From: Bdellovibrionales bacterium
Lineage (GTDB): Bacteria > Bdellovibrionota > Bdellovibrionia > Bdellovibrionales > UBA1609
DNA length: 64,000 nt
Reading direction: 5' to 3'
Assembly: GCA_965200875.1 (NCBI GenBank)
Contig: OZ241456.1
Location: forward strand, 1,056,001 to 1,120,000
The notes under the pieces are model-generated. The model did no database searches, was not told the origin of the DNA, and saw only the letters and a list, made by a program, of their open reading frames with translations. How positions within the stretch are numbered: position 1 is the first letter of the stretch; each line of letters begins with the position of its first letter. The position numbers and the translations under genes are program-made. Shown here in pieces: positions 1 through 64,000 of this stretch.

Positions 1-54
1 TCATTAAGATATTACAGGTCTGGCTTGAAAAATTTATTAATTCATGGGACACTC

Positions 55-169
55 GACTAAAAGCTAACAACTTGACTTTTCAGTCCCGGGAAAACGGGAA
101 TCTTGTTGAGTTTTAGGGAGATGTTTCATTCTTTTTCCTTAAGAAAATATACTTTTTCACGGGCTACTA
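55..169. repeat. Copy of dispersed modular MITE/REP-like element (hairpin, palindrome, terminal TTTTCACGGGCTACTA)
   Basis: 77-160 nearly identical to 7744-7828; ends in the family terminal repeat. Confidence 0.85.
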
Positions 170-263
170 TTTAAACTGTAAGAAATTTAAACAAACGAGT
201 AAATTTTACAAGTGGGTTAATTTTTCTTTATCTTTTTTGCTGTTTATATTGTAAAAATGAACT

Positions 264-638
264 ATGAAAATTTTGTTCCTTATTTTTTTTATTTTCACTC
301 CTTTAGCTATTTCTGCTGATTATTTTGACTATCTACTCGAACAGGAGGATGTGGATGTAAATTGCTCCAATGTTTTGGATTTTGTAAAAGAGTATATAAA
401 CTTAAGTGACAAAAATCAAAATCTCCTTGTAGTATCAGCTAATCGGTTTTTAGGGGAAACAGAAGGAGATAATCAAGATCCGGAAAATTCAGAAGAGGAA
501 GGTGCGACAGAGGAAGATATCAATCAAACTGTTTATTTTGTACAGAATAATCAGATGATTTTATCAGATAAAGCCAGTATCATTTTAGAAGTTCTTCCGG
601 GTTGTTTAAAGTCAGAAAAGCAACCGGTTTCCAAATAA
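264..638 (+). CDS. Hypothetical exported acidic protein
   Basis: 124-aa ORF with N-terminal signal peptide (MKILFLIFF..AISA). Confidence 0.6.
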   Translation: MKILFLIFFIFTPLAISADYFDYLLEQEDVDVNCSNVLDFVKEYINLSDKNQNLLVVSANRFLGETEGDNQDPENSEEEGATEEDINQTVYFVQNNQMILSDKASIILEVLPGCLKSEKQPVSK

Positions 639-796
639 TTTGCCTAGCTTAGCTCTGGGCTGGCCGGGTTTTGACTGGCTGGGACTGGGTTTTGACTGCT
701 CATAAAAATAATTATTGATAAAACTTGACTTAAGAACTGCTTTGAAAGCATTGTTGACCTTAAGAGCATTGTTGATATTAAAAAAGGAGATAAAAA

Positions 797-1378
797 ATGT
801 CAGTTACTTTACCAGCACTTCCCTATCCAAGAAATGCCTTAAGTCCTCATATTTCTGAAGAAACTCTTAATTACCACTATGGCAAACATCATCAGGCTTA
901 TGTCAATAAATTAAATGCCTTGATGGAAAACAGTGATTTTGCAAAAGCCAGCTTGGAAGAAATCATTAAAGAATCAAAAGGAGCTATATTCAACAACTCC
1001 GCTCAAGTATGGAATCATACTTTTTACTGGAACTCTCTTTCTCCTGAAGGTGGAGGAGAACCTCCGAAGGAAACAGCTGATGAATTGGAAAAACATTTTG
1101 GGTCTGTGAAAAAGTTTAAGGAGCAATTTACCACTCTCGCTCTTGGGCAATTTGGCTCCGGTTGGGCTTGGCTGGTCAAAACTTCTGATGGCAAATTAGA
1201 GGTACAATCAACAGGGAACGCAGACACACCTCTTCAAAACGGAAACATTCCTCTTTTAACTTGTGATGTTTGGGAACATGCTTATTATATTGATTATAAA
1301 AATGCCCGACCCAACTATTTATCCGCTTTTTGGAATATAGTGAATTGGGATTTTCTCAACAAAAACTTGCAAAAATAG
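797..1378 (+). CDS. sodB: Fe superoxide dismutase
   Basis: HYGKHH, NNSAQVWNH (Fe-type AQ), DVWEHAYY; RBS AAGGAG. Confidence 0.96.
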   Translation: MSVTLPALPYPRNALSPHISEETLNYHYGKHHQAYVNKLNALMENSDFAKASLEEIIKESKGAIFNNSAQVWNHTFYWNSLSPEGGGEPPKETADELEKHFGSVKKFKEQFTTLALGQFGSGWAWLVKTSDGKLEVQSTGNADTPLQNGNIPLLTCDVWEHAYYIDYKNARPNYLSAFWNIVNWDFLNKNLQK

Positions 1379-1386
1379 TTAACAAT

Positions 1387-2640
1387 ATGTCTTTAAAACG
1401 AGTCCGCGGAACAGAAGATCTAAAGGAAGAACCACAACAAAAGCACAACTTTATCGTGGAAACAGCCAGAAAAGTGGCTGATCGTTTTTGTTTTCAAGAA
1501 ATATCCACTCCTGTTTTTGAGTTTACAGAGGTTTTTAGTCGCATTTTAGGAGAGGGATCCGATATAGTGAATAAAGAAATGTTCACTTTTAAAAATCGAA
1601 ACAACGAAAGCCTTACTCTGCGACCAGAGGGTACAGCTGGTGTAGCTCGTCACTTTATTACAGAAAATCTACATCAACATCTTCCTTTGCGTTTTTTTTA
1701 TCAAGGCCCTATGTTTCGGTATGAGCGACCACAAAAGGGTAGATTGAGGCAATTTCATACTATTGGTGTAGAACTGTTGGGAGAGGATATGCCTCGAGGG
1801 GATATTGAGTGTATCTCTTTGGCTTGGCTGTTTTTTAAAAAATTGAAAATAGAAACAGAGCTTACATTGGAAATTAACAGTATTGGAGATCTGGAGAGTC
1901 GAAATCAACATAAATCAGCTTTGCTGGCCTATTTAAAACCTCTAAAAAATAAATTAAGTGACGACAGCAAGAGACGATTAAAAACAAATCCTTTAAGAAT
2001 TTTGGATTCCAAAGACGAACAGGATAGAGAGATTATTCAAGCTTCTCCACCTTTACAGGATTTTTTGAACCGAAGATCAAAAGCTTTTTTTACAGAAGTG
2101 TTAGACGGACTGAAGTCTCTCAATATCCCCTGGAAACTCAACCCCCATTTAGTGCGTGGTTTGGATTATTACAACCATTGTGTATTTGAATTTAAAGCAA
2201 ACAGTGAAAAATTGGGAGCACAAAACACAGTTTTGGCTGGTGGTCGCTATGATCGATTGATTGAGATAATGGCTAAAGGAGGGGAGCGTGTTCATGGTGT
2301 GGGTTGGGGTGCTGGTATTGAGCGAATCTGTTTTCTTATTGAAAAACTACCATCTCTTCAGCGGGCTATTGCTCTTGTGCCTCTGGGGGAATCAGCTGAA
2401 AAATCAGCCATCAAACTGGCTTGGGCTTTGCGACAAGAGGGATTTACTGTGTTTCACCCGCGTTCCACTGGGAACTTGGGAAAAAAAATGAAAAGAGCTT
2501 CGCAGATGAACGCAAAATATGCTTTGATTTTTGGCCCTGAAGAAATAAAAAATAACACTCTTTCCATAAAAAATTTGGATAAGAAAAGTCAGGATTCTAT
2601 TCCTGCCGATCAAATAATCACTTATTTTAAGAAATTATAA
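1387..2640 (+). CDS. hisS: Histidyl-tRNA synthetase
   Basis: RGT N-terminus, LRPEGTA, FRYERPQKGRLRQF, RGLDYY, GGRYD; start moved to ATG 1387. Confidence 0.97.
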   Translation: MSLKRVRGTEDLKEEPQQKHNFIVETARKVADRFCFQEISTPVFEFTEVFSRILGEGSDIVNKEMFTFKNRNNESLTLRPEGTAGVARHFITENLHQHLPLRFFYQGPMFRYERPQKGRLRQFHTIGVELLGEDMPRGDIECISLAWLFFKKLKIETELTLEINSIGDLESRNQHKSALLAYLKPLKNKLSDDSKRRLKTNPLRILDSKDEQDREIIQASPPLQDFLNRRSKAFFTEVLDGLKSLNIPWKLNPHLVRGLDYYNHCVFEFKANSEKLGAQNTVLAGGRYDRLIEIMAKGGERVHGVGWGAGIERICFLIEKLPSLQRAIALVPLGESAEKSAIKLAWALRQEGFTVFHPRSTGNLGKKMKRASQMNAKYALIFGPEEIKNNTLSIKNLDKKSQDSIPADQIITYFKKL

Positions 2641-2829
2641 AAAATATGTGTTTAATAATCAGTCAGGAGTCAGCTAAAAAAAACGGCGAAAAACTGTCCT
2701 GAAATCCACATAATGAAAAGTAAAAAGTTAATAATATCAATCATTTAAAAATAAAATCTTTTTTTGATGCCTAGGTTGGATTCATTGGTTTTTTTAAATG
2801 TTTTTCTTTTTATTACCGAAAAGTAGAGT

Positions 2830-3213
2830 ATGAAAATAAAAATTTTGTTATTCTCTGTATTTCTTTTTATAGGTTGTGACAACAATAAAAAGCTAAACAG
2901 TGAAATCATTTCTCCTGAAAATACTGATAGGCCCTCTAAAGAGGAACCTGATCGTAACAATGTCAATAAGACTGCTTTGTGTTTGGATATAGTAAAATTT
3001 ATGAAAATCCCAGCAGATGACGAGAAGACTTTTGATAGTGCTTTTGCGCGTATATCTGAAGAATATGGCGAAGATTTAGTGAAAAAAACTTTCCGTACTA
3101 TGTTGGAGGATCGAAGAATGTATTTTTCTCGTTGTTTGAGAGAATTTGGTTATTTAATATCAGATGATTCTGTCCGATCTTGTGCTCTTAAAAAATTAAG
3201 AGATAATTGTTAA
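2830..3213 (+). CDS. Hypothetical lipoprotein
   Basis: Signal peptide with lipobox FIGC. Confidence 0.65.
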   Translation: MKIKILLFSVFLFIGCDNNKKLNSEIISPENTDRPSKEEPDRNNVNKTALCLDIVKFMKIPADDEKTFDSAFARISEEYGEDLVKKTFRTMLEDRRMYFSRCLREFGYLISDDSVRSCALKKLRDNC

Positions 3214-3238
3214 ACCATAATCTGGAATTGGTAACAGT

Positions 3239-4957
3239 TTAGAAAAGCCGACTTAAGGACATACCAAAAAAATGATTAAAACCTTCGTGACCTTTTATAC
3301 TAAAACTTTGGTATTGAAGAGAAGATACAAAAGAGTAATAGTCAAACACCACAATGCTTACAGCACTTTTTTGATTGATAAACCCTCCGTATGTCAACAG
3401 TGGTTGATGAAATTCTGCTTTAAAACGTGCAACATCGGAAAAGCGTATAAACATTCTTGCAGTTAGTCCCAATCGGGCCAATCCAGAAATAGAGTTTAAG
3501 TCTTTTTCTGTCCAAGATCTGTTTACACCTAATTCTAAAAAAGGCAAAAGAGAAAACCTTAAACCTTCACCTAAATCATCAGACAATCCTATCCCTAACC
3601 GAATCAATCCTTCATCCCAATATTGTTTTAGAGAAACAGTATGTCTTCTCCAACCTGCGTAAATATCCCTCACAAAAGAAGATTCAACAAGATTACCAGG
3701 ATGGCTGGTATTCATATCTAAAATGCTAAAAGAGGAGAGAAAAACATAATGTTTGTCAAAGGACATCTCAATAGAGAGTAGTTCAATATGATCTGCCCAA
3801 AAATTGTTGTTGATAGAATTTAAAAAATTCCAATATCCTGGACTTAATTTCAAGCTAAAAATTTCAGATTTCATTCCTTTTTGCCATGACAAGGTTAAAC
3901 TTCCATTTCTTTTAGATTGTAGTTCCGTCATTTTTTTTCGCGGGATCAAAAGAGGAGAGTGATATTGTTTTTTGAATTTAAATAGTTCATTTCGAGTTTC
4001 CTTATCATCTGTACGAGGTAGAGTGTAATCAATCCATTCTGTGATTGCGGTTTTAAGTGGAGATAGAGAAAGTGGTCCGGGAGACTTTTTTTTAAGAGAC
4101 TTAATCTCAGGAAAATTCCAAGGGCTGATTTTTTTCATTAGAGTTTTTTCTTTTGAAGTCAGAACTTGAAAAGCCTGAACCAACCTTGTTGCTACAGCAG
4201 GTCTATAAATTGGTTCTCCTATTTTGTTGCACACTTTAAGGGCTTGTATGGTTTCTATAGGGTACACATAAAACTTCACAGAACAATCTATATTATTCAA
4301 GCTTTTCTGGAGAATTTTAAAAATGTACCAAGAGCAGTTAGTAAATAAAAAATTATAATAGTCCCCTTGGTTGGAAAGCGATTCCTGAATCAAGTGGTTA
4401 AGCTTTGTCCGCTCCAATTTAGTGATTTTAAGAGGGATAATCCATATATCCCTATTTTCTCTTTCGTACTCCCAGTATTTTTGATTCCAAGACACCAACC
4501 TGTAAGCTCCTGGTATCGTCCAAAACAAGGAACGAAAAACAAAAAAAGGCACAGAAGTATTACCTAAATATTCAAAAGTGGGGCTATCTGGCGAAGGAAT
4601 AGGTGAATCATGAAACACAAGCAAAGTGTGTCCAAAAGAGGAGATAGGAGATCGCAGGTTTTGGCTTCCAAACACTATGGACACTTTTTTAAATTGATTC
4701 AGAGGTTTTTTACTTAACAGAGAATCATACTTAGGTATAGAGTGATTGGTCTGTGGTGGCTTGGTCTGTGGTGATTTGGTATGTTGAAGCTTGGTATGTG
4801 GGGGTTTAGTATGTTGAAGCTTGGTATGTGGTGAATCAGCCACAGTTTTGAGGAGACTCTGGGTCTTGCCTGCTGAAGAACTATAAACATTCGTTATTGA
4901 TGACGGAAAAGGCATAAGCAAAAGAAAAAAGTATATTGGTTTTATTTGAACTCTCAT
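3239..4957 (-). CDS. DUF4105 (Lnb-like N-terminal) domain envelope protein
   Basis: Signal peptide; FGHTLL and YNFLFTNC motifs; beta-strand-rich C-terminus ending in F. Confidence 0.7.
   Translation of the reverse strand: MRVQIKPIYFFLLLMPFPSSITNVYSSSAGKTQSLLKTVADSPHTKLQHTKPPHTKLQHTKSPQTKPPQTNHSIPKYDSLLSKKPLNQFKKVSIVFGSQNLRSPISSFGHTLLVFHDSPIPSPDSPTFEYLGNTSVPFFVFRSLFWTIPGAYRLVSWNQKYWEYERENRDIWIIPLKITKLERTKLNHLIQESLSNQGDYYNFLFTNCSWYIFKILQKSLNNIDCSVKFYVYPIETIQALKVCNKIGEPIYRPAVATRLVQAFQVLTSKEKTLMKKISPWNFPEIKSLKKKSPGPLSLSPLKTAITEWIDYTLPRTDDKETRNELFKFKKQYHSPLLIPRKKMTELQSKRNGSLTLSWQKGMKSEIFSLKLSPGYWNFLNSINNNFWADHIELLSIEMSFDKHYVFLSSFSILDMNTSHPGNLVESSFVRDIYAGWRRHTVSLKQYWDEGLIRLGIGLSDDLGEGLRFSLLPFLELGVNRSWTEKDLNSISGLARLGLTARMFIRFSDVARFKAEFHQPLLTYGGFINQKSAVSIVVFDYYSFVSSLQYQSFSIKGHEGFNHFFGMSLSRLF
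4746..4835. repeat. Six imperfect in-frame 15-bp tandem repeats (HTKLQ/QTKPP linker)
   Basis: TT(G/A)GT(A/C)TGT-N6 unit x6. Confidence 0.85.
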
Positions 4958-5256
4958 GTTTCATAGTATTGTGAATGGAAGACAAATTCTTTTCCATCCC
5001 GGTTCTTTTCGAAACCAGTTTGGTTCATTTTATTTTGAAATAGCATGACTGGCGAGACAGCAAAACATTCTTTCATTGTTCGAGGAAAATAATATTTTTC
5101 TTAGACGCGCTTTTAGTTTGGATATAGATTTTTTACCTTTACTTTTCTTAACGAAAGTGCCTATCAAAACACTGTCTTCTTGACTAAAAATTTCATTTAT
5201 GATCCTAGCGTAATTTTGCAAAAGAAATGTAAACACCTTTGGAACACAAACTGTAT

Positions 5257-5624
5257 TTACTTTCCCACAGATTTTCTCAAATCCACATTGTAGGTATTAG
5301 GGGAAATTTTCCACATACTGCCTGTGGCCAAGTCTGTAGTGGATCCAAATAAACCCCCTATAAAAAAATTGACCCAAAAAACAGGTTCTATACTTGAGTC
5401 TAAAACCAAAGAGCGTGATTGATAACCTTCTTTGCTGACTCGCAAGTTAACTTTAGAACTTCTTTCGATTCTACCAGTAAAAGGTGTTCTACCCACCATT
5501 TGTCCATTGATATAAATTTCTGCTGAATCCACATTGGAATTGATATTAATCGGTTGATCGGAACCCTTTAAGATTGAGGCACAACCTGTAGTGAAGAGAA
5601 GAGAAGAGAAGAGAAGAGTTTCAT
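5257..5624 (-). CDS. PEGA-domain lipoprotein, currently out of frame from its start codon (putative phase-OFF)
   Basis: RBS AAGGAG plus ATG 5624, then (CTCTT)5; lipobox TTGC and PEGA motif (AEIYING..VGRTP) lie in another frame. Confidence 0.75.
5594..5618 (-). repeat. (CTCTT)5 pentanucleotide repeat in the signal-peptide coding region
   Basis: AAGAG x5 on the + strand. Confidence 0.95.
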
Positions 5625-6078
5625 AACTATACTCCTTATTATGAACTGTTAAACTGCACTCCACTTTAATAACAAGACATTACTTTGTCAATTTATTTTC
5701 ATTTCTTAAACCAAATTTTAGGGGTCAAAACATCAGAAGTTCATAAATATTGGAAAACACTTATTTATTTTTATTGCATTGTGCATTACAGCATGATATG
5801 TGAAACTTGAAGTTATTTAATCGCCCGTGAAAAACCTCTGATACCGATTATTTACCGGCATGTAAAAAAAATTTTACAGCTGTGTAAAGATTTCATTCTT
5901 TAATACTTCTGTTTAGTATTTTGCATAAAATTTATTATTATCAATATAAAAAATGGGGTGGCCCATATCTTTGGCTACCTCATTTGTGTTGATTTAATAT
6001 ATTCCATCAGTAATTTCATGCTAAGTGCTGAATGGGAAGATTTTTATGGTAGTCAAATTTTGGGGGTCAAGAACAATT

Positions 6079-6714
6079 ATGAAAACTATACTTGTTTTAT
6101 TATTCTTAAGTTTAAGTTTTTTTAGTCATGGTCAAGAGAACACATATCCCTCATGTAATATTAATAATTATAAAGAATATATATATATACTAGGCCATCA
6201 TAGATGCAAATTGTTCGAGGCGGATTTGCGTTATGTGAGTTTGCGCTATGCGAATTTGAGCTATGCAAATTTATACAAGGCGAATTTGAGCTATGTAGAT
6301 TTGACCAATGCGAATTTGAGTCATGCAAATTTGCACCTTGCGCATTTGTACAATGCACATTTGTACCAAGCTAATTTACACAAAGCGAATTTACACCTTG
6401 TGGATTTGTACAAAGCAGATTTGAGCCTTGCTACTTTGAGCCATGCAAATTTGTATGAGTCAGATTTGAGCTATGCGGATTTGAGCTATGCGGATTTGCG
6501 TTTTGCGGATTTGTATGGAACAGATTTGAGCCATGCAAATTTGCTCTATGCGGATTTGAGCCATGCGGATTTGTATGGAGCAGATTTGCGCCATGTAAAT
6601 TTTACAGATGCGGATTTACATCTTGCAAATTTTACTGGTGCGAAAGTTGATCCAGCTGGGGCAACTTATTTAACTTCACAAGGTATAAGTGGTTTTGTTG
6701 TTGTTGTAGAATAA
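6079..6714 (+). CDS. Exported pentapeptide-repeat protein (paralog 1)
   Basis: Signal peptide MKTILVLLFLS, CNINNY cap, A(N/D)Lxx repeats, YLTSQGISGF C-cap. Confidence 0.9.
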   Translation: MKTILVLLFLSLSFFSHGQENTYPSCNINNYKEYIYILGHHRCKLFEADLRYVSLRYANLSYANLYKANLSYVDLTNANLSHANLHLAHLYNAHLYQANLHKANLHLVDLYKADLSLATLSHANLYESDLSYADLSYADLRFADLYGTDLSHANLLYADLSHADLYGADLRHVNFTDADLHLANFTGAKVDPAGATYLTSQGISGFVVVVE

Positions 6715-6732
6715 TCTTTACTGTAGCTCTTA

Positions 6733-6948
6733 TTATGAAGCTTTCCATTTTATGGATAACTTTTTCTTTTTCTTCACACAATCTAAAAGGTAAAAATTAA
6801 TGAGTTGTTGATAAGGGATATTATTTTTTTTACTGAGAGCTTTAAAATAATCAATTACTTCATGGTTTAAATTAATTCCCACACTTTTTTTGTTTTTAAC
6901 AGGGCTTTTAACTTCTTTCATTTTTGAAAAATTATACTCTTTTTTCAT
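6733..6948 (-). CDS. BrnA-family (CopG-like) antitoxin
   Basis: MKKEYNFS...VIDYFK...IPYQQLIN pattern; overlaps the stop of the brnT remnant. Confidence 0.85.
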   Translation of the reverse strand: MKKEYNFSKMKEVKSPVKNKKSVGINLNHEVIDYFKALSKKNNIPYQQLINFYLLDCVKKKKKLSIKWKAS

Positions 6949-7043
6949 AAAACATCCTTAAAAATCATTTGCGCTTCTTCAAACCATATTCCATGCTTTT
7001 GACGATTTTTCTCATTTTTAAGTTCGTTCCATTCAAATGCCAT
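6945..7043 (-). pseudogene. BrnT toxin remnant (32 aa, internally deleted)
   Basis: MAFEWNELKNEKNRQKHGIWFEEAQMIFKDVL*; only the BrnT N-terminal FEW..KN..N..KHG motif remains. Confidence 0.85.
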
Positions 7044-7273
7044 ATAGATATTGTATATATAATATCTATATAAGTCAATCTTCTTTCCATCCATTTTTTA
7101 GCTACTTTTTAAGCGACAAGTGTATTTATTAGCCCTCTATGAAAAAGCTATGATTAAGTGATATGGATGACCAACCTTTCCTATGGCTGGTTACCCTAAT
7201 ATGTAAAGTTGCTCTTCTTTCAAATCCTAACGATTTTATGGACAATCTTTTTTTCATAATAATTTATGATTAT

Positions 7274-7429
7274 TCAATGTGTAATTTCATTTGCTATGGC
7301 CTCAGCTTGTTTTAGTACATTGTCGATGGCAAGTTTTTGCATATCTGGTGGGTAACCATATTCTCGCAAGGTTCGTTTAACCATAACTCTAAGCTTGGCC
7401 CTTATATTTTCCTTAATTTGCCAGTCTAT
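7274..7429 (-). pseudogene. hsdR: C-terminal remnant of type I restriction subunit HsdR
   Basis: [43 protein letters not shown] is the typical HsdR (DUF3387) tail; a stop lies immediately upstream. Confidence 0.85.
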
Positions 7430-7667
7430 TTAAGAAAATATTTTAAATGGCTTAGTCAGGTGTATTGGAAAGAAAATGTTGTATGGTCGCCAGGTTACTT
7501 TATCAGTAGTGTTGGTGTGGATGAAGAAACAATTAAGAGGTATGTTGCATATCAAGGACAGCAGGATTCAGATCAGCTTCGTATGAAGCTGTAGCAGATA
7601 GGACCACGGCTTTAGCCGTGGGAGTCTATATGCAGTTTTAAACAGAGCACCACGGCTTTAGCCGTGG
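7427..7667 (+). mobile_element. tnpA: IS200/IS605-family tnpA 3' fragment with two terminal hairpins
   Basis: WSPGYFISSVG..EETIKRYVAYQ; CCACGGCTTTAGCCGTGG at 7604-7621 and 7650-7667; HUH half missing. Confidence 0.88.
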
Positions 7668-7691
7668 GTGAAAGAGTTTTCCTGAATACGG

Positions 7692-7836
7692 TAATGGTCC
7701 GTGAAAAAGTCTTTTCATACAGCTGAAAAGCCAAGTTATTGGCTTTTCAGTCCCGTGAAAACGGGAATCTTGTTGAGTTTTAGGGAGATGTTTCATTCTT
7801 TTTCCTTAAGAAAACATACTTTTTCACAGCAGACTA
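7692..7836. repeat. Copy of dispersed MITE/REP-like element
   Basis: TAATGGTCCGTGAAAA...TTTTCACAGCAGACTA ends; internal CTGAAAAGCCAA..TTGGCTTTTCAG hairpin and CCCGTGAAAACGGG. Confidence 0.85.
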
Positions 7837-7861
7837 CGTAGTATGCAGTATCAGCTGGTTC

Positions 7862-8068
7862 TTAGTCGCCAGTTTTAAGTTTTTTAATTTCTTCTTCAGA
7901 AAACCCAGTGCCTTGGCAAAGAACCTGCAAATCCACACCACTCTTAAGTAATTTTGAAATCAGCTCTCTTTGGCCTTCCTGCCGGCCTTCCTGCCGGCCT
8001 TCCTGCCGGCCTTCCTGCCGACCTTTTTTTAAGGCTTCATCATACGAAGATTTTAATAATGGCATCAT
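7862..8068 (-). CDS. Putative intragenic small Rpn antitoxin (RpnS), 68 aa
   Basis: Internal GAGGAG 9 nt before in-frame ATG ATG, preceding the (GRQE)4 repeat. Confidence 0.6.
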   Translation of the reverse strand: MMPLLKSSYDEALKKGRQEGRQEGRQEGRQEGQRELISKLLKSGVDLQVLCQGTGFSEEEIKKLKTGD

Positions 8069-8797
8069 AATTCTTCCCTCCTCTTTCACTGTGGCTTGTT
8101 CAATCTCTTTTACAATCTCCCAATTAAATTTTGGATCATATCGCCGTATATAATCCACTGCTCGCCCGATCAATTCCTCACGCTCACTGGAACTAAGACC
8201 CTGACCTATCGTAAAAAGCTCCTTCACTTTTGATTCATCAAGTCGCCAGATATGTTTTAGAATATACAAAATAGGACGCGTTGTCAAATCCTTGGCCTCC
8301 TTTGACACATCTAAAGACTGAATATTTAAGACACGCGGACGAAAATTCAACACATTATCTACAAATCTCTCTTTTAATTCCACCGGGAAATTATGCAGGT
8401 ACTCGTGAAAATCAAAAGGCCCTGACCATATCTTTTGTGTACTTTGGTTAATAAACACAGGAAGAATAGGGGTTCGTGTATTTTGATAAATCCCTACCTG
8501 ATATATTAAAAACTGTCTCATCAAATCTTGGTCGTATTGGCTTTTGTGTTCCATTAAAAATAATATTCTAGCAGGTTTTTTAGAGCTTTTAAGCTGAGCT
8601 GAGACCAAGAGGTCCATACGTTTTTCTTTTGCGGATTTATCAATAAAAGTTGTGGCTTCTGTTTTAAGGGTGTTCCAATCAAAAAGTTTCATTTCCTCTT
8701 TTGAGAGAACAAGGCTTAGGATATCCACGCAATACTTGGTTTGTGAGTAAACCTCTTTGAATAAATGATCATGTAAAAATTTTTTAGTTTTATTCAT
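7862..8797 (-). CDS. Rpn/YhgA family PD-(D/E)XK nuclease
   Basis: HDHLFK, MDLL, LMEHKS, C-terminal GRQE repeats and TGFSEEEI tail. Confidence 0.9.
   Translation of the reverse strand: MNKTKKFLHDHLFKEVYSQTKYCVDILSLVLSKEEMKLFDWNTLKTEATTFIDKSAKEKRMDLLVSAQLKSSKKPARILFLMEHKSQYDQDLMRQFLIYQVGIYQNTRTPILPVFINQSTQKIWSGPFDFHEYLHNFPVELKERFVDNVLNFRPRVLNIQSLDVSKEAKDLTTRPILYILKHIWRLDESKVKELFTIGQGLSSSEREELIGRAVDYIRRYDPKFNWEIVKEIEQATVKEEGRIMMPLLKSSYDEALKKGRQEGRQEGRQEGRQEGQRELISKLLKSGVDLQVLCQGTGFSEEEIKKLKTGD
7972..8019. repeat. (GGCCTTCCTGCC)4 tandem repeat encoding GRQE-type units
   Basis: Four perfect 12-bp units. Confidence 0.95.
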
Positions 8798-9013
8798 AAT
8801 CTTGAGAAATGGAATATAAAAAGTTTTTTGTCAATGGAATAAGAGATTTTTGGTAGAAATTAAATAGTTGGTCCTGAATAAGTTTATTTAGTAGCCCGTG
8901 AAAAATTTCTGATTAGGTGAGTTACCTGCTTATACAATTCAGTCATCTATACAAATCTAAAGTCTTTCTTAAAGCCATCCTGAAAATCTTTTATACTGTC
9001 GGCAATGTTATTG

Positions 9014-10993
9014 TTACTTTTTTAGTTTATTTGTTTTACTTATTTTCTCCAAAAAATTCTTTAATATTTTCTGAATTTTTTCTTGGTTTAAATCACTCTT
9101 TTCCATTTTTTGAATACATTGTTCTTTTATTTCACATATCATCCTCTGCACCTGTTCGTTCATATCTTCTTTTTTTAGACCTTCAGGTTTATTATTTTTC
9201 GAGATTAGTTTTGTTAAGCACTTTTTAGTAGACTCAATTCTATTATCTTCCGGCAATTGTTCAATATCTATGTCACCTATATTGTTATTGGCTAAAATAC
9301 CTTTAACTATTTTTAGAAAAAAATCTCTATTATAAAAATCTTCAATGGTTATTGCATTACTACCCAGATCTTTATATGTATACCAATATTTCGGATTTTT
9401 CATATTTTTCTTTTCTTGTTTTGCACTCTTATCTGAATCAGAGAGAATAAAATATTGTCTATTGACTAATTCAAGTATGGAAGTAACAGTTTTAATATTT
9501 TTCACCCCATCTGTATAACATATTCCAAAATTCTGCCAATTAGAGTCATCAGTCATAAACAGTTTAAGAATTTTTTTATCAGTATAACCTTCCAGTAAAA
9601 TATTTTTTTGTTTCAGCTCTTCATATATGGAATATCCTATTGCTTGGTACACCATTTCAGCAGGTGATGTGCCATCTTCTTTTGCTGATTGAATTGTAGT
9701 GTTTTCCTTATCTCTGGAAACAATAAGATTATTCTCTATATTTTCAGTGTCAATCATTGAAATGGAATGTGTGGCATAAACAACCCAACTGTTTTTACCC
9801 AGTTTTATCAATTTGTTTCTTAAATCCTTTGCACTACTAGGGTGCAAGCCTACTTCCGGCTCATCAATTAAAATCAGTTTTTGCTGTTTTTCTGATATTT
9901 GTTCCTCTACACTCATTAGCAGTAAAAAAGAAATTAGTCTGCGAAAACCATCACTTCTTTGTTGAAAATCAAAAGTGTTCATTGAATCTTCTATTCCTAT
10001 CACTATATTAGATCCATCTGACCGCAACTGTAATTTAACATCTGTAAATTCTTTCCAACTTTTTTTTATATATTCATTTGTTTTTTTATTAACTGTCTCC
10101 AATAAATTTTTATAGGAATTATAACTATTTGATTTTTCAGAAATTTCCTTTCCAATATCTGTTTCCTGGATCCCTGACAACAAAAACATATTCTTTAACG
10201 GAATACAAGTATTTGGATCGCTAACAAAAGTGTTTTTATCAAGATGTGTTGGTAAATCATGTTTTGCTTTGTTATATTCCCATTTAATAACAGGAAAGGA
10301 AATTTTAATATTATTTGGAGGTGTAACTAATTCTCCTATAATGTTTTGTAAATTTTGATATATTTCTTTTAATGTAGTTTGTGATAAATACTCTATAATT
10401 TTATGTTTTTCTTGTTCTGTAAATTGGTACAGTAGATCTTCATTTAAATAAGATACAGTCTCCGGTATTTTTTTAAAGTCTGGATGAGCAGAAAAAAATA
10501 CAGGGTTAAGATGATGCCAATTATTTCCAGTAAGAATTATTTTTTTTGATAGAATATCATTTTCTAATTCTTTTGATTTGAATGGTGGTAACCACTTTTT
10601 TGATTGTTGCTCTTTAACCTCATATATTACGGATGTTGGAAGAATTGCAGGCAAAATTGCAGAACAAAATTTTTTAACACTATGTTCATCTGTTATCATA
10701 GCATTTTTGTCAACAAAAAATTTTTCAAGTAATTTGTTGTTGACCTCTTTTAGGTTGGTTTGTTCTATGTCAAATAAAAATTCAATACATGTATCTGAGT
10801 CAGATTGTTCTTTTTTATCATTTGGATCAATATTTTCTGAGCTTGATAATAAGCTCAAAGCCTTTAATATATTAGATTTTCCACTTTCGTTTTTTCCAAC
10901 TAGGACTTTATGTCCACTCTGAGAAAAATCGAGTTCCATATTTTTTATAGAACGAAAATTCTCTATCTTAACTGATTTTAATTTTAATTTCAT
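9014..10993 (-). CDS. OLD-family ABC-ATPase/TOPRIM nuclease
   Basis: Walker A GKNESGKS, RSDGFR, LILIDEPE, ATHS, TOPRIM LLEGYTD and SDSD. Confidence 0.85.
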   Translation of the reverse strand: MKLKLKSVKIENFRSIKNMELDFSQSGHKVLVGKNESGKSNILKALSLLSSSENIDPNDKKEQSDSDTCIEFLFDIEQTNLKEVNNKLLEKFFVDKNAMITDEHSVKKFCSAILPAILPTSVIYEVKEQQSKKWLPPFKSKELENDILSKKIILTGNNWHHLNPVFFSAHPDFKKIPETVSYLNEDLLYQFTEQEKHKIIEYLSQTTLKEIYQNLQNIIGELVTPPNNIKISFPVIKWEYNKAKHDLPTHLDKNTFVSDPNTCIPLKNMFLLSGIQETDIGKEISEKSNSYNSYKNLLETVNKKTNEYIKKSWKEFTDVKLQLRSDGSNIVIGIEDSMNTFDFQQRSDGFRRLISFLLLMSVEEQISEKQQKLILIDEPEVGLHPSSAKDLRNKLIKLGKNSWVVYATHSISMIDTENIENNLIVSRDKENTTIQSAKEDGTSPAEMVYQAIGYSIYEELKQKNILLEGYTDKKILKLFMTDDSNWQNFGICYTDGVKNIKTVTSILELVNRQYFILSDSDKSAKQEKKNMKNPKYWYTYKDLGSNAITIEDFYNRDFFLKIVKGILANNNIGDIDIEQLPEDNRIESTKKCLTKLISKNNKPEGLKKEDMNEQVQRMICEIKEQCIQKMEKSDLNQEKIQKILKNFLEKISKTNKLKK

Positions 10994-11304
10994 AAAATCC
11001 TCCTATATCTATACAATACTCATTAGGTTGTTTTTAAACCCCTCTACTTTACAGCTAAGCTTTGAGACCTTGAAGATTCAAAATCGATAGTATAATTTGC
11101 CTGAAAAATACCTTAAAACATAAAATATAGGTGCAATTTTTCCGATGTCAAGGTGATCAATTAAAAAAATATCCTTGAGCTTCAAAATTAACTGTTTCTG
11201 CACAAAGAAAGAGGGATACGCTTGCCCCTCCCCTCATCAAGCCACAGCAACAGAAGGTTGCCCGGCTCACAGGAAAATGCTTTTTGTAAGGCTGTACTTG
11301 GAAC

Positions 11305-11469
11305 TGTGATTCGTGAGAAAGCTTGTCCTCGCGAATGGCATAATGTGTGCCCTGCGGGGATATGTTATTTTGACTGGATTCCCGCATACGCGGGAATAAC
11401 GATCCTTGGAGACTATTCGAAGAAATGACAATGGTATTGTAAATAAAAGGGAGTGTTCACGAGCCATTA
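11305..11469. repeat. Degenerate copy of dispersed MITE/REP-like element
   Basis: TATGTTATTTTGACTGGATTCCCGCATACGCGGGAAT core; end TTCACGAGCCATTA overlaps the stop of the next gene. Confidence 0.75.
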
Positions 11470-12285
11470 TTTACTGTTTTTACTTAATTGAAAAATTGCT
11501 GTTTTTAAAACCTGAAAACATAGTTTAGCAGTGTGTTCATCCGGGTTAAATTTTTTGACAGCTTGCTGATATGGGTGAATATAATTTCTAAAATTTCTCA
11601 ATGAATGGCTGAATTTCTGTACATCTTCATTTAATAACTCAACTTCTTTAGCCACATCAATCAAACTACTAAGAGTCCATTTCTGAAATGGTAAAACTTT
11701 CTTGTTTTTATCTTTAGGACATGCTTTGGTGGAATTAAACTCTTTGGTTTTCTGTAAAGCGACACCGAGTAATATGCCTTCAAGAGTGCTTCCACATAAA
11801 AAAATTGTTGCCAAGACTGATTTGGAATGCAAGCATTGTTCAATTTCTTGCATTCTTTGCTCAATTATTTGTGTTATTGAGAGATCTAAATTTAATTTTT
11901 GAATGGAAATATTTTTGAATTCTCTTTTTAGAAAAATATCCTCTGATTCCTGTTCTGTGATTTGTTCTCGATTTCCTTTTTGTAATCGTAAAATTATTTT
12001 TATAGCTTTGGCCTTATCATAAGAATTAACACTTTCTATAGCGCAAGCATATTCAAGCAAGTCTTTTAGCACCTGACTAACAGTTTTATCTGACTCAATT
12101 TCCCAAAAAGCCCTAAGCCTTTTCATTTTTGATCTGCCGTTAATATGATATTTATTCGCTTCAATATTTATTCCATGTTCTCTAAAGAATTCAGCAAAGG
12201 TTTTATCATTAAAATTAAGGACATACCCATCACGATCAAATAATTTTTCAAAAATAACTTTCTCGTGCATTTTTAATTGAGACAT
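11467..12285 (-). CDS. AbiJ-like N-terminal domain plus HEPN-like C-terminal defence protein
   Basis: GYVLNF..F...SKMKRLRAFW N-terminus; RNFRNYIHP HEPN-type motif. Confidence 0.6.
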   Translation of the reverse strand: MSQLKMHEKVIFEKLFDRDGYVLNFNDKTFAEFFREHGINIEANKYHINGRSKMKRLRAFWEIESDKTVSQVLKDLLEYACAIESVNSYDKAKAIKIILRLQKGNREQITEQESEDIFLKREFKNISIQKLNLDLSITQIIEQRMQEIEQCLHSKSVLATIFLCGSTLEGILLGVALQKTKEFNSTKACPKDKNKKVLPFQKWTLSSLIDVAKEVELLNEDVQKFSHSLRNFRNYIHPYQQAVKKFNPDEHTAKLCFQVLKTAIFQLSKNSK

Positions 12286-12313
12286 TTTACCCTCGCTTGA
12301 TGATTTATCATTT

Positions 12314-13810
12314 TTAACAATATGGCATCACTTGTGTTTTGTCATATTTAAAAGCTAATCTCACAGAACCAGTTATTAGTTTTGGCAATAGAATATTACG
12401 CAGTTTTTCAAGGTTTAAAATTTGAGACTGATTGTGATATATTTTATTAAATAATGGCTCTACTAAAAACTGAAAACGAGATATAACACCTTTATCTGGC
12501 ATCGAAACCATAATTTTTGAAAAATTACTAGTGTTTAAATTCATTGTGGTTGTGCCACCACTAGCCATTGCTTCCAATGAAGATTGAAATGATTTCATAA
12601 AAAGATAGATGAAATATCTATACTTATCCTCTTTTGGAATAATAGAGTTTATTTGTTGATTGGTCTGGCTTTCAAAAGCATTCATTGAAATTAAACCAAC
12701 TGTTGCAATACAGCTTACACAAATTGATTTTTTTGGTATGGTTTTATTACTTTGAGAATTTTGTCCTGATTTTGAAAGTCCATCCTCTGTTTTAAATACA
12801 AAAGTATTTCCGTGCATATCAGGAATTTTTATAAATGGTATTTTCTTACCAAAATATTTATGTATCTTTTTTGACGGTGTTTTTCCACAGATAATATATC
12901 CAAAATATGATAAAGGTTTTTGTGGCCAGTGGGGGTTGGCATCTTGGATAAACCATTTGTGGAAGAGGGTTTGAGCCATTTCTTCCAAAGTTTTGTTTTG
13001 TTCATGCAACAGTTCAATTTTGTCATCCAAACTAGACAACACTTCAGCAATCGCCTTTTGTTCAGAGAGGGGAGGGAGTAGAATTTCTAAATTCATAAGC
13101 TCATCTATCTGCACTCTTTGTCTTCCTGAAGAACCAGTCATGGATTTTATGGCTAAATCTCTAAAATATGAAGAGATAGTAAAATAAAACAGATAATACT
13201 TATCAACTAAATTGTATTTACCTCTCATAACAATAAATTCTGTTGAACCAAAACCTAATTCATCTTTCTCTAAAAAATTAACAAAAGCTGTTTTTCCATT
13301 TTCCAAACAAGGTGTTATTCTGGCCACTAAAGTATCACCATTTCTGAACTTTGATCCCCCTTTGTATAATTCATTTGTATAACCAGACACTTTTCGTTTA
13401 AAAGATATTAAATTATCCATCAATACTTTTTTTGCCAATGATTTTTTTGGAAGTTTTTCCAGTGGATTAAAAATGACAACTTCCCCCAGTTTCACTTTGT
13501 GCCAGCCTTTTCTGTAAATGATTATTCCATACTTATCAATATGCTCTTTTAAGTTTTGATTATCAATTTTTGGATAAGAGACAAAATCAAAAAAAAATGG
13601 CAAATCTGTTTCTTCTTCAAAATAAAATTTCAGATCAGAAATCAGTTTATGGTTGGCTTTTTTTCCTTTAATGGCCATATCCACATCTGAAGCTTCTTTA
13701 AAAGTATTTATAGCCCTAGACCCAAATAATAAAGCTGACTCAATCTCTTCATATCGAGAGAGAATTGTGGTTACTTCATTAAGTTGTGATTCTGAAAGAC
13801 CATATTTCAC
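12314..13810 (-). CDS. hsdS: MNT nucleotidyltransferase fused to type I R-M specificity subunit HsdS
   Basis: aa1-100 LFGSRA..SDVDMAI; then TRD1, LPPLSEQKAIAEVLSSLDDKIEL spacer, TRD2 and LRNILLPKLITG. Confidence 0.92.
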   Translation of the reverse strand: MKYGLSESQLNEVTTILSRYEEIESALLFGSRAINTFKEASDVDMAIKGKKANHKLISDLKFYFEEETDLPFFFDFVSYPKIDNQNLKEHIDKYGIIIYRKGWHKVKLGEVVIFNPLEKLPKKSLAKKVLMDNLISFKRKVSGYTNELYKGGSKFRNGDTLVARITPCLENGKTAFVNFLEKDELGFGSTEFIVMRGKYNLVDKYYLFYFTISSYFRDLAIKSMTGSSGRQRVQIDELMNLEILLPPLSEQKAIAEVLSSLDDKIELLHEQNKTLEEMAQTLFHKWFIQDANPHWPQKPLSYFGYIICGKTPSKKIHKYFGKKIPFIKIPDMHGNTFVFKTEDGLSKSGQNSQSNKTIPKKSICVSCIATVGLISMNAFESQTNQQINSIIPKEDKYRYFIYLFMKSFQSSLEAMASGGTTTMNLNTSNFSKIMVSMPDKGVISRFQFLVEPLFNKIYHNQSQILNLEKLRNILLPKLITGSVRLAFKYDKTQVMPYC

Positions 13811-13899
13811 GATTTTTTACCCTCATGTTACATTGACAAATCTGAATTTTTATCGGTCCTATACGTAATATCAAATTTAAAATAGCAAGTTTCAAGTTT

Positions 13900-14319
13900 T
13901 TATTCTGAAGTATTTATTTCTTTCTTTAAATTATGATATAGGTCTCTCACAAGAGAGAAGTAAATATCATTTATAAAACCAATAACTTCTTTTAAAATTT
14001 CAGGATGATAAACATGGCTGGTTTGATTGCGTTTTTTAAAAGCTTCTATCCAAGCTTCAGCATCACTTATTATTTCTGATTGAAAAGCCTGTCGAATAAC
14101 TTTTCTTGGTGTTTCCAAATCACTGAATCCTGCATTTTCCAAATAATCTTTTAATGTGTTTCGTGTAAGTTCCATTAATATTTCATAACTTTGAATCAAT
14201 GATAGTTGATAAGCTTCATTTTCTGGATTTTCTTCATACTCTTTTTGTCTTCGGCAAAAAAGATTAAAAGATTTTTCAAAATTTTCAAACCTTTGTTTCC
14301 ATCTTTTTTCGTTATTCAT
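13900..14319 (-). CDS. HI0074-family HEPN protein (nucleotidyltransferase substrate-binding; putative toxin)
   Basis: RWKQRFENF, LIQSYE, TPRKVIRQAF, RNQTSH Rx4H motif. Confidence 0.9.
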   Translation of the reverse strand: MNNEKRWKQRFENFEKSFNLFCRRQKEYEENPENEAYQLSLIQSYEILMELTRNTLKDYLENAGFSDLETPRKVIRQAFQSEIISDAEAWIEAFKKRNQTSHVYHPEILKEVIGFINDIYFSLVRDLYHNLKKEINTSE

Positions 14320-14352
14320 TGAGTACCCCGTATGAGTAGTTTATAAGTAAAC

Positions 14353-14383
14353 ATAATACCTCTTTGGTGTAAACAGTCAAGTG
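14353..14383 (-). promoter_or_regulatory. Sigma70-like promoter for HEPN / MNT-hsdS
   Basis: TTGACT-N16-TATTAT; 18-bp core duplicated at 16333-16350. Confidence 0.55.
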
Positions 14384-14452
14384 ATTTTAAAATCTTCAGG
14401 TATACCTTTTTCTAGTTCATTACATCAACAGAAACTAATAAATTGCTTCTCT

Positions 14453-15010
14453 TTAATGACTAAAATCAGGTGCCACTCTCCGGCATTCATTAAATACACT
14501 TGTTGCAATTGTTATAGTGGATGACATATCAAATTTTTTTTTGCTGATATAGCCAATATCGCCCATGCGCTATCCAATGGCGATAATTTATAAGTTCATA
14601 AAAACTGGAAATGGTAGGTTTATGCACACCTCGCACCTTTTGTTTCCATATTTCCAATATATCTTCTTTCAAACGCACCTTACTAATAGATTTTTTTCTT
14701 TAAATATTTTGTTAAAACTTTTATTTGGTTCTTGATTTAGCTTTTGTTTGCAGACCCGTTTATTAAAATCCTGTCTAAAAATTGCTTCCATAGCGGATAC
14801 AATTTTAAAGACATACGCTGTTTCCAATTCATCCTGTAGTTTTTGAAAATACTGTTTGGCTTCATTTTCAGTCATACCTAAAAAGTCTTGTAATTCATTT
14901 TTCAGAGTCGATCCAGGGTGTATTTTGATTACTCTCTCAAGATGGGTTAAAGCTAATCGAGTATGAATATACCAATTATTTATATCATAAAATATATTTA
15001 TTTTTATCAT
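14453..15010 (-). pseudogene. HEPN-like protein broken by two homopolymer frameshifts
   Basis: After the A7 run the alternative frame reads SISKVRLKEDILEIW..NYRHWIAHGRYW (Rx4H); an A9 run truncates again. Confidence 0.65.
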
Positions 15011-15114
15011 GCCAATTTATTCCATTTACTTAAATCAATTATATTCTCATTGTTATAAAAAAATATTGAAATAAAAAACTGACTAAAGATTCTTACAACA
15101 AGAGTACACTCAAA

Positions 15115-15678
15115 TTAAGAAATAAGTTGTTCAAAAACTTCCGTAAATTCATTCTCAGTAAAGAGATTGACTCCAGTTGTTGGTATTTGTCTTGAGATTT
15201 TCCATACCAGATCTTGTGAGCTGTGTTGTTTTGTCTTTTTATCTTCAGGCTTTTTGTACTTTTCATATTCAAGTTCTGTATTAAATCCCTGGATTTTTAT
15301 GGAAGGTTGCCCATCTTTGCTCAATAGCAAAAGAAGTGCTTTTCGGTTACCACAAATGATGTCCACTCTACCTCTGGCACCTATAATTAATCTTCCTTGA
15401 GGAATAAAGTGGATAATATGGCCACCTACTGTCCATATCAGTTGATCTATTTGATAAGAACCAATATAGTTTTCAGAAATTGTTATTTTCTGCTTATCCA
15501 ATTGTACTTTATTAAACGCACCTGATTTTCTTATCCAACCTTCGACTTGCTCATATAAATTGTGGACATGAGTTTTCCATTCCACTAAAACTTTATTCCA
15601 ATCCACTTCGGATTTTTTAGATGTTGCTTCATCAATAAGATCTTTTAATTTTTTACTGGCTAAATTCATCATTACCAC
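15115..15678 (-). CDS. Hypothetical protein (defence-island cargo)
   Basis: 187-aa ORF with RBS GAGGT; IIGARGRVDI motif. Confidence 0.7.
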   Translation of the reverse strand: MVMMNLASKKLKDLIDEATSKKSEVDWNKVLVEWKTHVHNLYEQVEGWIRKSGAFNKVQLDKQKITISENYIGSYQIDQLIWTVGGHIIHFIPQGRLIIGARGRVDIICGNRKALLLLLSKDGQPSIKIQGFNTELEYEKYKKPEDKKTKQHSSQDLVWKISRQIPTTGVNLFTENEFTEVFEQLIS

Positions 15679-15757
15679 CTCTTAATTTTTTTATTGGTTT
15701 ATTGTCACTACCTCCCCATTTGCTGTCGTCTAAGTAAAGTGTGTATAAGCTCATTAG

Positions 15758-16129
15758 TTAAGGTATCATCAAAGTTGTTGGGTTTTTATCAGCCCATATT
15801 TTTTTTAACACTGGTCGCATAAAAGATTCCTGAGATACAGGCATTAAAGGTGGCGCAGGCATTTCTTTAAGTTGTTTTGTTTCTTTCTCTACAACCGGGA
15901 GACTTGGATGCTCTCCGCTGTTTGTATTGCGTGTAAAACCAACGCATTCGCCTGTTAAATTTCTTAAGATCCCACCGCTAAACCAACCTCTCTGAGAACC
16001 ATTAAAATCATGTACTCTGTCATTTTCTATGTATCCGGCATATATGCTGTCGACACAACTAAACAACAAACTATTATTTATAATGAGTAGTGAAGCGTGG
16101 CCTTTTCGATCAAAAATAATTTTTTTCAT
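15758..16129 (-). CDS. 4-fold beta-flower-like protein
   Basis: Short Gly/aromatic beta units (FDRKG, AGYI, DFNG, GWF..G) with Pro-rich tail; start moved to ATG 16129. Confidence 0.55.
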   Translation of the reverse strand: MKKIIFDRKGHASLLIINNSLLFSCVDSIYAGYIENDRVHDFNGSQRGWFSGGILRNLTGECVGFTRNTNSGEHPSLPVVEKETKQLKEMPAPPLMPVSQESFMRPVLKKIWADKNPTTLMIP

Positions 16130-16317
16130 AATACTATGTCCTGTTTGAAATCTGTTTTCACGGAGCTGGCAAGCCACGGAAACGAAAAATAATATGAGTT
16201 GGTTTTCAGTTTTTTTGTGGTTTTTAGAGCTGAGCTTTCTATTTTCCTTTAGAGCTAAGCTTTCCAATTTCCTTTTTTTGGGCCTTTTAAGTCAAAATTA
16301 CTTAAAAACCATGAAAC

Positions 16318-16350
16318 ATCATATCTTTTTTCGGTGTAAACAGTCAAGTG
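16318..16350 (-). promoter_or_regulatory. Sigma70-like promoter, duplicate of 14353-14383
   Basis: TTGACT-N18-TATGAT. Confidence 0.5.
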
Positions 16351-16371
16351 TTTGTAAACTGAACTGGAGTA

Positions 16372-18132
16372 TTATGTATCAATGCGGGAGAGGTTTTTTA
16401 AAATGCGACTGTTTAGTTTTTCTTCCTCTTTCATTTGTTGATCCAGATGGTCTTTTAATTCTGTAAATTTTTCTGCAAAATTAAAATTATTGTTTTCCTC
16501 TGGTAAGCCCACATAACGACCGGGGCTTAAAATGTAATCCAACTCTCGGATCTTTTGAATGGAAACAGAAGCACAAAAACCTGGTTCATCTTTGTAAATT
16601 AGAGGATTCCCATTTTCGCGAGATTGTACAGTAGGAAACTTGGCTTTTGAGTTTCCAGTTTTCCTGGCCTGATGATCTTCACGGGACTTACGATCTTCAC
16701 GGGCTTGATGAGATTCACGGGACTTACGAGCTTCATGGGTTTGCACACCTCCAGAGGAGCTTTCAGATGTTTCACGAGAAATGACAGCTTTACTTGAAAT
16801 TTTGTCGTTAAAATTGTGAGCACTTTCACCTTCCGCCAACCAACTATGGTATACATGGGCAATTTTGTGAATATCCTCATTATCCAACACGCGATTTCGG
16901 CGATTGATCAGCCGTCCTCTGTTTCTGGCATCAATAAATAGTATTTCATTTTTTCTGTTTGTTTTTCCTCGCCTCAAGAACCAAAGAGATGCTGGAATTT
17001 GAGTGTTTAAAAAAAGTTTGGCGGGCAAATTCACAATGCAATCTATAAGTCGATCTTCAACTATGTTTTTTCGGATTTTATCTTCGTTTGAAGATTTGGA
17101 AGTTAAAGAACCTTTGGCCATCACAAAGCCAGCTTGACCGCCAGGTTGATTTTCTGTCGGAGGTTTTAAATGATAAATAAAATGCTGTATCCAAGCAAAA
17201 TTGGCATTCTTTTCCGGTGGCAGACCATACTTCCAACGCCCATCTTTTTTAAGAAAAGCTTGCCCCCAACTGCTGTCGTTAAAAGGGGGGTTGGCAATAA
17301 TGTAATCCACTTTTAAATCCGGGTAAGCATTTTTCAGAAAAGAACCTTCATTATTCCATTTTACCTGCGAGCTTTCAATCCCACGAATAGCCAAATTCAT
17401 CTTGGCCAGTCGCCAAGTGGTTTGGTTGCTTTCCTGTCCGTAAATGGAAATATCGTTAATTCGTCCCTGATGCTCTTTAATAAATTTTTCAGACTGCACA
17501 AACATACCGCCTGTTCCTGCACAAGGATCAAACACCTTACCCTTGTAAGGCTTAAGCATTTCCACCAAAAGTTTTACAACAGAACGAGGGGTGTAAAACT
17601 GCCCACCTTTTTTGCCTTCTGCCAAGCCGAATTGACCTAAAAAATATTCAAATACATGACCTAAAATATCAGCACTGTGATTTTTAGCAGACTCCATATC
17701 AATATTGCTAAGCTCATCAATAAGTTTCCCGAGGCTTATCGGATCTAGGTTACCTTGAGTGTATATTTTTGGAAGAACATTTTTTAAAGTCGGGTTTTCT
17801 TTTTCAATGGCAGACATTGCTGAATCAATATCTTGGCCAATTTCCGGTAATTTAGCGCGAGAACGCAAATAAGACCAACGGGCCAAAGGTGGAACAAAAA
17901 AGATATTTTCCGCTTTGTATTCGTCACGGTCTTCTAGATCAGCCTTGCATTTTCCTTTGCTGGTTTTAAATTTACTGTGAAAGGCTTCAAAAGAATCAGA
18001 GATGTATTTTAGGAAAATTAAACCCAACACAATGTGTTTGTATTCAGCGGCATCAATGTTTTTTCTGAGATTATCTGCTGATAGCCACAGTTTTTTTTCT
18101 ATAGGTTCTTTTTTTGAAAATGTTTTTTTCAT
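16372..18132 (-). CDS. hsdM: Type I R-M methyltransferase subunit with repeat-derived in-frame insertion
   Basis: GQFYTP, DPCAGTGGMF, ANPPFN, LSPGRYVG. Confidence 0.96.
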   Translation of the reverse strand: MKKTFSKKEPIEKKLWLSADNLRKNIDAAEYKHIVLGLIFLKYISDSFEAFHSKFKTSKGKCKADLEDRDEYKAENIFFVPPLARWSYLRSRAKLPEIGQDIDSAMSAIEKENPTLKNVLPKIYTQGNLDPISLGKLIDELSNIDMESAKNHSADILGHVFEYFLGQFGLAEGKKGGQFYTPRSVVKLLVEMLKPYKGKVFDPCAGTGGMFVQSEKFIKEHQGRINDISIYGQESNQTTWRLAKMNLAIRGIESSQVKWNNEGSFLKNAYPDLKVDYIIANPPFNDSSWGQAFLKKDGRWKYGLPPEKNANFAWIQHFIYHLKPPTENQPGGQAGFVMAKGSLTSKSSNEDKIRKNIVEDRLIDCIVNLPAKLFLNTQIPASLWFLRRGKTNRKNEILFIDARNRGRLINRRNRVLDNEDIHKIAHVYHSWLAEGESAHNFNDKISSKAVISRETSESSSGGVQTHEARKSRESHQAREDRKSREDHQARKTGNSKAKFPTVQSRENGNPLIYKDEPGFCASVSIQKIRELDYILSPGRYVGLPEENNNFNFAEKFTELKDHLDQQMKEEEKLNSRILKNLSRIDT

Positions 18133-18257
18133 TTTTTGCTCCTTACAATTCTTTACATTCTCATAAAATAATATAAAAGGTCAATTTATTACAACTTTTT
18201 TTGGATCAAAATCTAAAAAAGACTTGACTTTTTGGGAATTTAGTATAAAATCGTCTG

Positions 18258-19400
18258 ATGAATAAAAATACTTTTTATCGTCTGAATAAAGCTTTTTTAT
18301 TAAGAGACCTTAAACAAAAAATGGTATTTCTGACAGGCCCACGGCAAGTGGGAAAAACATGGTTGGCTAAAAATTTAATGGGTCATTATAAAAAACCTGT
18401 TTATTTGAACTATGATTCTTTTAAAGATAGAAAAATTATTGATAATCAGTCCTGGCTGGAGTCCTCAGATATTATCATTTTTGATGAGATTCATAAAATG
18501 GATCAGTGGAAGAGCTATCTTAAAGGGGTGTTCGATACTCGTTCTCATTCTCAACATATTTTAGTAACAGGGAGTGCTAGGCTTCAGAATATTGCTCGAT
18601 CAGGAGATTCTCTTGCTGGTCGCTTTTTTTCTCATACCCTGTTGCCTTTTTCATTTTTTGAGTTAAGTCAAATAGGCCGATTTTCCTTCAGCCGTTTACT
18701 CAGCAGAGGGGGATTCCCAGAACCACTTTTAATTTCAAAATCAATGGATTCAGTAGAAAGATGGAGACAACAATATATTTTTTCTTTGTTAAGGGAGGAT
18801 ATTCCAGACTTTAAAAGTCTTCATAATTACAAAAAACTAAAGACTCTTTTACTTCTTATAAGAGAAAGCGTTGGTTCTCCCATTTCCATTAATTCTTTTT
18901 CTCACAGTTTAAAATTAAATCATAAAACAGTTTCAAAATATATTTCTATTTTAGAAGATCTATTTGTTGTTTTTCAAATACCTGCTTTTTCAAAAAATAT
19001 TTCCCGTTCTCTTTCTAAACCAAAAAAAATTTATTTTTATGATTTTGCATTTGTGGAAAATAAAGGTGGTCGATTGGAAAATATGATTGCTTTGCATTTA
19101 CTAAAGCATTGTCTTTATTTAAAAGAGAACAAACCTTCTAAAGCTTTGAATTTAACTTACATGAGAACAAAAGAGCAGAAGGAAGTGGACTTTCTGCTGG
19201 AAAAAAAAGGAGTTCCTCAACTTATGATTGAAGTAAAAACAAAGTCTTCCGGGTTTAGCAAAAACTTATCATTTTTTTATGACAGATACGGTATTAAGGG
19301 AAAACAACTTTGTCTCAATTTGAAACAGCCCCAGCAAATGAAAGGAAAAAAAGTGTTCCTCGAAGACATGGAAACATTTTTGTTGAATTTAAAAACTTGA
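18258..19400 (+). CDS. AAA_14 ATPase with DUF4143 domain
   Basis: GPRQVGKT, FDEIH, TGSA, GGFPE, KIYFYD, EVDF..IEVK. Confidence 0.88.
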   Translation: MNKNTFYRLNKAFLLRDLKQKMVFLTGPRQVGKTWLAKNLMGHYKKPVYLNYDSFKDRKIIDNQSWLESSDIIIFDEIHKMDQWKSYLKGVFDTRSHSQHILVTGSARLQNIARSGDSLAGRFFSHTLLPFSFFELSQIGRFSFSRLLSRGGFPEPLLISKSMDSVERWRQQYIFSLLREDIPDFKSLHNYKKLKTLLLLIRESVGSPISINSFSHSLKLNHKTVSKYISILEDLFVVFQIPAFSKNISRSLSKPKKIYFYDFAFVENKGGRLENMIALHLLKHCLYLKENKPSKALNLTYMRTKEQKEVDFLLEKKGVPQLMIEVKTKSSGFSKNLSFFYDRYGIKGKQLCLNLKQPQQMKGKKVFLEDMETFLLNLKT

Positions 19401-20204
19401 TAAGTATAAGCACCTTTCTGGAGAAAAAATGCTAAGCCCCCTCCGCGATAGAGGTTCATCCTCGGTTGCTTATGATTCTTATTAAAAAAAAGCAGTGGCC
19501 ACAATGACCACCGCTTAACAAAGCCATAAGATTATTTTTTTACCAAGGATTAAATATGAAAACTAGGCTTTGTATATTCTTATTCCTTCATTGATTGGCT
19601 GAGCAGGAAACAAAAAAAAATATTAGTATGATCCCTGACAATATTATTTCCATTTTTTAATCACCTCACTGGTTTTGATGCTATTACTTTTGACCTTATA
19701 TTTCCCTCCATTAAGTTTTTTTGTGTTCATATAGAATACATAAATATTTCTGGTGGATATAAAATCCAGTAAAGAATATTTATTTTTTTGTTTATTTTCT
19801 CAAAGTGAGACACTTACCTGTTTATTGTTTAAACAAGTGAATAAAATCTAAATAGTCGGGCGTGAAAAAGGTGTTAACGCACTGTTATTAACAGAAGACT
19901 TATTAAGATAAAGGGAATCATATTGAAGATGAGGAGGACGAAAATAATCGCAGAAGGGTGCTCGATATTTTTTTTTAGCTGAAAAGACTACATAAAAAGC
20001 TAGTTTTTGATAAAAAAAACAGAGGTTCTTGGAGTGGAAAGCTTTGTTATTTCAATAGGTTGGAGTGAAAAATGCTGAAAAATCCCAGAAAAAATGCTCA
20101 CCTGCCACAGAGATATACCCCATTTTTTTCAATATGATTCTCCTTTTTTTTATGTACAATTATGTTGTGAATATATAATCAATAACAACAAAAGGTGTAA
20201 TTTT

Positions 20205-20864
20205 ATGAAAACCATATTCCTTTTATTATTTTTAAGCTTTGGCTCTTTTGGTCATGGTAAAGAGAACACTGAAACTACATGTAATATTAATAATTATAAA
20301 GCTTATATAAATAAGCCGGGAGTTCATAAGTGTAATTTGAGCAGGGCAAATTTGTTCAAGGCGGATTTACGAGGGGCGAATTTGAGTGAAGCAAATTTGA
20401 GTTTTGCAGGTTTAAGCGATGCAAATTTATCTGAAGCGAATTTGACTGGAGCAAATTTGCACTTTGCAGATTTGTTTGAAGCAAGTTTGACTATGGCGAT
20501 TTTATTTGAAGCAGATTTGACAGAGACGGTTTTGTTTGGGGCGAATTTGACTGGGGCAGATTTGTATAAGGCGAATTTAACCGGGGCGAATTTGACTGGG
20601 GCAAATTTGACTGGAGCGGATTTGCGTTTCGCGAATTTGACAGAGGCAGGTTTGCGGGGAGTAAATTTGACTGGAGCGAATTTAACCGGGGCGAATTTGA
20701 CTGGAGCAGATTTGCGTTGGATATTTTTATTTGAAGTGGATTTGTACAAAGCAAACTTGACCGGGGCGGATTTGACCGGCACTAAAGTCACCAAAGAACA
20801 GGCGAAGTATTTAAAATCAAAAGGTTTAAGTGGGTTTATTGTGATAGATTCCGTTATTGATTGA
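20205..20864 (+). CDS. Exported pentapeptide-repeat protein (paralog 2)
   Basis: Signal peptide, CNINNY..HKCNL cap, ANLTG repeats, YLKSKGLSGF. Confidence 0.9.
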   Translation: MKTIFLLLFLSFGSFGHGKENTETTCNINNYKAYINKPGVHKCNLSRANLFKADLRGANLSEANLSFAGLSDANLSEANLTGANLHFADLFEASLTMAILFEADLTETVLFGANLTGADLYKANLTGANLTGANLTGADLRFANLTEAGLRGVNLTGANLTGANLTGADLRWIFLFEVDLYKANLTGADLTGTKVTKEQAKYLKSKGLSGFIVIDSVID

Positions 20865-21040
20865 CATACCAGGAAAATAAAAAAATTAGTATTAAGCTTT
20901 CGAATAAATACGAAGTAATAATAAATAAATACACTTTTTACTTGCATTTAAAAAGAATATGAATTTAATGTTAATAGAAACTAAAATGTGTTCTTGACCA
21001 CGGTTTTTATTATAGCTGTTTTTTATCAGGATATATCAAA

Positions 21041-23164
21041 ATGACAGACAATACAGAATCACTTCACTTTGTGGCACTAGAGGGATATACTGAAATCGCT
21101 GAAAAATTAATAGCGCATGGTGCCGACATCCATGCTAAAGACAAAGATGACAGAACAGCTTTGCATTTTGCAACAACAACCGGACATACTGAAACCGCTG
21201 AAAAGTTAATAGATCTTGGTGCTGATATTCATGCTAAAGACAAAGATGACAGAACAGCTTTGCATTTTGCAACAACAACCGGACATACTAAAACCGCTGA
21301 AAAGTTAATAGATCTTGGTGCTGATATTCATGCTAAAGACAAGAATGGCAAGACAGCTCTTCACTTTGCGACTCTAGAGGGACATACTGAAATCGCTAAA
21401 AAGTTAATAGATCTTGGTGCTGACATCCATGCTAAAGACAAGAGTGGCAAGACAGTTCTTCACTTTGCGACTCTGGAGGGATATACTGAAATCGCTGAAA
21501 AATTAATAGCGCATGGTGCTGATATTCATGCTAAAGACAAAGATGACAAAACAGTTCTTCACTTTGCGACACTAGCGGAACATACTGAAATCGCTAAAAA
21601 GTTAATAGAACTTGGTGCCGACATTCATGCTAAAGACAAAATTGGTATAACAGCTCTTCATCTTGTAGCATATAAGGGACATACTGAAATCGCTGAAAAA
21701 TTAATAGCGCATGGTGCTGATATTCATGCTAAAAACAAGAATGGTATAACAGCTCTTCACGCTATGGCAATATTCGGACATACTGAAACAGTTAAAAAGT
21801 TAATAGATCTTGGTGCCGACATCCATGCTAAAGACAAAAATGGTATGACAGCTCTTCATTTTTCATTATGTAAGGGACATACTGAAACACTTAAAAAATT
21901 AATGGAGCTAGGTGCTGATATTCATGCTAAAGACAAAGATGGTAGAACTGCCCTTCACCTTGCGGCTCTGGAGGGACATACTGAAACGGTCGAAAAGTTA
22001 ATAAAACATGGTGCTGATATTCATGCTAAAGACAACGAGAGAGGAACAGCCCTTCACCTTGCGATCCTAGAGGGACATACTGAAACTGCTGAAAAGTTAA
22101 TAGAACTTGGTGCCGACATTCATGCTAAAAACAAGAATGGCGGAACAGCCCTTCACCTTGCGATCCTAAAGGGACATACTAAAATATTTAAAAAGTTAAT
22201 GGAGCATGGTGCCGACATCCATGTTAAAGACAAGGATGGTAGAACATCTCTGCATGTTATGGCAATGTTCGGACAAACTAAAATCGCTGAAAAATTAATA
22301 AATCTTGGTGCTGATATTCATGCTAAAGACAAAGCTGGTATGACAGCTCTTCTTCTTGCAGCATATAAGGGACATACTGAAACACTTAAAAAGTTAATGA
22401 AGCTAGGTGCTGATATTCATGCTAAAGACAAGGATGGCAGAACAGCCCTTCATCTTGCGACATGGAAGAAACAAGCTAAAACAGTCGAAAAGTTAATAGA
22501 GCGTGGTGTTGATATTGATGCTCAAAACAAAGATGGTATAACAGCTCTTCACTTTGCGGCTCTGGAGGGACATACTGAAATCGCCAAAAAGTTAATAGAG
22601 CGTGGTGCTGACATCCACGCTAAAGAAAGGGTTAGCAGAACAGCCCTTCACCTTGCGATCCTAGAGGGACATACTGAAACTGCTGAAAAGTTAATAGAAC
22701 TTGGTGCTGACATTTATACTACAGACAAGTATGGTAATAGCACCCTTCACCTTTTTGCATGTAAGGGACATACTGAAACGGTCGAAAAGTTAATAGAGCG
22801 TGGTGTTGATATTGATGCTCAAAACAAAGATGGTATAACAGCTCTTCACTTTACAGCAATATTCGGACAGCCTGAAACTGCTGAAAAGTTAATAGCACTT
22901 GGTGCCGACATCCATGCTGAAAATGGTTCAATTCTTCATAATGCGGCATCGAACGGACAGACTGGAATCGTCAAGCAGTTAATAAGACATGGTGTTGATA
23001 TTGATGCTCAAAATAAGTACGGCAGAACAGCCTTTTACTATGCAGTAAAAAATGAACATACTGAAACCGCTGAAACACTTGCAGAGTTAGGTGCTGATGT
23101 CCACGCTGGTAATGGTTGGAAAGTTTTTAATTATTTAAAAAATTTGTTTAACCGACTATTATAG
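21041..23164 (+). CDS. Ankyrin-repeat protein (~20 repeats)
   Basis: Tandem 33-aa GADIHAKDKxGxTALH units. Confidence 0.97.
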   Translation: MTDNTESLHFVALEGYTEIAEKLIAHGADIHAKDKDDRTALHFATTTGHTETAEKLIDLGADIHAKDKDDRTALHFATTTGHTKTAEKLIDLGADIHAKDKNGKTALHFATLEGHTEIAKKLIDLGADIHAKDKSGKTVLHFATLEGYTEIAEKLIAHGADIHAKDKDDKTVLHFATLAEHTEIAKKLIELGADIHAKDKIGITALHLVAYKGHTEIAEKLIAHGADIHAKNKNGITALHAMAIFGHTETVKKLIDLGADIHAKDKNGMTALHFSLCKGHTETLKKLMELGADIHAKDKDGRTALHLAALEGHTETVEKLIKHGADIHAKDNERGTALHLAILEGHTETAEKLIELGADIHAKNKNGGTALHLAILKGHTKIFKKLMEHGADIHVKDKDGRTSLHVMAMFGQTKIAEKLINLGADIHAKDKAGMTALLLAAYKGHTETLKKLMKLGADIHAKDKDGRTALHLATWKKQAKTVEKLIERGVDIDAQNKDGITALHFAALEGHTEIAKKLIERGADIHAKERVSRTALHLAILEGHTETAEKLIELGADIYTTDKYGNSTLHLFACKGHTETVEKLIERGVDIDAQNKDGITALHFTAIFGQPETAEKLIALGADIHAENGSILHNAASNGQTGIVKQLIRHGVDIDAQNKYGRTAFYYAVKNEHTETAETLAELGADVHAGNGWKVFNYLKNLFNRLL

Positions 23165-23220
23165 TCCGCCGTGAGAAAGTATGTTATTTTTCTTGATTTC
23201 TTCCTGCAAGGGGTTAAAAG
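23162..23220 (+). repeat. Partial MITE/REP-like element beginning at the ankyrin stop codon
   Basis: TAGTCCGCCGTGAGAAAGTATGTTATTTT. Confidence 0.65.
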
Positions 23221-23230
23221 CTAATAATTG

Positions 23231-23578
23231 ATGAAAAAGAAAATCAGCCCTAGAAAGCAAAACAGGGTAAAAGGTCACAGATCTATTCCTATTCAATCAC
23301 TAGGTGAATTGTTTATATCGGCTGATAAAGAATATATAAAAAAAGAAAGGCAAAAATCCAAAGAGCTTAAAAAGACACGTTGGTGGAAAAACAAGTTGAA
23401 TGAAGGAAAATGTTATTACTGTGGAAAAACTTTCAACAAAGAAGATTTGAGTATGGATCATCTTGTTCCATTGGCGCGACAGGGGCGAACGACAAAAAAT
23501 AATGTGGTAGTGGCTTGTAAAAATTGCAATTTTGAAAAAAAACATAAGACTTTAGTTGAGATTCGGCTAAATAAGTAG
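23231..23578 (+). CDS. HNH endonuclease
   Basis: CYYCG..MDHLVP..G..N.V..CKNCN. Confidence 0.9.
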   Translation: MKKKISPRKQNRVKGHRSIPIQSLGELFISADKEYIKKERQKSKELKKTRWWKNKLNEGKCYYCGKTFNKEDLSMDHLVPLARQGRTTKNNVVVACKNCNFEKKHKTLVEIRLNK

Positions 23579-23712
23579 TTGCCTCTGAAAAAGGTTTTTG
23601 CAATAAAGCAAACATAACTTACTTTGCTTTAAAACAGGTGTTGATTCCTGTAAATAAATAGTGGTCTGTGAAAAAGTATGTTATAGGGAATAACTTACCA
23701 AAAGGATTCATC

Positions 23713-25446
23713 GTGTCTAATATTACAACAAGTTCTACAGCTGAATATTTTGCAAAAAATCTCCAGCAGGTGGGTTTTTCTTCTCCCGTCAAGGCTGTAC
23801 TGACCACTTTAAAAGAAGCTATGGATAATTCACTGGATGCCTGTGAAGAGGCCCATATTCTTCCTGAAATTACAGTGGAGATAAAAAGGAATGGAAAATC
23901 ATCCAGCAAAAATACGGAGCTGGTGGAAATCAGTGTAGAAGATAATGGCCCTGGTTTAAAGCCGGATGATCTGCCTAAAGTGTTTGGTGAGTATCTGGCT
24001 TCTTCTAAGTTTGGCAAGGGACGTTGTTCACGAGGGCAACAGGGAATTGGTATTTCTGCAGCCACAACTTGGGCACAGCTTACCAATGCTTCTGGTGTGG
24101 AAGTTATCAGTAAAACAAAAAATATGCAAAAAGCCATTAGTGTTGTTATTGATGTGAATATTAAGAAAAACAAAGGTGTTATAAAAAAGAAAGAAACTTT
24201 TAAATGGAATAAATCCAATGGATTGAAGGCAGTGTTTCGTATTGACGGTCGTGTGCAATTAAATGGTGATGGAGGATTGATTACTTATCTGGAAGGTACA
24301 GCCCTAGTGAATCCGCATCTTACTTTGCACTATAAACTCATTGACAGAGAATGGAGGCATATCGAAAAAGTAACGAACAATGTTCCAGCCATTCCTCCAG
24401 CCACTTTACCTCATCCACATACAATGAAATTGGGAGAATTTATTTCTCACGCTCATTTATTCAATCAAGCAAATTTAAAGTCTTTTTTGAGGAAAAGTTT
24501 TTCGAAGATAGGCAGAAAGACATTGGATGACTTTCAAAAGAATGGTCTTTCCTCCACTCTATTGAATAAAAGACTGCAATATTTTAAAGAAGATGAGTAT
24601 AAAAAAGTTTTTCAGGTTATTCAAAAAACAGAGATGTCCAACCCCACCACCCGTTCCGTTTTAACAGTAGGGGAGGAGGCTTTGTCTCACTCCATTTTGC
24701 GAATTGGAGAGGTGGATTTTTTCAGTGTTGTCACAAGGAAACCGCGGATTTGCGATCATAAACCTGTAGTGGTGGAAACAGCGATTGCCAGATTGTTGGA
24801 AAAAGCAACAGACAGTGAAAACACGACAGTGCGATTAATGAGATTTGCCAACAGGGTTCCTCTTCAGTTTGACAAATCGGCCTGTGCTATTACCAAAGCG
24901 GTGGAATCAGTAAACTGGAAAGCCTACGGTCTGGCTCAGCAAAAAAACAGCTTGCCCTTGGGACCTTATGTATTCGCAGTTTCCGTCACTTCACCTTTCA
25001 TTAAATTTAAAAATGCTTCCAAAGAGACTATTGATGCCAGTGAAGAATTGGTGGAGGAGATTAGAAGAACACTTATGCAGACCGGACAGAAGTTGGCTCG
25101 TCACATCAGGAGAGAAAAAAAAGCTCATGATTTGGAAAGAAAAACCCAGTACATTAAACAATTTGTTCCTATTTTGGTGAAAAAACTGAGTGATATTACA
25201 AAAGCCAGCAACAAGAGGCAAGAGAAAGCGACAAAGGGAATTATGAAACTTTTGGGTCAGGATACTAAACAGGCGGAAGAAGCTTTAAAGACGGCGGAAA
25301 CCAAACTGAAAGATTTAAAAAACTCTTCCAGAAAACTTTCTGTTGATGAATTTGAAAATAATAATCATGGCGTTGGTGGAACTACAAAGAAAAGAACCAA
25401 ACAAAAAATAAAACCTTTAAAGAATAAAAAGCACAAACAGCCGTAA
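23713..25446 (+). CDS. top6B: DNA topoisomerase VI subunit B
   Basis: AEYFAKN, EAMDNSLDA, EDNGPG, SRGQQGIGIS, RFANRVPL; GTG start after AAAGGA. Confidence 0.95.
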   Translation: MSNITTSSTAEYFAKNLQQVGFSSPVKAVLTTLKEAMDNSLDACEEAHILPEITVEIKRNGKSSSKNTELVEISVEDNGPGLKPDDLPKVFGEYLASSKFGKGRCSRGQQGIGISAATTWAQLTNASGVEVISKTKNMQKAISVVIDVNIKKNKGVIKKKETFKWNKSNGLKAVFRIDGRVQLNGDGGLITYLEGTALVNPHLTLHYKLIDREWRHIEKVTNNVPAIPPATLPHPHTMKLGEFISHAHLFNQANLKSFLRKSFSKIGRKTLDDFQKNGLSSTLLNKRLQYFKEDEYKKVFQVIQKTEMSNPTTRSVLTVGEEALSHSILRIGEVDFFSVVTRKPRICDHKPVVVETAIARLLEKATDSENTTVRLMRFANRVPLQFDKSACAITKAVESVNWKAYGLAQQKNSLPLGPYVFAVSVTSPFIKFKNASKETIDASEELVEEIRRTLMQTGQKLARHIRREKKAHDLERKTQYIKQFVPILVKKLSDITKASNKRQEKATKGIMKLLGQDTKQAEEALKTAETKLKDLKNSSRKLSVDEFENNNHGVGGTTKKRTKQKIKPLKNKKHKQP

Positions 25447-25524
25447 AATTTATTCAATAGGATGATGGTATAGGCGGATACTCTTACTTCCAAATAATAA
25501 ACTTAAAGAAACAAAAGAGGAAAT

Positions 25525-26697
25525 ATGGCAAAAAAACAAAATATGATTCGTATCAGAAAATTGAATAAAAATATTCCAAAGATGGCTTTTCAAATGTGCG
25601 ATAGTATGTTGAAAGATCTGGAAAAAGCGAAGCGACCTGTGCTTTCGGCTATTAAATGTTCTTTGGATAACAGTGAATATGATTCTAAAAAAGGTTACTT
25701 GATTCCTAAAGGGAAGGTCGTGCAATCAGAATTAAATGTTTCCTCCGTGCAAAAAATATCCCGGGCAGTCTTTTTACTGGAAATTTTGCTAAACAATCTT
25801 AAAGGGGGGTTGGTTAATACCAAGAGGGAATTGTATTATATTTGCAAAGGTTTGATTAAGTCCGACACCTTGTACAAGCCTTTGGATTTTGACAGTCAGA
25901 ACGAAAGCGATTCCACTATTGATTTTATAACGGATATGCTGGAAGTATATCGAGAGGAAATGAATTGTTTTGCAAACGACCGTGGAGGGCAAACCTATTC
26001 CAAGAATCTGGTGGTGACGGAAACCCTGCAAGACAATACGAAGGCAGTAGTGGATTTAAGTACTTTGGGAACTACACCTTTCCAACCTAAAAACAAACCC
26101 CAACAGTTTCAACTTAAAAAGAAAGGCAGATTGGATTTTTGTCTTGTAGTGGAATCTGAAGGCACAGCCAATACTTTAGTGGCCAATGGAATGACAAAAA
26201 GGCATAATTGTATTGTTGTGGGTGCACAAGGAGTGCCGAGCAATGCTGTTCGGGGTTGGTGCAAGACAATTCAAAATCAATTAAAAATCCCCATATTTTT
26301 TTATGGAGATTTAGATGCCTATACTCTACAAAATATCTATCGCACTTTAAAGGCAGGTTCTGCCGCCAGTTTAATTAGAAACGCGGATTTTAGTGCACCA
26401 GAAGTGCATTTTCTGGGTTTGCTTCCTGAAGATGTGCAAAAGTATGATTTGCATTGTTACGAAGTTTCCACCAAGGACGCCAGCGAAATGCGATCCATAA
26501 AAAAAGCCAAGGATGTTTTAAAAAATGATCCTTTTTTTCAGGACAAAAAAAACAAAAAGCTATCTCGGATTTTAAAATGGCTTATCAAGGAGAAAAAAAG
26601 ATGTGAACAACAATCTGTGTTTTCCATAGACCCTAAAAATCCAAAAGTGCTGGAGGAATTTATTATCAATAAGATCAAAACCAACTCTTATTGTTAA
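25525..26697 (+). CDS. top6A: DNA topoisomerase VI subunit A (Spo11-like)
   Basis: TKRELYY catalytic Tyr, LVVE TOPRIM, QGVP, DLD. Confidence 0.93.
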   Translation: MAKKQNMIRIRKLNKNIPKMAFQMCDSMLKDLEKAKRPVLSAIKCSLDNSEYDSKKGYLIPKGKVVQSELNVSSVQKISRAVFLLEILLNNLKGGLVNTKRELYYICKGLIKSDTLYKPLDFDSQNESDSTIDFITDMLEVYREEMNCFANDRGGQTYSKNLVVTETLQDNTKAVVDLSTLGTTPFQPKNKPQQFQLKKKGRLDFCLVVESEGTANTLVANGMTKRHNCIVVGAQGVPSNAVRGWCKTIQNQLKIPIFFYGDLDAYTLQNIYRTLKAGSAASLIRNADFSAPEVHFLGLLPEDVQKYDLHCYEVSTKDASEMRSIKKAKDVLKNDPFFQDKKNKKLSRILKWLIKEKKRCEQQSVFSIDPKNPKVLEEFIINKIKTNSYC

Positions 26698-26730
26698 ACC
26701 TTGGGTTGTTAATCAGTAAAAGAAAATGGC

Positions 26731-27255
26731 TCAGTTTTCAACCACAATAAAACCACTTATACCTTGTGATTCTAAATAATTTGCTTGTGCTTTGGTAACT
26801 TTTGCATCGGTGAAAATCGTCCTGACTAAAATTGCATTGGTCAAATGTGCTTCGCGTAAATCTGCCTCAGTCAAATTCGCATCGGTCAAATCCGCATAGT
26901 TCAAATACGCTCTGGTTAGATCTGCCATGTACAAATTCGCTCCAGTCAAATTCACTTGGTTCAAATTCGCCCCGAACAAATTCGCCTCTTGCATATCCGC
27001 AAAGCTTAAATTCGCCCTATACAAATACGCCACGCGCAAATTCACCTTATACAAATACGCTCCTTGCATATCCTTATGACTCAAATTTGCATTACTTAAA
27101 TTGCAAGTATAAACTGCCGCCTTACCTCTAGTCTTAGGCTGATAACGATAATCTTTTAAATAGTCTTTATTAATATTACACGGAGAACCTGCATTTGCTT
27201 TGCTATGAACAAAAGAAATTGAACTCAAAAATAATAAAACAAATATGATTTTCAT
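26731..27255 (-). CDS. Exported pentapeptide-repeat protein (paralog 3)
   Basis: Signal peptide, CNIN..CNLS cap, YLESQGISGF. Confidence 0.9.
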   Translation of the reverse strand: MKIIFVLLFLSSISFVHSKANAGSPCNINKDYLKDYRYQPKTRGKAAVYTCNLSNANLSHKDMQGAYLYKVNLRVAYLYRANLSFADMQEANLFGANLNQVNLTGANLYMADLTRAYLNYADLTDANLTEADLREAHLTNAILVRTIFTDAKVTKAQANYLESQGISGFIVVEN

Positions 27256-27544
27256 AAATTATTCCTTTCCTTCAAAAATTAGCCCTGTATAAGCAATCAG
27301 AAAAAGGCCATCTGGCCACAAATTCTTCATTTTTTCCATATCTATACTATATATCATACGCCATTATATAAAATCAATTATGCAAACCTTTTCTCCTGAT
27401 TTCCGCATTATACGCTGTATTAAATCAATGATTTTAAGAGTTTACAAAATTCAATGGCACTGTACTTTAGTTTAAGAAAAAATATAACTTCAAAGTAAAA
27501 TCCCAGATTTTAATTTTGCACCGAAAAAACCGAAAAATATAAGT

Positions 27545-27976
27545 ATGAAACAAATATTTATTTTATTGATTTTCTTTTGTTCGTTGATTTCTTGTATCCA
27601 TGATAGAAATACTTTCCGCTGTGTGGAGTATGTAAGAAACTATGACGGAGATACTGTCACATTCAATATTCCTTCTGTTCATCCTCTTTTTGGAGAGCAA
27701 ATAAGTATCAGGATTTTGAATGTGGACACCGCAGAAATACAAACCAAAAATGAATGTGAGAAAATAAAAGCCATTCAGGCAAAACAAGTGGTGGAGCGAC
27801 TGTTAAAACAAGCCCAAAGAATTGATTTACATAATATCCAAAGAGGCAAGTACTTCAGAATTGTGGCGGATATAAAGGCAGACGGTGTTTCAATAGGGGA
27901 ATTTTTGATTAAAAACAATCTTGCTTATTACTATTCTGGCGGAAAAAAGCAACAGAGGGACTGGTGTTCAAAATGA
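27545..27976 (+). CDS. Thermonuclease (SNase) family lipoprotein
   Basis: Lipobox LISC; DGDT, IRILNVDTAE, GKYFRIVA. Confidence 0.88.
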   Translation: MKQIFILLIFFCSLISCIHDRNTFRCVEYVRNYDGDTVTFNIPSVHPLFGEQISIRILNVDTAEIQTKNECEKIKAIQAKQVVERLLKQAQRIDLHNIQRGKYFRIVADIKADGVSIGEFLIKNNLAYYYSGGKKQQRDWCSK

Positions 27977-27987
27977 TGGAGGGGAAC

Positions 27988-28863
27988 ATGATTTTTTCTA
28001 CTATTGATATCAATAAAAAAAGAAGAAAATTCAGAGCAGATTTAAGAAGTGGTAAAATTCTTCGATTTATAGGTTCTTTTTCTCCACTTATTTCTCTTTT
28101 GATAGAGAAAAAGGGATTTGAAGGTATTTATGTTTCTGGAGCTGTTATTTCCAGTGACCTAGCCCTGCCGGATGTGGAATTAGTGACTTTATCTGAGCTG
28201 GAAGAGCATGGTTCCGCGCTTATACAAAATGTTTCCATCCCAGGTTTAGCAGATGCGGACACAGGCTTTGGAGGAGTTTTAAATATAGCCAGAACTGTTC
28301 AAAAATTGGAGCAAGCCGGATTTTGCGGTTTACATATAGAAGATCAAAAAAGCCCTAAAAAATGTGGCCATTTGAATAACAAAAAACTGATTGATATTAA
28401 AGAGATGCAAAAAAAACTTGAATCTGCTCTTAAAGCTAGGACAAACAGTGATTTTTTGATTTCCGCTCGTACAGATGGGCGGGGAGTGGAGGGATTGGAC
28501 AAAGCCATTGAAAGAGCTAAAGCTTATGTATCTGCGGGAGCAGATGCCATTTTTCCCGAAGCTTTGCAAACAAAAGAAGAGTTTAAAAAATTCAGGCAAG
28601 AAGTGAATGTCCCTTTGATAGCCAATATGACAGAATTTGGAAAATCGGATTTGTTGTCTACTAAAGAATTGGAACAAATAGGTTATAATATAGTGCTTTA
28701 CCCTGTCACTTTATGGAGACTGGCTCTTAAAGCTGTGGAAACTGGGTTGATACATATATCGAATAAAACACATCAAAAGGATTTATTGAGTAAAATGCTC
28801 ACACGCAAAGAGCTTTATGAGTTGATTCAATATGATGAATATTCAAAGTGGGATAAAAAATAA
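27988..28863 (+). CDS. prpB: Methylisocitrate lyase
   Basis: DADTGFG, HIEDQ, KKCGH, ARTD, ANMTEFGK; adjacent to prpC. Confidence 0.93.
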   Translation: MIFSTIDINKKRRKFRADLRSGKILRFIGSFSPLISLLIEKKGFEGIYVSGAVISSDLALPDVELVTLSELEEHGSALIQNVSIPGLADADTGFGGVLNIARTVQKLEQAGFCGLHIEDQKSPKKCGHLNNKKLIDIKEMQKKLESALKARTNSDFLISARTDGRGVEGLDKAIERAKAYVSAGADAIFPEALQTKEEFKKFRQEVNVPLIANMTEFGKSDLLSTKELEQIGYNIVLYPVTLWRLALKAVETGLIHISNKTHQKDLLSKMLTRKELYELIQYDEYSKWDKK

Positions 28864-28933
28864 CTTGACCTGAAATGCTAATTTGCAACAATAAAACTCA
28901 ATTCCTGCGAAAGGATACAGGAGACTTGAGTTT

Positions 28934-30043
28934 ATGAAAGCAAAAAAGGGTTTAGAAGGTGTAATTGTTGATGAGAGTGCCATTTCAAAAGTGATCTCTG
29001 AAACAAGCTCTCTTATTTACAGAGGATATTCTGTCGAGGACTTAGCTAAAAATACCTCTTTTTTGGCCGTGGTATATCTTTTATGGAAAGGAGATTTGCC
29101 CTCTCAATCTGCTTTGGAACAATTCACAGTTCAGGAAAAACAAGCCAGAAAAACCGATAAGCGTATTTTAAATCTCATAAAAGAGTGTGCAAAAGGTCAT
29201 CCTATGGATGTGCTTAGAACAGCAGTTTCTGTGGCGGGGGCTTTAGAGGACTCCCCTTGGGATGAACATGATGAAATTTTGGAAAAAAAAGCTATGAATC
29301 TCCTCGCTAATATTCCTCTATGGATTTCTGCTCATATTCGGTTTAGAAAAAACCTGCCTTTTATTGAACATAGTGAAGATAAACCTTTTATGGAAAACTT
29401 TTTTCACCTTTGCTTTGATAAAGTACCTCAAAAAGAAGTCTTGGACGCTTTTTCCACTTCCATGATTTTATATGCAGAACATGGGTTTAATGCCTCCACT
29501 TTTACTTCTAGGGTTATTACTTCCACTACTTCGGATATATACTCTGCTGTGGCCGGGGCTATTGGTTCTCTTAAAGGGCCTTTGCATGGGGGAGCTAATG
29601 AACAAGTTATGTATATGATGAAAGAAATAGGAGAGCCAGAGAAGGCAAAAGAATGGATTTTAAAAGCTTTAAGGAAAAAAAGAAAAATTATGGGTTTTGG
29701 CCATAGAGTTTATAAAAAAGGGGACTCCAGAGTGCCTCAAATGTTTGCCTGCGCTAAAAAAATGGCAAAGGTAACCAATAATACAAAATGGATTGAAATA
29801 TACAATATTCTGAAAGATACCATGCTTAAGGAAAAAGGCATTCATCCTAATCTGGACTTTCCAGCCGGTCCGGCTTACTACATGATGGGTTTTAATATTG
29901 ATGTGTTTACTCCGTTATTTGTTATGAGTCGCATTTCCGGTTGGACAGCTCATATTATGGAACAAAGAAAAAACAATCGTATTATACGCCCTTTATGTGA
30001 ATACACTGGCCAAACAGAAAAAACAGTTCCTGTGGTACAATAA
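28934..30043 (+). CDS. prpC: 2-methylcitrate synthase / citrate synthase
   Basis: EHGFNAST, GPLHGGAN, MGFGHRVY, NLDF. Confidence 0.9.
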   Translation: MKAKKGLEGVIVDESAISKVISETSSLIYRGYSVEDLAKNTSFLAVVYLLWKGDLPSQSALEQFTVQEKQARKTDKRILNLIKECAKGHPMDVLRTAVSVAGALEDSPWDEHDEILEKKAMNLLANIPLWISAHIRFRKNLPFIEHSEDKPFMENFFHLCFDKVPQKEVLDAFSTSMILYAEHGFNASTFTSRVITSTTSDIYSAVAGAIGSLKGPLHGGANEQVMYMMKEIGEPEKAKEWILKALRKKRKIMGFGHRVYKKGDSRVPQMFACAKKMAKVTNNTKWIEIYNILKDTMLKEKGIHPNLDFPAGPAYYMMGFNIDVFTPLFVMSRISGWTAHIMEQRKNNRIIRPLCEYTGQTEKTVPVVQ

Positions 30044-30169
30044 AAATAAAACCTGAATTTATATAACAGATACTCGCTAGATTCCAGCCACTCAATGAAC
30101 TGAAAACTCTTTAAGAACTTTCAGTTTTAGGAAAAAAGGCATTTATTCAATAGATCACTCCTAAACTTT

Positions 30170-30185
30170 TGGAACGAAATTTGCA
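30170..30185 (+). promoter_or_regulatory. Putative sigma54 promoter
   Basis: TGGAAC-N5-TTGCA (GG-N10-GC) upstream of the OMP gene. Confidence 0.5.
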
Positions 30186-30399
30186 TAGAAAACACTAAAA
30201 AGTAAAAAAAATTTCCCTAGTGTAAGAAAAATAGACAGTTTATTTTTCTTTTTCCAAATAGTTAAAATTTTTAAAAAATTAAAAATTACAGTAATTTTAA
30301 TAATTTATATATTTATTTTAATAAAGTTTATAAAGTGTTCTTGGTTTTGCATCTCTTTTAAGCATAGAAATAAAATATAGTTTTTAAGGAGGTAATAAA

Positions 30400-31515
30400 A
30401 TGAAAATATCAGGTACCCTTTTAGTAGGGATAAGCCTTTCTTTTTCACTTTTTGGAGGAGAAATTGTGGAATTTGATAAGGAAGATCTTGTGATAGCAGA
30501 AGAGCGGGGAACATCCGCAAAATCTTCTTCTGATCCCAGAGTGGTTATTTTAAATAACCAACAAGTAGAGCAGGATCAAAAAGCAAAGCAGGATCAAAAT
30601 TCGTGGATGCTCAATCAGCCGATTGTACGAGTAATGGGAACTCCTATTAGTACGACTTATGCCGCTGAATTGAAAAAATCCCGTCAACACGCAGAATTAC
30701 AAACAGAACAACAAGTTGTGGAAAAGTTGGAAAGCTCCAGACTCAGGGACGAGCAGGAGCGCTTAAAAAAGCTGTTTGGAGAAACTCCAGCTCCAAAGCA
30801 GATTGTTTCTTCCTCTCATTCTCAAGTGGTTGCTTTGGATGGCAACAAAGCTTTGGATAAAAGTGAGATATATGCTGAAGTTGTTACTCCTGTTAAGGAA
30901 GAAAGCAAAGACAGTGTTTATGTGGGTGTACATGGTGGTCAGGGTTTAAATTTAACTCGTGCTCTTGAAGGAATAAACTCTTACGGAAGTGTGGGTTTTT
31001 CATTCGGAGCGGTTGATGAAAGTGGATTGATGATGGAAAGTTCCTTTTTCTATACAAATCATCAGCTGACTGACTCTCAGGATGTAGATAACAACTTTAG
31101 TAATCAGTCTAGCACAGAAGATATGGATCAATTCAGTGGGTTTTTATCCGTAAAATACACACCTTTTTCCAGACGGTTTCAACCTTATATTGGTGTGACA
31201 TTGTCTTACAGTCACAGAATATACTCAGGAAATATGATTTACCTCTGTTCAGCTTCACAGCAGTATTGTGACGAAAGCGTGAAAACAAACTCTGTTGATT
31301 TTGGTGCCAATATCGGAATGGATTTTAGATTGAGTAAAAAAGTATCTGTTGGTTTTAATATGTTGGTGAATGTGCAAAACCTGTACAACACCCGTTTAAA
31401 AAGAGAATCCGACTATGACTACGACTACGATAACAGCGACTACTACAGTACTCCCGTTAAACCGGAAGAGACGAATTGGATTATTGCCTCCATAAATGCC
31501 AAACTGTATTTCTAA
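30400..31515 (+). CDS. Outer-membrane beta-barrel protein with N-terminal coiled coil
   Basis: RBS AAGGAGG, signal peptide, PYIG strand, terminal aromatic residues (LYF). Confidence 0.75.
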   Translation: MKISGTLLVGISLSFSLFGGEIVEFDKEDLVIAEERGTSAKSSSDPRVVILNNQQVEQDQKAKQDQNSWMLNQPIVRVMGTPISTTYAAELKKSRQHAELQTEQQVVEKLESSRLRDEQERLKKLFGETPAPKQIVSSSHSQVVALDGNKALDKSEIYAEVVTPVKEESKDSVYVGVHGGQGLNLTRALEGINSYGSVGFSFGAVDESGLMMESSFFYTNHQLTDSQDVDNNFSNQSSTEDMDQFSGFLSVKYTPFSRRFQPYIGVTLSYSHRIYSGNMIYLCSASQQYCDESVKTNSVDFGANIGMDFRLSKKVSVGFNMLVNVQNLYNTRLKRESDYDYDYDNSDYYSTPVKPEETNWIIASINAKLYF

Positions 31516-31543
31516 CCTCAGAACAATTCTCTCTTCTTTATGG

Positions 31544-31578
31544 GAAAGCCGGCCTTATCAGCCGGCTTTCTTTTTTTT
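31544..31578 (+). terminator. Rho-independent terminator
   Basis: GAAAGCCGGC-N7-GCCGGCTTTC followed by T8. Confidence 0.85.
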
Positions 31579-31800
31579 GAGGCTTTTAAATTCGATTTGC
31601 TGAAAAAAAAGGTTTTAGTTTTTCAGCTCATTTTCCGATATTTAAAAAATATGTTTTCTTTTATTCAAAACCAGTCTTTTTTAAGCCACATTCGTAAAAA
31701 ATGCTGTGGTGTTCTCACCTTAGTAAAAAACAAAGAGTTTCGTTGTAAAATTTTGCCATTATTCTCCAAGCAAATAATAAAAAAATCAGCTAATAACAGT

Positions 31801-33966
31801 ATGTTAAAATTGATTCGAGGACGAATTACCTCTTTTTTTAGCCAGTGGGTTTTAGTTGGGTTAGTCTTTTTTATTAGTGTGGAAGGGACAGCAGGGTTTT
31901 TAAACGAAGAAGACAGACAGGATCAGGCTGATTTATACAATATACCTACATGTAATCAACTTGATAGAGATTATCAAAAAAATTTACCTGAAAACTGTCT
32001 CGAAAAGTGTCGAACTCTGCATTCAGAACTAGAGGATAGTGATACTGGGTACGCCAGAAAAGAAAAGTGGGACAAGTATCAAGAGCATATCTCAAGTTGC
32101 AAGCAGCAAGCTCAGGCTAATGCTGATACAGATAATAAAGTAGCCAGCAAAGCCACAGCCTGTACAAGCACTTGTAATCAATACTTAAACACAGTTGCGA
32201 GTGGTTGTTCTGGAATTTCTGGTGATTCATGTACAGAATTTTGTAACAATACAGAGCACTCTAGCTCTTCCTTTATGCAGGCTGATCAAATGCAAGGTTT
32301 TAATGAATCTTCAGGAGTGAATAACTGTGTGACTCAAAAAGTGGAACAGTATAAAAGCCTCTATATGCAGGAATGTGCCTCTATGCTGGAAGAAATCAAT
32401 CAAACAAAGCCAAATGAGCTTCTTTGCCCTTCTGCTGAATTATCAAATAATACAGAAAAATGTACTGAATTTTGTCAGGAACAATTAAATGAGCACTTTA
32501 ATAGTGATGAACAAATAAATCCCACAGAATGTTATTCTGAACAGAGGAATATGGTTTCTAGATCGGGCTTCCTAATCCCGAATGCATCACCAATAAGCAA
32601 GCAATGTCAGGTGGTGCTCAACAACTCTGAGGGAGAAGTAAATGGAGAATTAAACACGCTCCAAGCTTCTATCATTAAAAGTAATGGAGAATTAAAACAG
32701 GGTTTCACATGGTTTTTTTGTGAGAAGGGAGAGGAGCAGAATTGTGAGGAGGATCTAAAGCTTGCCTTTGAGGAGGCGGCGGAAATTTGTGCCACTCTTC
32801 AAAAAGAGGCGCACGAATGTTGCCATACCCCGGAACAGTGTGTGGGTGGAGGTCTTGCAACGGCATTGGATGGGCTGGGCAAAATGCACATTGGCATAAG
32901 CAGTCTTAAAGGGCCAAAGAAAGCTTGTAAGGCAGTCCGGCAGACTTTCGGATTATTTAGTAGTATGCAAGGTGCAATGGCCACCCAATGTACAAGAAAG
33001 GCAAACGCATGCCAAGAAGGTTGCGCTCAGGAACAACGGAGAGTGGCAGAGCAGTTTAAGCAAGCTTGCAACCATGATATACGCATAAAGGCTGATTATG
33101 ACGAAAATGAACACACTTGCGATGAGCAGTTTTTTAAACATTACAGAAGTCAGTATAAGAAAAGTGGGTGGAGTGCACAGGAGGATATAAATATATCACT
33201 AGTTCCTGAGCAATGTGAACGCACAGGCCGGGAGGCAAATCGCAATATTCAGGCTATGAGCACAAATTTAGGTACAAGTTTAATGGCTTCAATGAAGGAA
33301 TGTGGAGAAACGGGAGAACCGCTAAAATGGGAGACACCAAAACCACCGAAAATTCCAAGATATACCCGCCCTGATATTCCAACACCTTCTCCTCGACCAG
33401 TTCCAACACCTTCTCCGTATTTAGGTGGTGGTGGTAGAGAACCACCACCGAATAGGCCAAAAAAGAGGGGATTACCCACGCCGAATACTCCAGGACCCGC
33501 CGCTGATCCTTTGGGGGTTGAACCTGACCTTCCTGATGATCCGGCAAAAGATGGACCAGGTGCTCCTGGTGGCATGGGTGGCTTGTTAGGTGGAAGTGGT
33601 GGAAGTTCAGGAATGGGTGGATTTGGTTTAAGCGGTGGTGGAGGCGGTGGCTCTCCAGGAGGAGAAGGTAATGACGATGATTCACCAAAGGGCAATAAGA
33701 TTTTGCATGGGTACGCTGGTGGTAAGTTTGCAGGCTATGGAGGTGGCGGAAGTGCAAACCAAGGAGGCCGGAAATTTAAAAGAAGTGCCAAGAACAAAAA
33801 AAATCGGCGCAAATTAGCTCGATTGAATTTAAAGAAGATTTTACCAAAAGGAAAACAGATGAATCATAAGGTTGGAAAATTTGGCTCTCCACATGACAAT
33901 ATATTTCAGAGGATGAGTAATCGTTATCAGTGGTTATGCAGAACAAATAAAATGAATTGCAAATAA
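31801..33966 (+). CDS. Large Cys-rich secreted protein with Pro-rich and Gly-rich C-terminal regions
   Basis: Many CxxxC pairs; PTPSP and GGSGG tracts; start moved downstream of the terminator (exact start uncertain). Confidence 0.75.
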   Translation: MLKLIRGRITSFFSQWVLVGLVFFISVEGTAGFLNEEDRQDQADLYNIPTCNQLDRDYQKNLPENCLEKCRTLHSELEDSDTGYARKEKWDKYQEHISSCKQQAQANADTDNKVASKATACTSTCNQYLNTVASGCSGISGDSCTEFCNNTEHSSSSFMQADQMQGFNESSGVNNCVTQKVEQYKSLYMQECASMLEEINQTKPNELLCPSAELSNNTEKCTEFCQEQLNEHFNSDEQINPTECYSEQRNMVSRSGFLIPNASPISKQCQVVLNNSEGEVNGELNTLQASIIKSNGELKQGFTWFFCEKGEEQNCEEDLKLAFEEAAEICATLQKEAHECCHTPEQCVGGGLATALDGLGKMHIGISSLKGPKKACKAVRQTFGLFSSMQGAMATQCTRKANACQEGCAQEQRRVAEQFKQACNHDIRIKADYDENEHTCDEQFFKHYRSQYKKSGWSAQEDINISLVPEQCERTGREANRNIQAMSTNLGTSLMASMKECGETGEPLKWETPKPPKIPRYTRPDIPTPSPRPVPTPSPYLGGGGREPPPNRPKKRGLPTPNTPGPAADPLGVEPDLPDDPAKDGPGAPGGMGGLLGGSGGSSGMGGFGLSGGGGGGSPGGEGNDDDSPKGNKILHGYAGGKFAGYGGGGSANQGGRKFKRSAKNKKNRRKLARLNLKKILPKGKQMNHKVGKFGSPHDNIFQRMSNRYQWLCRTNKMNCK

Positions 33967-34156
33967 TTTCATGATTATTATTCCTGTTCGAATGGATATT
34001 TTTCTCATAAAAACTGGAGAAAAGTGCGTTTTTTTCCATATCTGAATTTAAAATAAAATAACACTTTGCAGTAATAAGCTGATTTTTACACATATATTGT
34101 GTGTTTCATGATATAAGCTTAATCGCAAACGAATGAAGAAATAGGAGGTATTTATT

Positions 34157-34582
34157 ATGTTTGGAATAAACAAAGTTATTTTAGTGGGTAATCTGGGGGT
34201 GGATCCAGAAGTGAGAAAAACCGCCAACCAGCAAACAGTGACACAATTCAGTCTAGCCACCAGTGAAACCTGGGTGAATAAAGACGGGGAGCGTCAGGAA
34301 AAAACAGAATGGCACCGTATTGTGGTTTGGGGAAAACTGGCTGAAACCTGTGCGAAACATTTGGCAAAAGGTCGGCAGGTTTTCATAGAAGGTCGTTTGC
34401 AAACTCGTTCATGGGAAACCGAACAAGGGCAAAAAAAATTCACAACAGAAATAGTGGCCGGACAAGTCCTGTTTCTGGGAAGATCACCACAAATGCTGAG
34501 TAAGGAAAATGGGTTAAATGAGACAACACATGCAAAGAAAGAACCTAATTTTCCTGCAACGGAAGAAGCAATGCCTTTTTAA
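34157..34582 (+). CDS. ssb: Single-stranded DNA-binding protein
   Basis: NKVILVGNLG.DPE, TEWHRIV, C-terminal MPF. Confidence 0.96.
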   Translation: MFGINKVILVGNLGVDPEVRKTANQQTVTQFSLATSETWVNKDGERQEKTEWHRIVVWGKLAETCAKHLAKGRQVFIEGRLQTRSWETEQGQKKFTTEIVAGQVLFLGRSPQMLSKENGLNETTHAKKEPNFPATEEAMPF

Positions 34583-34590
34583 GTTCGTTT

Positions 34591-35625
34591 TTAAAAGGAA
34601 AAAGCAATTCCCAATTTTGCTCCAATATAAAGAGGTTTAAAGTCTCTTGCACCTTCTTTTAGAGATTGAAGGGAAATAAGAACAGGGTTAATCCAGCTGG
34701 CATCTATTTGAATAGGAATATACATTCCTCCAAAGTGAATATCTATGCCTAAAGCTCCAGTTACCGCTCCATGAAAGCTGGAAAAGCTTTTTTTATCCAA
34801 ACCCAGATTTGCTTTTTGATCCACGAAAGGCCAAAGTAAAGAACCACCAGCTCCCAACCAAGGTTGAAACATGGAATGCCTTAAAAAAATTCCTCTCAAG
34901 AGAAAACCAGCCCCTATGTAATGAATGCCCAAACTACAGGTTGACAAACCACAGTTAGATCCGCTAGCTCTTAAAGTTTGATGACCCAACATAATACGAG
35001 CACCTAAAGGGCCCATGAGTGAAAAATCCACTATTAATTGTTCTGCGAAACTCCACCCGACTATGCTTTTATTTGGTGCAGTAGTAATTATATTGTATTG
35101 AGGGCCTAATATTATACCAAATCCATTAGAGGAATAAGGGGATTTTTGAAAACTGGAGGCAGTGGAAAAGTTTTCTGCTGAAGAAGTATGATTTCTCTTG
35201 CCTGCTGGATCATATTCCTCATTCCCTCCAAAAGAAGATCTGTCGGAAGAATCGGGAGCAGAAGGTTCTAAAATCCAGTTAACACCCATTTTCCCTTTTA
35301 TCAATACAGCAATGGCTTTCCCTTTTTTCACTTTTTTTATTTGCAATACCCCTAAAGGCTTTCCATAAAGATTAAGGGCATCAAATTTATCTCCTTTTTC
35401 TGATTGGACACCTTCTAAATCCACCAAAGCTTTACGACCTTTAACTTTAAGAATTATTGCTGAATGCGCAAAAGAAAAAGGATATAAAACACAAAAAACA
35501 AGAGAAAAAATTAAAACCTGCGAGTTTAAAATTTGTTGAATAACCAAAACACCGGCTTTTAAGAGAAAACAGAATGGGGCGGAAAGTTTTAAAATGGAAG
35601 AATGCAGTGATGTTTTCATAACCAA
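34591..35625 (-). CDS. Hypothetical outer-membrane beta-barrel protein
   Basis: Hydrophobic signal region, PWLGAG strand, terminal FSF; start uncertain. Confidence 0.65.
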   Translation of the reverse strand: MVMKTSLHSSILKLSAPFCFLLKAGVLVIQQILNSQVLIFSLVFCVLYPFSFAHSAIILKVKGRKALVDLEGVQSEKGDKFDALNLYGKPLGVLQIKKVKKGKAIAVLIKGKMGVNWILEPSAPDSSDRSSFGGNEEYDPAGKRNHTSSAENFSTASSFQKSPYSSNGFGIILGPQYNIITTAPNKSIVGWSFAEQLIVDFSLMGPLGARIMLGHQTLRASGSNCGLSTCSLGIHYIGAGFLLRGIFLRHSMFQPWLGAGGSLLWPFVDQKANLGLDKKSFSSFHGAVTGALGIDIHFGGMYIPIQIDASWINPVLISLQSLKEGARDFKPLYIGAKLGIAFSF

Positions 35626-35800
35626 TACCTGATTTTACCAAAGTGCTTAAGTTGAATATTTTTCTATTATTTCACTATTTACCTTAAAAAGGATCAAGTT
35701 TTTTCCCAGACCTCTGTTAATAAATTGTTGTTTTTGCCAAATCATTTCTCCATAAAAAAAGATTTTTATTCCGCAAAAAATAAGATATTCTCGAAAAATT

Positions 35801-37162
35801 ATGAAAAACATAAAAGCAAAAATTCAATTTGTCTGTTCTGAGTGTGGCGTATCCAGCCCAAAGTGGCAAGGACAATGCTCCCATTGTGGAAAGTGGAATT
35901 CCATAATTGAATCAACAGTTTCCCCACCTGCATATTTTAAACAAACAAAATCAGCAAAATCAGAACCTGTTTTGCTGAATAAACAACAGCATCAATCAGA
36001 AACAAGAAAATCCACTGGAATAAAAGAGTTGGACAGAGTCCTAGGTGGAGGTCTGGTGTCAGGTTCTTATATTTTGCTGGGAGGAGCACCGGGAATAGGA
36101 AAAAGCACTCTCCTTTTACATACAGCTGAAGGTCTGGCTCAACAGGGGTTAAAAGTATTTTATGTCTCTGCGGAGGAAAGTCTGGAACAAACAAGCTTAA
36201 GGGCGAGGCGACTGAACTTAAAAAATCAAAATAATATTTTTATGTTAAATGAAATCTCTTTGGAAAAGATTTTTCATCATGCCAAGAGCTTAAAACCAAA
36301 TGTTTTGATTGTGGATTCCATTCAAACAGTGCAGTTTTCTGAAATATCTTCTGCTCCTGGTTCTGTATCACAGGTGCGGGAATGCGCGAATCAGCTTATG
36401 AATTTTGCCAAAAGCACCAACACTGCCGTATTTGTAATTGGACATATTACGAAAGACGGGCAGCTGGCCGGACCGCGACTGCTGGAACATACAGTGGATA
36501 CTGTATTATCTTTTGACGGAGACCCTCATTACCAGTTTCGTCTACTGAGAGTGTTAAAAAATCGTTTTGGGGCTGTAAATGAAATAGGGGTTTTTCAAAT
36601 GTTGTCTGAAGGTTTGAAAGAAGTCACTAATCCCTCTGAGTTTTTTTTAGGAGAAAGACAGGAAAACCTGATTGGTTCTGTGGTGTTTACAGCAATGGAA
36701 GGCTCACGCCCCATATTGTGTGAAATACAGGCCCTTTGTCTACGCAGTTACCTATCTATGCCTCGTCGAACAGCTATTGGTCTGGATGTAAACCGCCTTC
36801 ATAAAATTATTGCTGTCTTAGATAGTTACTTAAAAACAGGATTATATCAATACGATATTTTTCTCAACATAGCGGGAGGGTTGAAAATAACAGAACCGGC
36901 TGTGGATTTAGCCATAGCATCAGCACTGATTTCCGCAAAAAAACAAAAAACCGTTGTTGCGAGTAGTTGTTTTTTTGGAGAAGTAGGACTAACGGGGAAA
37001 ATAAGAGCCAGCATTTTTGCGGAAGAAAGAATAAAATCCGCTCAAAAATTAGGCTTTAAAAATATTTATCTTCCGGCAGGAAATAAAAAACATTTGCAAC
37101 AAAACAAAGGAATGGAAACATTCCAGCTTCACTGGATACAATCCATAAAAGATCTTGATTAA
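35801..37162 (+). CDS. radA: DNA repair protein RadA/Sms
   Basis: C4 zinc finger, GAPGIGKST, KNRFG, GEVGLTG. Confidence 0.97.
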   Translation: MKNIKAKIQFVCSECGVSSPKWQGQCSHCGKWNSIIESTVSPPAYFKQTKSAKSEPVLLNKQQHQSETRKSTGIKELDRVLGGGLVSGSYILLGGAPGIGKSTLLLHTAEGLAQQGLKVFYVSAEESLEQTSLRARRLNLKNQNNIFMLNEISLEKIFHHAKSLKPNVLIVDSIQTVQFSEISSAPGSVSQVRECANQLMNFAKSTNTAVFVIGHITKDGQLAGPRLLEHTVDTVLSFDGDPHYQFRLLRVLKNRFGAVNEIGVFQMLSEGLKEVTNPSEFFLGERQENLIGSVVFTAMEGSRPILCEIQALCLRSYLSMPRRTAIGLDVNRLHKIIAVLDSYLKTGLYQYDIFLNIAGGLKITEPAVDLAIASALISAKKQKTVVASSCFFGEVGLTGKIRASIFAEERIKSAQKLGFKNIYLPAGNKKHLQQNKGMETFQLHWIQSIKDLD

Positions 37163-37163
37163 A

Positions 37164-37290
37164 TAATCCGCTGTGAAAAAGTATGTAATTTTGACTGGAT
37201 TCCCGCCTGCGCGGGAATGACTTCCCTGTGGAAGGTACATGAAAGAGGGGTGTGATAATTAAAGCACTATGGGTTTTTCACGGACTACTA
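37164..37290 (+). repeat. Full-length MITE/REP-like element
   Basis: Terminal inverted repeats plus ATTCCCGCCTGCGCGGGAAT; similar to 39934-40058. Confidence 0.9.
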
Positions 37291-37303
37291 AATAGCTATT
37301 TCA

Positions 37304-37597
37304 TTACATATGTTCAGCTATAATTTTAACAGCATTCCACCAAGTTTTGATTACCCATCCGGAATCATCAACATTATTATCTATTTCAAAGACTTTATTT
37401 ACAGCAGAAGCTATAGCTACACAACTTAATAGAAGAAGCACATATTCCACAACAATAGCCCCTTTGTTGTTCTTGAAGTTACAAAAAATTCCGCCAAATT
37501 TATTTTCAGTTTTTCTTTTAATACGAAAAGCAACTAAGATATATAACCAAATAAAAACCTGAATTATTTTCATTGTACTTCCTGTTTTAACCTTCAA
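37304..37597 (-). CDS. Flp/Tad-type pilin-like protein
   Basis: KG-AIVVEY prepilin motif followed by a hydrophobic helix; start uncertain. Confidence 0.65.
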   Translation of the reverse strand: MKVKTGSTMKIIQVFIWLYILVAFRIKRKTENKFGGIFCNFKNNKGAIVVEYVLLLLSCVAIASAVNKVFEIDNNVDDSGWVIKTWWNAVKIIAEHM

Positions 37598-37656
37598 TGT
37601 CTTACAAACATTTTACATCAAATTTTTACATTTACAACTGAAAAAAAGAAAAGGGA

Positions 37657-37805
37657 TAGTGGTCCGTGAAAAAGTATGTAATTTTGACTGGATTCCCGTT
37701 TTCACGGGAATGACTTCCCTCTAAAACTCAACAAGATTCCCGCCTGCGCGGGAATGACTTCCCCCTAAAACTCAACAAGATTCCCGTTTTCACGGGACTA
37801 AAACC
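37657..37805 (+). repeat. MITE/REP-like element with three tandem palindromes
   Basis: ATTCCC-N8-GGGA x3 separated by near-identical linkers (GACTTCCC..TAAAACTCAACAAG). Confidence 0.9.
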
Positions 37806-38868
37806 TACTAAAAGGAATGGGGATACGAATATGGTTAAATTCTTCCGTGCCAAGTAAGGTAACCCCTTTTTGGGCCAGTCTTTTTTTCAAAAGAGGGTGG
37901 GGGTGATTGTATCGTTTTCTTCTGGCACTGGCCACAGCTATTTTTAAATGAGGCAGATATTTTAACAGGTGAGAGGTAGTGGAATACCGACTTCCGTGAT
38001 GGCCCGTTACCAATATTTTAACAGGGGTTTTGATTTTTCTCATCCATAGTTTTTCTGAAGAACCAGGGGAGTCTCCTGGAATGAGGATGCTGTTTTTGAC
38101 AACTACCACTCTACTTTGTTTGTTGGAATCTGTATCTCGCTTGTTTTTATTCCAGTGGGTGGGAAAAGTAATTTCTGTAAATATTTTTTTAGACGCTTTC
38201 ATGGATTTTTTTCCACATAAGGGAACGGAAGATAAAAATTTTTGCTTTTTTTTGCTTCCCTTTCCTCCAGGTGTATTTAAACGGCAAAAGGAGTTCAACC
38301 GTCTCCAGGCTTTTTTGGTAAAATTAATATGATCCCAGTCCCAATGGGAGAAAAATACTTTATTGTCTTTTTGTCCGCATTCTTTGATGAGTTTTTTTAA
38401 GGGGAAAAATTCTCCTCCTATGTCAAAATGTACGCAGGTTTTAAGATCAGAGTAAGTCACCATTTGCCCCTGTCCAACATACCACACAATAAGTTGTGCT
38501 GGCTTATTTTGACTGAAATAATGAATGGGAAGCAGAAAAGCTAAAATAAAAATTAAAAAATATTCTTTGTATTTTTTTATTAAAGAGAATATTTTACACC
38601 AAATAAGTTTGTACTGTACAAAGCACCCTACCACCTTGCCTTTATATGGTAAAAAACAGGTACTATAATATTTAATTTGCTGAAGCAGGATAACAATTTT
38701 CTGTCTTCTCTTGTTTTTTTTAGTCAATAAATGTTTTAAACTCATAAATCCTCTTTTTCTTCTGAAGTTTGTTCGCAATCTCTTCGTATGGAATAAACAA
38801 AATAAAGCTGAAGCAAGATAAAAGAAATGCAAATATAGATCCATATTTGAAAAGAGCTGAGAGACCAA
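37798..38868 (-). CDS. ComEC-associated metallo-beta-lactamase domain protein
   Basis: VGQG, SHWDWDH, PGD, GHHGS, YNHPH; true start probably downstream. Confidence 0.8.
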   Translation of the reverse strand: MVSQLFSNMDLYLHFFYLASALFCLFHTKRLRTNFRRKRGFMSLKHLLTKKNKRRQKIVILLQQIKYYSTCFLPYKGKVVGCFVQYKLIWCKIFSLIKKYKEYFLIFILAFLLPIHYFSQNKPAQLIVWYVGQGQMVTYSDLKTCVHFDIGGEFFPLKKLIKECGQKDNKVFFSHWDWDHINFTKKAWRRLNSFCRLNTPGGKGSKKKQKFLSSVPLCGKKSMKASKKIFTEITFPTHWNKNKRDTDSNKQSRVVVVKNSILIPGDSPGSSEKLWMRKIKTPVKILVTGHHGSRYSTTSHLLKYLPHLKIAVASARRKRYNHPHPLLKKRLAQKGVTLLGTEEFNHIRIPIPFSRF

Positions 38869-39671
38869 GGAAGTTCTATCCTTTTATTTTCCATAATAGG
38901 TCTAAGTTTCTCCATTATGAACAAAAAATATTCCCAAAGCCTGTCCGTAAAAAAGCGCAGAAAAGGAAATGGAATGGTCAGTAAAGATGCCGGCAACAGC
39001 AGGCAGGATGTGAGTGGAGCTATAAGCCAGTTTAACAGGATACTGAGTGGATGCGTGCCACCCCATTGGCTAACAATGGGGAGTATGAGTATAAAAGTTA
39101 GCGAACAGGATTTCAGTCTGGACAGCCTGTGATTGGACATACCCATACTGGCTATCCAGCTTAATTGCAAAGAGAGGGAGTTAAACCAAGTACTTTGACA
39201 TAACAGGCACAAAAGACCACTTATTTGCACACGAAAATACGGACTCCAAAACATTTTCAGCTCTTTGTTTACTTTGGTTAATAAGAGAGAAAACAAAGCT
39301 CTTAATACAGGAGGTTTCAGTCCTGCACTCATGGAATAGATTAATAGAAACAATCCTAACAAGGTGTTTTTAAAACGAAAAGAAGGTAATAAATTCCATG
39401 TTTTTTCCAAAAAAATAAGATGTGCACCGGAAATAACCATTAGATGAATCAGCCCTAAAGCAATGAAAGTTTTTTTCATTTCTCCTTCCGGCAATCTTTC
39501 CCCACAAATCAGAGCAGAGTATATATTGGTTAATGGTTCTGCAGTTTGTGTGCTCTGTATTTTCCACAAACACCATTCATGCAGGGATTGACTATAGGGT
39601 TCCACTATAGAAAGAAGGGAAAGAGGATTAACGCACAATATAATAAATATTAAAATTAAAGTAATAAGCAT
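38742..39671 (-). CDS. comEC: ComEC/Rec2 competence membrane domain
   Basis: GLIHLMVISGAH, PPVLRA, SLQLSW. Confidence 0.88.
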   Translation of the reverse strand: MLITLILIFIILCVNPLSLLSIVEPYSQSLHEWCLWKIQSTQTAEPLTNIYSALICGERLPEGEMKKTFIALGLIHLMVISGAHLIFLEKTWNLLPSFRFKNTLLGLFLLIYSMSAGLKPPVLRALFSLLLTKVNKELKMFWSPYFRVQISGLLCLLCQSTWFNSLSLQLSWIASMGMSNHRLSRLKSCSLTFILILPIVSQWGGTHPLSILLNWLIAPLTSCLLLPASLLTIPFPFLRFFTDRLWEYFLFIMEKLRPIMENKRIELPWSLSSFQIWIYICISFILLQLYFVYSIRRDCEQTSEEKEDL

Positions 39672-39909
39672 TTCAGTATTTCCCTAGCAAAAATGGGGAC
39701 ATTTTTTTTGGATGAAACGAATAATTTGTTCTGAAACATTGTTTTTTTAACTAAAAAACAGCTTCTAACACGGACAATCAGTTCTGAAGAAAGAGGACCA
39801 GCCGGATTTTTTTATGGAAATCAGCTATCTCCAACAATAAAATCCACTTTTTTTTGATATAAGAGATTTTCCGGTCTTGACTGAATGGAAAATGAGGGAA
39901 AAAATAAAA

Positions 39910-40127
39910 TAGTGAGGCGTGAAAAAGTATACTTAGTGATCCGTGAAAAAGTATGTTATTTCCCTGGATTCCCGTTTTCACGGGAATGACACCCCTTGGG
40001 AAAGTACATAAAAAAGAGTGTGATAGTTGAAGCACTATGGGGTTTTCACGGACTACTACTTACTTAAGGAAAAAAGATGAATTATCGCCTTAAAACCCAG
40101 CAAGATTCCCGTTTTCACGGGAATGAC
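39910..40127 (+). repeat. MITE/REP-like element cluster (solo end 39910, full copy 39934-40058, extra palindrome ~40091-40127)
   Basis: TAGTGATCCGTGAAAA...TTTTCACGGACTACTA with internal ATTCCCGTTTTCACGGGAAT. Confidence 0.9.
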
Positions 40128-40140
40128 AGTTGATAGATGG

Positions 40141-41874
40141 ATGAGGTTTTTAGCTTTGAAAAGGATTTTCAAACAATTTAATTTAATTTTTTTGTGTTAT
40201 ATCATTGCTTTCCTGCTGATTGCCGTGTTTTCCGCCTATACGATTTCTCAAGAGGAAGAAGATGATGAAGATGATATAGAATGGTTGGACGAAGACGATG
40301 AAATGGAGTCCTTAAAGACAGACACAGAAGATGAACCAGAAAAAAACCAAGAATCCGCAAAAAAAGACACAGTAACAGAGGAAAGTACTGCCGAAAATGA
40401 TTCTATTGAAGATATTGGAGAGGAAGACATGGAGGAATCTGCCAGTTCTGACTCCAATACAGAAACAGATATGGATACAGAACTTTCACCCGCGGAGGTG
40501 TCAGATTCATCATCAGGAGATGAATATGAAAGGGACTTATATGAAACTTATATTCAGTATTACAGTAAAAAAGTATCCGTGGAGGATTGGAATAGTGTTG
40601 TGGGAGGAAAAGACACCTATAATATTCAGGAAAAAGATACTTTGTGGGATATTAGCCAAGTACTGTTTGGTGATCCAAACTACTGGCCAAAATTGTGGTC
40701 TACCAACCCTTTCATAACCAACCCCCATTTGATCCAGCCGACAGACACTCTGGGCTTTGTGCATGGCACAGAAGGTTCTCCTCCATCGTTATCTATTATT
40801 ACTGGTGGCTTGACACAAACTAAAAAGGGTTCCAGAACTCCTCGTGTTCTGCCAGAGTTTTTGAAAGGACAAAAAATAGAAAAATTTGCCCCTTCCAAAA
40901 AACTTGTGCCGGTATTGAAAAATATTCCTTCCAGTTTACCCCCTTTGCGTTTGTCCAAAAAGCAGGAAGAATCATCTGATATGAGGATAGAATTTCAAAA
41001 TGTTAGTATACCCACAATTACTGCTTTGAGAAATTATATGTCTGATGAACCTGCTGATGGTCAGGGAGTGGTATCAGATAAAAAAGAATATGGTTCTTGG
41101 TTTCATTTGGGACAAAGTGTCATTCTGGAAATGAGGGATCCGGTAGATCCAGGACAAAAACTGACTATAGTAAAAAATAAAGGTAAATTATATTCTTCCA
41201 AATTTGGGGTCAGAGGACCTTTTGGATATCAAATAGAAGTGCAGGGGGAAGTGGAAGTTGTTGGAAGAGTGCCAGATTCTTTTGATTTATATGAAGCCAG
41301 AGTCACTCAATCTTTACACCCTATCGCCATAGGTTCTCTTGTTTTGCGAAAAAGTATTATTGAATTTGATTATAAACCTACTGATATGATGGGAAATTCA
41401 GAAGCGCAAATTATTGGAGTTCCCTCTTCTGTTTTTGACAGTTATGACAAACAAATAGCATCCCCATATTCTTTGGTGTATTTGAATCGCGGTTCCGGAA
41501 GTGGTCTTTCTGTGGGTCAAATGTATCAAATCAAAGCGAATCCCAGTATTGAAAGACAAATGGAATACGGTTATGACATTAAAATGGGGGAACTTAAAAT
41601 TGTCTACACGGAAAATCGTTTCTCAACAGGAGTGATTACAAGAATGAATAACCCTATCCATGTAGGTGACTATATCGCTTCTTTGGATAAAGGAATTTTA
41701 ACACAAAGAGGTTATGATCCTTTGGATGATGATGAAGTGGAAGAAGTGGGAGCTGAAGACGCTGGGTTTAGAGAATTTGAGGGTTCGAATGAAAGTTCCC
41801 CAGCACCGCCACCTGCAAGTTCTCAGGATGAAGAACCTTATGACGAAGAAGATGTGTTTGAAGCTTTTGAATAA
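40141..41874 (+). CDS. LysM peptidoglycan-binding protein with acidic N- and C-termini
   Basis: YNIQEKDTLWDIS..WPKLW..NPHLIQP; start uncertain. Confidence 0.85.
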   Translation: MRFLALKRIFKQFNLIFLCYIIAFLLIAVFSAYTISQEEEDDEDDIEWLDEDDEMESLKTDTEDEPEKNQESAKKDTVTEESTAENDSIEDIGEEDMEESASSDSNTETDMDTELSPAEVSDSSSGDEYERDLYETYIQYYSKKVSVEDWNSVVGGKDTYNIQEKDTLWDISQVLFGDPNYWPKLWSTNPFITNPHLIQPTDTLGFVHGTEGSPPSLSIITGGLTQTKKGSRTPRVLPEFLKGQKIEKFAPSKKLVPVLKNIPSSLPPLRLSKKQEESSDMRIEFQNVSIPTITALRNYMSDEPADGQGVVSDKKEYGSWFHLGQSVILEMRDPVDPGQKLTIVKNKGKLYSSKFGVRGPFGYQIEVQGEVEVVGRVPDSFDLYEARVTQSLHPIAIGSLVLRKSIIEFDYKPTDMMGNSEAQIIGVPSSVFDSYDKQIASPYSLVYLNRGSGSGLSVGQMYQIKANPSIERQMEYGYDIKMGELKIVYTENRFSTGVITRMNNPIHVGDYIASLDKGILTQRGYDPLDDDEVEEVGAEDAGFREFEGSNESSPAPPPASSQDEEPYDEEDVFEAFE

Positions 41875-41918
41875 AAAAACAAAGGGTTAGATTCAGAGTA
41901 AGCAGAGGAGAGACTGGT

Positions 41919-43034
41919 GTGTCTTTTTTTTACAGCACCCTTAATAGAAAAGTTTTATTGTTGGTTTTGTTGCTCTCAGGCTTGGGCTTGGTACAAATAT
42001 ACAGTGCCAGTTATATCTTTTCCATAGAAAAATATAACGATGGTCTTTTCTTTTTTAAAAAACAGGTTATTTTTTCCTTGCTGGGTCTTTTGGCCCTGTT
42101 GTCTATAGCTTCTGTTTCTTGGAAATGGGCACGATTTTTTGGAATCAGTTTATGGATTCTGTCCGTTCTGCTGATTATTGTTACTCTCATTCCCGGTATT
42201 GGAGTGACAGCAGGAGGTGCTCAAAGATGGTTGGATTTGCCTTTTGGTTTTCGTTTCCAGCCAGCAGAGCTTTTTAAAGTCAGTTCTCCCTTTGCTTTTG
42301 TGTATCTGATTGCACTTAAAGAGCAAAGTTTTTTTAATAATCGCCCTTTGTTGTTTTGGGTTTTTCCCACTTTTGCTTTTGCTTTGCCGTTGTTGGTTTT
42401 GGCTTTACAGCCTGATTTTGGTTCCATTGTTTTATTCTTTTGCCTGACTCTGAGTGTTGTTTTTGTTTTAGGACTTAAATGGAGGTATATTTTTTCAGTT
42501 TTATTGTTGGTCAGCACGGGTCTATATTTGATGGTGATTTTTACTCCTTATCGGTTGGCACGCATTAAAGCTGTGTGGGATCCTTGGTCGGATCCTTTGG
42601 AAACCGGATTTCAGGTTATTCAAAGTATGATCAGTTTTCATTCAGGAGGTATGTTTGGAGTGGGGCTTGGGCACGGCCAGGGAAAGCTTTTTTTCCTGCC
42701 GGAAGCTCATACAGATTTTACTTTAGCGGTGTTTGGTGAAGAAACCGGATTTTTGGGATTTTGTGTATTGCTCACATTATACGGTTTATTGGTGTATTAT
42801 GGAATGAAAATTGCTTTAAGAACAGAAGACCTATTGCAAAAGATTTTGGCTTTCTCATTAAGTATGGTCTTCGCTCTTTCCACTATGATTCATATTGGAG
42901 TAAACTTGGGAATACTGCCCCCTAAAGGGCTTACACTGCCTTTTATGAGTTACGGAGGAAGTGCCTTGATATGTACTTTTTTATTGTTTGGTTGGTTATT
43001 AAATATAGAAAAACACAATCATTTTGTTTATTAG
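41919..43034 (+). CDS. ftsW: Peptidoglycan glycosyltransferase FtsW
   Basis: GAQRW, QPAE, QPDFG, LPEAHTDF, SYGGS; precedes murG. Confidence 0.93.
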   Translation: MSFFYSTLNRKVLLLVLLLSGLGLVQIYSASYIFSIEKYNDGLFFFKKQVIFSLLGLLALLSIASVSWKWARFFGISLWILSVLLIIVTLIPGIGVTAGGAQRWLDLPFGFRFQPAELFKVSSPFAFVYLIALKEQSFFNNRPLLFWVFPTFAFALPLLVLALQPDFGSIVLFFCLTLSVVFVLGLKWRYIFSVLLLVSTGLYLMVIFTPYRLARIKAVWDPWSDPLETGFQVIQSMISFHSGGMFGVGLGHGQGKLFFLPEAHTDFTLAVFGEETGFLGFCVLLTLYGLLVYYGMKIALRTEDLLQKILAFSLSMVFALSTMIHIGVNLGILPPKGLTLPFMSYGGSALICTFLLFGWLLNIEKHNHFVY

Positions 43035-43079
43035 CTTATTCCAGATAAAATCATATCAATAATGTGAAAAGAGTTTGTT

Positions 43080-44195
43080 TTGTGTAATGGAAAAATATTA
43101 ATTTCAGCCGGTGGTACTGGAGGACATATTCTGCCAGCCCTTTCTCTGGCAGAAAGTTTGCAATCTGCTAATGCAGATCTGCAAATAGAATTTGTCAGTG
43201 GTTCCTCCTCTTTGGAAAAAAATATTTATTCTCAAGTCGGATTCAAAGTTCATTTTTTATCCATAGGGCGTTTACGAAAAACTGTGCATTGGAAAGAAAG
43301 ATGTATAACTTTCTTTTCTCTTCCTTTTGTTTTGTTAAAAGCTTTATGGTTGCTGATGAAAACAAAACCCTCTCTTGTTTTGGGAACAGGAGGTGCTGTC
43401 AGCGGGCCGATATTGGTTGCAGGTTTTCTGCTTTGCCGGAAAACAGTTATTTTCGAGCCTAATGCTGTGCCGGGTCTGACCAATCGTTGGCTATCCCGTT
43501 TTGTAAATGAAGTGATAGTGGTGTTTTCTGCAACAAAAAAATATTTAAAAGCAAGGAAACAAACTAAGTTTCCTTTTCCTGTTCGCTCTCAAATATGCTC
43601 AGTTTCTCTAAAAAAAGACCTGGAGAACCCTCTTAGGATATTGGTACTGGGGGGTAGTCAGGGATCATCCTTGATTAACAAAGTGGTGTCTGAGTTTATT
43701 GTTTCTTCTAAATCTGTAAAAACTAATGGTGCTGATACAAATGATCAAGCTTATTCTTTTGTTCACCAAACCGGGAAAAAGGAATTTGAACATTTAAAAA
43801 AAATATATTCTGCTTTTGATGGTGTTGAAGTGCATCCTTTTTTGTGGAAAATACATAATTTTTATAAATGGTCTGATGTTGTAATAGGGAGAGCTGGAGC
43901 AGGTTCTATAGCAGAACTCTCTGTCATTGGCCGATTGGGTATTTTGGTGCCGTTGGCTAATTCTGCTGACCAGCATCAATTAAAAAATGCTCAGGACTTA
44001 GAAAAAAAATCGGCTGTTATCCTCATTGAAGAAAAAAAATTTAATAAGCATTCTCTGACTGAAGTTTTAAGAGCACTTATGAATCATCCTCAGAGAATAA
44101 AACAAATGTCTGACTCTATTCATAAGTTGAAATTAGGTGCGTCAGCGGATAATATCGCATTTTATTTGTATAAAAATTACATTTCCAAGAAATAA
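43080..44195 (+). CDS. murG: MurG GlcNAc transferase
   Basis: GGTGGH, EPNAVPG, GGSQG, RAGA, HQLKNA. Confidence 0.95.
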   Translation: MCNGKILISAGGTGGHILPALSLAESLQSANADLQIEFVSGSSSLEKNIYSQVGFKVHFLSIGRLRKTVHWKERCITFFSLPFVLLKALWLLMKTKPSLVLGTGGAVSGPILVAGFLLCRKTVIFEPNAVPGLTNRWLSRFVNEVIVVFSATKKYLKARKQTKFPFPVRSQICSVSLKKDLENPLRILVLGGSQGSSLINKVVSEFIVSSKSVKTNGADTNDQAYSFVHQTGKKEFEHLKKIYSAFDGVEVHPFLWKIHNFYKWSDVVIGRAGAGSIAELSVIGRLGILVPLANSADQHQLKNAQDLEKKSAVILIEEKKFNKHSLTEVLRALMNHPQRIKQMSDSIHKLKLGASADNIAFYLYKNYISKK

Positions 44196-44249
44196 TAAGT
44201 TTTTTGTGAAACACACAGGGGTTCAATATCCTGAAAATAAAGGTGGAAG

Positions 44250-45695
44250 ATGATAAAAAAAACCGGGAAGACAGAGAATTACGGGAAAGATGTCAATCTT
44301 TTCAGATCCGCGCCAAGAGGTTTTTTTACCCCAGGAGTGAGATTGCATTTTGTGGGTATTGGTGGAATAGGCATGTGTGGTCTGGCGGAGCTACTTCATT
44401 ATGCTGGCAGTTTCGTTACAGGAAGCGATCTGGTTGAAAACTTGCAAGTAAAAAGACTTAGAGGTTTGGGGATTCCTGTTTCCATTGGTCATAAAAAAGA
44501 GAATATCAGAAAGGCTGAAATATTGATTCAGTCCAGTGCTGTTCCTGAAGATAATATTGAAATTCAAGAGGGGAGAAAGTTGAAACTTCCGGTTATTAAA
44601 AGATCAGAAGCTTTGGCGGAGATTATGAGATTGAAAAGAGGACTTGTTGTAGCGGGCACACACGGAAAAACCACCACCACTCATTTGTTGTCGCAAATTT
44701 TTATTCATAATAAAAAAGATCCTGTTGTGGTCATTGGTGGACGCTCGCATTTATTTCAATCCACGGCTTTTCCGGGCAAGGGAGATTGGTTTATTGCTGA
44801 ATCGGATGAAAGCGATGGAGGATTTAAAAATTTATCTCCTGAAATAGCAGTGGTGACTAACATTGATAGAGAGCATTTGGATTACTATGGTTCTTTTGAA
44901 AAACTAAAAGCCGGGTTTTTAAGTTTTGTTTTAAAAGTTCCTTTTTATGGTTGTGTGGTTGCGTATGGAGATCAAAAGGTTTTACGCGATTTATTGTCGA
45001 ATATAGATCGAAAAGTGATTTTTTATGGTTTTAATAAAAATAACCACTTTGTATTAGAAAGAGTAAGCTTCTTAAAATATAGAGTGTTTGTAAATGGGGA
45101 AGAAATAGGCATGTTTCGTGCTCCTCTTCCTGGTTCCATGAATGCTTTAAACACTTTATCTGCTTGTGCTACAGCCATGACAATTGGTTTTTCCTTTGAA
45201 GAATGTTGCCTAAGCTTTCATAAATTTAAAGGGGTGGATCGCCGATTTCATAAAAAAGGGGAGAACAAAGGTATAGAGTTTTATGATGATTATGCTCATC
45301 ATCCCACAGAGATACGGGCAGTTCTTTCCGCTTTTCGTGAGCAATTTGGGAAGAATAAAAAGCTGGTAGTGCTTTTTCAACCTCATCGTTTTACCAGAAC
45401 AGCAGATTGTTGGACAGATTTTTTAACTTGTTTTGCAGAGGCGGATCAGGTGTTCTTGACAAATATTTATTCTGCCGGAGAGGCACAGAAGAAAGGTATT
45501 ACTTCTGAAAAATTGGCTGGAGAAATAAAACATTCTTCTTGTGTATATTGCCCGGAGGAAAATATGTTTCCCTTGCTGATGAGGACTTTAAAAGCCGGTG
45601 ATGTATTTATTACAATGGGCGCGGGTTCTGTTTATAGATATGGTGAACAATTATTGAATTTGTTTCAGGAACAGGAAACTGGAGATGACACCTGA
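44250..45695 (+). CDS. murC: UDP-N-acetylmuramate--L-alanine ligase
   Basis: GIGGIGM, GTHGKTTT, ESDESD, DDYAHHPTE. Confidence 0.96.
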   Translation: MIKKTGKTENYGKDVNLFRSAPRGFFTPGVRLHFVGIGGIGMCGLAELLHYAGSFVTGSDLVENLQVKRLRGLGIPVSIGHKKENIRKAEILIQSSAVPEDNIEIQEGRKLKLPVIKRSEALAEIMRLKRGLVVAGTHGKTTTTHLLSQIFIHNKKDPVVVIGGRSHLFQSTAFPGKGDWFIAESDESDGGFKNLSPEIAVVTNIDREHLDYYGSFEKLKAGFLSFVLKVPFYGCVVAYGDQKVLRDLLSNIDRKVIFYGFNKNNHFVLERVSFLKYRVFVNGEEIGMFRAPLPGSMNALNTLSACATAMTIGFSFEECCLSFHKFKGVDRRFHKKGENKGIEFYDDYAHHPTEIRAVLSAFREQFGKNKKLVVLFQPHRFTRTADCWTDFLTCFAEADQVFLTNIYSAGEAQKKGITSEKLAGEIKHSSCVYCPEENMFPLLMRTLKAGDVFITMGAGSVYRYGEQLLNLFQEQETGDDT

Positions 45696-45731
45696 AGTGG
45701 CGTGCTCAAAATCGAACTAAGGATAGTATAA

Positions 45732-46679
45732 ATGGAAAACGACACACAAATAAAAATAAAAATAAAAGAACCACTTTGCTCTTATCCACTTGCTAGGTTG
45801 AACAGCTGGAAGGTGGGAGGGAATGCGGATTTTTTTTGTGAACCAGAAAGTCAGGAGGAAATTTTTTATTATTTGGAATGGGCAAAAAATAAAAGCCTGC
45901 CAGTTACTTTTCTGAGTGGAGGCACGAATGTGCTCATAAGTGATCAGGGAGTGGAAGGTTTGGTTATGAGTTTACGAAAACTCAAAACCTGCTCTGTACA
46001 AAAAAGAGATGGGCGTTTATTTATCAGTGCTTTAGCTGGCGTCTCCAAAGCGGAAATTATGCAAATTTTTCTTAAGTATAAATTAGCACCTGCCTTGTTT
46101 TTATGTGGCCTTCCAGGAGATGTGGGTGGGGGTGTGGTTATGAACGCCGGTGTTGGTGTAGGTATTTTTGCAGAAATAGTTGATAACTTTCCAAGAGAGT
46201 TTAAAGATATCGTGGATTGGGTAAAAGTTATCAGAGAGGGCAAGGTTGTTTCAATTTCTAGTAAAGATCTGAAGTGGAAATATCGCTTTAGCCAAGGTTG
46301 GGCACCTGGTTTAATTTATGAAGTAGGTATGAGCTGGCCCATAGAACCTCTTTTGGATCTGCCGGCGCGGTTAAAGAAAACAGCTTTAAGAAGAACGCAG
46401 AGCCAGCCTTTAAAATTTGCCAGCTGTGGTTCTGTGTTTAAAAACCCTTTGACAGGAGAGAAGTCAGGGGCACTTATTGAGCAATGTGAATTAAAAGGAT
46501 ATGAGATAGGTCAAGCTTGTGTGTCTAAAAAGCACGCCAATTTTATTCTGAATAAGGGAGGGGCCAAAGCAATGGATATTCATATTTTGATTCAACATAT
46601 ACAAAAAACCGTACAAGATAAATATGACATTTTCCTAGAACTGGAAGTTAAATATATGGGACGATGGCTTGTGTCTTAA
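45732..46679 (+). CDS. murB: UDP-N-acetylenolpyruvoylglucosamine reductase
   Basis: VGGNAD, MNAG, SCGSVFKNP, KHANF. Confidence 0.95.
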   Translation: MENDTQIKIKIKEPLCSYPLARLNSWKVGGNADFFCEPESQEEIFYYLEWAKNKSLPVTFLSGGTNVLISDQGVEGLVMSLRKLKTCSVQKRDGRLFISALAGVSKAEIMQIFLKYKLAPALFLCGLPGDVGGGVVMNAGVGVGIFAEIVDNFPREFKDIVDWVKVIREGKVVSISSKDLKWKYRFSQGWAPGLIYEVGMSWPIEPLLDLPARLKKTALRRTQSQPLKFASCGSVFKNPLTGEKSGALIEQCELKGYEIGQACVSKKHANFILNKGGAKAMDIHILIQHIQKTVQDKYDIFLELEVKYMGRWLVS

Positions 46680-46761
46680 ATTTGGATATATATTTAATGT
46701 AACATAATATCACTTATCGGGGATTCAAGCCTTTCATTTTAGGGAAACCTAAACTCTGATA

Positions 46762-47010
46762 TTAAGGATTATTTTTTGATAACCACGCTTTCATATCACC
46801 TTTTAGCTCTTTCATATCATCTTTTAGTTCTTTAAAAACCTCTTTTATTGCAGATTCTAGTTTCTCAATCTTCTTTTCTGTACCGGTGACATGATTATTC
46901 AAATCTCTTCGGATATACTTTATCTCAACAACTAAATATACCAAGACAAGTAATATAAAATATTCCAAAGGTATTGACTGGCCAAAAAGATTTATAGTGG
47001 CTGTGTTCAT
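46762..47010 (-). CDS. Small membrane-anchored coiled-coil protein
   Basis: One TM helix followed by KELKDDMKELK heptads. Confidence 0.6.
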   Translation of the reverse strand: MNTATINLFGQSIPLEYFILLVLVYLVVEIKYIRRDLNNHVTGTEKKIEKLESAIKEVFKELKDDMKELKGDMKAWLSKNNP

Positions 47011-47159
47011 GTCTATATTATATCACATATATAGTGCTACATAAAGCCATTTAAACAGATATAATCCCTATTTTTTGCCCTTTTGCCACCTTATTTTTTG
47101 ATAACTATGCTTTCAATCACCTTTTTTAACATTGATCGACTCGATTGATTTTATGTCAA

Positions 47160-47891
47160 TTAAAAGTCGTGAGCGATACCCATTTTTTTTAAAGCAGAAA
47201 GAGCCGCGGATTGGGTGGCTTGTTTCTTACTGGTACCAGTCCCCGTCCCCAATATTCTGTTATTCATCTGTGCTTCCATGACAAACACTTTATCATGTGG
47301 AGGACCTTTGATTTCCAGTATGCTGTAAATGGGAACTTTTTGAAATTTTTTTTGAGTAAATTCCTGAAGAAGACTTTTATAATCTCTGTTTACAGGTCCT
47401 TTTTTAATAGCTGGCCCCAACAAATATTGAATCAGTTTTTTTGACTTTTTATATCCTCCATCCATATACACTGCCCCCACCAAAGCTTCCAATACACACG
47501 CTAAAAGTCTTGGCTTAAACTGGCCTTTGTCCTGTGTCTCAGAAAAGCTTAGCAAAAGCTCTTGATCCAACTTTAAACTCAATGCCAGTTCAGCTAGGTC
47601 ATTGGTATTCACCAAGGAAGCCCGCATCTTGGAAAGCTCTCCTTCATCCGCAAAAGGATATTCCTCCATTAATAAATCACTCACACATAAATCAAAAACT
47701 GCATCACCTAAAAATTCCAGCCGTTCATTGTGAAATTCATTGCCTCTTTCCCTGGCCAAACTCTTATGGGTTAAAGCTTGAGTCTTCAGAGCTTGATTTT
47801 TAAAAAAATATCCAAGTCGATGTTCCAATGTATCACCTGAAAACTGCTTTCTGCCCTTTAAATGAAAAGATAAAAAAGTTTTTATACTCAT
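47160..47891 (-). CDS. rnc: Ribonuclease III
   Basis: NERLEFLGDAV signature; dsRBD GPPH..GTSKKQA. Confidence 0.96.
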   Translation of the reverse strand: MSIKTFLSFHLKGRKQFSGDTLEHRLGYFFKNQALKTQALTHKSLARERGNEFHNERLEFLGDAVFDLCVSDLLMEEYPFADEGELSKMRASLVNTNDLAELALSLKLDQELLLSFSETQDKGQFKPRLLACVLEALVGAVYMDGGYKKSKKLIQYLLGPAIKKGPVNRDYKSLLQEFTQKKFQKVPIYSILEIKGPPHDKVFVMEAQMNNRILGTGTGTSKKQATQSAALSALKKMGIAHDF

Positions 47892-47928
47892 AAAAAATCA
47901 GCTCCGGTGGATTTGAAACCATGATATT

Positions 47929-49152
47929 TCAAATGACTTTTATTTTCCTCTTTTTTAACTCAGATTGAATCCGCTCCAAATGTTTTTTTTCTCTTGTTTC
48001 AATCACCAGCTGAATTTCAGCTAATCCATGAGAAAGACGAGGAACATTTCTTTCATGGTGAACCAACAAAATATTGGCTTTCATATCTGATAAAAGCTGA
48101 GTAATTTTGTTTAAATTTCCCGGCTGATCTCTCACCACAACAGAAAGTCGCTCTAACCTCCCAATGCTTCTTAATCCCTTTTCGATTACCTGGGCAATAA
48201 TATTTAAGTCAATATTACCGCCGGAAATAATCACTCCGCATTTCTTGCCTATATTCCATTTTCCTTTTTGTTTAAGCAGAGCAGACACAGAAACCGCTCC
48301 CGCCCCTTCTACTAAAGTCTTACTTCTTTCTAATAATAAAGTGATAGCACCAGCCACTTCATCATCCGTTACACTGATCACATCATCCACATACTGCGAA
48401 ATATAATCATCAAACATTTCTCTTGTGGGATTTTTTACAGTTATTCCATCAGCCAACCCTCCGGGGCAAAAATGTTGCTCAGAAACATATTCTTTTTTAT
48501 GAAATAAAAACTCCATAGCTGGTGCCATAGCGGATACAACACCATAAACACGACAAGCCGGTTTAACTTGTTTGATTACACTGGCAATTCCGCCAATCAG
48601 TCCCCCACCTCCAATAGGCACAATAACGGAGTCCATATCAGGAACTTGTGTCAACATTTCCAAAGCAATACTGCCTTGGCCAGCAATAACAGCAGGATCT
48701 TTATATGGATGAACAAAAGTCTTGTTTTTTTCTCTGGAAAGCTGAATGGCATAAGTATAACTTTCATCATAAACTTTTCCATGCAAAATAACTTCAGCTC
48801 CATAATGACGAACAGCCTGCTCCTTTACAATGGGTGTATTTTCTGGGAGTACCAATAGCGCAGATGTTTTCACACATTGGGTGGAATAGGCCACTCCTTG
48901 AGCATGATTTCCCGCAGAACAGGAAATTACTCCTCTTTCCTTTTCCTCTGCACTCAAATTCAGCACTTTATTAAGTGCTCCCCGCACCTTAAAACTTCCC
49001 GTTCTCTGTTCATTTTCCATTTTTAAATACACCTGAGCACCCACACGGGAGCTGAGAGTACGAGAATAATTAAACATGGTTTGTTGAATCCAAGGAGAAA
49101 TTTTTTCTCTGACTTTTTTAAACTGCTCTATGGAAATAAGTGTGTTTTTCAT
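47929..49152 (-). CDS. ilvA: Threonine ammonia-lyase with ACT domain
   Basis: QRTGSFKVRGA, SAGNHAQG, GGGG, SGGN; start at MKNTLIS. Confidence 0.92.
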   Translation of the reverse strand: MKNTLISIEQFKKVREKISPWIQQTMFNYSRTLSSRVGAQVYLKMENEQRTGSFKVRGALNKVLNLSAEEKERGVISCSAGNHAQGVAYSTQCVKTSALLVLPENTPIVKEQAVRHYGAEVILHGKVYDESYTYAIQLSREKNKTFVHPYKDPAVIAGQGSIALEMLTQVPDMDSVIVPIGGGGLIGGIASVIKQVKPACRVYGVVSAMAPAMEFLFHKKEYVSEQHFCPGGLADGITVKNPTREMFDDYISQYVDDVISVTDDEVAGAITLLLERSKTLVEGAGAVSVSALLKQKGKWNIGKKCGVIISGGNIDLNIIAQVIEKGLRSIGRLERLSVVVRDQPGNLNKITQLLSDMKANILLVHHERNVPRLSHGLAEIQLVIETREKKHLERIQSELKKRKIKVI

Positions 49153-49470
49153 AAAGGTACATAAAATATCGTGATAGTGGGGTTCCAAGGAAAGTAAAGA
49201 ATTAATTTTTTTTGATGTCCACTTTTTTAAGGTGACCCTAGGCATTGGTTTGAGTGTTTTGATAAAAATTCACTAAATGTTGTTAAATTATATACTGTAT
49301 GATTTTTTTTTGTTTCAAAATAAAACACTTTGGTTCAAATAAAGAAATTTTGATTGTATATAAAGTCTAAAGTACTGAAATTACTATGAAATTTTCTATC
49401 AGCTGGCGACATAATAAGATGAAGCATCTTTTTAGAGCTAGGTTTTTTCTTATTTTTTATATTTTCATTT

Positions 49471-49497
49471 TAATAAAGCATAATTTTTTGCCGAAAA
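49471..49497 (+). promoter_or_regulatory. Possible sigma28 (FliA) promoter
   Basis: TAAT-N15-GCCGAAAA upstream of the lipoprotein gene. Confidence 0.4.
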
Positions 49498-49579
49498 GAA
49501 AAACAGTCACTCATATTTCCCTACACCGCTTAGATGAGTTTGACGAGGAATACAAACCCTGAAATAGGGAGGTTTAATA

Positions 49580-50299
49580 ATGGCAATACGGATTTTAATT
49601 TTTTCTTCAATAATAATGTGGCTGATATCCTGTAATCAAGGTAACTATGGCCAACAGGGATCTGGTGGCAATAATCCATCAGGACAAGGGTTCGGTTTTA
49701 ACAGCCCTATTCCCGGAGGTAGTACTTCAAATACCGGTTCTACAAGCTGTAATAATAAATGGGGAGGTGTCACCTGTTTAAGTGGACAAAACCGGGATGA
49801 AAATTTTTTGGGCTATTTATCCAATGGATCAAGCAAAGACGGAATTGGAAGTATTAACTGTAACCCCAGTAATGATAGTGGTGTATTGATTAATATGACA
49901 GTAGCTCTAAATGGTCCTTTTGACCCGGCTGGCAACAATTCAAATTTAACCGTACAAATAGGTTCTTCTCAGCTGGAAATTGCAGTTTTTGATTCATGGA
50001 TCGGCGATCTCAGAGAGACGGGCAAGGGCAAGGGCAAAAACACAACAGAAATAACGCCCATCTATGCAAAATTTCAAGCTTTAAGTGGAGAAGTAGATGG
50101 CAATAGGGTTCATTTACACTTTATTTACAGAGGTAACAATGGGCAAAAAGATATTAGAATAGAAGGCACTTTTGATCCAAATATATTTAGTGGAAAGATC
50201 TCTTTTCACAATGAACAATTGTTTAATGGAAGTATGCCCGGAGCCAGTGGACCTTTAGGTAACTTTAAAATCGCTACCTGTTCTGTATTCAAGTACTAG
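49580..50299 (+). CDS. Hypothetical lipoprotein
   Basis: RBS GGAGG; lipobox LISC; Gly/Ser/Asn-rich linker. Confidence 0.75.
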   Translation: MAIRILIFSSIIMWLISCNQGNYGQQGSGGNNPSGQGFGFNSPIPGGSTSNTGSTSCNNKWGGVTCLSGQNRDENFLGYLSNGSSKDGIGSINCNPSNDSGVLINMTVALNGPFDPAGNNSNLTVQIGSSQLEIAVFDSWIGDLRETGKGKGKNTTEITPIYAKFQALSGEVDGNRVHLHFIYRGNNGQKDIRIEGTFDPNIFSGKISFHNEQLFNGSMPGASGPLGNFKIATCSVFKY

Positions 50300-50452
50300 T
50301 AGTTGCTGAAGTCGGGAAAAAAGTATGTTATTTTGATTGGATTCCCGTTTTCACGGGACTGAAAGCCAAAAACTTGTCTTTTAGTTTCCAAGGGAATGCA
50401 TATAAAAATAAGCATGATAATTAAAACACTAAGGATTTTTCACGAAGAAGTA
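50297..50452 (+). repeat. Degenerate MITE/REP-like element
   Basis: AAGTATGTTATTTTGATTGGATTCCCGTTTTCACGGGACTGAAAGCC...TTTTCACG. Confidence 0.8.
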
Positions 50453-50509
50453 GTTATTATTGCAAAGTCTATGTCTTTAGACAGTTTATACTGTGTTGCA
50501 CTCTTTCGA

Positions 50510-52831
50510 TTATTTTTCGCCAACTTCACCAAAATCTTTGTAAGCTTGTACCTTAAGGCAAGTCATAACAATAGTATTAGCCACATCTTCTGTAGCACCT
50601 GTTCTTTGTACTACATTGGCAGGCTTTTTTACTCCCATTAAAAACGGTCCCAACACTTCCCCCGCGCCTAACTGTTGAACCAGTTTATAAGCTATGTTTC
50701 CTGCATCCAAGTTGGGAAAAATCAAAACATTAGCACCTTCTTTAATCTGACAAAATGGAAAAATATTTTTTATAATATTCGGATTCACTGCTGTGTCTGC
50801 TTGTATCTCTCCATCCACAATCCAATCGGGGTACCACTTTTTTACCAATAAAGTGGCTTCCCGCATTTTCCTAGGGTTCTCCTGACGGCCTGTAAAATTG
50901 GAAAAACTGAGCATGGCGATACGTGGTTTTATATTAAGTCCTCGCGCCACTCGTGCAGTATGGACTGCGATATTGGCAATATCCTGGGCAGTAGGGTTTA
51001 TGTTTACAGTTGTGTCCGCAAAAAACAAGACTTGATCTTTTGCCAGAACAATATTCATCCCTGAAGCAATTTTTCTTTTTCCCGTTCCAATGATCTGCAA
51101 AATAGGGCGGATACTATCCACATAATTTTGTGTTGCACCAGTAATCAAAGCTGACACTTCATTTTGTTTAAGCATCATGGAACCAAAATAATTTGGATCT
51201 TTCATTAACCGAGCCGCTTCTTTTTTCAAAATACCTTTTCTCTGTTTCATTTCATAAAAAATATTTACATACTTTTCAAATTGATTGGATCGAGCAGGAT
51301 TAATAATTTCCACTTCATCCATATTATCTAAGTCCATTTCCTGAATAAGCTGGCGAATTTCCTCTATATCTCCTAATAATACCGGACACATTAATTTTTC
51401 ATCATAAAGCATATTAATGGCTTTTAAAGTTCTTTTACTGTTCCCTTCAGGAAAAACAATCCGTGGGATATTCCATGAGCGAGCTTTGTTCTTGCGCTTT
51501 ACTTTGTTTATAATTTCTCTTATAAAGCCCCTTCTTCTTCCCTGAAAGCCCGCCAGTTTGAGTTTGTATTTTTCAAAATCAGTGATTCTCTTTTGAGCCA
51601 CCCCGGACTCCATCGCCGCCTTGGCCACAGCCGGTGCAACACGCGTAAGAACTCTCATATCGAAAGGCTTTGGCAAAATATAGTTAGGGCCAAAATGAAA
51701 AATCTCATCCTGATACGCACGGGATACATTATCCGGCACATCCTCTCTGGCCAAATCCGCCAAAGCAAAAACAGCTGCCTTTTTCATCTCCTCGTTGATA
51801 TGAGTGGCCCGTACATCCAAAGCTCCTCTAAAAATAGAAGGAAAACCCAAAACATTATTAACTTGGTTGGGATAATCGCTCCGTCCGGTGGCAATAATTA
51901 CATCCGGTACTGTTTGTTTTGCCAAATCCGGTTTTATTTCTGGATCAGGGTTGGCCATTGCAAACACAACAGGTTTTGCATTCATACTCTTAAGCATGTC
52001 TGGCGTAAATGTGTCTTTTACAGAAAGACCTATAAAAATATCCACTCCTTTTACAGCCTCACTTAATGTTTTTTTGGAAGAGGAAACAGCAAATTCCTGT
52101 TTGTAAATATTAATATCTTTACGCTTGGTATGAATCACTCCTTTGGAATCACACATAATAATATGTTCCTTTTTCACTCCTAGACCAATAATGAGGCGCG
52201 CACAAGCTATGGCTGCAGCTCCCGCTCCGTTAAAAACCACCCGAATTTGATCCAATTTTTTCTCTACAATATGACAGGCGTTTAAAAGCGCGGATGCCGT
52301 AATAATAGCCGTACCGTGTTGATCATCATGAAACACAGGAATACTTAATTCTTCCTCCAATCGTTTTTCTATTTCAAAACAGTCGGGAGCGGAAATATCC
52401 TCTAAATTAATGCCTCCAAATGTCGGCTCTAGGGCTTTACACACATTTATAAACTCATCCACTGTCTTTGTGTTCAGTTCTATATCAAACACATTAATGC
52501 CGGCAAACTGTTTAAACAAAATCCCCTTGCCTTCCATAACGGGCTTGGCCGACAAAGGGCCAATATTTCCCAGGCCCAACACTGCACTACCATTGCTGAT
52601 AACGGCCACCAAATTTCCTTTGGATGTATAGTCATAAACTTTGTCAGGCTGTTCAGCGATTTCTCGGCAAGGAGCGGCCACTCCAGGGCTGTAAGCCAAA
52701 GAAAGTTCGTCATCTGTGTCAACAGGTTTACTTGGGATGACTAGGATTTTCCCCTTTGGTTCCTGCTTGTGATAGGCTAAAGCCTTTTTATTCATACGCT
52801 GTGAAGCTGTGAGTTTTGCTTTCTTTTTCAT
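50510..52831 (-). CDS. maeB: NADP-dependent malic enzyme with PTA domain
   Basis: AYSPGVA, KPVMEGK, HDDQHGT, GAGAA, PTA-like C-terminus (FPNLDAGNI). Confidence 0.96.
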   Translation of the reverse strand: MKKKAKLTASQRMNKKALAYHKQEPKGKILVIPSKPVDTDDELSLAYSPGVAAPCREIAEQPDKVYDYTSKGNLVAVISNGSAVLGLGNIGPLSAKPVMEGKGILFKQFAGINVFDIELNTKTVDEFINVCKALEPTFGGINLEDISAPDCFEIEKRLEEELSIPVFHDDQHGTAIITASALLNACHIVEKKLDQIRVVFNGAGAAAIACARLIIGLGVKKEHIIMCDSKGVIHTKRKDINIYKQEFAVSSSKKTLSEAVKGVDIFIGLSVKDTFTPDMLKSMNAKPVVFAMANPDPEIKPDLAKQTVPDVIIATGRSDYPNQVNNVLGFPSIFRGALDVRATHINEEMKKAAVFALADLAREDVPDNVSRAYQDEIFHFGPNYILPKPFDMRVLTRVAPAVAKAAMESGVAQKRITDFEKYKLKLAGFQGRRRGFIREIINKVKRKNKARSWNIPRIVFPEGNSKRTLKAINMLYDEKLMCPVLLGDIEEIRQLIQEMDLDNMDEVEIINPARSNQFEKYVNIFYEMKQRKGILKKEAARLMKDPNYFGSMMLKQNEVSALITGATQNYVDSIRPILQIIGTGKRKIASGMNIVLAKDQVLFFADTTVNINPTAQDIANIAVHTARVARGLNIKPRIAMLSFSNFTGRQENPRKMREATLLVKKWYPDWIVDGEIQADTAVNPNIIKNIFPFCQIKEGANVLIFPNLDAGNIAYKLVQQLGAGEVLGPFLMGVKKPANVVQRTGATEDVANTIVMTCLKVQAYKDFGEVGEK

Positions 52832-52905
52832 TTGTTCAGTTACCTGTAATAAAGATTGTTTGGTGAGTCAACACTCTTTACCAGTAGCCTGTGAAAAAAG
52901 CCTTT

Positions 52906-53652
52906 TTAATGAATTCTTATGCGACTTCGAACATGAATGCCATCTCTGGGGTTTCGTTTTGGAGGAGTAGATGAATCTTCCTCATTCAGCCAAGGCATAC
53001 CTTCAACTTCAACGCTGGAGTTGCTTCTTGTAGCTCCAGAGTTGTTTCCTTCAGCAGTTCGGGTTGGTGGACGCAAGGTGGAATTGATTGTGAATCCAAA
53101 GCCAAAAGAATTGGGATTTGGATTGGCACATATATCTGGAGTGATTGTACTGGAGCACATTCCACGACTTCTGCCAGTGTCACGGCAAAATATAAGCTTT
53201 CTTTTTCCGGTTTGTTTGGAAACTCCATCACCCATACAAAAATTATTACCAGCAATATGTACATTAGTTACTGGTCCACGATACTCATATTGAACACTGG
53301 ATGCTGGGGTATTTGAAGTACTGTTTCCCGTAGGACCTGTTAAAAATATAGTTGGATCTTTAGACTGGGCACAAGCGAGAGCTGTCGGACAAGGAACCAT
53401 ACTTTTGTTGCTACCAGATACTTTACACACAGCTTTATTGCCACTTCTGGTTTCTCCATTCACATTGCATGTTACAATGGCAACACAATATTTGTCCTTT
53501 ACATCATTAATGCTAAGCAAATAAGGAGAACCTTCTTCATAAGAGCAATTTGATACAACCTGCCCACTTGCACCACTTATCATAAAAAATGAAATTACAG
53601 CCATTATCAGTGACCACGATACTTTTTGATATAAAAAACTTTGATTCTTCAT
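52906..53652 (-). CDS. Cys-rich secreted hypothetical protein
   Basis: Signal peptide; about 10 Cys in two modules. Confidence 0.7.
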   Translation of the reverse strand: MKNQSFLYQKVSWSLIMAVISFFMISGASGQVVSNCSYEEGSPYLLSINDVKDKYCVAIVTCNVNGETRSGNKAVCKVSGSNKSMVPCPTALACAQSKDPTIFLTGPTGNSTSNTPASSVQYEYRGPVTNVHIAGNNFCMGDGVSKQTGKRKLIFCRDTGRSRGMCSSTITPDICANPNPNSFGFGFTINSTLRPPTRTAEGNNSGATRSNSSVEVEGMPWLNEEDSSTPPKRNPRDGIHVRSRIRIH

Positions 53653-53701
53653 TGAACACTCTCCTTATATATGGTTATTTTTCAGCTTTATCAGGTTTTA
53701 T

Positions 53702-53728
53702 TTATCGGCAACCTGGATGAAAGGCTTA
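53702..53728 (-). promoter_or_regulatory. Sigma28 (FliA) promoter
   Basis: TAAG-N15-GCCGATAA about 50 nt upstream of ATG 53652. Confidence 0.75.
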
Positions 53729-53813
53729 AGTGTTTTTTAAACTTTTTCCAAGGATTCAAGATAATAATTAGTAATATCAATGATTTATGAATTAAAAAAA
53801 ATATAAGTTTTTT

Positions 53814-55061
53814 TTAAAAACCAATGTCGGATCGTTTTTGCATACCGGACCAATAAACTTTGTCAGCTTGTTCATAAGCAAACTTAAGGGCTTTTTGTTT
53901 TGTATTTCCCAACCCCAAAGCATTTAACACTCTTCCTCCATCCACAAGCCAGACCTTATCTTCTTTTTTCGTACCAGCATGAAGAAAATAAGACTGGTTA
54001 GACTCAAAATCCATATCCCCCTGAATGGGCACACCCACTACCGGTTTGGAAGGATAACCTTCCCCAGCCAAAACCACACAAGCAGAAAAAGTGTTTGCTT
54101 TCCAATTTAAAGTCGGCACCTTGCCCTCAGCCAAAGATAAAAAAACTTCAGCCCAGTCTCCATCCAACAATGGGAACAAAACTTGTGCCTCTGGATCTCC
54201 AAACCGAACATTATATTCCAGCACAAAAGGAGTTTCATTTACAATCATCAAGCCTATATATAAAACCCCGCGGTAAAATAAATTATTTTTTTTCAGTCCA
54301 TTTATACTGGGTTTGACAATCTTTTCTTCAATCTTATTTCTTAATGTTTCAGAAATATTGTGAGGAGTAAAAGCTCCCATTCCTCCAGTGTTTGGACCTT
54401 GGTTTTTTTCTTTCAGTTTTTTGTAATCTCTAGCAAAAGGCAAAAGTGTGTAGTCACTTCCATTGGTTAATACGAATAAAGAAAGCTCCTCCCCTCTTTG
54501 AAAAACTTCCAATAAAGCTTTTTCTCCAGCCACACCAAAAATTTTCTTTTTAAACAGCAAGTGCGCAGACTCCTCCAATTCTTTTTGATTTTTGCAGATA
54601 AACACTCCTTTACCCCCAGCCAGTCCATCCGCTTTTAGCACTACAGGCCAGCCAAAATGAGGGCAACAAATTAAAATTTCTTCCAAAGAGTTTACCTCTT
54701 TAAATTCTGAAGTGGGGATCCCAGAAGAGAACATAAAATGTTTGGCAAAAAGTTTGCTGGATTCCAAACAGGAAGCACTTTTGGACGGCCCGAACACCAA
54801 AACATCCAAGGAACGAAAAAAATCTGACCAACCTTCTGTAAGCTCTTTTTCCGGGCCAATAATAACCAGTTTTATGTTTTTTTCCGAAACCAATTTTTTT
54901 ACGCTTTCTTTTTCTAAAGCATAATGAGACAGACATTCAGCATGAGATTCGAAACCGGCTCTTCCGGGCAAAGCAAATATTTTTTTAACAGCTGAGGAAA
55001 ATGCCAGTGCTTTTACCATAGCATGCTCTCTTCCTCCTTTTCCCAATACAAGCACATTCAT
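53814..55061 (-). CDS. purD: Phosphoribosylamine--glycine ligase
   Basis: GGREHA, KADGLAGGKGV, GPNTGGMGA, EYNVRFGDPE. Confidence 0.96.
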   Translation of the reverse strand: MNVLVLGKGGREHAMVKALAFSSAVKKIFALPGRAGFESHAECLSHYALEKESVKKLVSEKNIKLVIIGPEKELTEGWSDFFRSLDVLVFGPSKSASCLESSKLFAKHFMFSSGIPTSEFKEVNSLEEILICCPHFGWPVVLKADGLAGGKGVFICKNQKELEESAHLLFKKKIFGVAGEKALLEVFQRGEELSLFVLTNGSDYTLLPFARDYKKLKEKNQGPNTGGMGAFTPHNISETLRNKIEEKIVKPSINGLKKNNLFYRGVLYIGLMIVNETPFVLEYNVRFGDPEAQVLFPLLDGDWAEVFLSLAEGKVPTLNWKANTFSACVVLAGEGYPSKPVVGVPIQGDMDFESNQSYFLHAGTKKEDKVWLVDGGRVLNALGLGNTKQKALKFAYEQADKVYWSGMQKRSDIGF

Positions 55062-55207
55062 GTTGGGTATTATTATATAAATTTCAAGACGATTCAACCC
55101 TATTTATCTGATCTTTTGGAGAGTATGAATTAAAAGTTGACAAATATTTCAAAAATAAATATTCTTGGTATCTTTATAATACAAATTCTTGATAAAAGGC
55201 TAAAATC

Positions 55208-58200
55208 TTGAGAAAAATTATCACGCTCACCTTCTGTCTTGTGTTTTCCTGTTATTGTTATTCTTTTTCTTTTGTCCCCAGTGGAGACACCCAGTATTTT
55301 ATTCTGGAAGAAAAGCAATATCGCTTGATTTTCAGTGAACAACTCCTTGGTTCTATTGAAAAAGTCAATCAGACAATCAAAAACCATATAGCCAACATGT
55401 CTCAATTTAAAAATCGCTCTTTGGAAAAGCCTATTAATATTATTTTGCTTTCTCAACAAAGCCAGGTCCCAAATGCTTTTGCGACTGTTAGTCCGAACTT
55501 CACAATCAGTATGTATCCTTCAACAATGGTGGGTCGTAGCATTCAGCTACCCTTCTGGTTCGAAAGTGTTTTTGAACACGAATTAAATCACATTTTCCAA
55601 CTTAGCCACTCCAATATTCCAAAACCAATAAGAAACATTTTTAATCTTCCAAGCCTTTTTTTGTTCTATCTGATAAACCCTTATCCCAATATGTTTTTGC
55701 CGATTTTTATTTTAGAAGGTGACGCTGTTCTTAAAGAATCCATTTTGACAAATAAAGGCGGGCGTCTTTATAACGGCGATAAAAGAGCACTAGTATATTC
55801 TCAAATAAAACACTATCAACATCAAATTCCAAAATTTATTAAAGAAAAATTATTATATCTTCGAATGACAGCCCATTCCGGCCAAGAAAAGTATATTCAT
55901 GGCGGATACTTAATGGCCATGCTTGCAGAGACATATCCCCACAACATTGTTAATTCATTTTTTACACTGAATAAAAGCAAACCTTCCCGACAAACAATAA
56001 AACAAATAAAAAGTACCAGTGTGAAAAATAAATTATCAAAAACTTTTGCAAAGGTTTTTTCTTTTCAGCATTGGTATTATTTTTTAGATGATCTTACACG
56101 AGCTTATTTTAATCACTATTTAAAACAAGCTCTTCGTCAAAAAAACTCTCCTGAACCAGCCTTATTCGAGAGCTTCACCTGCCCGCCTTTCAATCGTGCT
56201 GAAAATGATTTGTTCTTTTTAACATCTCATCATCGATCTGTACCAAATTTAAAAATTTTTAACATAAAAACAAAGAAATGGATAAATAAGAAAAAAGATC
56301 TTCCTCTGGGAAAAGTTTTTAAAATCAAGAACAAATATTATTCCCGATCTACAAACACTATAAGTCCAAACACAATTCACTACTCCCTGTTTTCTGAAGG
56401 AATACACAGTCTTGACGAATTTGATTCCAAATATGTGGAAGATATGACAAATACAAAAACACTGTATGTTGACACCAAAAATACTCTAAGTGGATTTAAA
56501 CTTTATCTTAATGGCCAGTTTTACTCTTATATTCATTCCAATGCTTTATTGGATCAAAAAGAAAATATTTATTACTTTAAACAAAGTGGCCAAAAAAGAA
56601 CTTTGTATAAAAATAAAATCCCGGTTTTTTCCTATAAAGGATATTATGGAGATATCATGGACATTGATTCAAAAGGGGTTGTTTATTTTACAGCATCAAG
56701 CCCTTATGGATCTTCCATTTATCAATACAAAAACAAAATCGTATCCAGAGGTTCTTCATCAGATACAATTATTCAAGCCAAAAAAATAAACGATGCAGAG
56801 TTTATTGTGTGTGAGGTAACCCCTTTCGGCTATGAATATAAAATGATTCCCATAGAAAAAATAGCAGAGCAACCTGTTTTATACAAGTATCGCTTTAAAA
56901 ATCGTTCTATAAAGATAGCAAGCGATAATAATCAGTCTTTTCCGGGTAAAAAAAACCAAGAAGGAAATAATGAAAAACAACAATATAAAAAGTACTCTTC
57001 TTTCAGAAATATTCATTACAATGGTGCTTCTGCTCTAATACTTTTTTTAGGAGTGGCATCCTCCCTAAATGGAAATTTACTGTTTTCTGATTATTTAATG
57101 CAAAACCAAATTTTACTTTCTTATATAGGAACGATCACACATCCTGTTGTCTATTCTTTGAATGATGACTCTTATTTTAGAATGAACAATCAACTCTTAT
57201 CAGCAAAATATTATAATAAAACAAATCGATTAAATTGGGACTTAGGATATACTTTTCTATGGAGGCGCGGGCTATATCAAGATACTTCAACAGATTCTTC
57301 GCCAGAATACAGCACAGAATATGATCATGGTGGTTCTTTGAGTTTCACTTACCCTTTGTTTCAAAAAGGAAGATGGTTTTCCCATATATCTTCACGAAAA
57401 TATATGGATTGGATAGCAGAAGACCATATTGAAGCTTCTTGGACAGGAAGTTTTATCATGGGATACTCCCAAAAGTTTCCATTTTTGTACGCTCCTCGCA
57501 GACGCTTTATATCAAAAATGTTTCTGGATTATGAAGTCCATACAGGATCATTCCATCCCGAAGGTACAGAAGATATTTTGTATGCCGGAGGTTTCAAAGC
57601 TGGTTTAATATTCAATTCCACTTGGCATTTAGGGAGTGATTTTTATCTTTTTCCCACTTCGTCTTATGTAATGTCTTTCCACCCGAATATAAACCCGGCA
57701 AGAGCTTTTCTTTATTCTGCAAGCAAAGGACTCAGGAACCCCAACAATCCTTCAGCCTACTATCATCCCGCTTACTCTTACAATGATGATATTGGTTCTC
57801 TTGATGATTCTTTTGATATGCTGGGACCGTTATTTCGCACAACATACCAAGCCAACAGTATAGGTACAACTGCCCTAGGTTTAAAAAAAGCTTTTATTCT
57901 TCCTGTAAATTGGATAAGTTTGCATAGCTTTACACCTTTATTTCGTGTTCGTTATATTATTTTTGAAAAATTATTTTCGGAGGATGCTTTGCACTTCATT
58001 TCAAAATATAGAAAGGATGTATCACCAAACACGGAAATTTATAGAGATATAATACAAAAAAATATAGAAAATACAGAACTCTTGAAAAAACAGGAGATAA
58101 AACCGGAAGAATACACTCAATGGCTGGAATGGACATTTGGTGTTGAATTTTTGTTTTTACTGCACCAAAAAATTCCATTAATTATGGGAGGTTCTTTTGG

Positions 58201-58360
58201 TTTCAGAACACCTGTAAAATTTTGGGAAAATAATGAATCATCTTCTTCTTCAGATTCAGATGAAGCCTCTGGGAAACCCATTAGTGGTGCACTATTCAAC
58301 CAAGGAAAGAGCAATTTTTTAAGTCCCACTTTTCAATTTCACCTAAAACTACCTTTATAA
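55208..58360 (+). CDS. Large exported protein: HExxH peptidase-like N-terminus, predicted propeller-like middle and beta-barrel-like C-terminus
   Basis: Signal peptide; PNAFA, FEHELNH, EGDAV motifs; aromatic alternating C-terminus. Confidence 0.65.
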   Translation: MRKIITLTFCLVFSCYCYSFSFVPSGDTQYFILEEKQYRLIFSEQLLGSIEKVNQTIKNHIANMSQFKNRSLEKPINIILLSQQSQVPNAFATVSPNFTISMYPSTMVGRSIQLPFWFESVFEHELNHIFQLSHSNIPKPIRNIFNLPSLFLFYLINPYPNMFLPIFILEGDAVLKESILTNKGGRLYNGDKRALVYSQIKHYQHQIPKFIKEKLLYLRMTAHSGQEKYIHGGYLMAMLAETYPHNIVNSFFTLNKSKPSRQTIKQIKSTSVKNKLSKTFAKVFSFQHWYYFLDDLTRAYFNHYLKQALRQKNSPEPALFESFTCPPFNRAENDLFFLTSHHRSVPNLKIFNIKTKKWINKKKDLPLGKVFKIKNKYYSRSTNTISPNTIHYSLFSEGIHSLDEFDSKYVEDMTNTKTLYVDTKNTLSGFKLYLNGQFYSYIHSNALLDQKENIYYFKQSGQKRTLYKNKIPVFSYKGYYGDIMDIDSKGVVYFTASSPYGSSIYQYKNKIVSRGSSSDTIIQAKKINDAEFIVCEVTPFGYEYKMIPIEKIAEQPVLYKYRFKNRSIKIASDNNQSFPGKKNQEGNNEKQQYKKYSSFRNIHYNGASALILFLGVASSLNGNLLFSDYLMQNQILLSYIGTITHPVVYSLNDDSYFRMNNQLLSAKYYNKTNRLNWDLGYTFLWRRGLYQDTSTDSSPEYSTEYDHGGSLSFTYPLFQKGRWFSHISSRKYMDWIAEDHIEASWTGSFIMGYSQKFPFLYAPRRRFISKMFLDYEVHTGSFHPEGTEDILYAGGFKAGLIFNSTWHLGSDFYLFPTSSYVMSFHPNINPARAFLYSASKGLRNPNNPSAYYHPAYSYNDDIGSLDDSFDMLGPLFRTTYQANSIGTTALGLKKAFILPVNWISLHSFTPLFRVRYIIFEKLFSEDALHFISKYRKDVSPNTEIYRDIIQKNIENTELLKKQEIKPEEYTQWLEWTFGVEFLFLLHQKIPLIMGGSFGFRTPVKFWENNESSSSSDSDEASGKPISGALFNQGKSNFLSPTFQFHLKLPL

Positions 58361-58371
58361 AAAGGACAACA

Positions 58372-59610
58372 ATGAAAAACAATATTCAAATTGACTGTGT
58401 CAGAATATCCGGGTTTCGTGGGATTCAAAATATGGAGATAAACTTGCCTCGCATAGCAGTCCTGATTGGTCCTAATAATTCAGGAAAAACCTCTATTCTC
58501 AAGGCATTGCAACTGATTTTGGGGAATTATGCCCAATATATTTCTAAAGAGGACTTTTTTATTGATCAAAAAGACAACCGGGTTGAAAAAATTATTATCG
58601 ATATAAAAATTATTCCTTTTGAAAACAACAAAAGTTTTAATGAGGAATGGACCGCTTTGTTTGGTGATAAAATCAAAAAAGAGGGAGAGCAGGAGTTTGT
58701 GGCTGTTAGAGCCATAACTGAACCAGACGAAGTAAATGGTGGTTTCAAATGCCAAAGATATATTATGCAAAAATGGCCAGAATTTAAAAGTTGGAAAGAG
58801 AATGAACCAAAAGAGAAAGATAAAATGCGCTTGCGACTACCGGGCGTGTCATTTGTTCCTGTGGAATCTCAAAGGGATATTTTCCATGAATTGCGAGATA
58901 AATCCTCTTTTGCCAGTAGGATATTGGTGGATGTTCAATATGACAAATCCTCCACAGAAAAGATTGAGAATGAAATAGAAAAAATCAATCAAGAAGCTGT
59001 CGAAAAAAGTGACGCCTTAAAAAATTTCAAAGATTATCTTAAACGATTAAGCTCCATGTTTCATGATGAAGCTGATGTTTCAATCAGTCCTCTTCCTAAA
59101 AAAATAAGAGATCTTTCCAAACATTTTTCAATTCATTTTGGAAAGAAAGGACAACCTGTTTTTTCAATGGAATATCATGGTGCAGGAACTCGTAGCTGGG
59201 CCTCCATTTTAACCACTTTAGCTTTTATCAAGTCCAGAGCAAAAAAGCATGAAGTGGAAGACGATTTATTTTTTCCGCTTTTTACTACTGAAGAACCGGA
59301 AGCTCATTTACACCCCAACGCACAAAAAACCTTATACCGTCAGATAGCAGAATTTGAAGGACAGGCAGTCATAACAACTCATTCACCTTATTTTGTCGCT
59401 ACAGCCAATATCTCTGATCTTCGAGCATTGTCTAACTCTGATAATGGTGTTTTGGCGAAAATTCCTTCAAAAAATCTCTCAGAAGTGGAGATTAAGAAAA
59501 TAAATCGAGAGATAATTTCCAAAAGAGGAGAATTGCTGTTTGCCAAAGCGAAGATGATTCCAAAGGCTGTTTGGAAATGTTTTGACAAAATATTAGAGCA
59601 GTTAAAATGA
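58372..59610 (+). CDS. OLD/GajA-like ATPase lacking the TOPRIM domain
   Basis: GPNNSGKT, HGAGTR, EEPEAHLHP, TTHSP; ends 19 aa after RGELLFAKA without the EG TOPRIM motif. Confidence 0.8.
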   Translation: MKNNIQIDCVRISGFRGIQNMEINLPRIAVLIGPNNSGKTSILKALQLILGNYAQYISKEDFFIDQKDNRVEKIIIDIKIIPFENNKSFNEEWTALFGDKIKKEGEQEFVAVRAITEPDEVNGGFKCQRYIMQKWPEFKSWKENEPKEKDKMRLRLPGVSFVPVESQRDIFHELRDKSSFASRILVDVQYDKSSTEKIENEIEKINQEAVEKSDALKNFKDYLKRLSSMFHDEADVSISPLPKKIRDLSKHFSIHFGKKGQPVFSMEYHGAGTRSWASILTTLAFIKSRAKKHEVEDDLFFPLFTTEEPEAHLHPNAQKTLYRQIAEFEGQAVITTHSPYFVATANISDLRALSNSDNGVLAKIPSKNLSEVEIKKINREIISKRGELLFAKAKMIPKAVWKCFDKILEQLK

Positions 59611-61568
59611 AAATTTTATCCATAAATTTATCTGAAGCTCAGAAAAAGATTATCTATCAACCTATTGGTGGACCTATTCAGGTTTTAGCCTCTGCCGGGA
59701 CAGGTAAAACCCGTGTTCTTACAGAGCGGGTTCGGTATATTCTGGAACACACAAAAAAAGATGGCATTATTGCTTTAACTTTCACCAACAAAGCAGCGAA
59801 AGAGATGAAAACACGTCTGGAAAATTCAGATAAGGTTTTTGATCGTTGTTGGATTGCAACCATTCACTCTGTGGCGCAAAGAATAGTGGATAACTATGCG
59901 CATACAATCGGATTGCCTTCAGAGCTTCATATTTATGAAAGAGAGCATGACAGAAAAACTATTTTTTTACAATCTCTTGCAAATAACGGATTCAGTACTG
60001 AGTCTTTTATAAATAACAACAGCAATCCAGATTATGAAAAAAAACTGAGCAATACAATTCAAAGCTATATGGATAAATTCTCTGAAATAAAAAGAAACCT
60101 CTTAACAAATGATGAAATTAGAAAATCCTATAATAGCCATGTCTTGCTTGCTTTTCAAAATTATCAGGAGGAGTTAATCAGAAGTGGTGGCATTGATTTT
60201 GATGATATTTTGGTTTATGCCCACAAGATACTTATTGAACAACCTTGGTGCGGGCGAATATATAGAGCAAAGTATAAGCATATTTGTATTGATGAAGCAC
60301 AAGAGCTGAATAAGGCTCAATATGAATTTATTAAAGCTTTTTGTGCTGGAAAAATAAAAAGCCTCCTTATGGTTGGAGATCCGGATCAAATGATATACGG
60401 CTTTAATGGTTCTTCAAAGGATTATTTATGCAAACACTTCCCAGAAGATTTTGTTCCACTAAAGTGTGCTCTAAAAGAAAACTACAGAAGTTCAAAATCT
60501 GTAATAAGACTGGCCAACAAGCTGAAGCCCGGCTCTCAAAAAGAAACTAATTTTGCTGTGGAGGGCTTATGTAAAATTAAAGGCTTTGATGATGAAGAAA
60601 GCGAAGCTAAATGGATTTGTGCTAAAATTGAAGAAATATTAAAACTAAAAAATCATGTAGATATTGAAGGTTCTATATCTTTTAGTAATATTTCTGTGAT
60701 TGCCAGAAATCGATTTGTTTTCCAGGATCTGGAAAATGAGCTTAAAAACAAAAATATAAACTATCAGCTAAAAAAAAATAAACCATTATTAGAACCAGTT
60801 TCTGATTTTGGAAAGATATTGGATTTTTCCATTCGTTTGAAGTTAAATCCACAGGATTGGATCAGTCAAAAAAAGTTAACTAATATTTTAGGCATTATCC
60901 AATGTAATGAAAGAAATAAAAACTTTGATATTTTATCTCATTTTGCAAGTCAATTATCAAAGGATAATAAACAAGATATCTTTTCCAAACTTAAACTGGA
61001 AATTTGTAAAAAAATCTCCTCCTTGAATGTGGAACAGCCAAACATGCTATCACTTTTTAATGAACTAAAAGGTGAAATGGATAAAATTTGTAAAAAGAAT
61101 TTGAAAGAAATGGAAGAAAAAGAATTGGAGTTTTCTATAAGGGAGCTTGAGGATTTTAAAAACCTTTGGCTTTCTTTTAGAAGAAGCCCACAAAAAGGAT
61201 CACTATCAGCTTTTAGAAATGCCATAGCTTTAGGAGAGCTGATCGAAAAAAACGGTGAAGCTGGATTTGATACTTTAATGTTAAGTACAGTGCACACAAT
61301 GAAAGGTTTGGAAAAAGATATTGTGTTTCTGATGGGCATGTGTGATGGAGTGTTCCCTGATTACAGAACCATATCCTCGCCAAAAAATCTTGAAGAAGAA
61401 AAAAACAGTGCCTTTGTAGCTATCACCCGATCAAGACGATGGCTCTATATCACTTACCCTGAACAACGAAAAATGCCTTGGGGAGGAATAAAAAATCATA
61501 CCCCATCAAGATTTATCACTCAAAGTTCTAACAACGAAACAATGAGAGTCAAAGAGGTAAAACTATAA
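59607..61568 (+). CDS. UvrD-like helicase (GajB-like)
   Basis: ASAGTGKT, IDEAQE, GDPDQ, NYRS, TVHTMKGLE, VAITRS; ATGA overlap with upstream gene. Confidence 0.9.
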   Translation: MKILSINLSEAQKKIIYQPIGGPIQVLASAGTGKTRVLTERVRYILEHTKKDGIIALTFTNKAAKEMKTRLENSDKVFDRCWIATIHSVAQRIVDNYAHTIGLPSELHIYEREHDRKTIFLQSLANNGFSTESFINNNSNPDYEKKLSNTIQSYMDKFSEIKRNLLTNDEIRKSYNSHVLLAFQNYQEELIRSGGIDFDDILVYAHKILIEQPWCGRIYRAKYKHICIDEAQELNKAQYEFIKAFCAGKIKSLLMVGDPDQMIYGFNGSSKDYLCKHFPEDFVPLKCALKENYRSSKSVIRLANKLKPGSQKETNFAVEGLCKIKGFDDEESEAKWICAKIEEILKLKNHVDIEGSISFSNISVIARNRFVFQDLENELKNKNINYQLKKNKPLLEPVSDFGKILDFSIRLKLNPQDWISQKKLTNILGIIQCNERNKNFDILSHFASQLSKDNKQDIFSKLKLEICKKISSLNVEQPNMLSLFNELKGEMDKICKKNLKEMEEKELEFSIRELEDFKNLWLSFRRSPQKGSLSAFRNAIALGELIEKNGEAGFDTLMLSTVHTMKGLEKDIVFLMGMCDGVFPDYRTISSPKNLEEEKNSAFVAITRSRRWLYITYPEQRKMPWGGIKNHTPSRFITQSSNNETMRVKEVKL

Positions 61569-61735
61569 CAATAAATGTTTCCTCTAAAAAATTAGAAAAA
61601 GTGTGTTCTTGATCTCAAAAGTATTGAATCGACAAAAAAAGAAGTTTAAACCCGAGTTAGCCAAATTTTGGAGGTCAAGAACAGTTCAAATATGAAAAAC
61701 CAGCCCCGATTAAAGATAAAGCTAAATGGGCTGAT

Positions 61736-61981
61736 ATGAAAAGAAATATTTTGCAACCTGTTTCATCAAACTTTAATACAGATGAAATCACCATTATGGA
61801 ACTCACTTATAAAAAATATGGATCGCTTAGTGGTTGGCAATTATCCGCGATCACACATGCTCCAGGTACACCTTGGCACACAGCTTGGACAGAAGGCCAG
61901 TATATTAGAGGGTATTCTATAAAAAATGAAGTTATTAAAGAATATTATAAAAACCTTATAGAGGTTAATCAAAATCAATAA
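61736..61981 (+). pseudogene. Panacea/SocA (DUF4065) antitoxin C-terminal fragment
   Basis: YGSLSGWQLSAITH..GTPW...I..YY; N-terminal KL and W..GPV motifs absent. Confidence 0.7.
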
Positions 61982-61991
61982 GGAATATTTT

Positions 61992-62663
61992 ATGAAAACT
62001 ATAATTGTTTTATTATTTTTAAGCTTAGGTGCTTTTAGTTATGGCCAAAATGAAAGTCAATGTAATGAACATAACTTTATAGATTTTGTGACTCAGCCTG
62101 GTAGCGAATATTCTTGCAATTTATCAGGAGCGGATTTGCGGGATTTTTATTTGGCTGGTGGGTATTTTATTAGGGCAAATTTGAGCGATGCGGATTTGAG
62201 AGGGGCAGACTTTAGTGGGGCGGATTTGAGCAGGGCAAATTTGGAAGGGGCGAATATGCGCGAAACGAATTTTAGCAATGCAAATTTAAGCGGGGCGATT
62301 GTTCAAGGTAGAGCTCATGGATCGAATTTTAGCGGGGCAAATTTAAGCCGTGCGATTATGAGAAGTACTCTTTTTGAAAGAGCGAATTTGAGTGGGGCGA
62401 ATTTGAGCAATGCGTATTTGTACAGGACACATTTTGAAAACGCGAATTTAAGCGGGGCGAATTTTAGTGGCGCGAATTTTGAAAGAGCGGATTTTAACCA
62501 TGCGGATTTGCGTGGTGTTGTGAATTTTAGTAGTGCAATAAATTTGGCTAAAGCTATGTTTGAAGATACGAAAGTTGATCCTTCAATGAAGGATCATTTA
62601 ATCTCAATAGGTGCAAAGGGTTCTGTTGTTGTAAATGGTGAGAAAATAAGAATAAATTTATGA
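61992..62663 (+). CDS. Exported pentapeptide-repeat protein (paralog 4)
   Basis: MKTIIVLLFLS signal, CN..PG...CNLS cap, ANLSG repeats. Confidence 0.9.
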   Translation: MKTIIVLLFLSLGAFSYGQNESQCNEHNFIDFVTQPGSEYSCNLSGADLRDFYLAGGYFIRANLSDADLRGADFSGADLSRANLEGANMRETNFSNANLSGAIVQGRAHGSNFSGANLSRAIMRSTLFERANLSGANLSNAYLYRTHFENANLSGANFSGANFERADFNHADLRGVVNFSSAINLAKAMFEDTKVDPSMKDHLISIGAKGSVVVNGEKIRINL

Positions 62664-63031
62664 AAACTATAATTGTTTTATTATTTTTAAGCTTATTCTT
62701 TGTAAGCTGTGGGGAGAGTCAAACAAGTACTCCTCCTGAAGATGGTGCTAAACCGAAAGGTGATGCTACAGTATGTAATATCAATAATTATAGGGACTAT
62801 ATAAATAAGCCTGGAGAACATAAATGTAATTTATCCGGGGCGGATTTGAGCGGTGTTGATTTGAGTAATGCGAATTTACGAGGTGCGGATTTGAGCCGTG
62901 CTGATTTGCAAGGTGCGAATATGAGTGGTGCAGATGTGAGCGGTGCAAAGTTTCTTGGTGCGAAAGTTGATCAGGGAGTGGCAGATTATTTAAAATCACA
63001 AAATATAATCGGTTTTAGAATTGTAAAATAA
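62660..63031 (+). CDS. Pentapeptide-repeat lipoprotein (paralog 5)
   Basis: Lipobox FVSC, CNINNY..HKCNL cap, YLKSQNIIGF. Confidence 0.9.
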   Translation: MKTIIVLLFLSLFFVSCGESQTSTPPEDGAKPKGDATVCNINNYRDYINKPGEHKCNLSGADLSGVDLSNANLRGADLSRADLQGANMSGADVSGAKFLGAKVDQGVADYLKSQNIIGFRIVK

Positions 63032-63091
63032 TCATGCCTTCTGTATTCCTTCTTGTCGACCTTCCTCTTTAATGTGTTCTCTTATGTTCAT
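63032..63091 (-). pseudogene. Rpn C-terminal remnant (MNIREHIKEEGRQEGIQKA)
   Basis: AAGGAGG RBS and EGRQEG motif. Confidence 0.55.
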
Positions 63092-63157
63092 ATAACCTCC
63101 TTTTGAAAAAATATCATTAATAACAACCTATTTATCGGAAAATTCTCTCTTGAAAAA

Positions 63158-63235
63158 CTGAAAGTCAAGTTGTTGGCTTTCAGTCCCTTGCAGGCAGGAA
63201 TCTAGGAAAATAACATATTTTTTCACGAGTCACTA
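63158..63235 (-). repeat. Partial MITE/REP-like element
   Basis: CTGAAAGTCAA..TTGGCTTTCAG hairpin, degenerate palindrome, TTTTCACGAGTCACTA end. Confidence 0.75.
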
Positions 63236-63273
63236 TTTACAAATGTAAATACTTTTATTATACTTTATTTGAA

Positions 63274-63585
63274 ATGAAATTTTGGGGATTCAACTGGGAC
63301 ACCAGCAATGCAGATAAATGTCAGAAACATGGACTTACTCAGACGGAGATAGAGCATTTTTTTCAATAGAAAAAGATTTATGTAGTACCAGATACTAAAC
63401 ATTCATCTATTGAAGAGCGGTTTTTAGCTATTGGAAAAGGGTTAAGAAATAAAATGATTGTTGTAGCATTTACTTTTAGAAATCAAAGAGGAAAACAGTT
63501 TATTAGACCTATAAGTGCCCGATTTATGAATAAAAAGGAGGTTCAAAAATATGAAAAAGAAATTGAAAAAACTGAAAACAAATAA
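63274..63585 (+). pseudogene. BrnT toxin with internal TAG stop
   Basis: FNWD..N..KC.KHG..EIE; TAG at 63367-63369; then ERFLAIG..FTFR..IRPISARFM. Confidence 0.88.
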
Positions 63586-63793
63586 AGAAGCTGAAAAGCT
63601 TTTAAGTCAGGATTTATCTTCTTACATACATCCTGAAAATTTTAAGCCTATGCGGTTTGAATTAAAACCAAAAAATCAAACAGTTACAATACGAATGTCA
63701 GAAGGACTTTTAGAAGCTTTAAAAAGAAAATCAAAAAAACAAGGGATTCATTATCAAAAGCTAATACGACAAGCTCTTGAAAAAGCACTTTAG
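63551..63793 (+). CDS. BrnA/CopG-family antitoxin
   Basis: PKNQTVTIRM..LK..GIHYQKLIR. Confidence 0.85.
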   Translation: MKKKLKKLKTNKEAEKLLSQDLSSYIHPENFKPMRFELKPKNQTVTIRMSEGLLEALKRKSKKQGIHYQKLIRQALEKAL

Positions 63794-63919
63794 TCAGTAC
63801 TCCTGTATCTCTTTTGATTTTTTTCTAAAAGATTTATACTGTTGGATTCCTTCTTGTCGACCTTCCTTTTTAATGTGTTCTCTATGCCCGACAGCCGATT
63901 TTTTTGTTGTTTTTGTCAT
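63794..63919 (-). pseudogene. Internally deleted Rpn remnant (41 aa)
   Basis: MTKTTKKSAVGH joined in frame to REHIKKEGRQEG; shares ~38 bp with 63045-63082. Confidence 0.5.
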
Positions 63920-64000
63920 AAGGATTTAGGTTGATTGCTTGCTTAAGATCTTATCCAGTTTAATATTCAATTCTTTAAGCTCACCTTTCACTTCTGTTTT

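Follow-up and report, generated by a model that had tools for sequence, protein, structure and literature searches.

HEPN-MNT pairs have been called the most abundant predicted toxin-antitoxin (TA) modules, and their physiological function has been described as obscure (PMC7641770, available text). The same text defines the class I HepT/MntA systems by a HEPN protein of family PF01934 or PF08780 with an RX4HXY motif and a neighbouring MNT (minimal nucleotidyltransferase) with a GSX10DXD motif. In the Legionella pair Lpg2920/Lpg2921, the HEPN protein cuts rRNA, whereas the MNT modifies the motif tyrosine with 3-4 AMPs in a reaction that is incomplete and ATP-dependent; residues Q44 and E47 of this HEPN belong to a metal site (PMC11586414, in the part available). 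The guarding of restriction-modification (R-M) systems by HEPN proteins has been predicted in general terms (PMC3710099, available text), and Ronin was reported, in the available part of the preprint, as an hsdR-less decoy whose toxin is set off by ArdA or Ocr (bioRxiv 10.1101/2023.04.06.535777); according to PDB titles, Ocr binds the methylase core.

Here we describe a locus in which an MNT domain continues in frame into HsdS, the specificity subunit of a type I R-M system, next to a HEPN gene. It lies in a stretch of 64,000 nucleotides from contig OZ241456.1 of a Bdellovibrionales bacterium, referred to as the window, in a genome of 1.87 Mb that is 94.5% complete. The gene layout and the fusion are established, as are purifying selection, the conservation of catalytic and acceptor residues, and recurrence across phyla. 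The fusion is real, widespread and conserved, and it represents an apparently undescribed R-M-embedded toxin system built from a known TA class.

The locus and its proteins

The features of the locus are collected in Table 1. The HEPN protein scores 103 bits with PF08780 (cut-off 31.8) and 72 bits with the HI0074 family TIGR01987 (cut-off 55.8); its motif RNQTSHVY occupies residues 97-104, providing R97 and H102 together with Y104 as AMP acceptor, and Q43 and E46 align with Q44 and E47 of the Legionella protein. In the 498-aa protein a Polbeta domain (residues 11-101; 49.5 bits, cut-off 26.9) is followed by two Methylase_S stretches, and the MNT motif GS-X10-DxD reads GSRAINTFKEASDVD at residues 30-44. 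The MNT domain reaches 27.2 bits with PF01909 (cut-off 21) and 49.5 with PF18765, while its 27.3 bits with the NCBIfam MntA model NF047752 remain below the cut-off of 60; the PADLOC specificity model PDLC03138 already covers the MNT part (residues 11-293). The AlphaFold2 model of the fusion (mean pLDDT 90.9, pTM 0.82) displays two TRDs and two long helices; in Foldseek searches the N-terminal domain matched the Legionella MNT 8XEO (TMt 0.93) and the remainder matched HsdS structures. Thus, both the intact HI0074-type HEPN gene and the single frame running from MNT into a complete two-TRD HsdS, as reported in the initial annotation, are borne out.

Table 1. Features of the locus, with positions in the window
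Feature	Position	Strand	Basis
hsdM, type I methyltransferase, 586 aa	16372..18132	-	PF02384/PF12161; NPPF motif intact
Three cargo ORFs (169 aa Bflower-domain, 187 aa, 113 aa) in hsdM-HEPN gap	14669..16267	-	ORF and domain scan
Sigma-70-like site TTGACT-16-TATTAT, 5′ of HEPN gene	14353..14380	-	Consensus match only
HI0074-family HEPN, predicted RNase toxin, 139 aa	13900..14319	-	PF08780, TIGR01987, motif
MNT::HsdS fusion gene, 498 aa, GTG start	12314..13810	-	Polbeta and two Methylase_S, model
MNT domain (residues 1-99), predicted adenylyltransferase antitoxin; G30 S31 D42 D44	13514..13810	-	Domains, structure match
Fusion junction: linker RKG, then conserved HsdS W103; no Met	13502..13513	-	Alignment, contigs
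272-aa cargo gene, likely second HEPN fold (DUF4145/AbiJ-like), RNFRNYIH	11467..12285	-	Pfam match below cut-off
OLD-like ABC ATPase-TOPRIM cargo gene, 659 aa	9014..10993	-	Domain scan
Rpn/YhgA-like transposase, multi-copy in sample	7862..8797	-	Domain scan, contigs
IS200 tnpA 3′ fragment	7427..7594	+	PF01797 over cut-off
hsdR 3′ remnant, 51 codons	7274..7429	-	Matches about the last 50 HsdR residues

The pair combines a PF08780 protein bearing RX4HXY with an adjoining PF01909 MNT bearing GSX10DXD, as class I HepT/MntA is defined at the sequence level, and in line with the TA pair proposed at first; it departs from the two small stand-alone proteins of that class, the MNT being fused to HsdS. 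Its closest solved relatives are the Legionella proteins (PDB 8XDJ, 8XEH, 8XEO; E 7.5e-17 for HEPN to 8XDJ and 2e-10 for MNT to 8XEO), which are a proven RNase/AMPylase pair. Both partners are under purifying selection, with dN/dS values against the related locus L013 (loci are given as L numbers), from a genome of the same genus, of 0.13 for HEPN and 0.17 for MNT. HEPN and MNT likely form a functional type VII toxin-antitoxin module. When the whole fusion was modelled together with a HEPN dimer, the complex scored 0.33 and the best control 0.00, which is weak support. This mark is reached by 116 of 157 solved pairs and 2 of 215 mismatched ones, yet with a score of 0.60 or less by only 18 solved pairs and both mismatches. 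At least 84% of the contacts recur between runs, partner pLDDT is at least 86, and a complex of this kind is already solved in 8XEH; no RNA holder was listed.

The junction, for which a check around position 13500 had been proposed, is bridged with no differing letter by contigs X1 (12103-13592), X2 (12793-13594) and X3 (10596-13896) from two studies; X1 and X2 share one sample, which may be the source, and X3 comes from the second study, at depth 2. An assembly error or a one-off read-through is ruled out by these contigs together with the 123 fused proteins described below. An internal restart yielding free HsdS was also rejected: the junction contains no Met, and starting at the GTG of V106 would drop the conserved W103.

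As in type I R-M systems, HsdS comprises two TRDs and conserved helices and HsdM has its SAM-binding and NPPF motifs; an intact HsdR, present in the relatives L013 and L030, is missing from the window. The deletion of hsdR noted initially is thus confirmed, only the 3′ stub being left, which is 80% identical to the HsdR of a relative and abuts the tnpA fragment on the opposite strand. No further HsdR of this family was found elsewhere in the genome, at 94.5% completeness; its two other HsdR genes are a split gene with 23% identity and a 765-aa gene of another family. Alignment with orthologues places a low-complexity insert of about 80 aa near residues 432-512 of HsdM. Such in-frame inserts are seen in the window hsdM at 16600-16840 (-) and in the MNT-HsdS linkers of L034, L229, L235 and L223; they resemble translated palindromic repeat elements.

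The three cargo ORFs are absent from L013 and L030, where hsdM abuts HEPN, and one X2 contig joins position 14373 directly to 16377. The 113-aa ORF (14669-15010, -) corresponds to a 183-aa ORF of L216 in truncated form (82% over 96 aa) and is probably a pseudogene. Homologues of the 272-aa cargo gene sit 3′ of the fusion in L216 (71%) and L147 (43%); its product contains an RX6H motif, belongs to unnamed Atlas clusters and, judging from its sequence, is possibly a second abortive-infection HEPN. Sigma-70-like matches were not above chance, the promoter scan giving 53 sites against 46.5 ± 7.9 in shuffles. Further along the window, genes for topoisomerase VI subunits B and A are found at 23668-26697 (+), and inspection by eye revealed pentapeptide-repeat-like and ankyrin-repeat-like proteins at 6025-6714, 20094-20864 and 21041-23164, as in host-associated bacteria.

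Distribution and history of the fusion

The proposed search for further MNT-HsdS fusions recovered 123 among 266 retrieved proteins, 39 from the best 120 homologues and 84 new ones from a profile search (50%-identity representatives). The MNT is N-terminal in every fused protein and GS-X10-DxD is kept in 122 of the 123; apparent catalytic-core deletions in L133 and L136 turned out to be non-standard starts, both being intact fusions. Met is absent from 83 of the 92 junctions that could be placed, and 31 of the 92 have a linker of three residues, so that HsdS can be produced only with its MNT. Six ESM-Atlas clusters share the architecture, the top three belonging to Bacteroidota and Pseudomonadota.

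A profile of MNT plus junction was run over 809 genomes of three phyla (301, 107 and 401), with 10-14 candidates scored per genome; because the query (A2) contained the junction, Hsd fusions were favoured in rank but not in detection. It gave 291 MNT matches, including 33 distinct stop-free frames of at least 300 aa, which were all examined: 30 were MNT::HsdS, one MNT::HsdM, one MNT::HsdR and one HEPN-MNT, and two shorter frames corresponded to MNT::half-HsdS. Long MNT frames are therefore fused almost only to Hsd subunits (32/33), and none of the 40 top-scoring short MNTs adjoins an intact hsdS. Among 80 metagenome loci found by HsdS patterns, four were fused, each with HEPN directly upstream, and unfused MNTs of the same family occurred in L062, L074 and L085; a third sample of 40 more hsdM loci, from fusion-bearing and related genomes, added four fusions. 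Overall, 47 fused loci compare with four unfused cases of the MNT family (the second pair of L062, L074, L085 and L225), and inside intact operons the fused MNT is the usual state. Of the 94 records from a plasmid search, none spanned 80% of the query, and the matches listed were free MNTs.

HEPN lies directly upstream at 41 of the 43 fused loci with room for it, and hsdM precedes the fusion in 34 of 35. RX4HXY is kept in 43 of 44 HEPNs at fused loci vs 46 of 56 beside free MNTs. The compact form is exemplified by L030, with hsdM, HEPN, MNT::hsdS and hsdR in overlapping or 11-base joins. Some arrangements are more elaborate: in L128, L129, L131 and L137 a single HEPN precedes a tandem MNT-MNT::HsdS protein (638-682 aa) whose two MNTs differ, with a partial version in L012; in L145:3193-6882, MNT::HsdM is succeeded by another HEPN and an MNT::half-HsdS, and L156:6869-10162 contains MNT::HsdR with a decayed HEPN upstream. 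Free pairs in which HEPN has an N-terminal extension of about 170 aa are found at L036:7016-8235 and L038:8491-9692, in genomes of the same genus.

hsdR is absent from 15 of 38 fused loci, the other 23 keeping it, vs 3 of 32 unfused ones (p 0.006), a comparison in which fused loci were scanned to 20 kb (three extra hsdR found) and the control over a shorter range. The fused count leaves out L128, L131, L136, L141, L143, L146, L148, L040 and L062, which have less than 5 kb downstream. The control derives from 40 of about 75 non-fused hsdM matches, picked for long contigs; L204, L208 and L209 (contig ends) and L225 (broken fusion) were left out, and L216, L223, L229 and L235, found to be fusions, were shifted to the fused set. 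When half-size, hsdM-less and metagenome loci are removed, the count becomes 10/32 vs 3/32 (p 0.06), and p is 0.10 after merging two kin pairs, kin loci not being independent. The enrichment of hsdR-less loci among fused ones is only a trend. The earlier suggestion that the tether could explain the persistence of hsdM and hsdS without hsdR is weakened, the difference losing significance under strict counting.

In the same genome a second locus encodes HEPN and MNT::hsdS (C1:814475-816893), the MNT being of an unrelated lineage, 20% identical to that of the window over 130 aligned residues. The wider region (C1:810499-816893; L034:4500-10894) reads hsdM with an N-terminal extension, Schlafen/AlbA, HEPN and MNT::hsdS; no hsdR was found within 20 kb downstream, while the relatives L223, L229 and L235 keep it. 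L216, from the same genus, is syntenic with the window, with an hsdM 90% identical and shared 187-aa, 113/183-aa and 272-aa neighbours; its HEPN and MNT are of an unrelated lineage, yet fused again. In a quick MNT tree of 98 columns fused and free sequences interleave, with 23 changes, at least eight of them forced by starred branches; the HsdM tree (FastTree, with long-branch warnings) has 14 changes, at least 11 forced in the same way. On these sequence trees fused MNTs are polyphyletic; as the trees are unrooted, repeated fusion, fission and exchange of the HEPN-MNT::hsdS block or cassette are inseparable.

Possible roles of the tether

We tentatively favour, at slightly less than an even chance, the reading that a type VII TA pair tethered to the type I complex acts as a guard resembling PrrC and Ronin. 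By analogy with the Legionella and Shewanella pairs, the MNT would add AMPs to Y104, silencing the HEPN dimer, and MNT::HsdS would keep HEPN AMPylated; if DNA-mimic or anti-restriction proteins bind or destabilise M2S, or if ATP falls, neutralisation would be cut and unmodified HEPN could cleave RNA, as the PrrC and Ronin precedents suggest. Through the tether, the Hsd complex would keep the predicted RNase in check, and phage attack on the complex would result in growth arrest. Control by the Hsd complex is suggested by three points: the MNT is fused almost exclusively to Hsd subunits, fused neighbours outnumber unfused ones, and PrrC and Ronin offer precedents. The nuclease being gone in the window, the locus would act there as methylase and decoy. 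More broadly, and with a good deal of doubt, the fusions may represent an immune design that is widespread and has arisen repeatedly: an antitoxin enzyme in the restriction complex would serve as integrated sensor, phage DNA mimics and anti-restriction proteins on M2S would stop AMPylation and free the HEPN RNase, hsdR-less loci such as the window would be pure decoys, and any Hsd subunit could be the carrier.

Several observations weigh against the guard. AMPylation is covalent, so loss of the MNT would presumably not free the modified toxin at once; release would need a de-AMPylase or new synthesis, and this is the main gap of the guard reading. Free HEPN-MNT pairs lie amid hsd relics, with hsdS gone or broken, in L014, L159, L181, L187 and L192, and L032 has an ISL3 element directly 3′ of the MNT, with hsdS broken and HEPN-MNT kept; the pair can survive alone and thus does not depend on the tether. 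Many cargo genes gather in the hsdM-hsdS gap, and in L210 and L216 a different domain of about 150 aa is fused to HsdS, which therefore accepts N-terminal passengers. Also counted against the guard are the fusions that lack an intact HEPN (L144, L156) and L209, where HEPN is intact and the MNT is broken off at the contig end; in L225 the MNT is out of frame with hsdS and HEPN is missing. By eye, unfused TA-like pairs were seen in the hsdM-hsdS gap at L209:6785-8219 and L210:6515-7199 (AbiE-type; antitoxin-first MNT-HEPN).

It is rather unlikely, but deserves weight, that the MNT is a mere passenger at a hotspot: a toxin-first HEPN-MNT cassette would enter the hsdM-hsdS gap, its last gene would read into the next hsd gene, HsdS would tolerate the addition and the block would travel with hsdS, the pair functioning by itself and ignoring the Hsd complex. 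The fusion of MNT to whichever hsd gene comes next (HsdM in L145, HsdR in L156) agrees with this, as do the other cargo and N-terminal fusions at the site (L209, L210, L216; DUF559 in P0009), the free pairs at relic loci and the known role of type I operons as cargo hotspots (10.1101/2024.01.29.577857, available part). Yet free MNTs precede many kinds of genes, whereas 32 of the 33 long fusions involve Hsd subunits; fused and unfused adjacency stand at 47 to 4, the junctions are trimmed and have no start Met, and several MNT lineages less than 30% identical each show fusion. We consider unlikely, too, an addiction module in which the tether links antitoxin supply to hsdS expression and stabilises the type I locus, phage sensing playing no part; type I systems are not known to have post-segregational killing of their own. 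Toxin and antitoxin motifs are intact at nearly all loci, the fusion has no internal start, M and S tend to be retained once hsdR is lost, and where an IS has disrupted the fusion, the MNT is left intact or HEPN is hit as well (L032). But HEPN-MNT outlives hsdS at the relic loci, so a stop or deletion after the MNT drops hsdS and frees the antitoxin; protection extends to the MNT part alone, a free pair would be no less addictive, and the fusion does not make hsdS indispensable. The initial proposal that hsdS loss would be costly is weakened by the same loci, at least six in number. Lastly, the MNT might serve the R-M enzyme itself, modifying Hsd proteins or nucleic acid with HEPN as partner subunit and thereby tuning restriction; the naming of PF08780 as a substrate-binding subunit, the fusions to all three Hsd subunits and the few fusions lacking an intact HEPN (L144, L156) fit this idea. 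It is improbable, given that 43 of 44 HEPNs keep both acceptor tyrosine and RNase motif, that HEPN is both the substrate and the RNase in the nearest solved pair, and that 15 of 38 loci lack a nuclease whose activity could be tuned.

Comparison with known systems

A guard of the kind we favour would be hidden from annotation, its genes being named only "restriction endonuclease subunit S". The covalent link to HsdS would provide HEPN-MNT pairs with a concrete, testable trigger, its outcome likely being cell shutdown if a virus interferes with the restriction enzyme; approximately 30 such fusions occur in the 809 genomes. No description of an MNT-HsdS fusion was found in a literature search that largely covered papers outside subscription; the supplements of PMC3710099 and of the Payne preprint may list the layout. 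"HsdS" does not occur in the available text of PMC3710099, neither "HsdS" nor "restriction" in that of PMC13000451, and neither "MNT" nor "nucleotidyltransferase" in the main text, as available, of bioRxiv 10.1101/2024.01.29.577857.

The locus resembles class I HepT/MntA in its PF08780 HEPN with RX4HXY beside a short GS-X10-DxD MNT (PMC11586414, PMC7641770, parts available), but its MNT is the N-terminal domain of HsdS in a type I operon and not a free protein. FhepTA, a fused MNT-HEPN, likewise has an MNT active within a larger protein; unlike in the window, the partner is the toxin itself rather than an R-M subunit (PMC13000451, available text). Defence cargo between hsd genes, as surveyed in type I operons (bioRxiv 10.1101/2024.01.29.577857, available part), is shared with the window, where the cargo is instead fused in frame to a core subunit. 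Ronin, like the window and 15 of 38 fused loci, has hsdM-hsdS without hsdR and a linked toxin; however, RonA is a membrane peptide of 61 aa and its HsdS carries no antitoxin domain (bioRxiv 10.1101/2023.04.06.535777, available part), while the linked toxin candidate of the window is HEPN. With PrrC/EcoprrI the locus shares a HEPN RNase gene within a type I operon, proposed as a second line of defence (PMC3710099, PMC12707154, available text). PrrC, according to the same partial sources, is an anticodon nuclease of ABC-ATPase-HEPN build that the Hsd complex binds non-covalently, without an antitoxin enzyme; the ABC-ATPase fusion typical of PrrC and RloC is not seen in the 139-aa window HEPN, which matches PF08780 only. 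Thus, in contrast to PrrC, the HEPN of the window stands alone and a predicted AMPylase is covalently tethered to the restriction complex.
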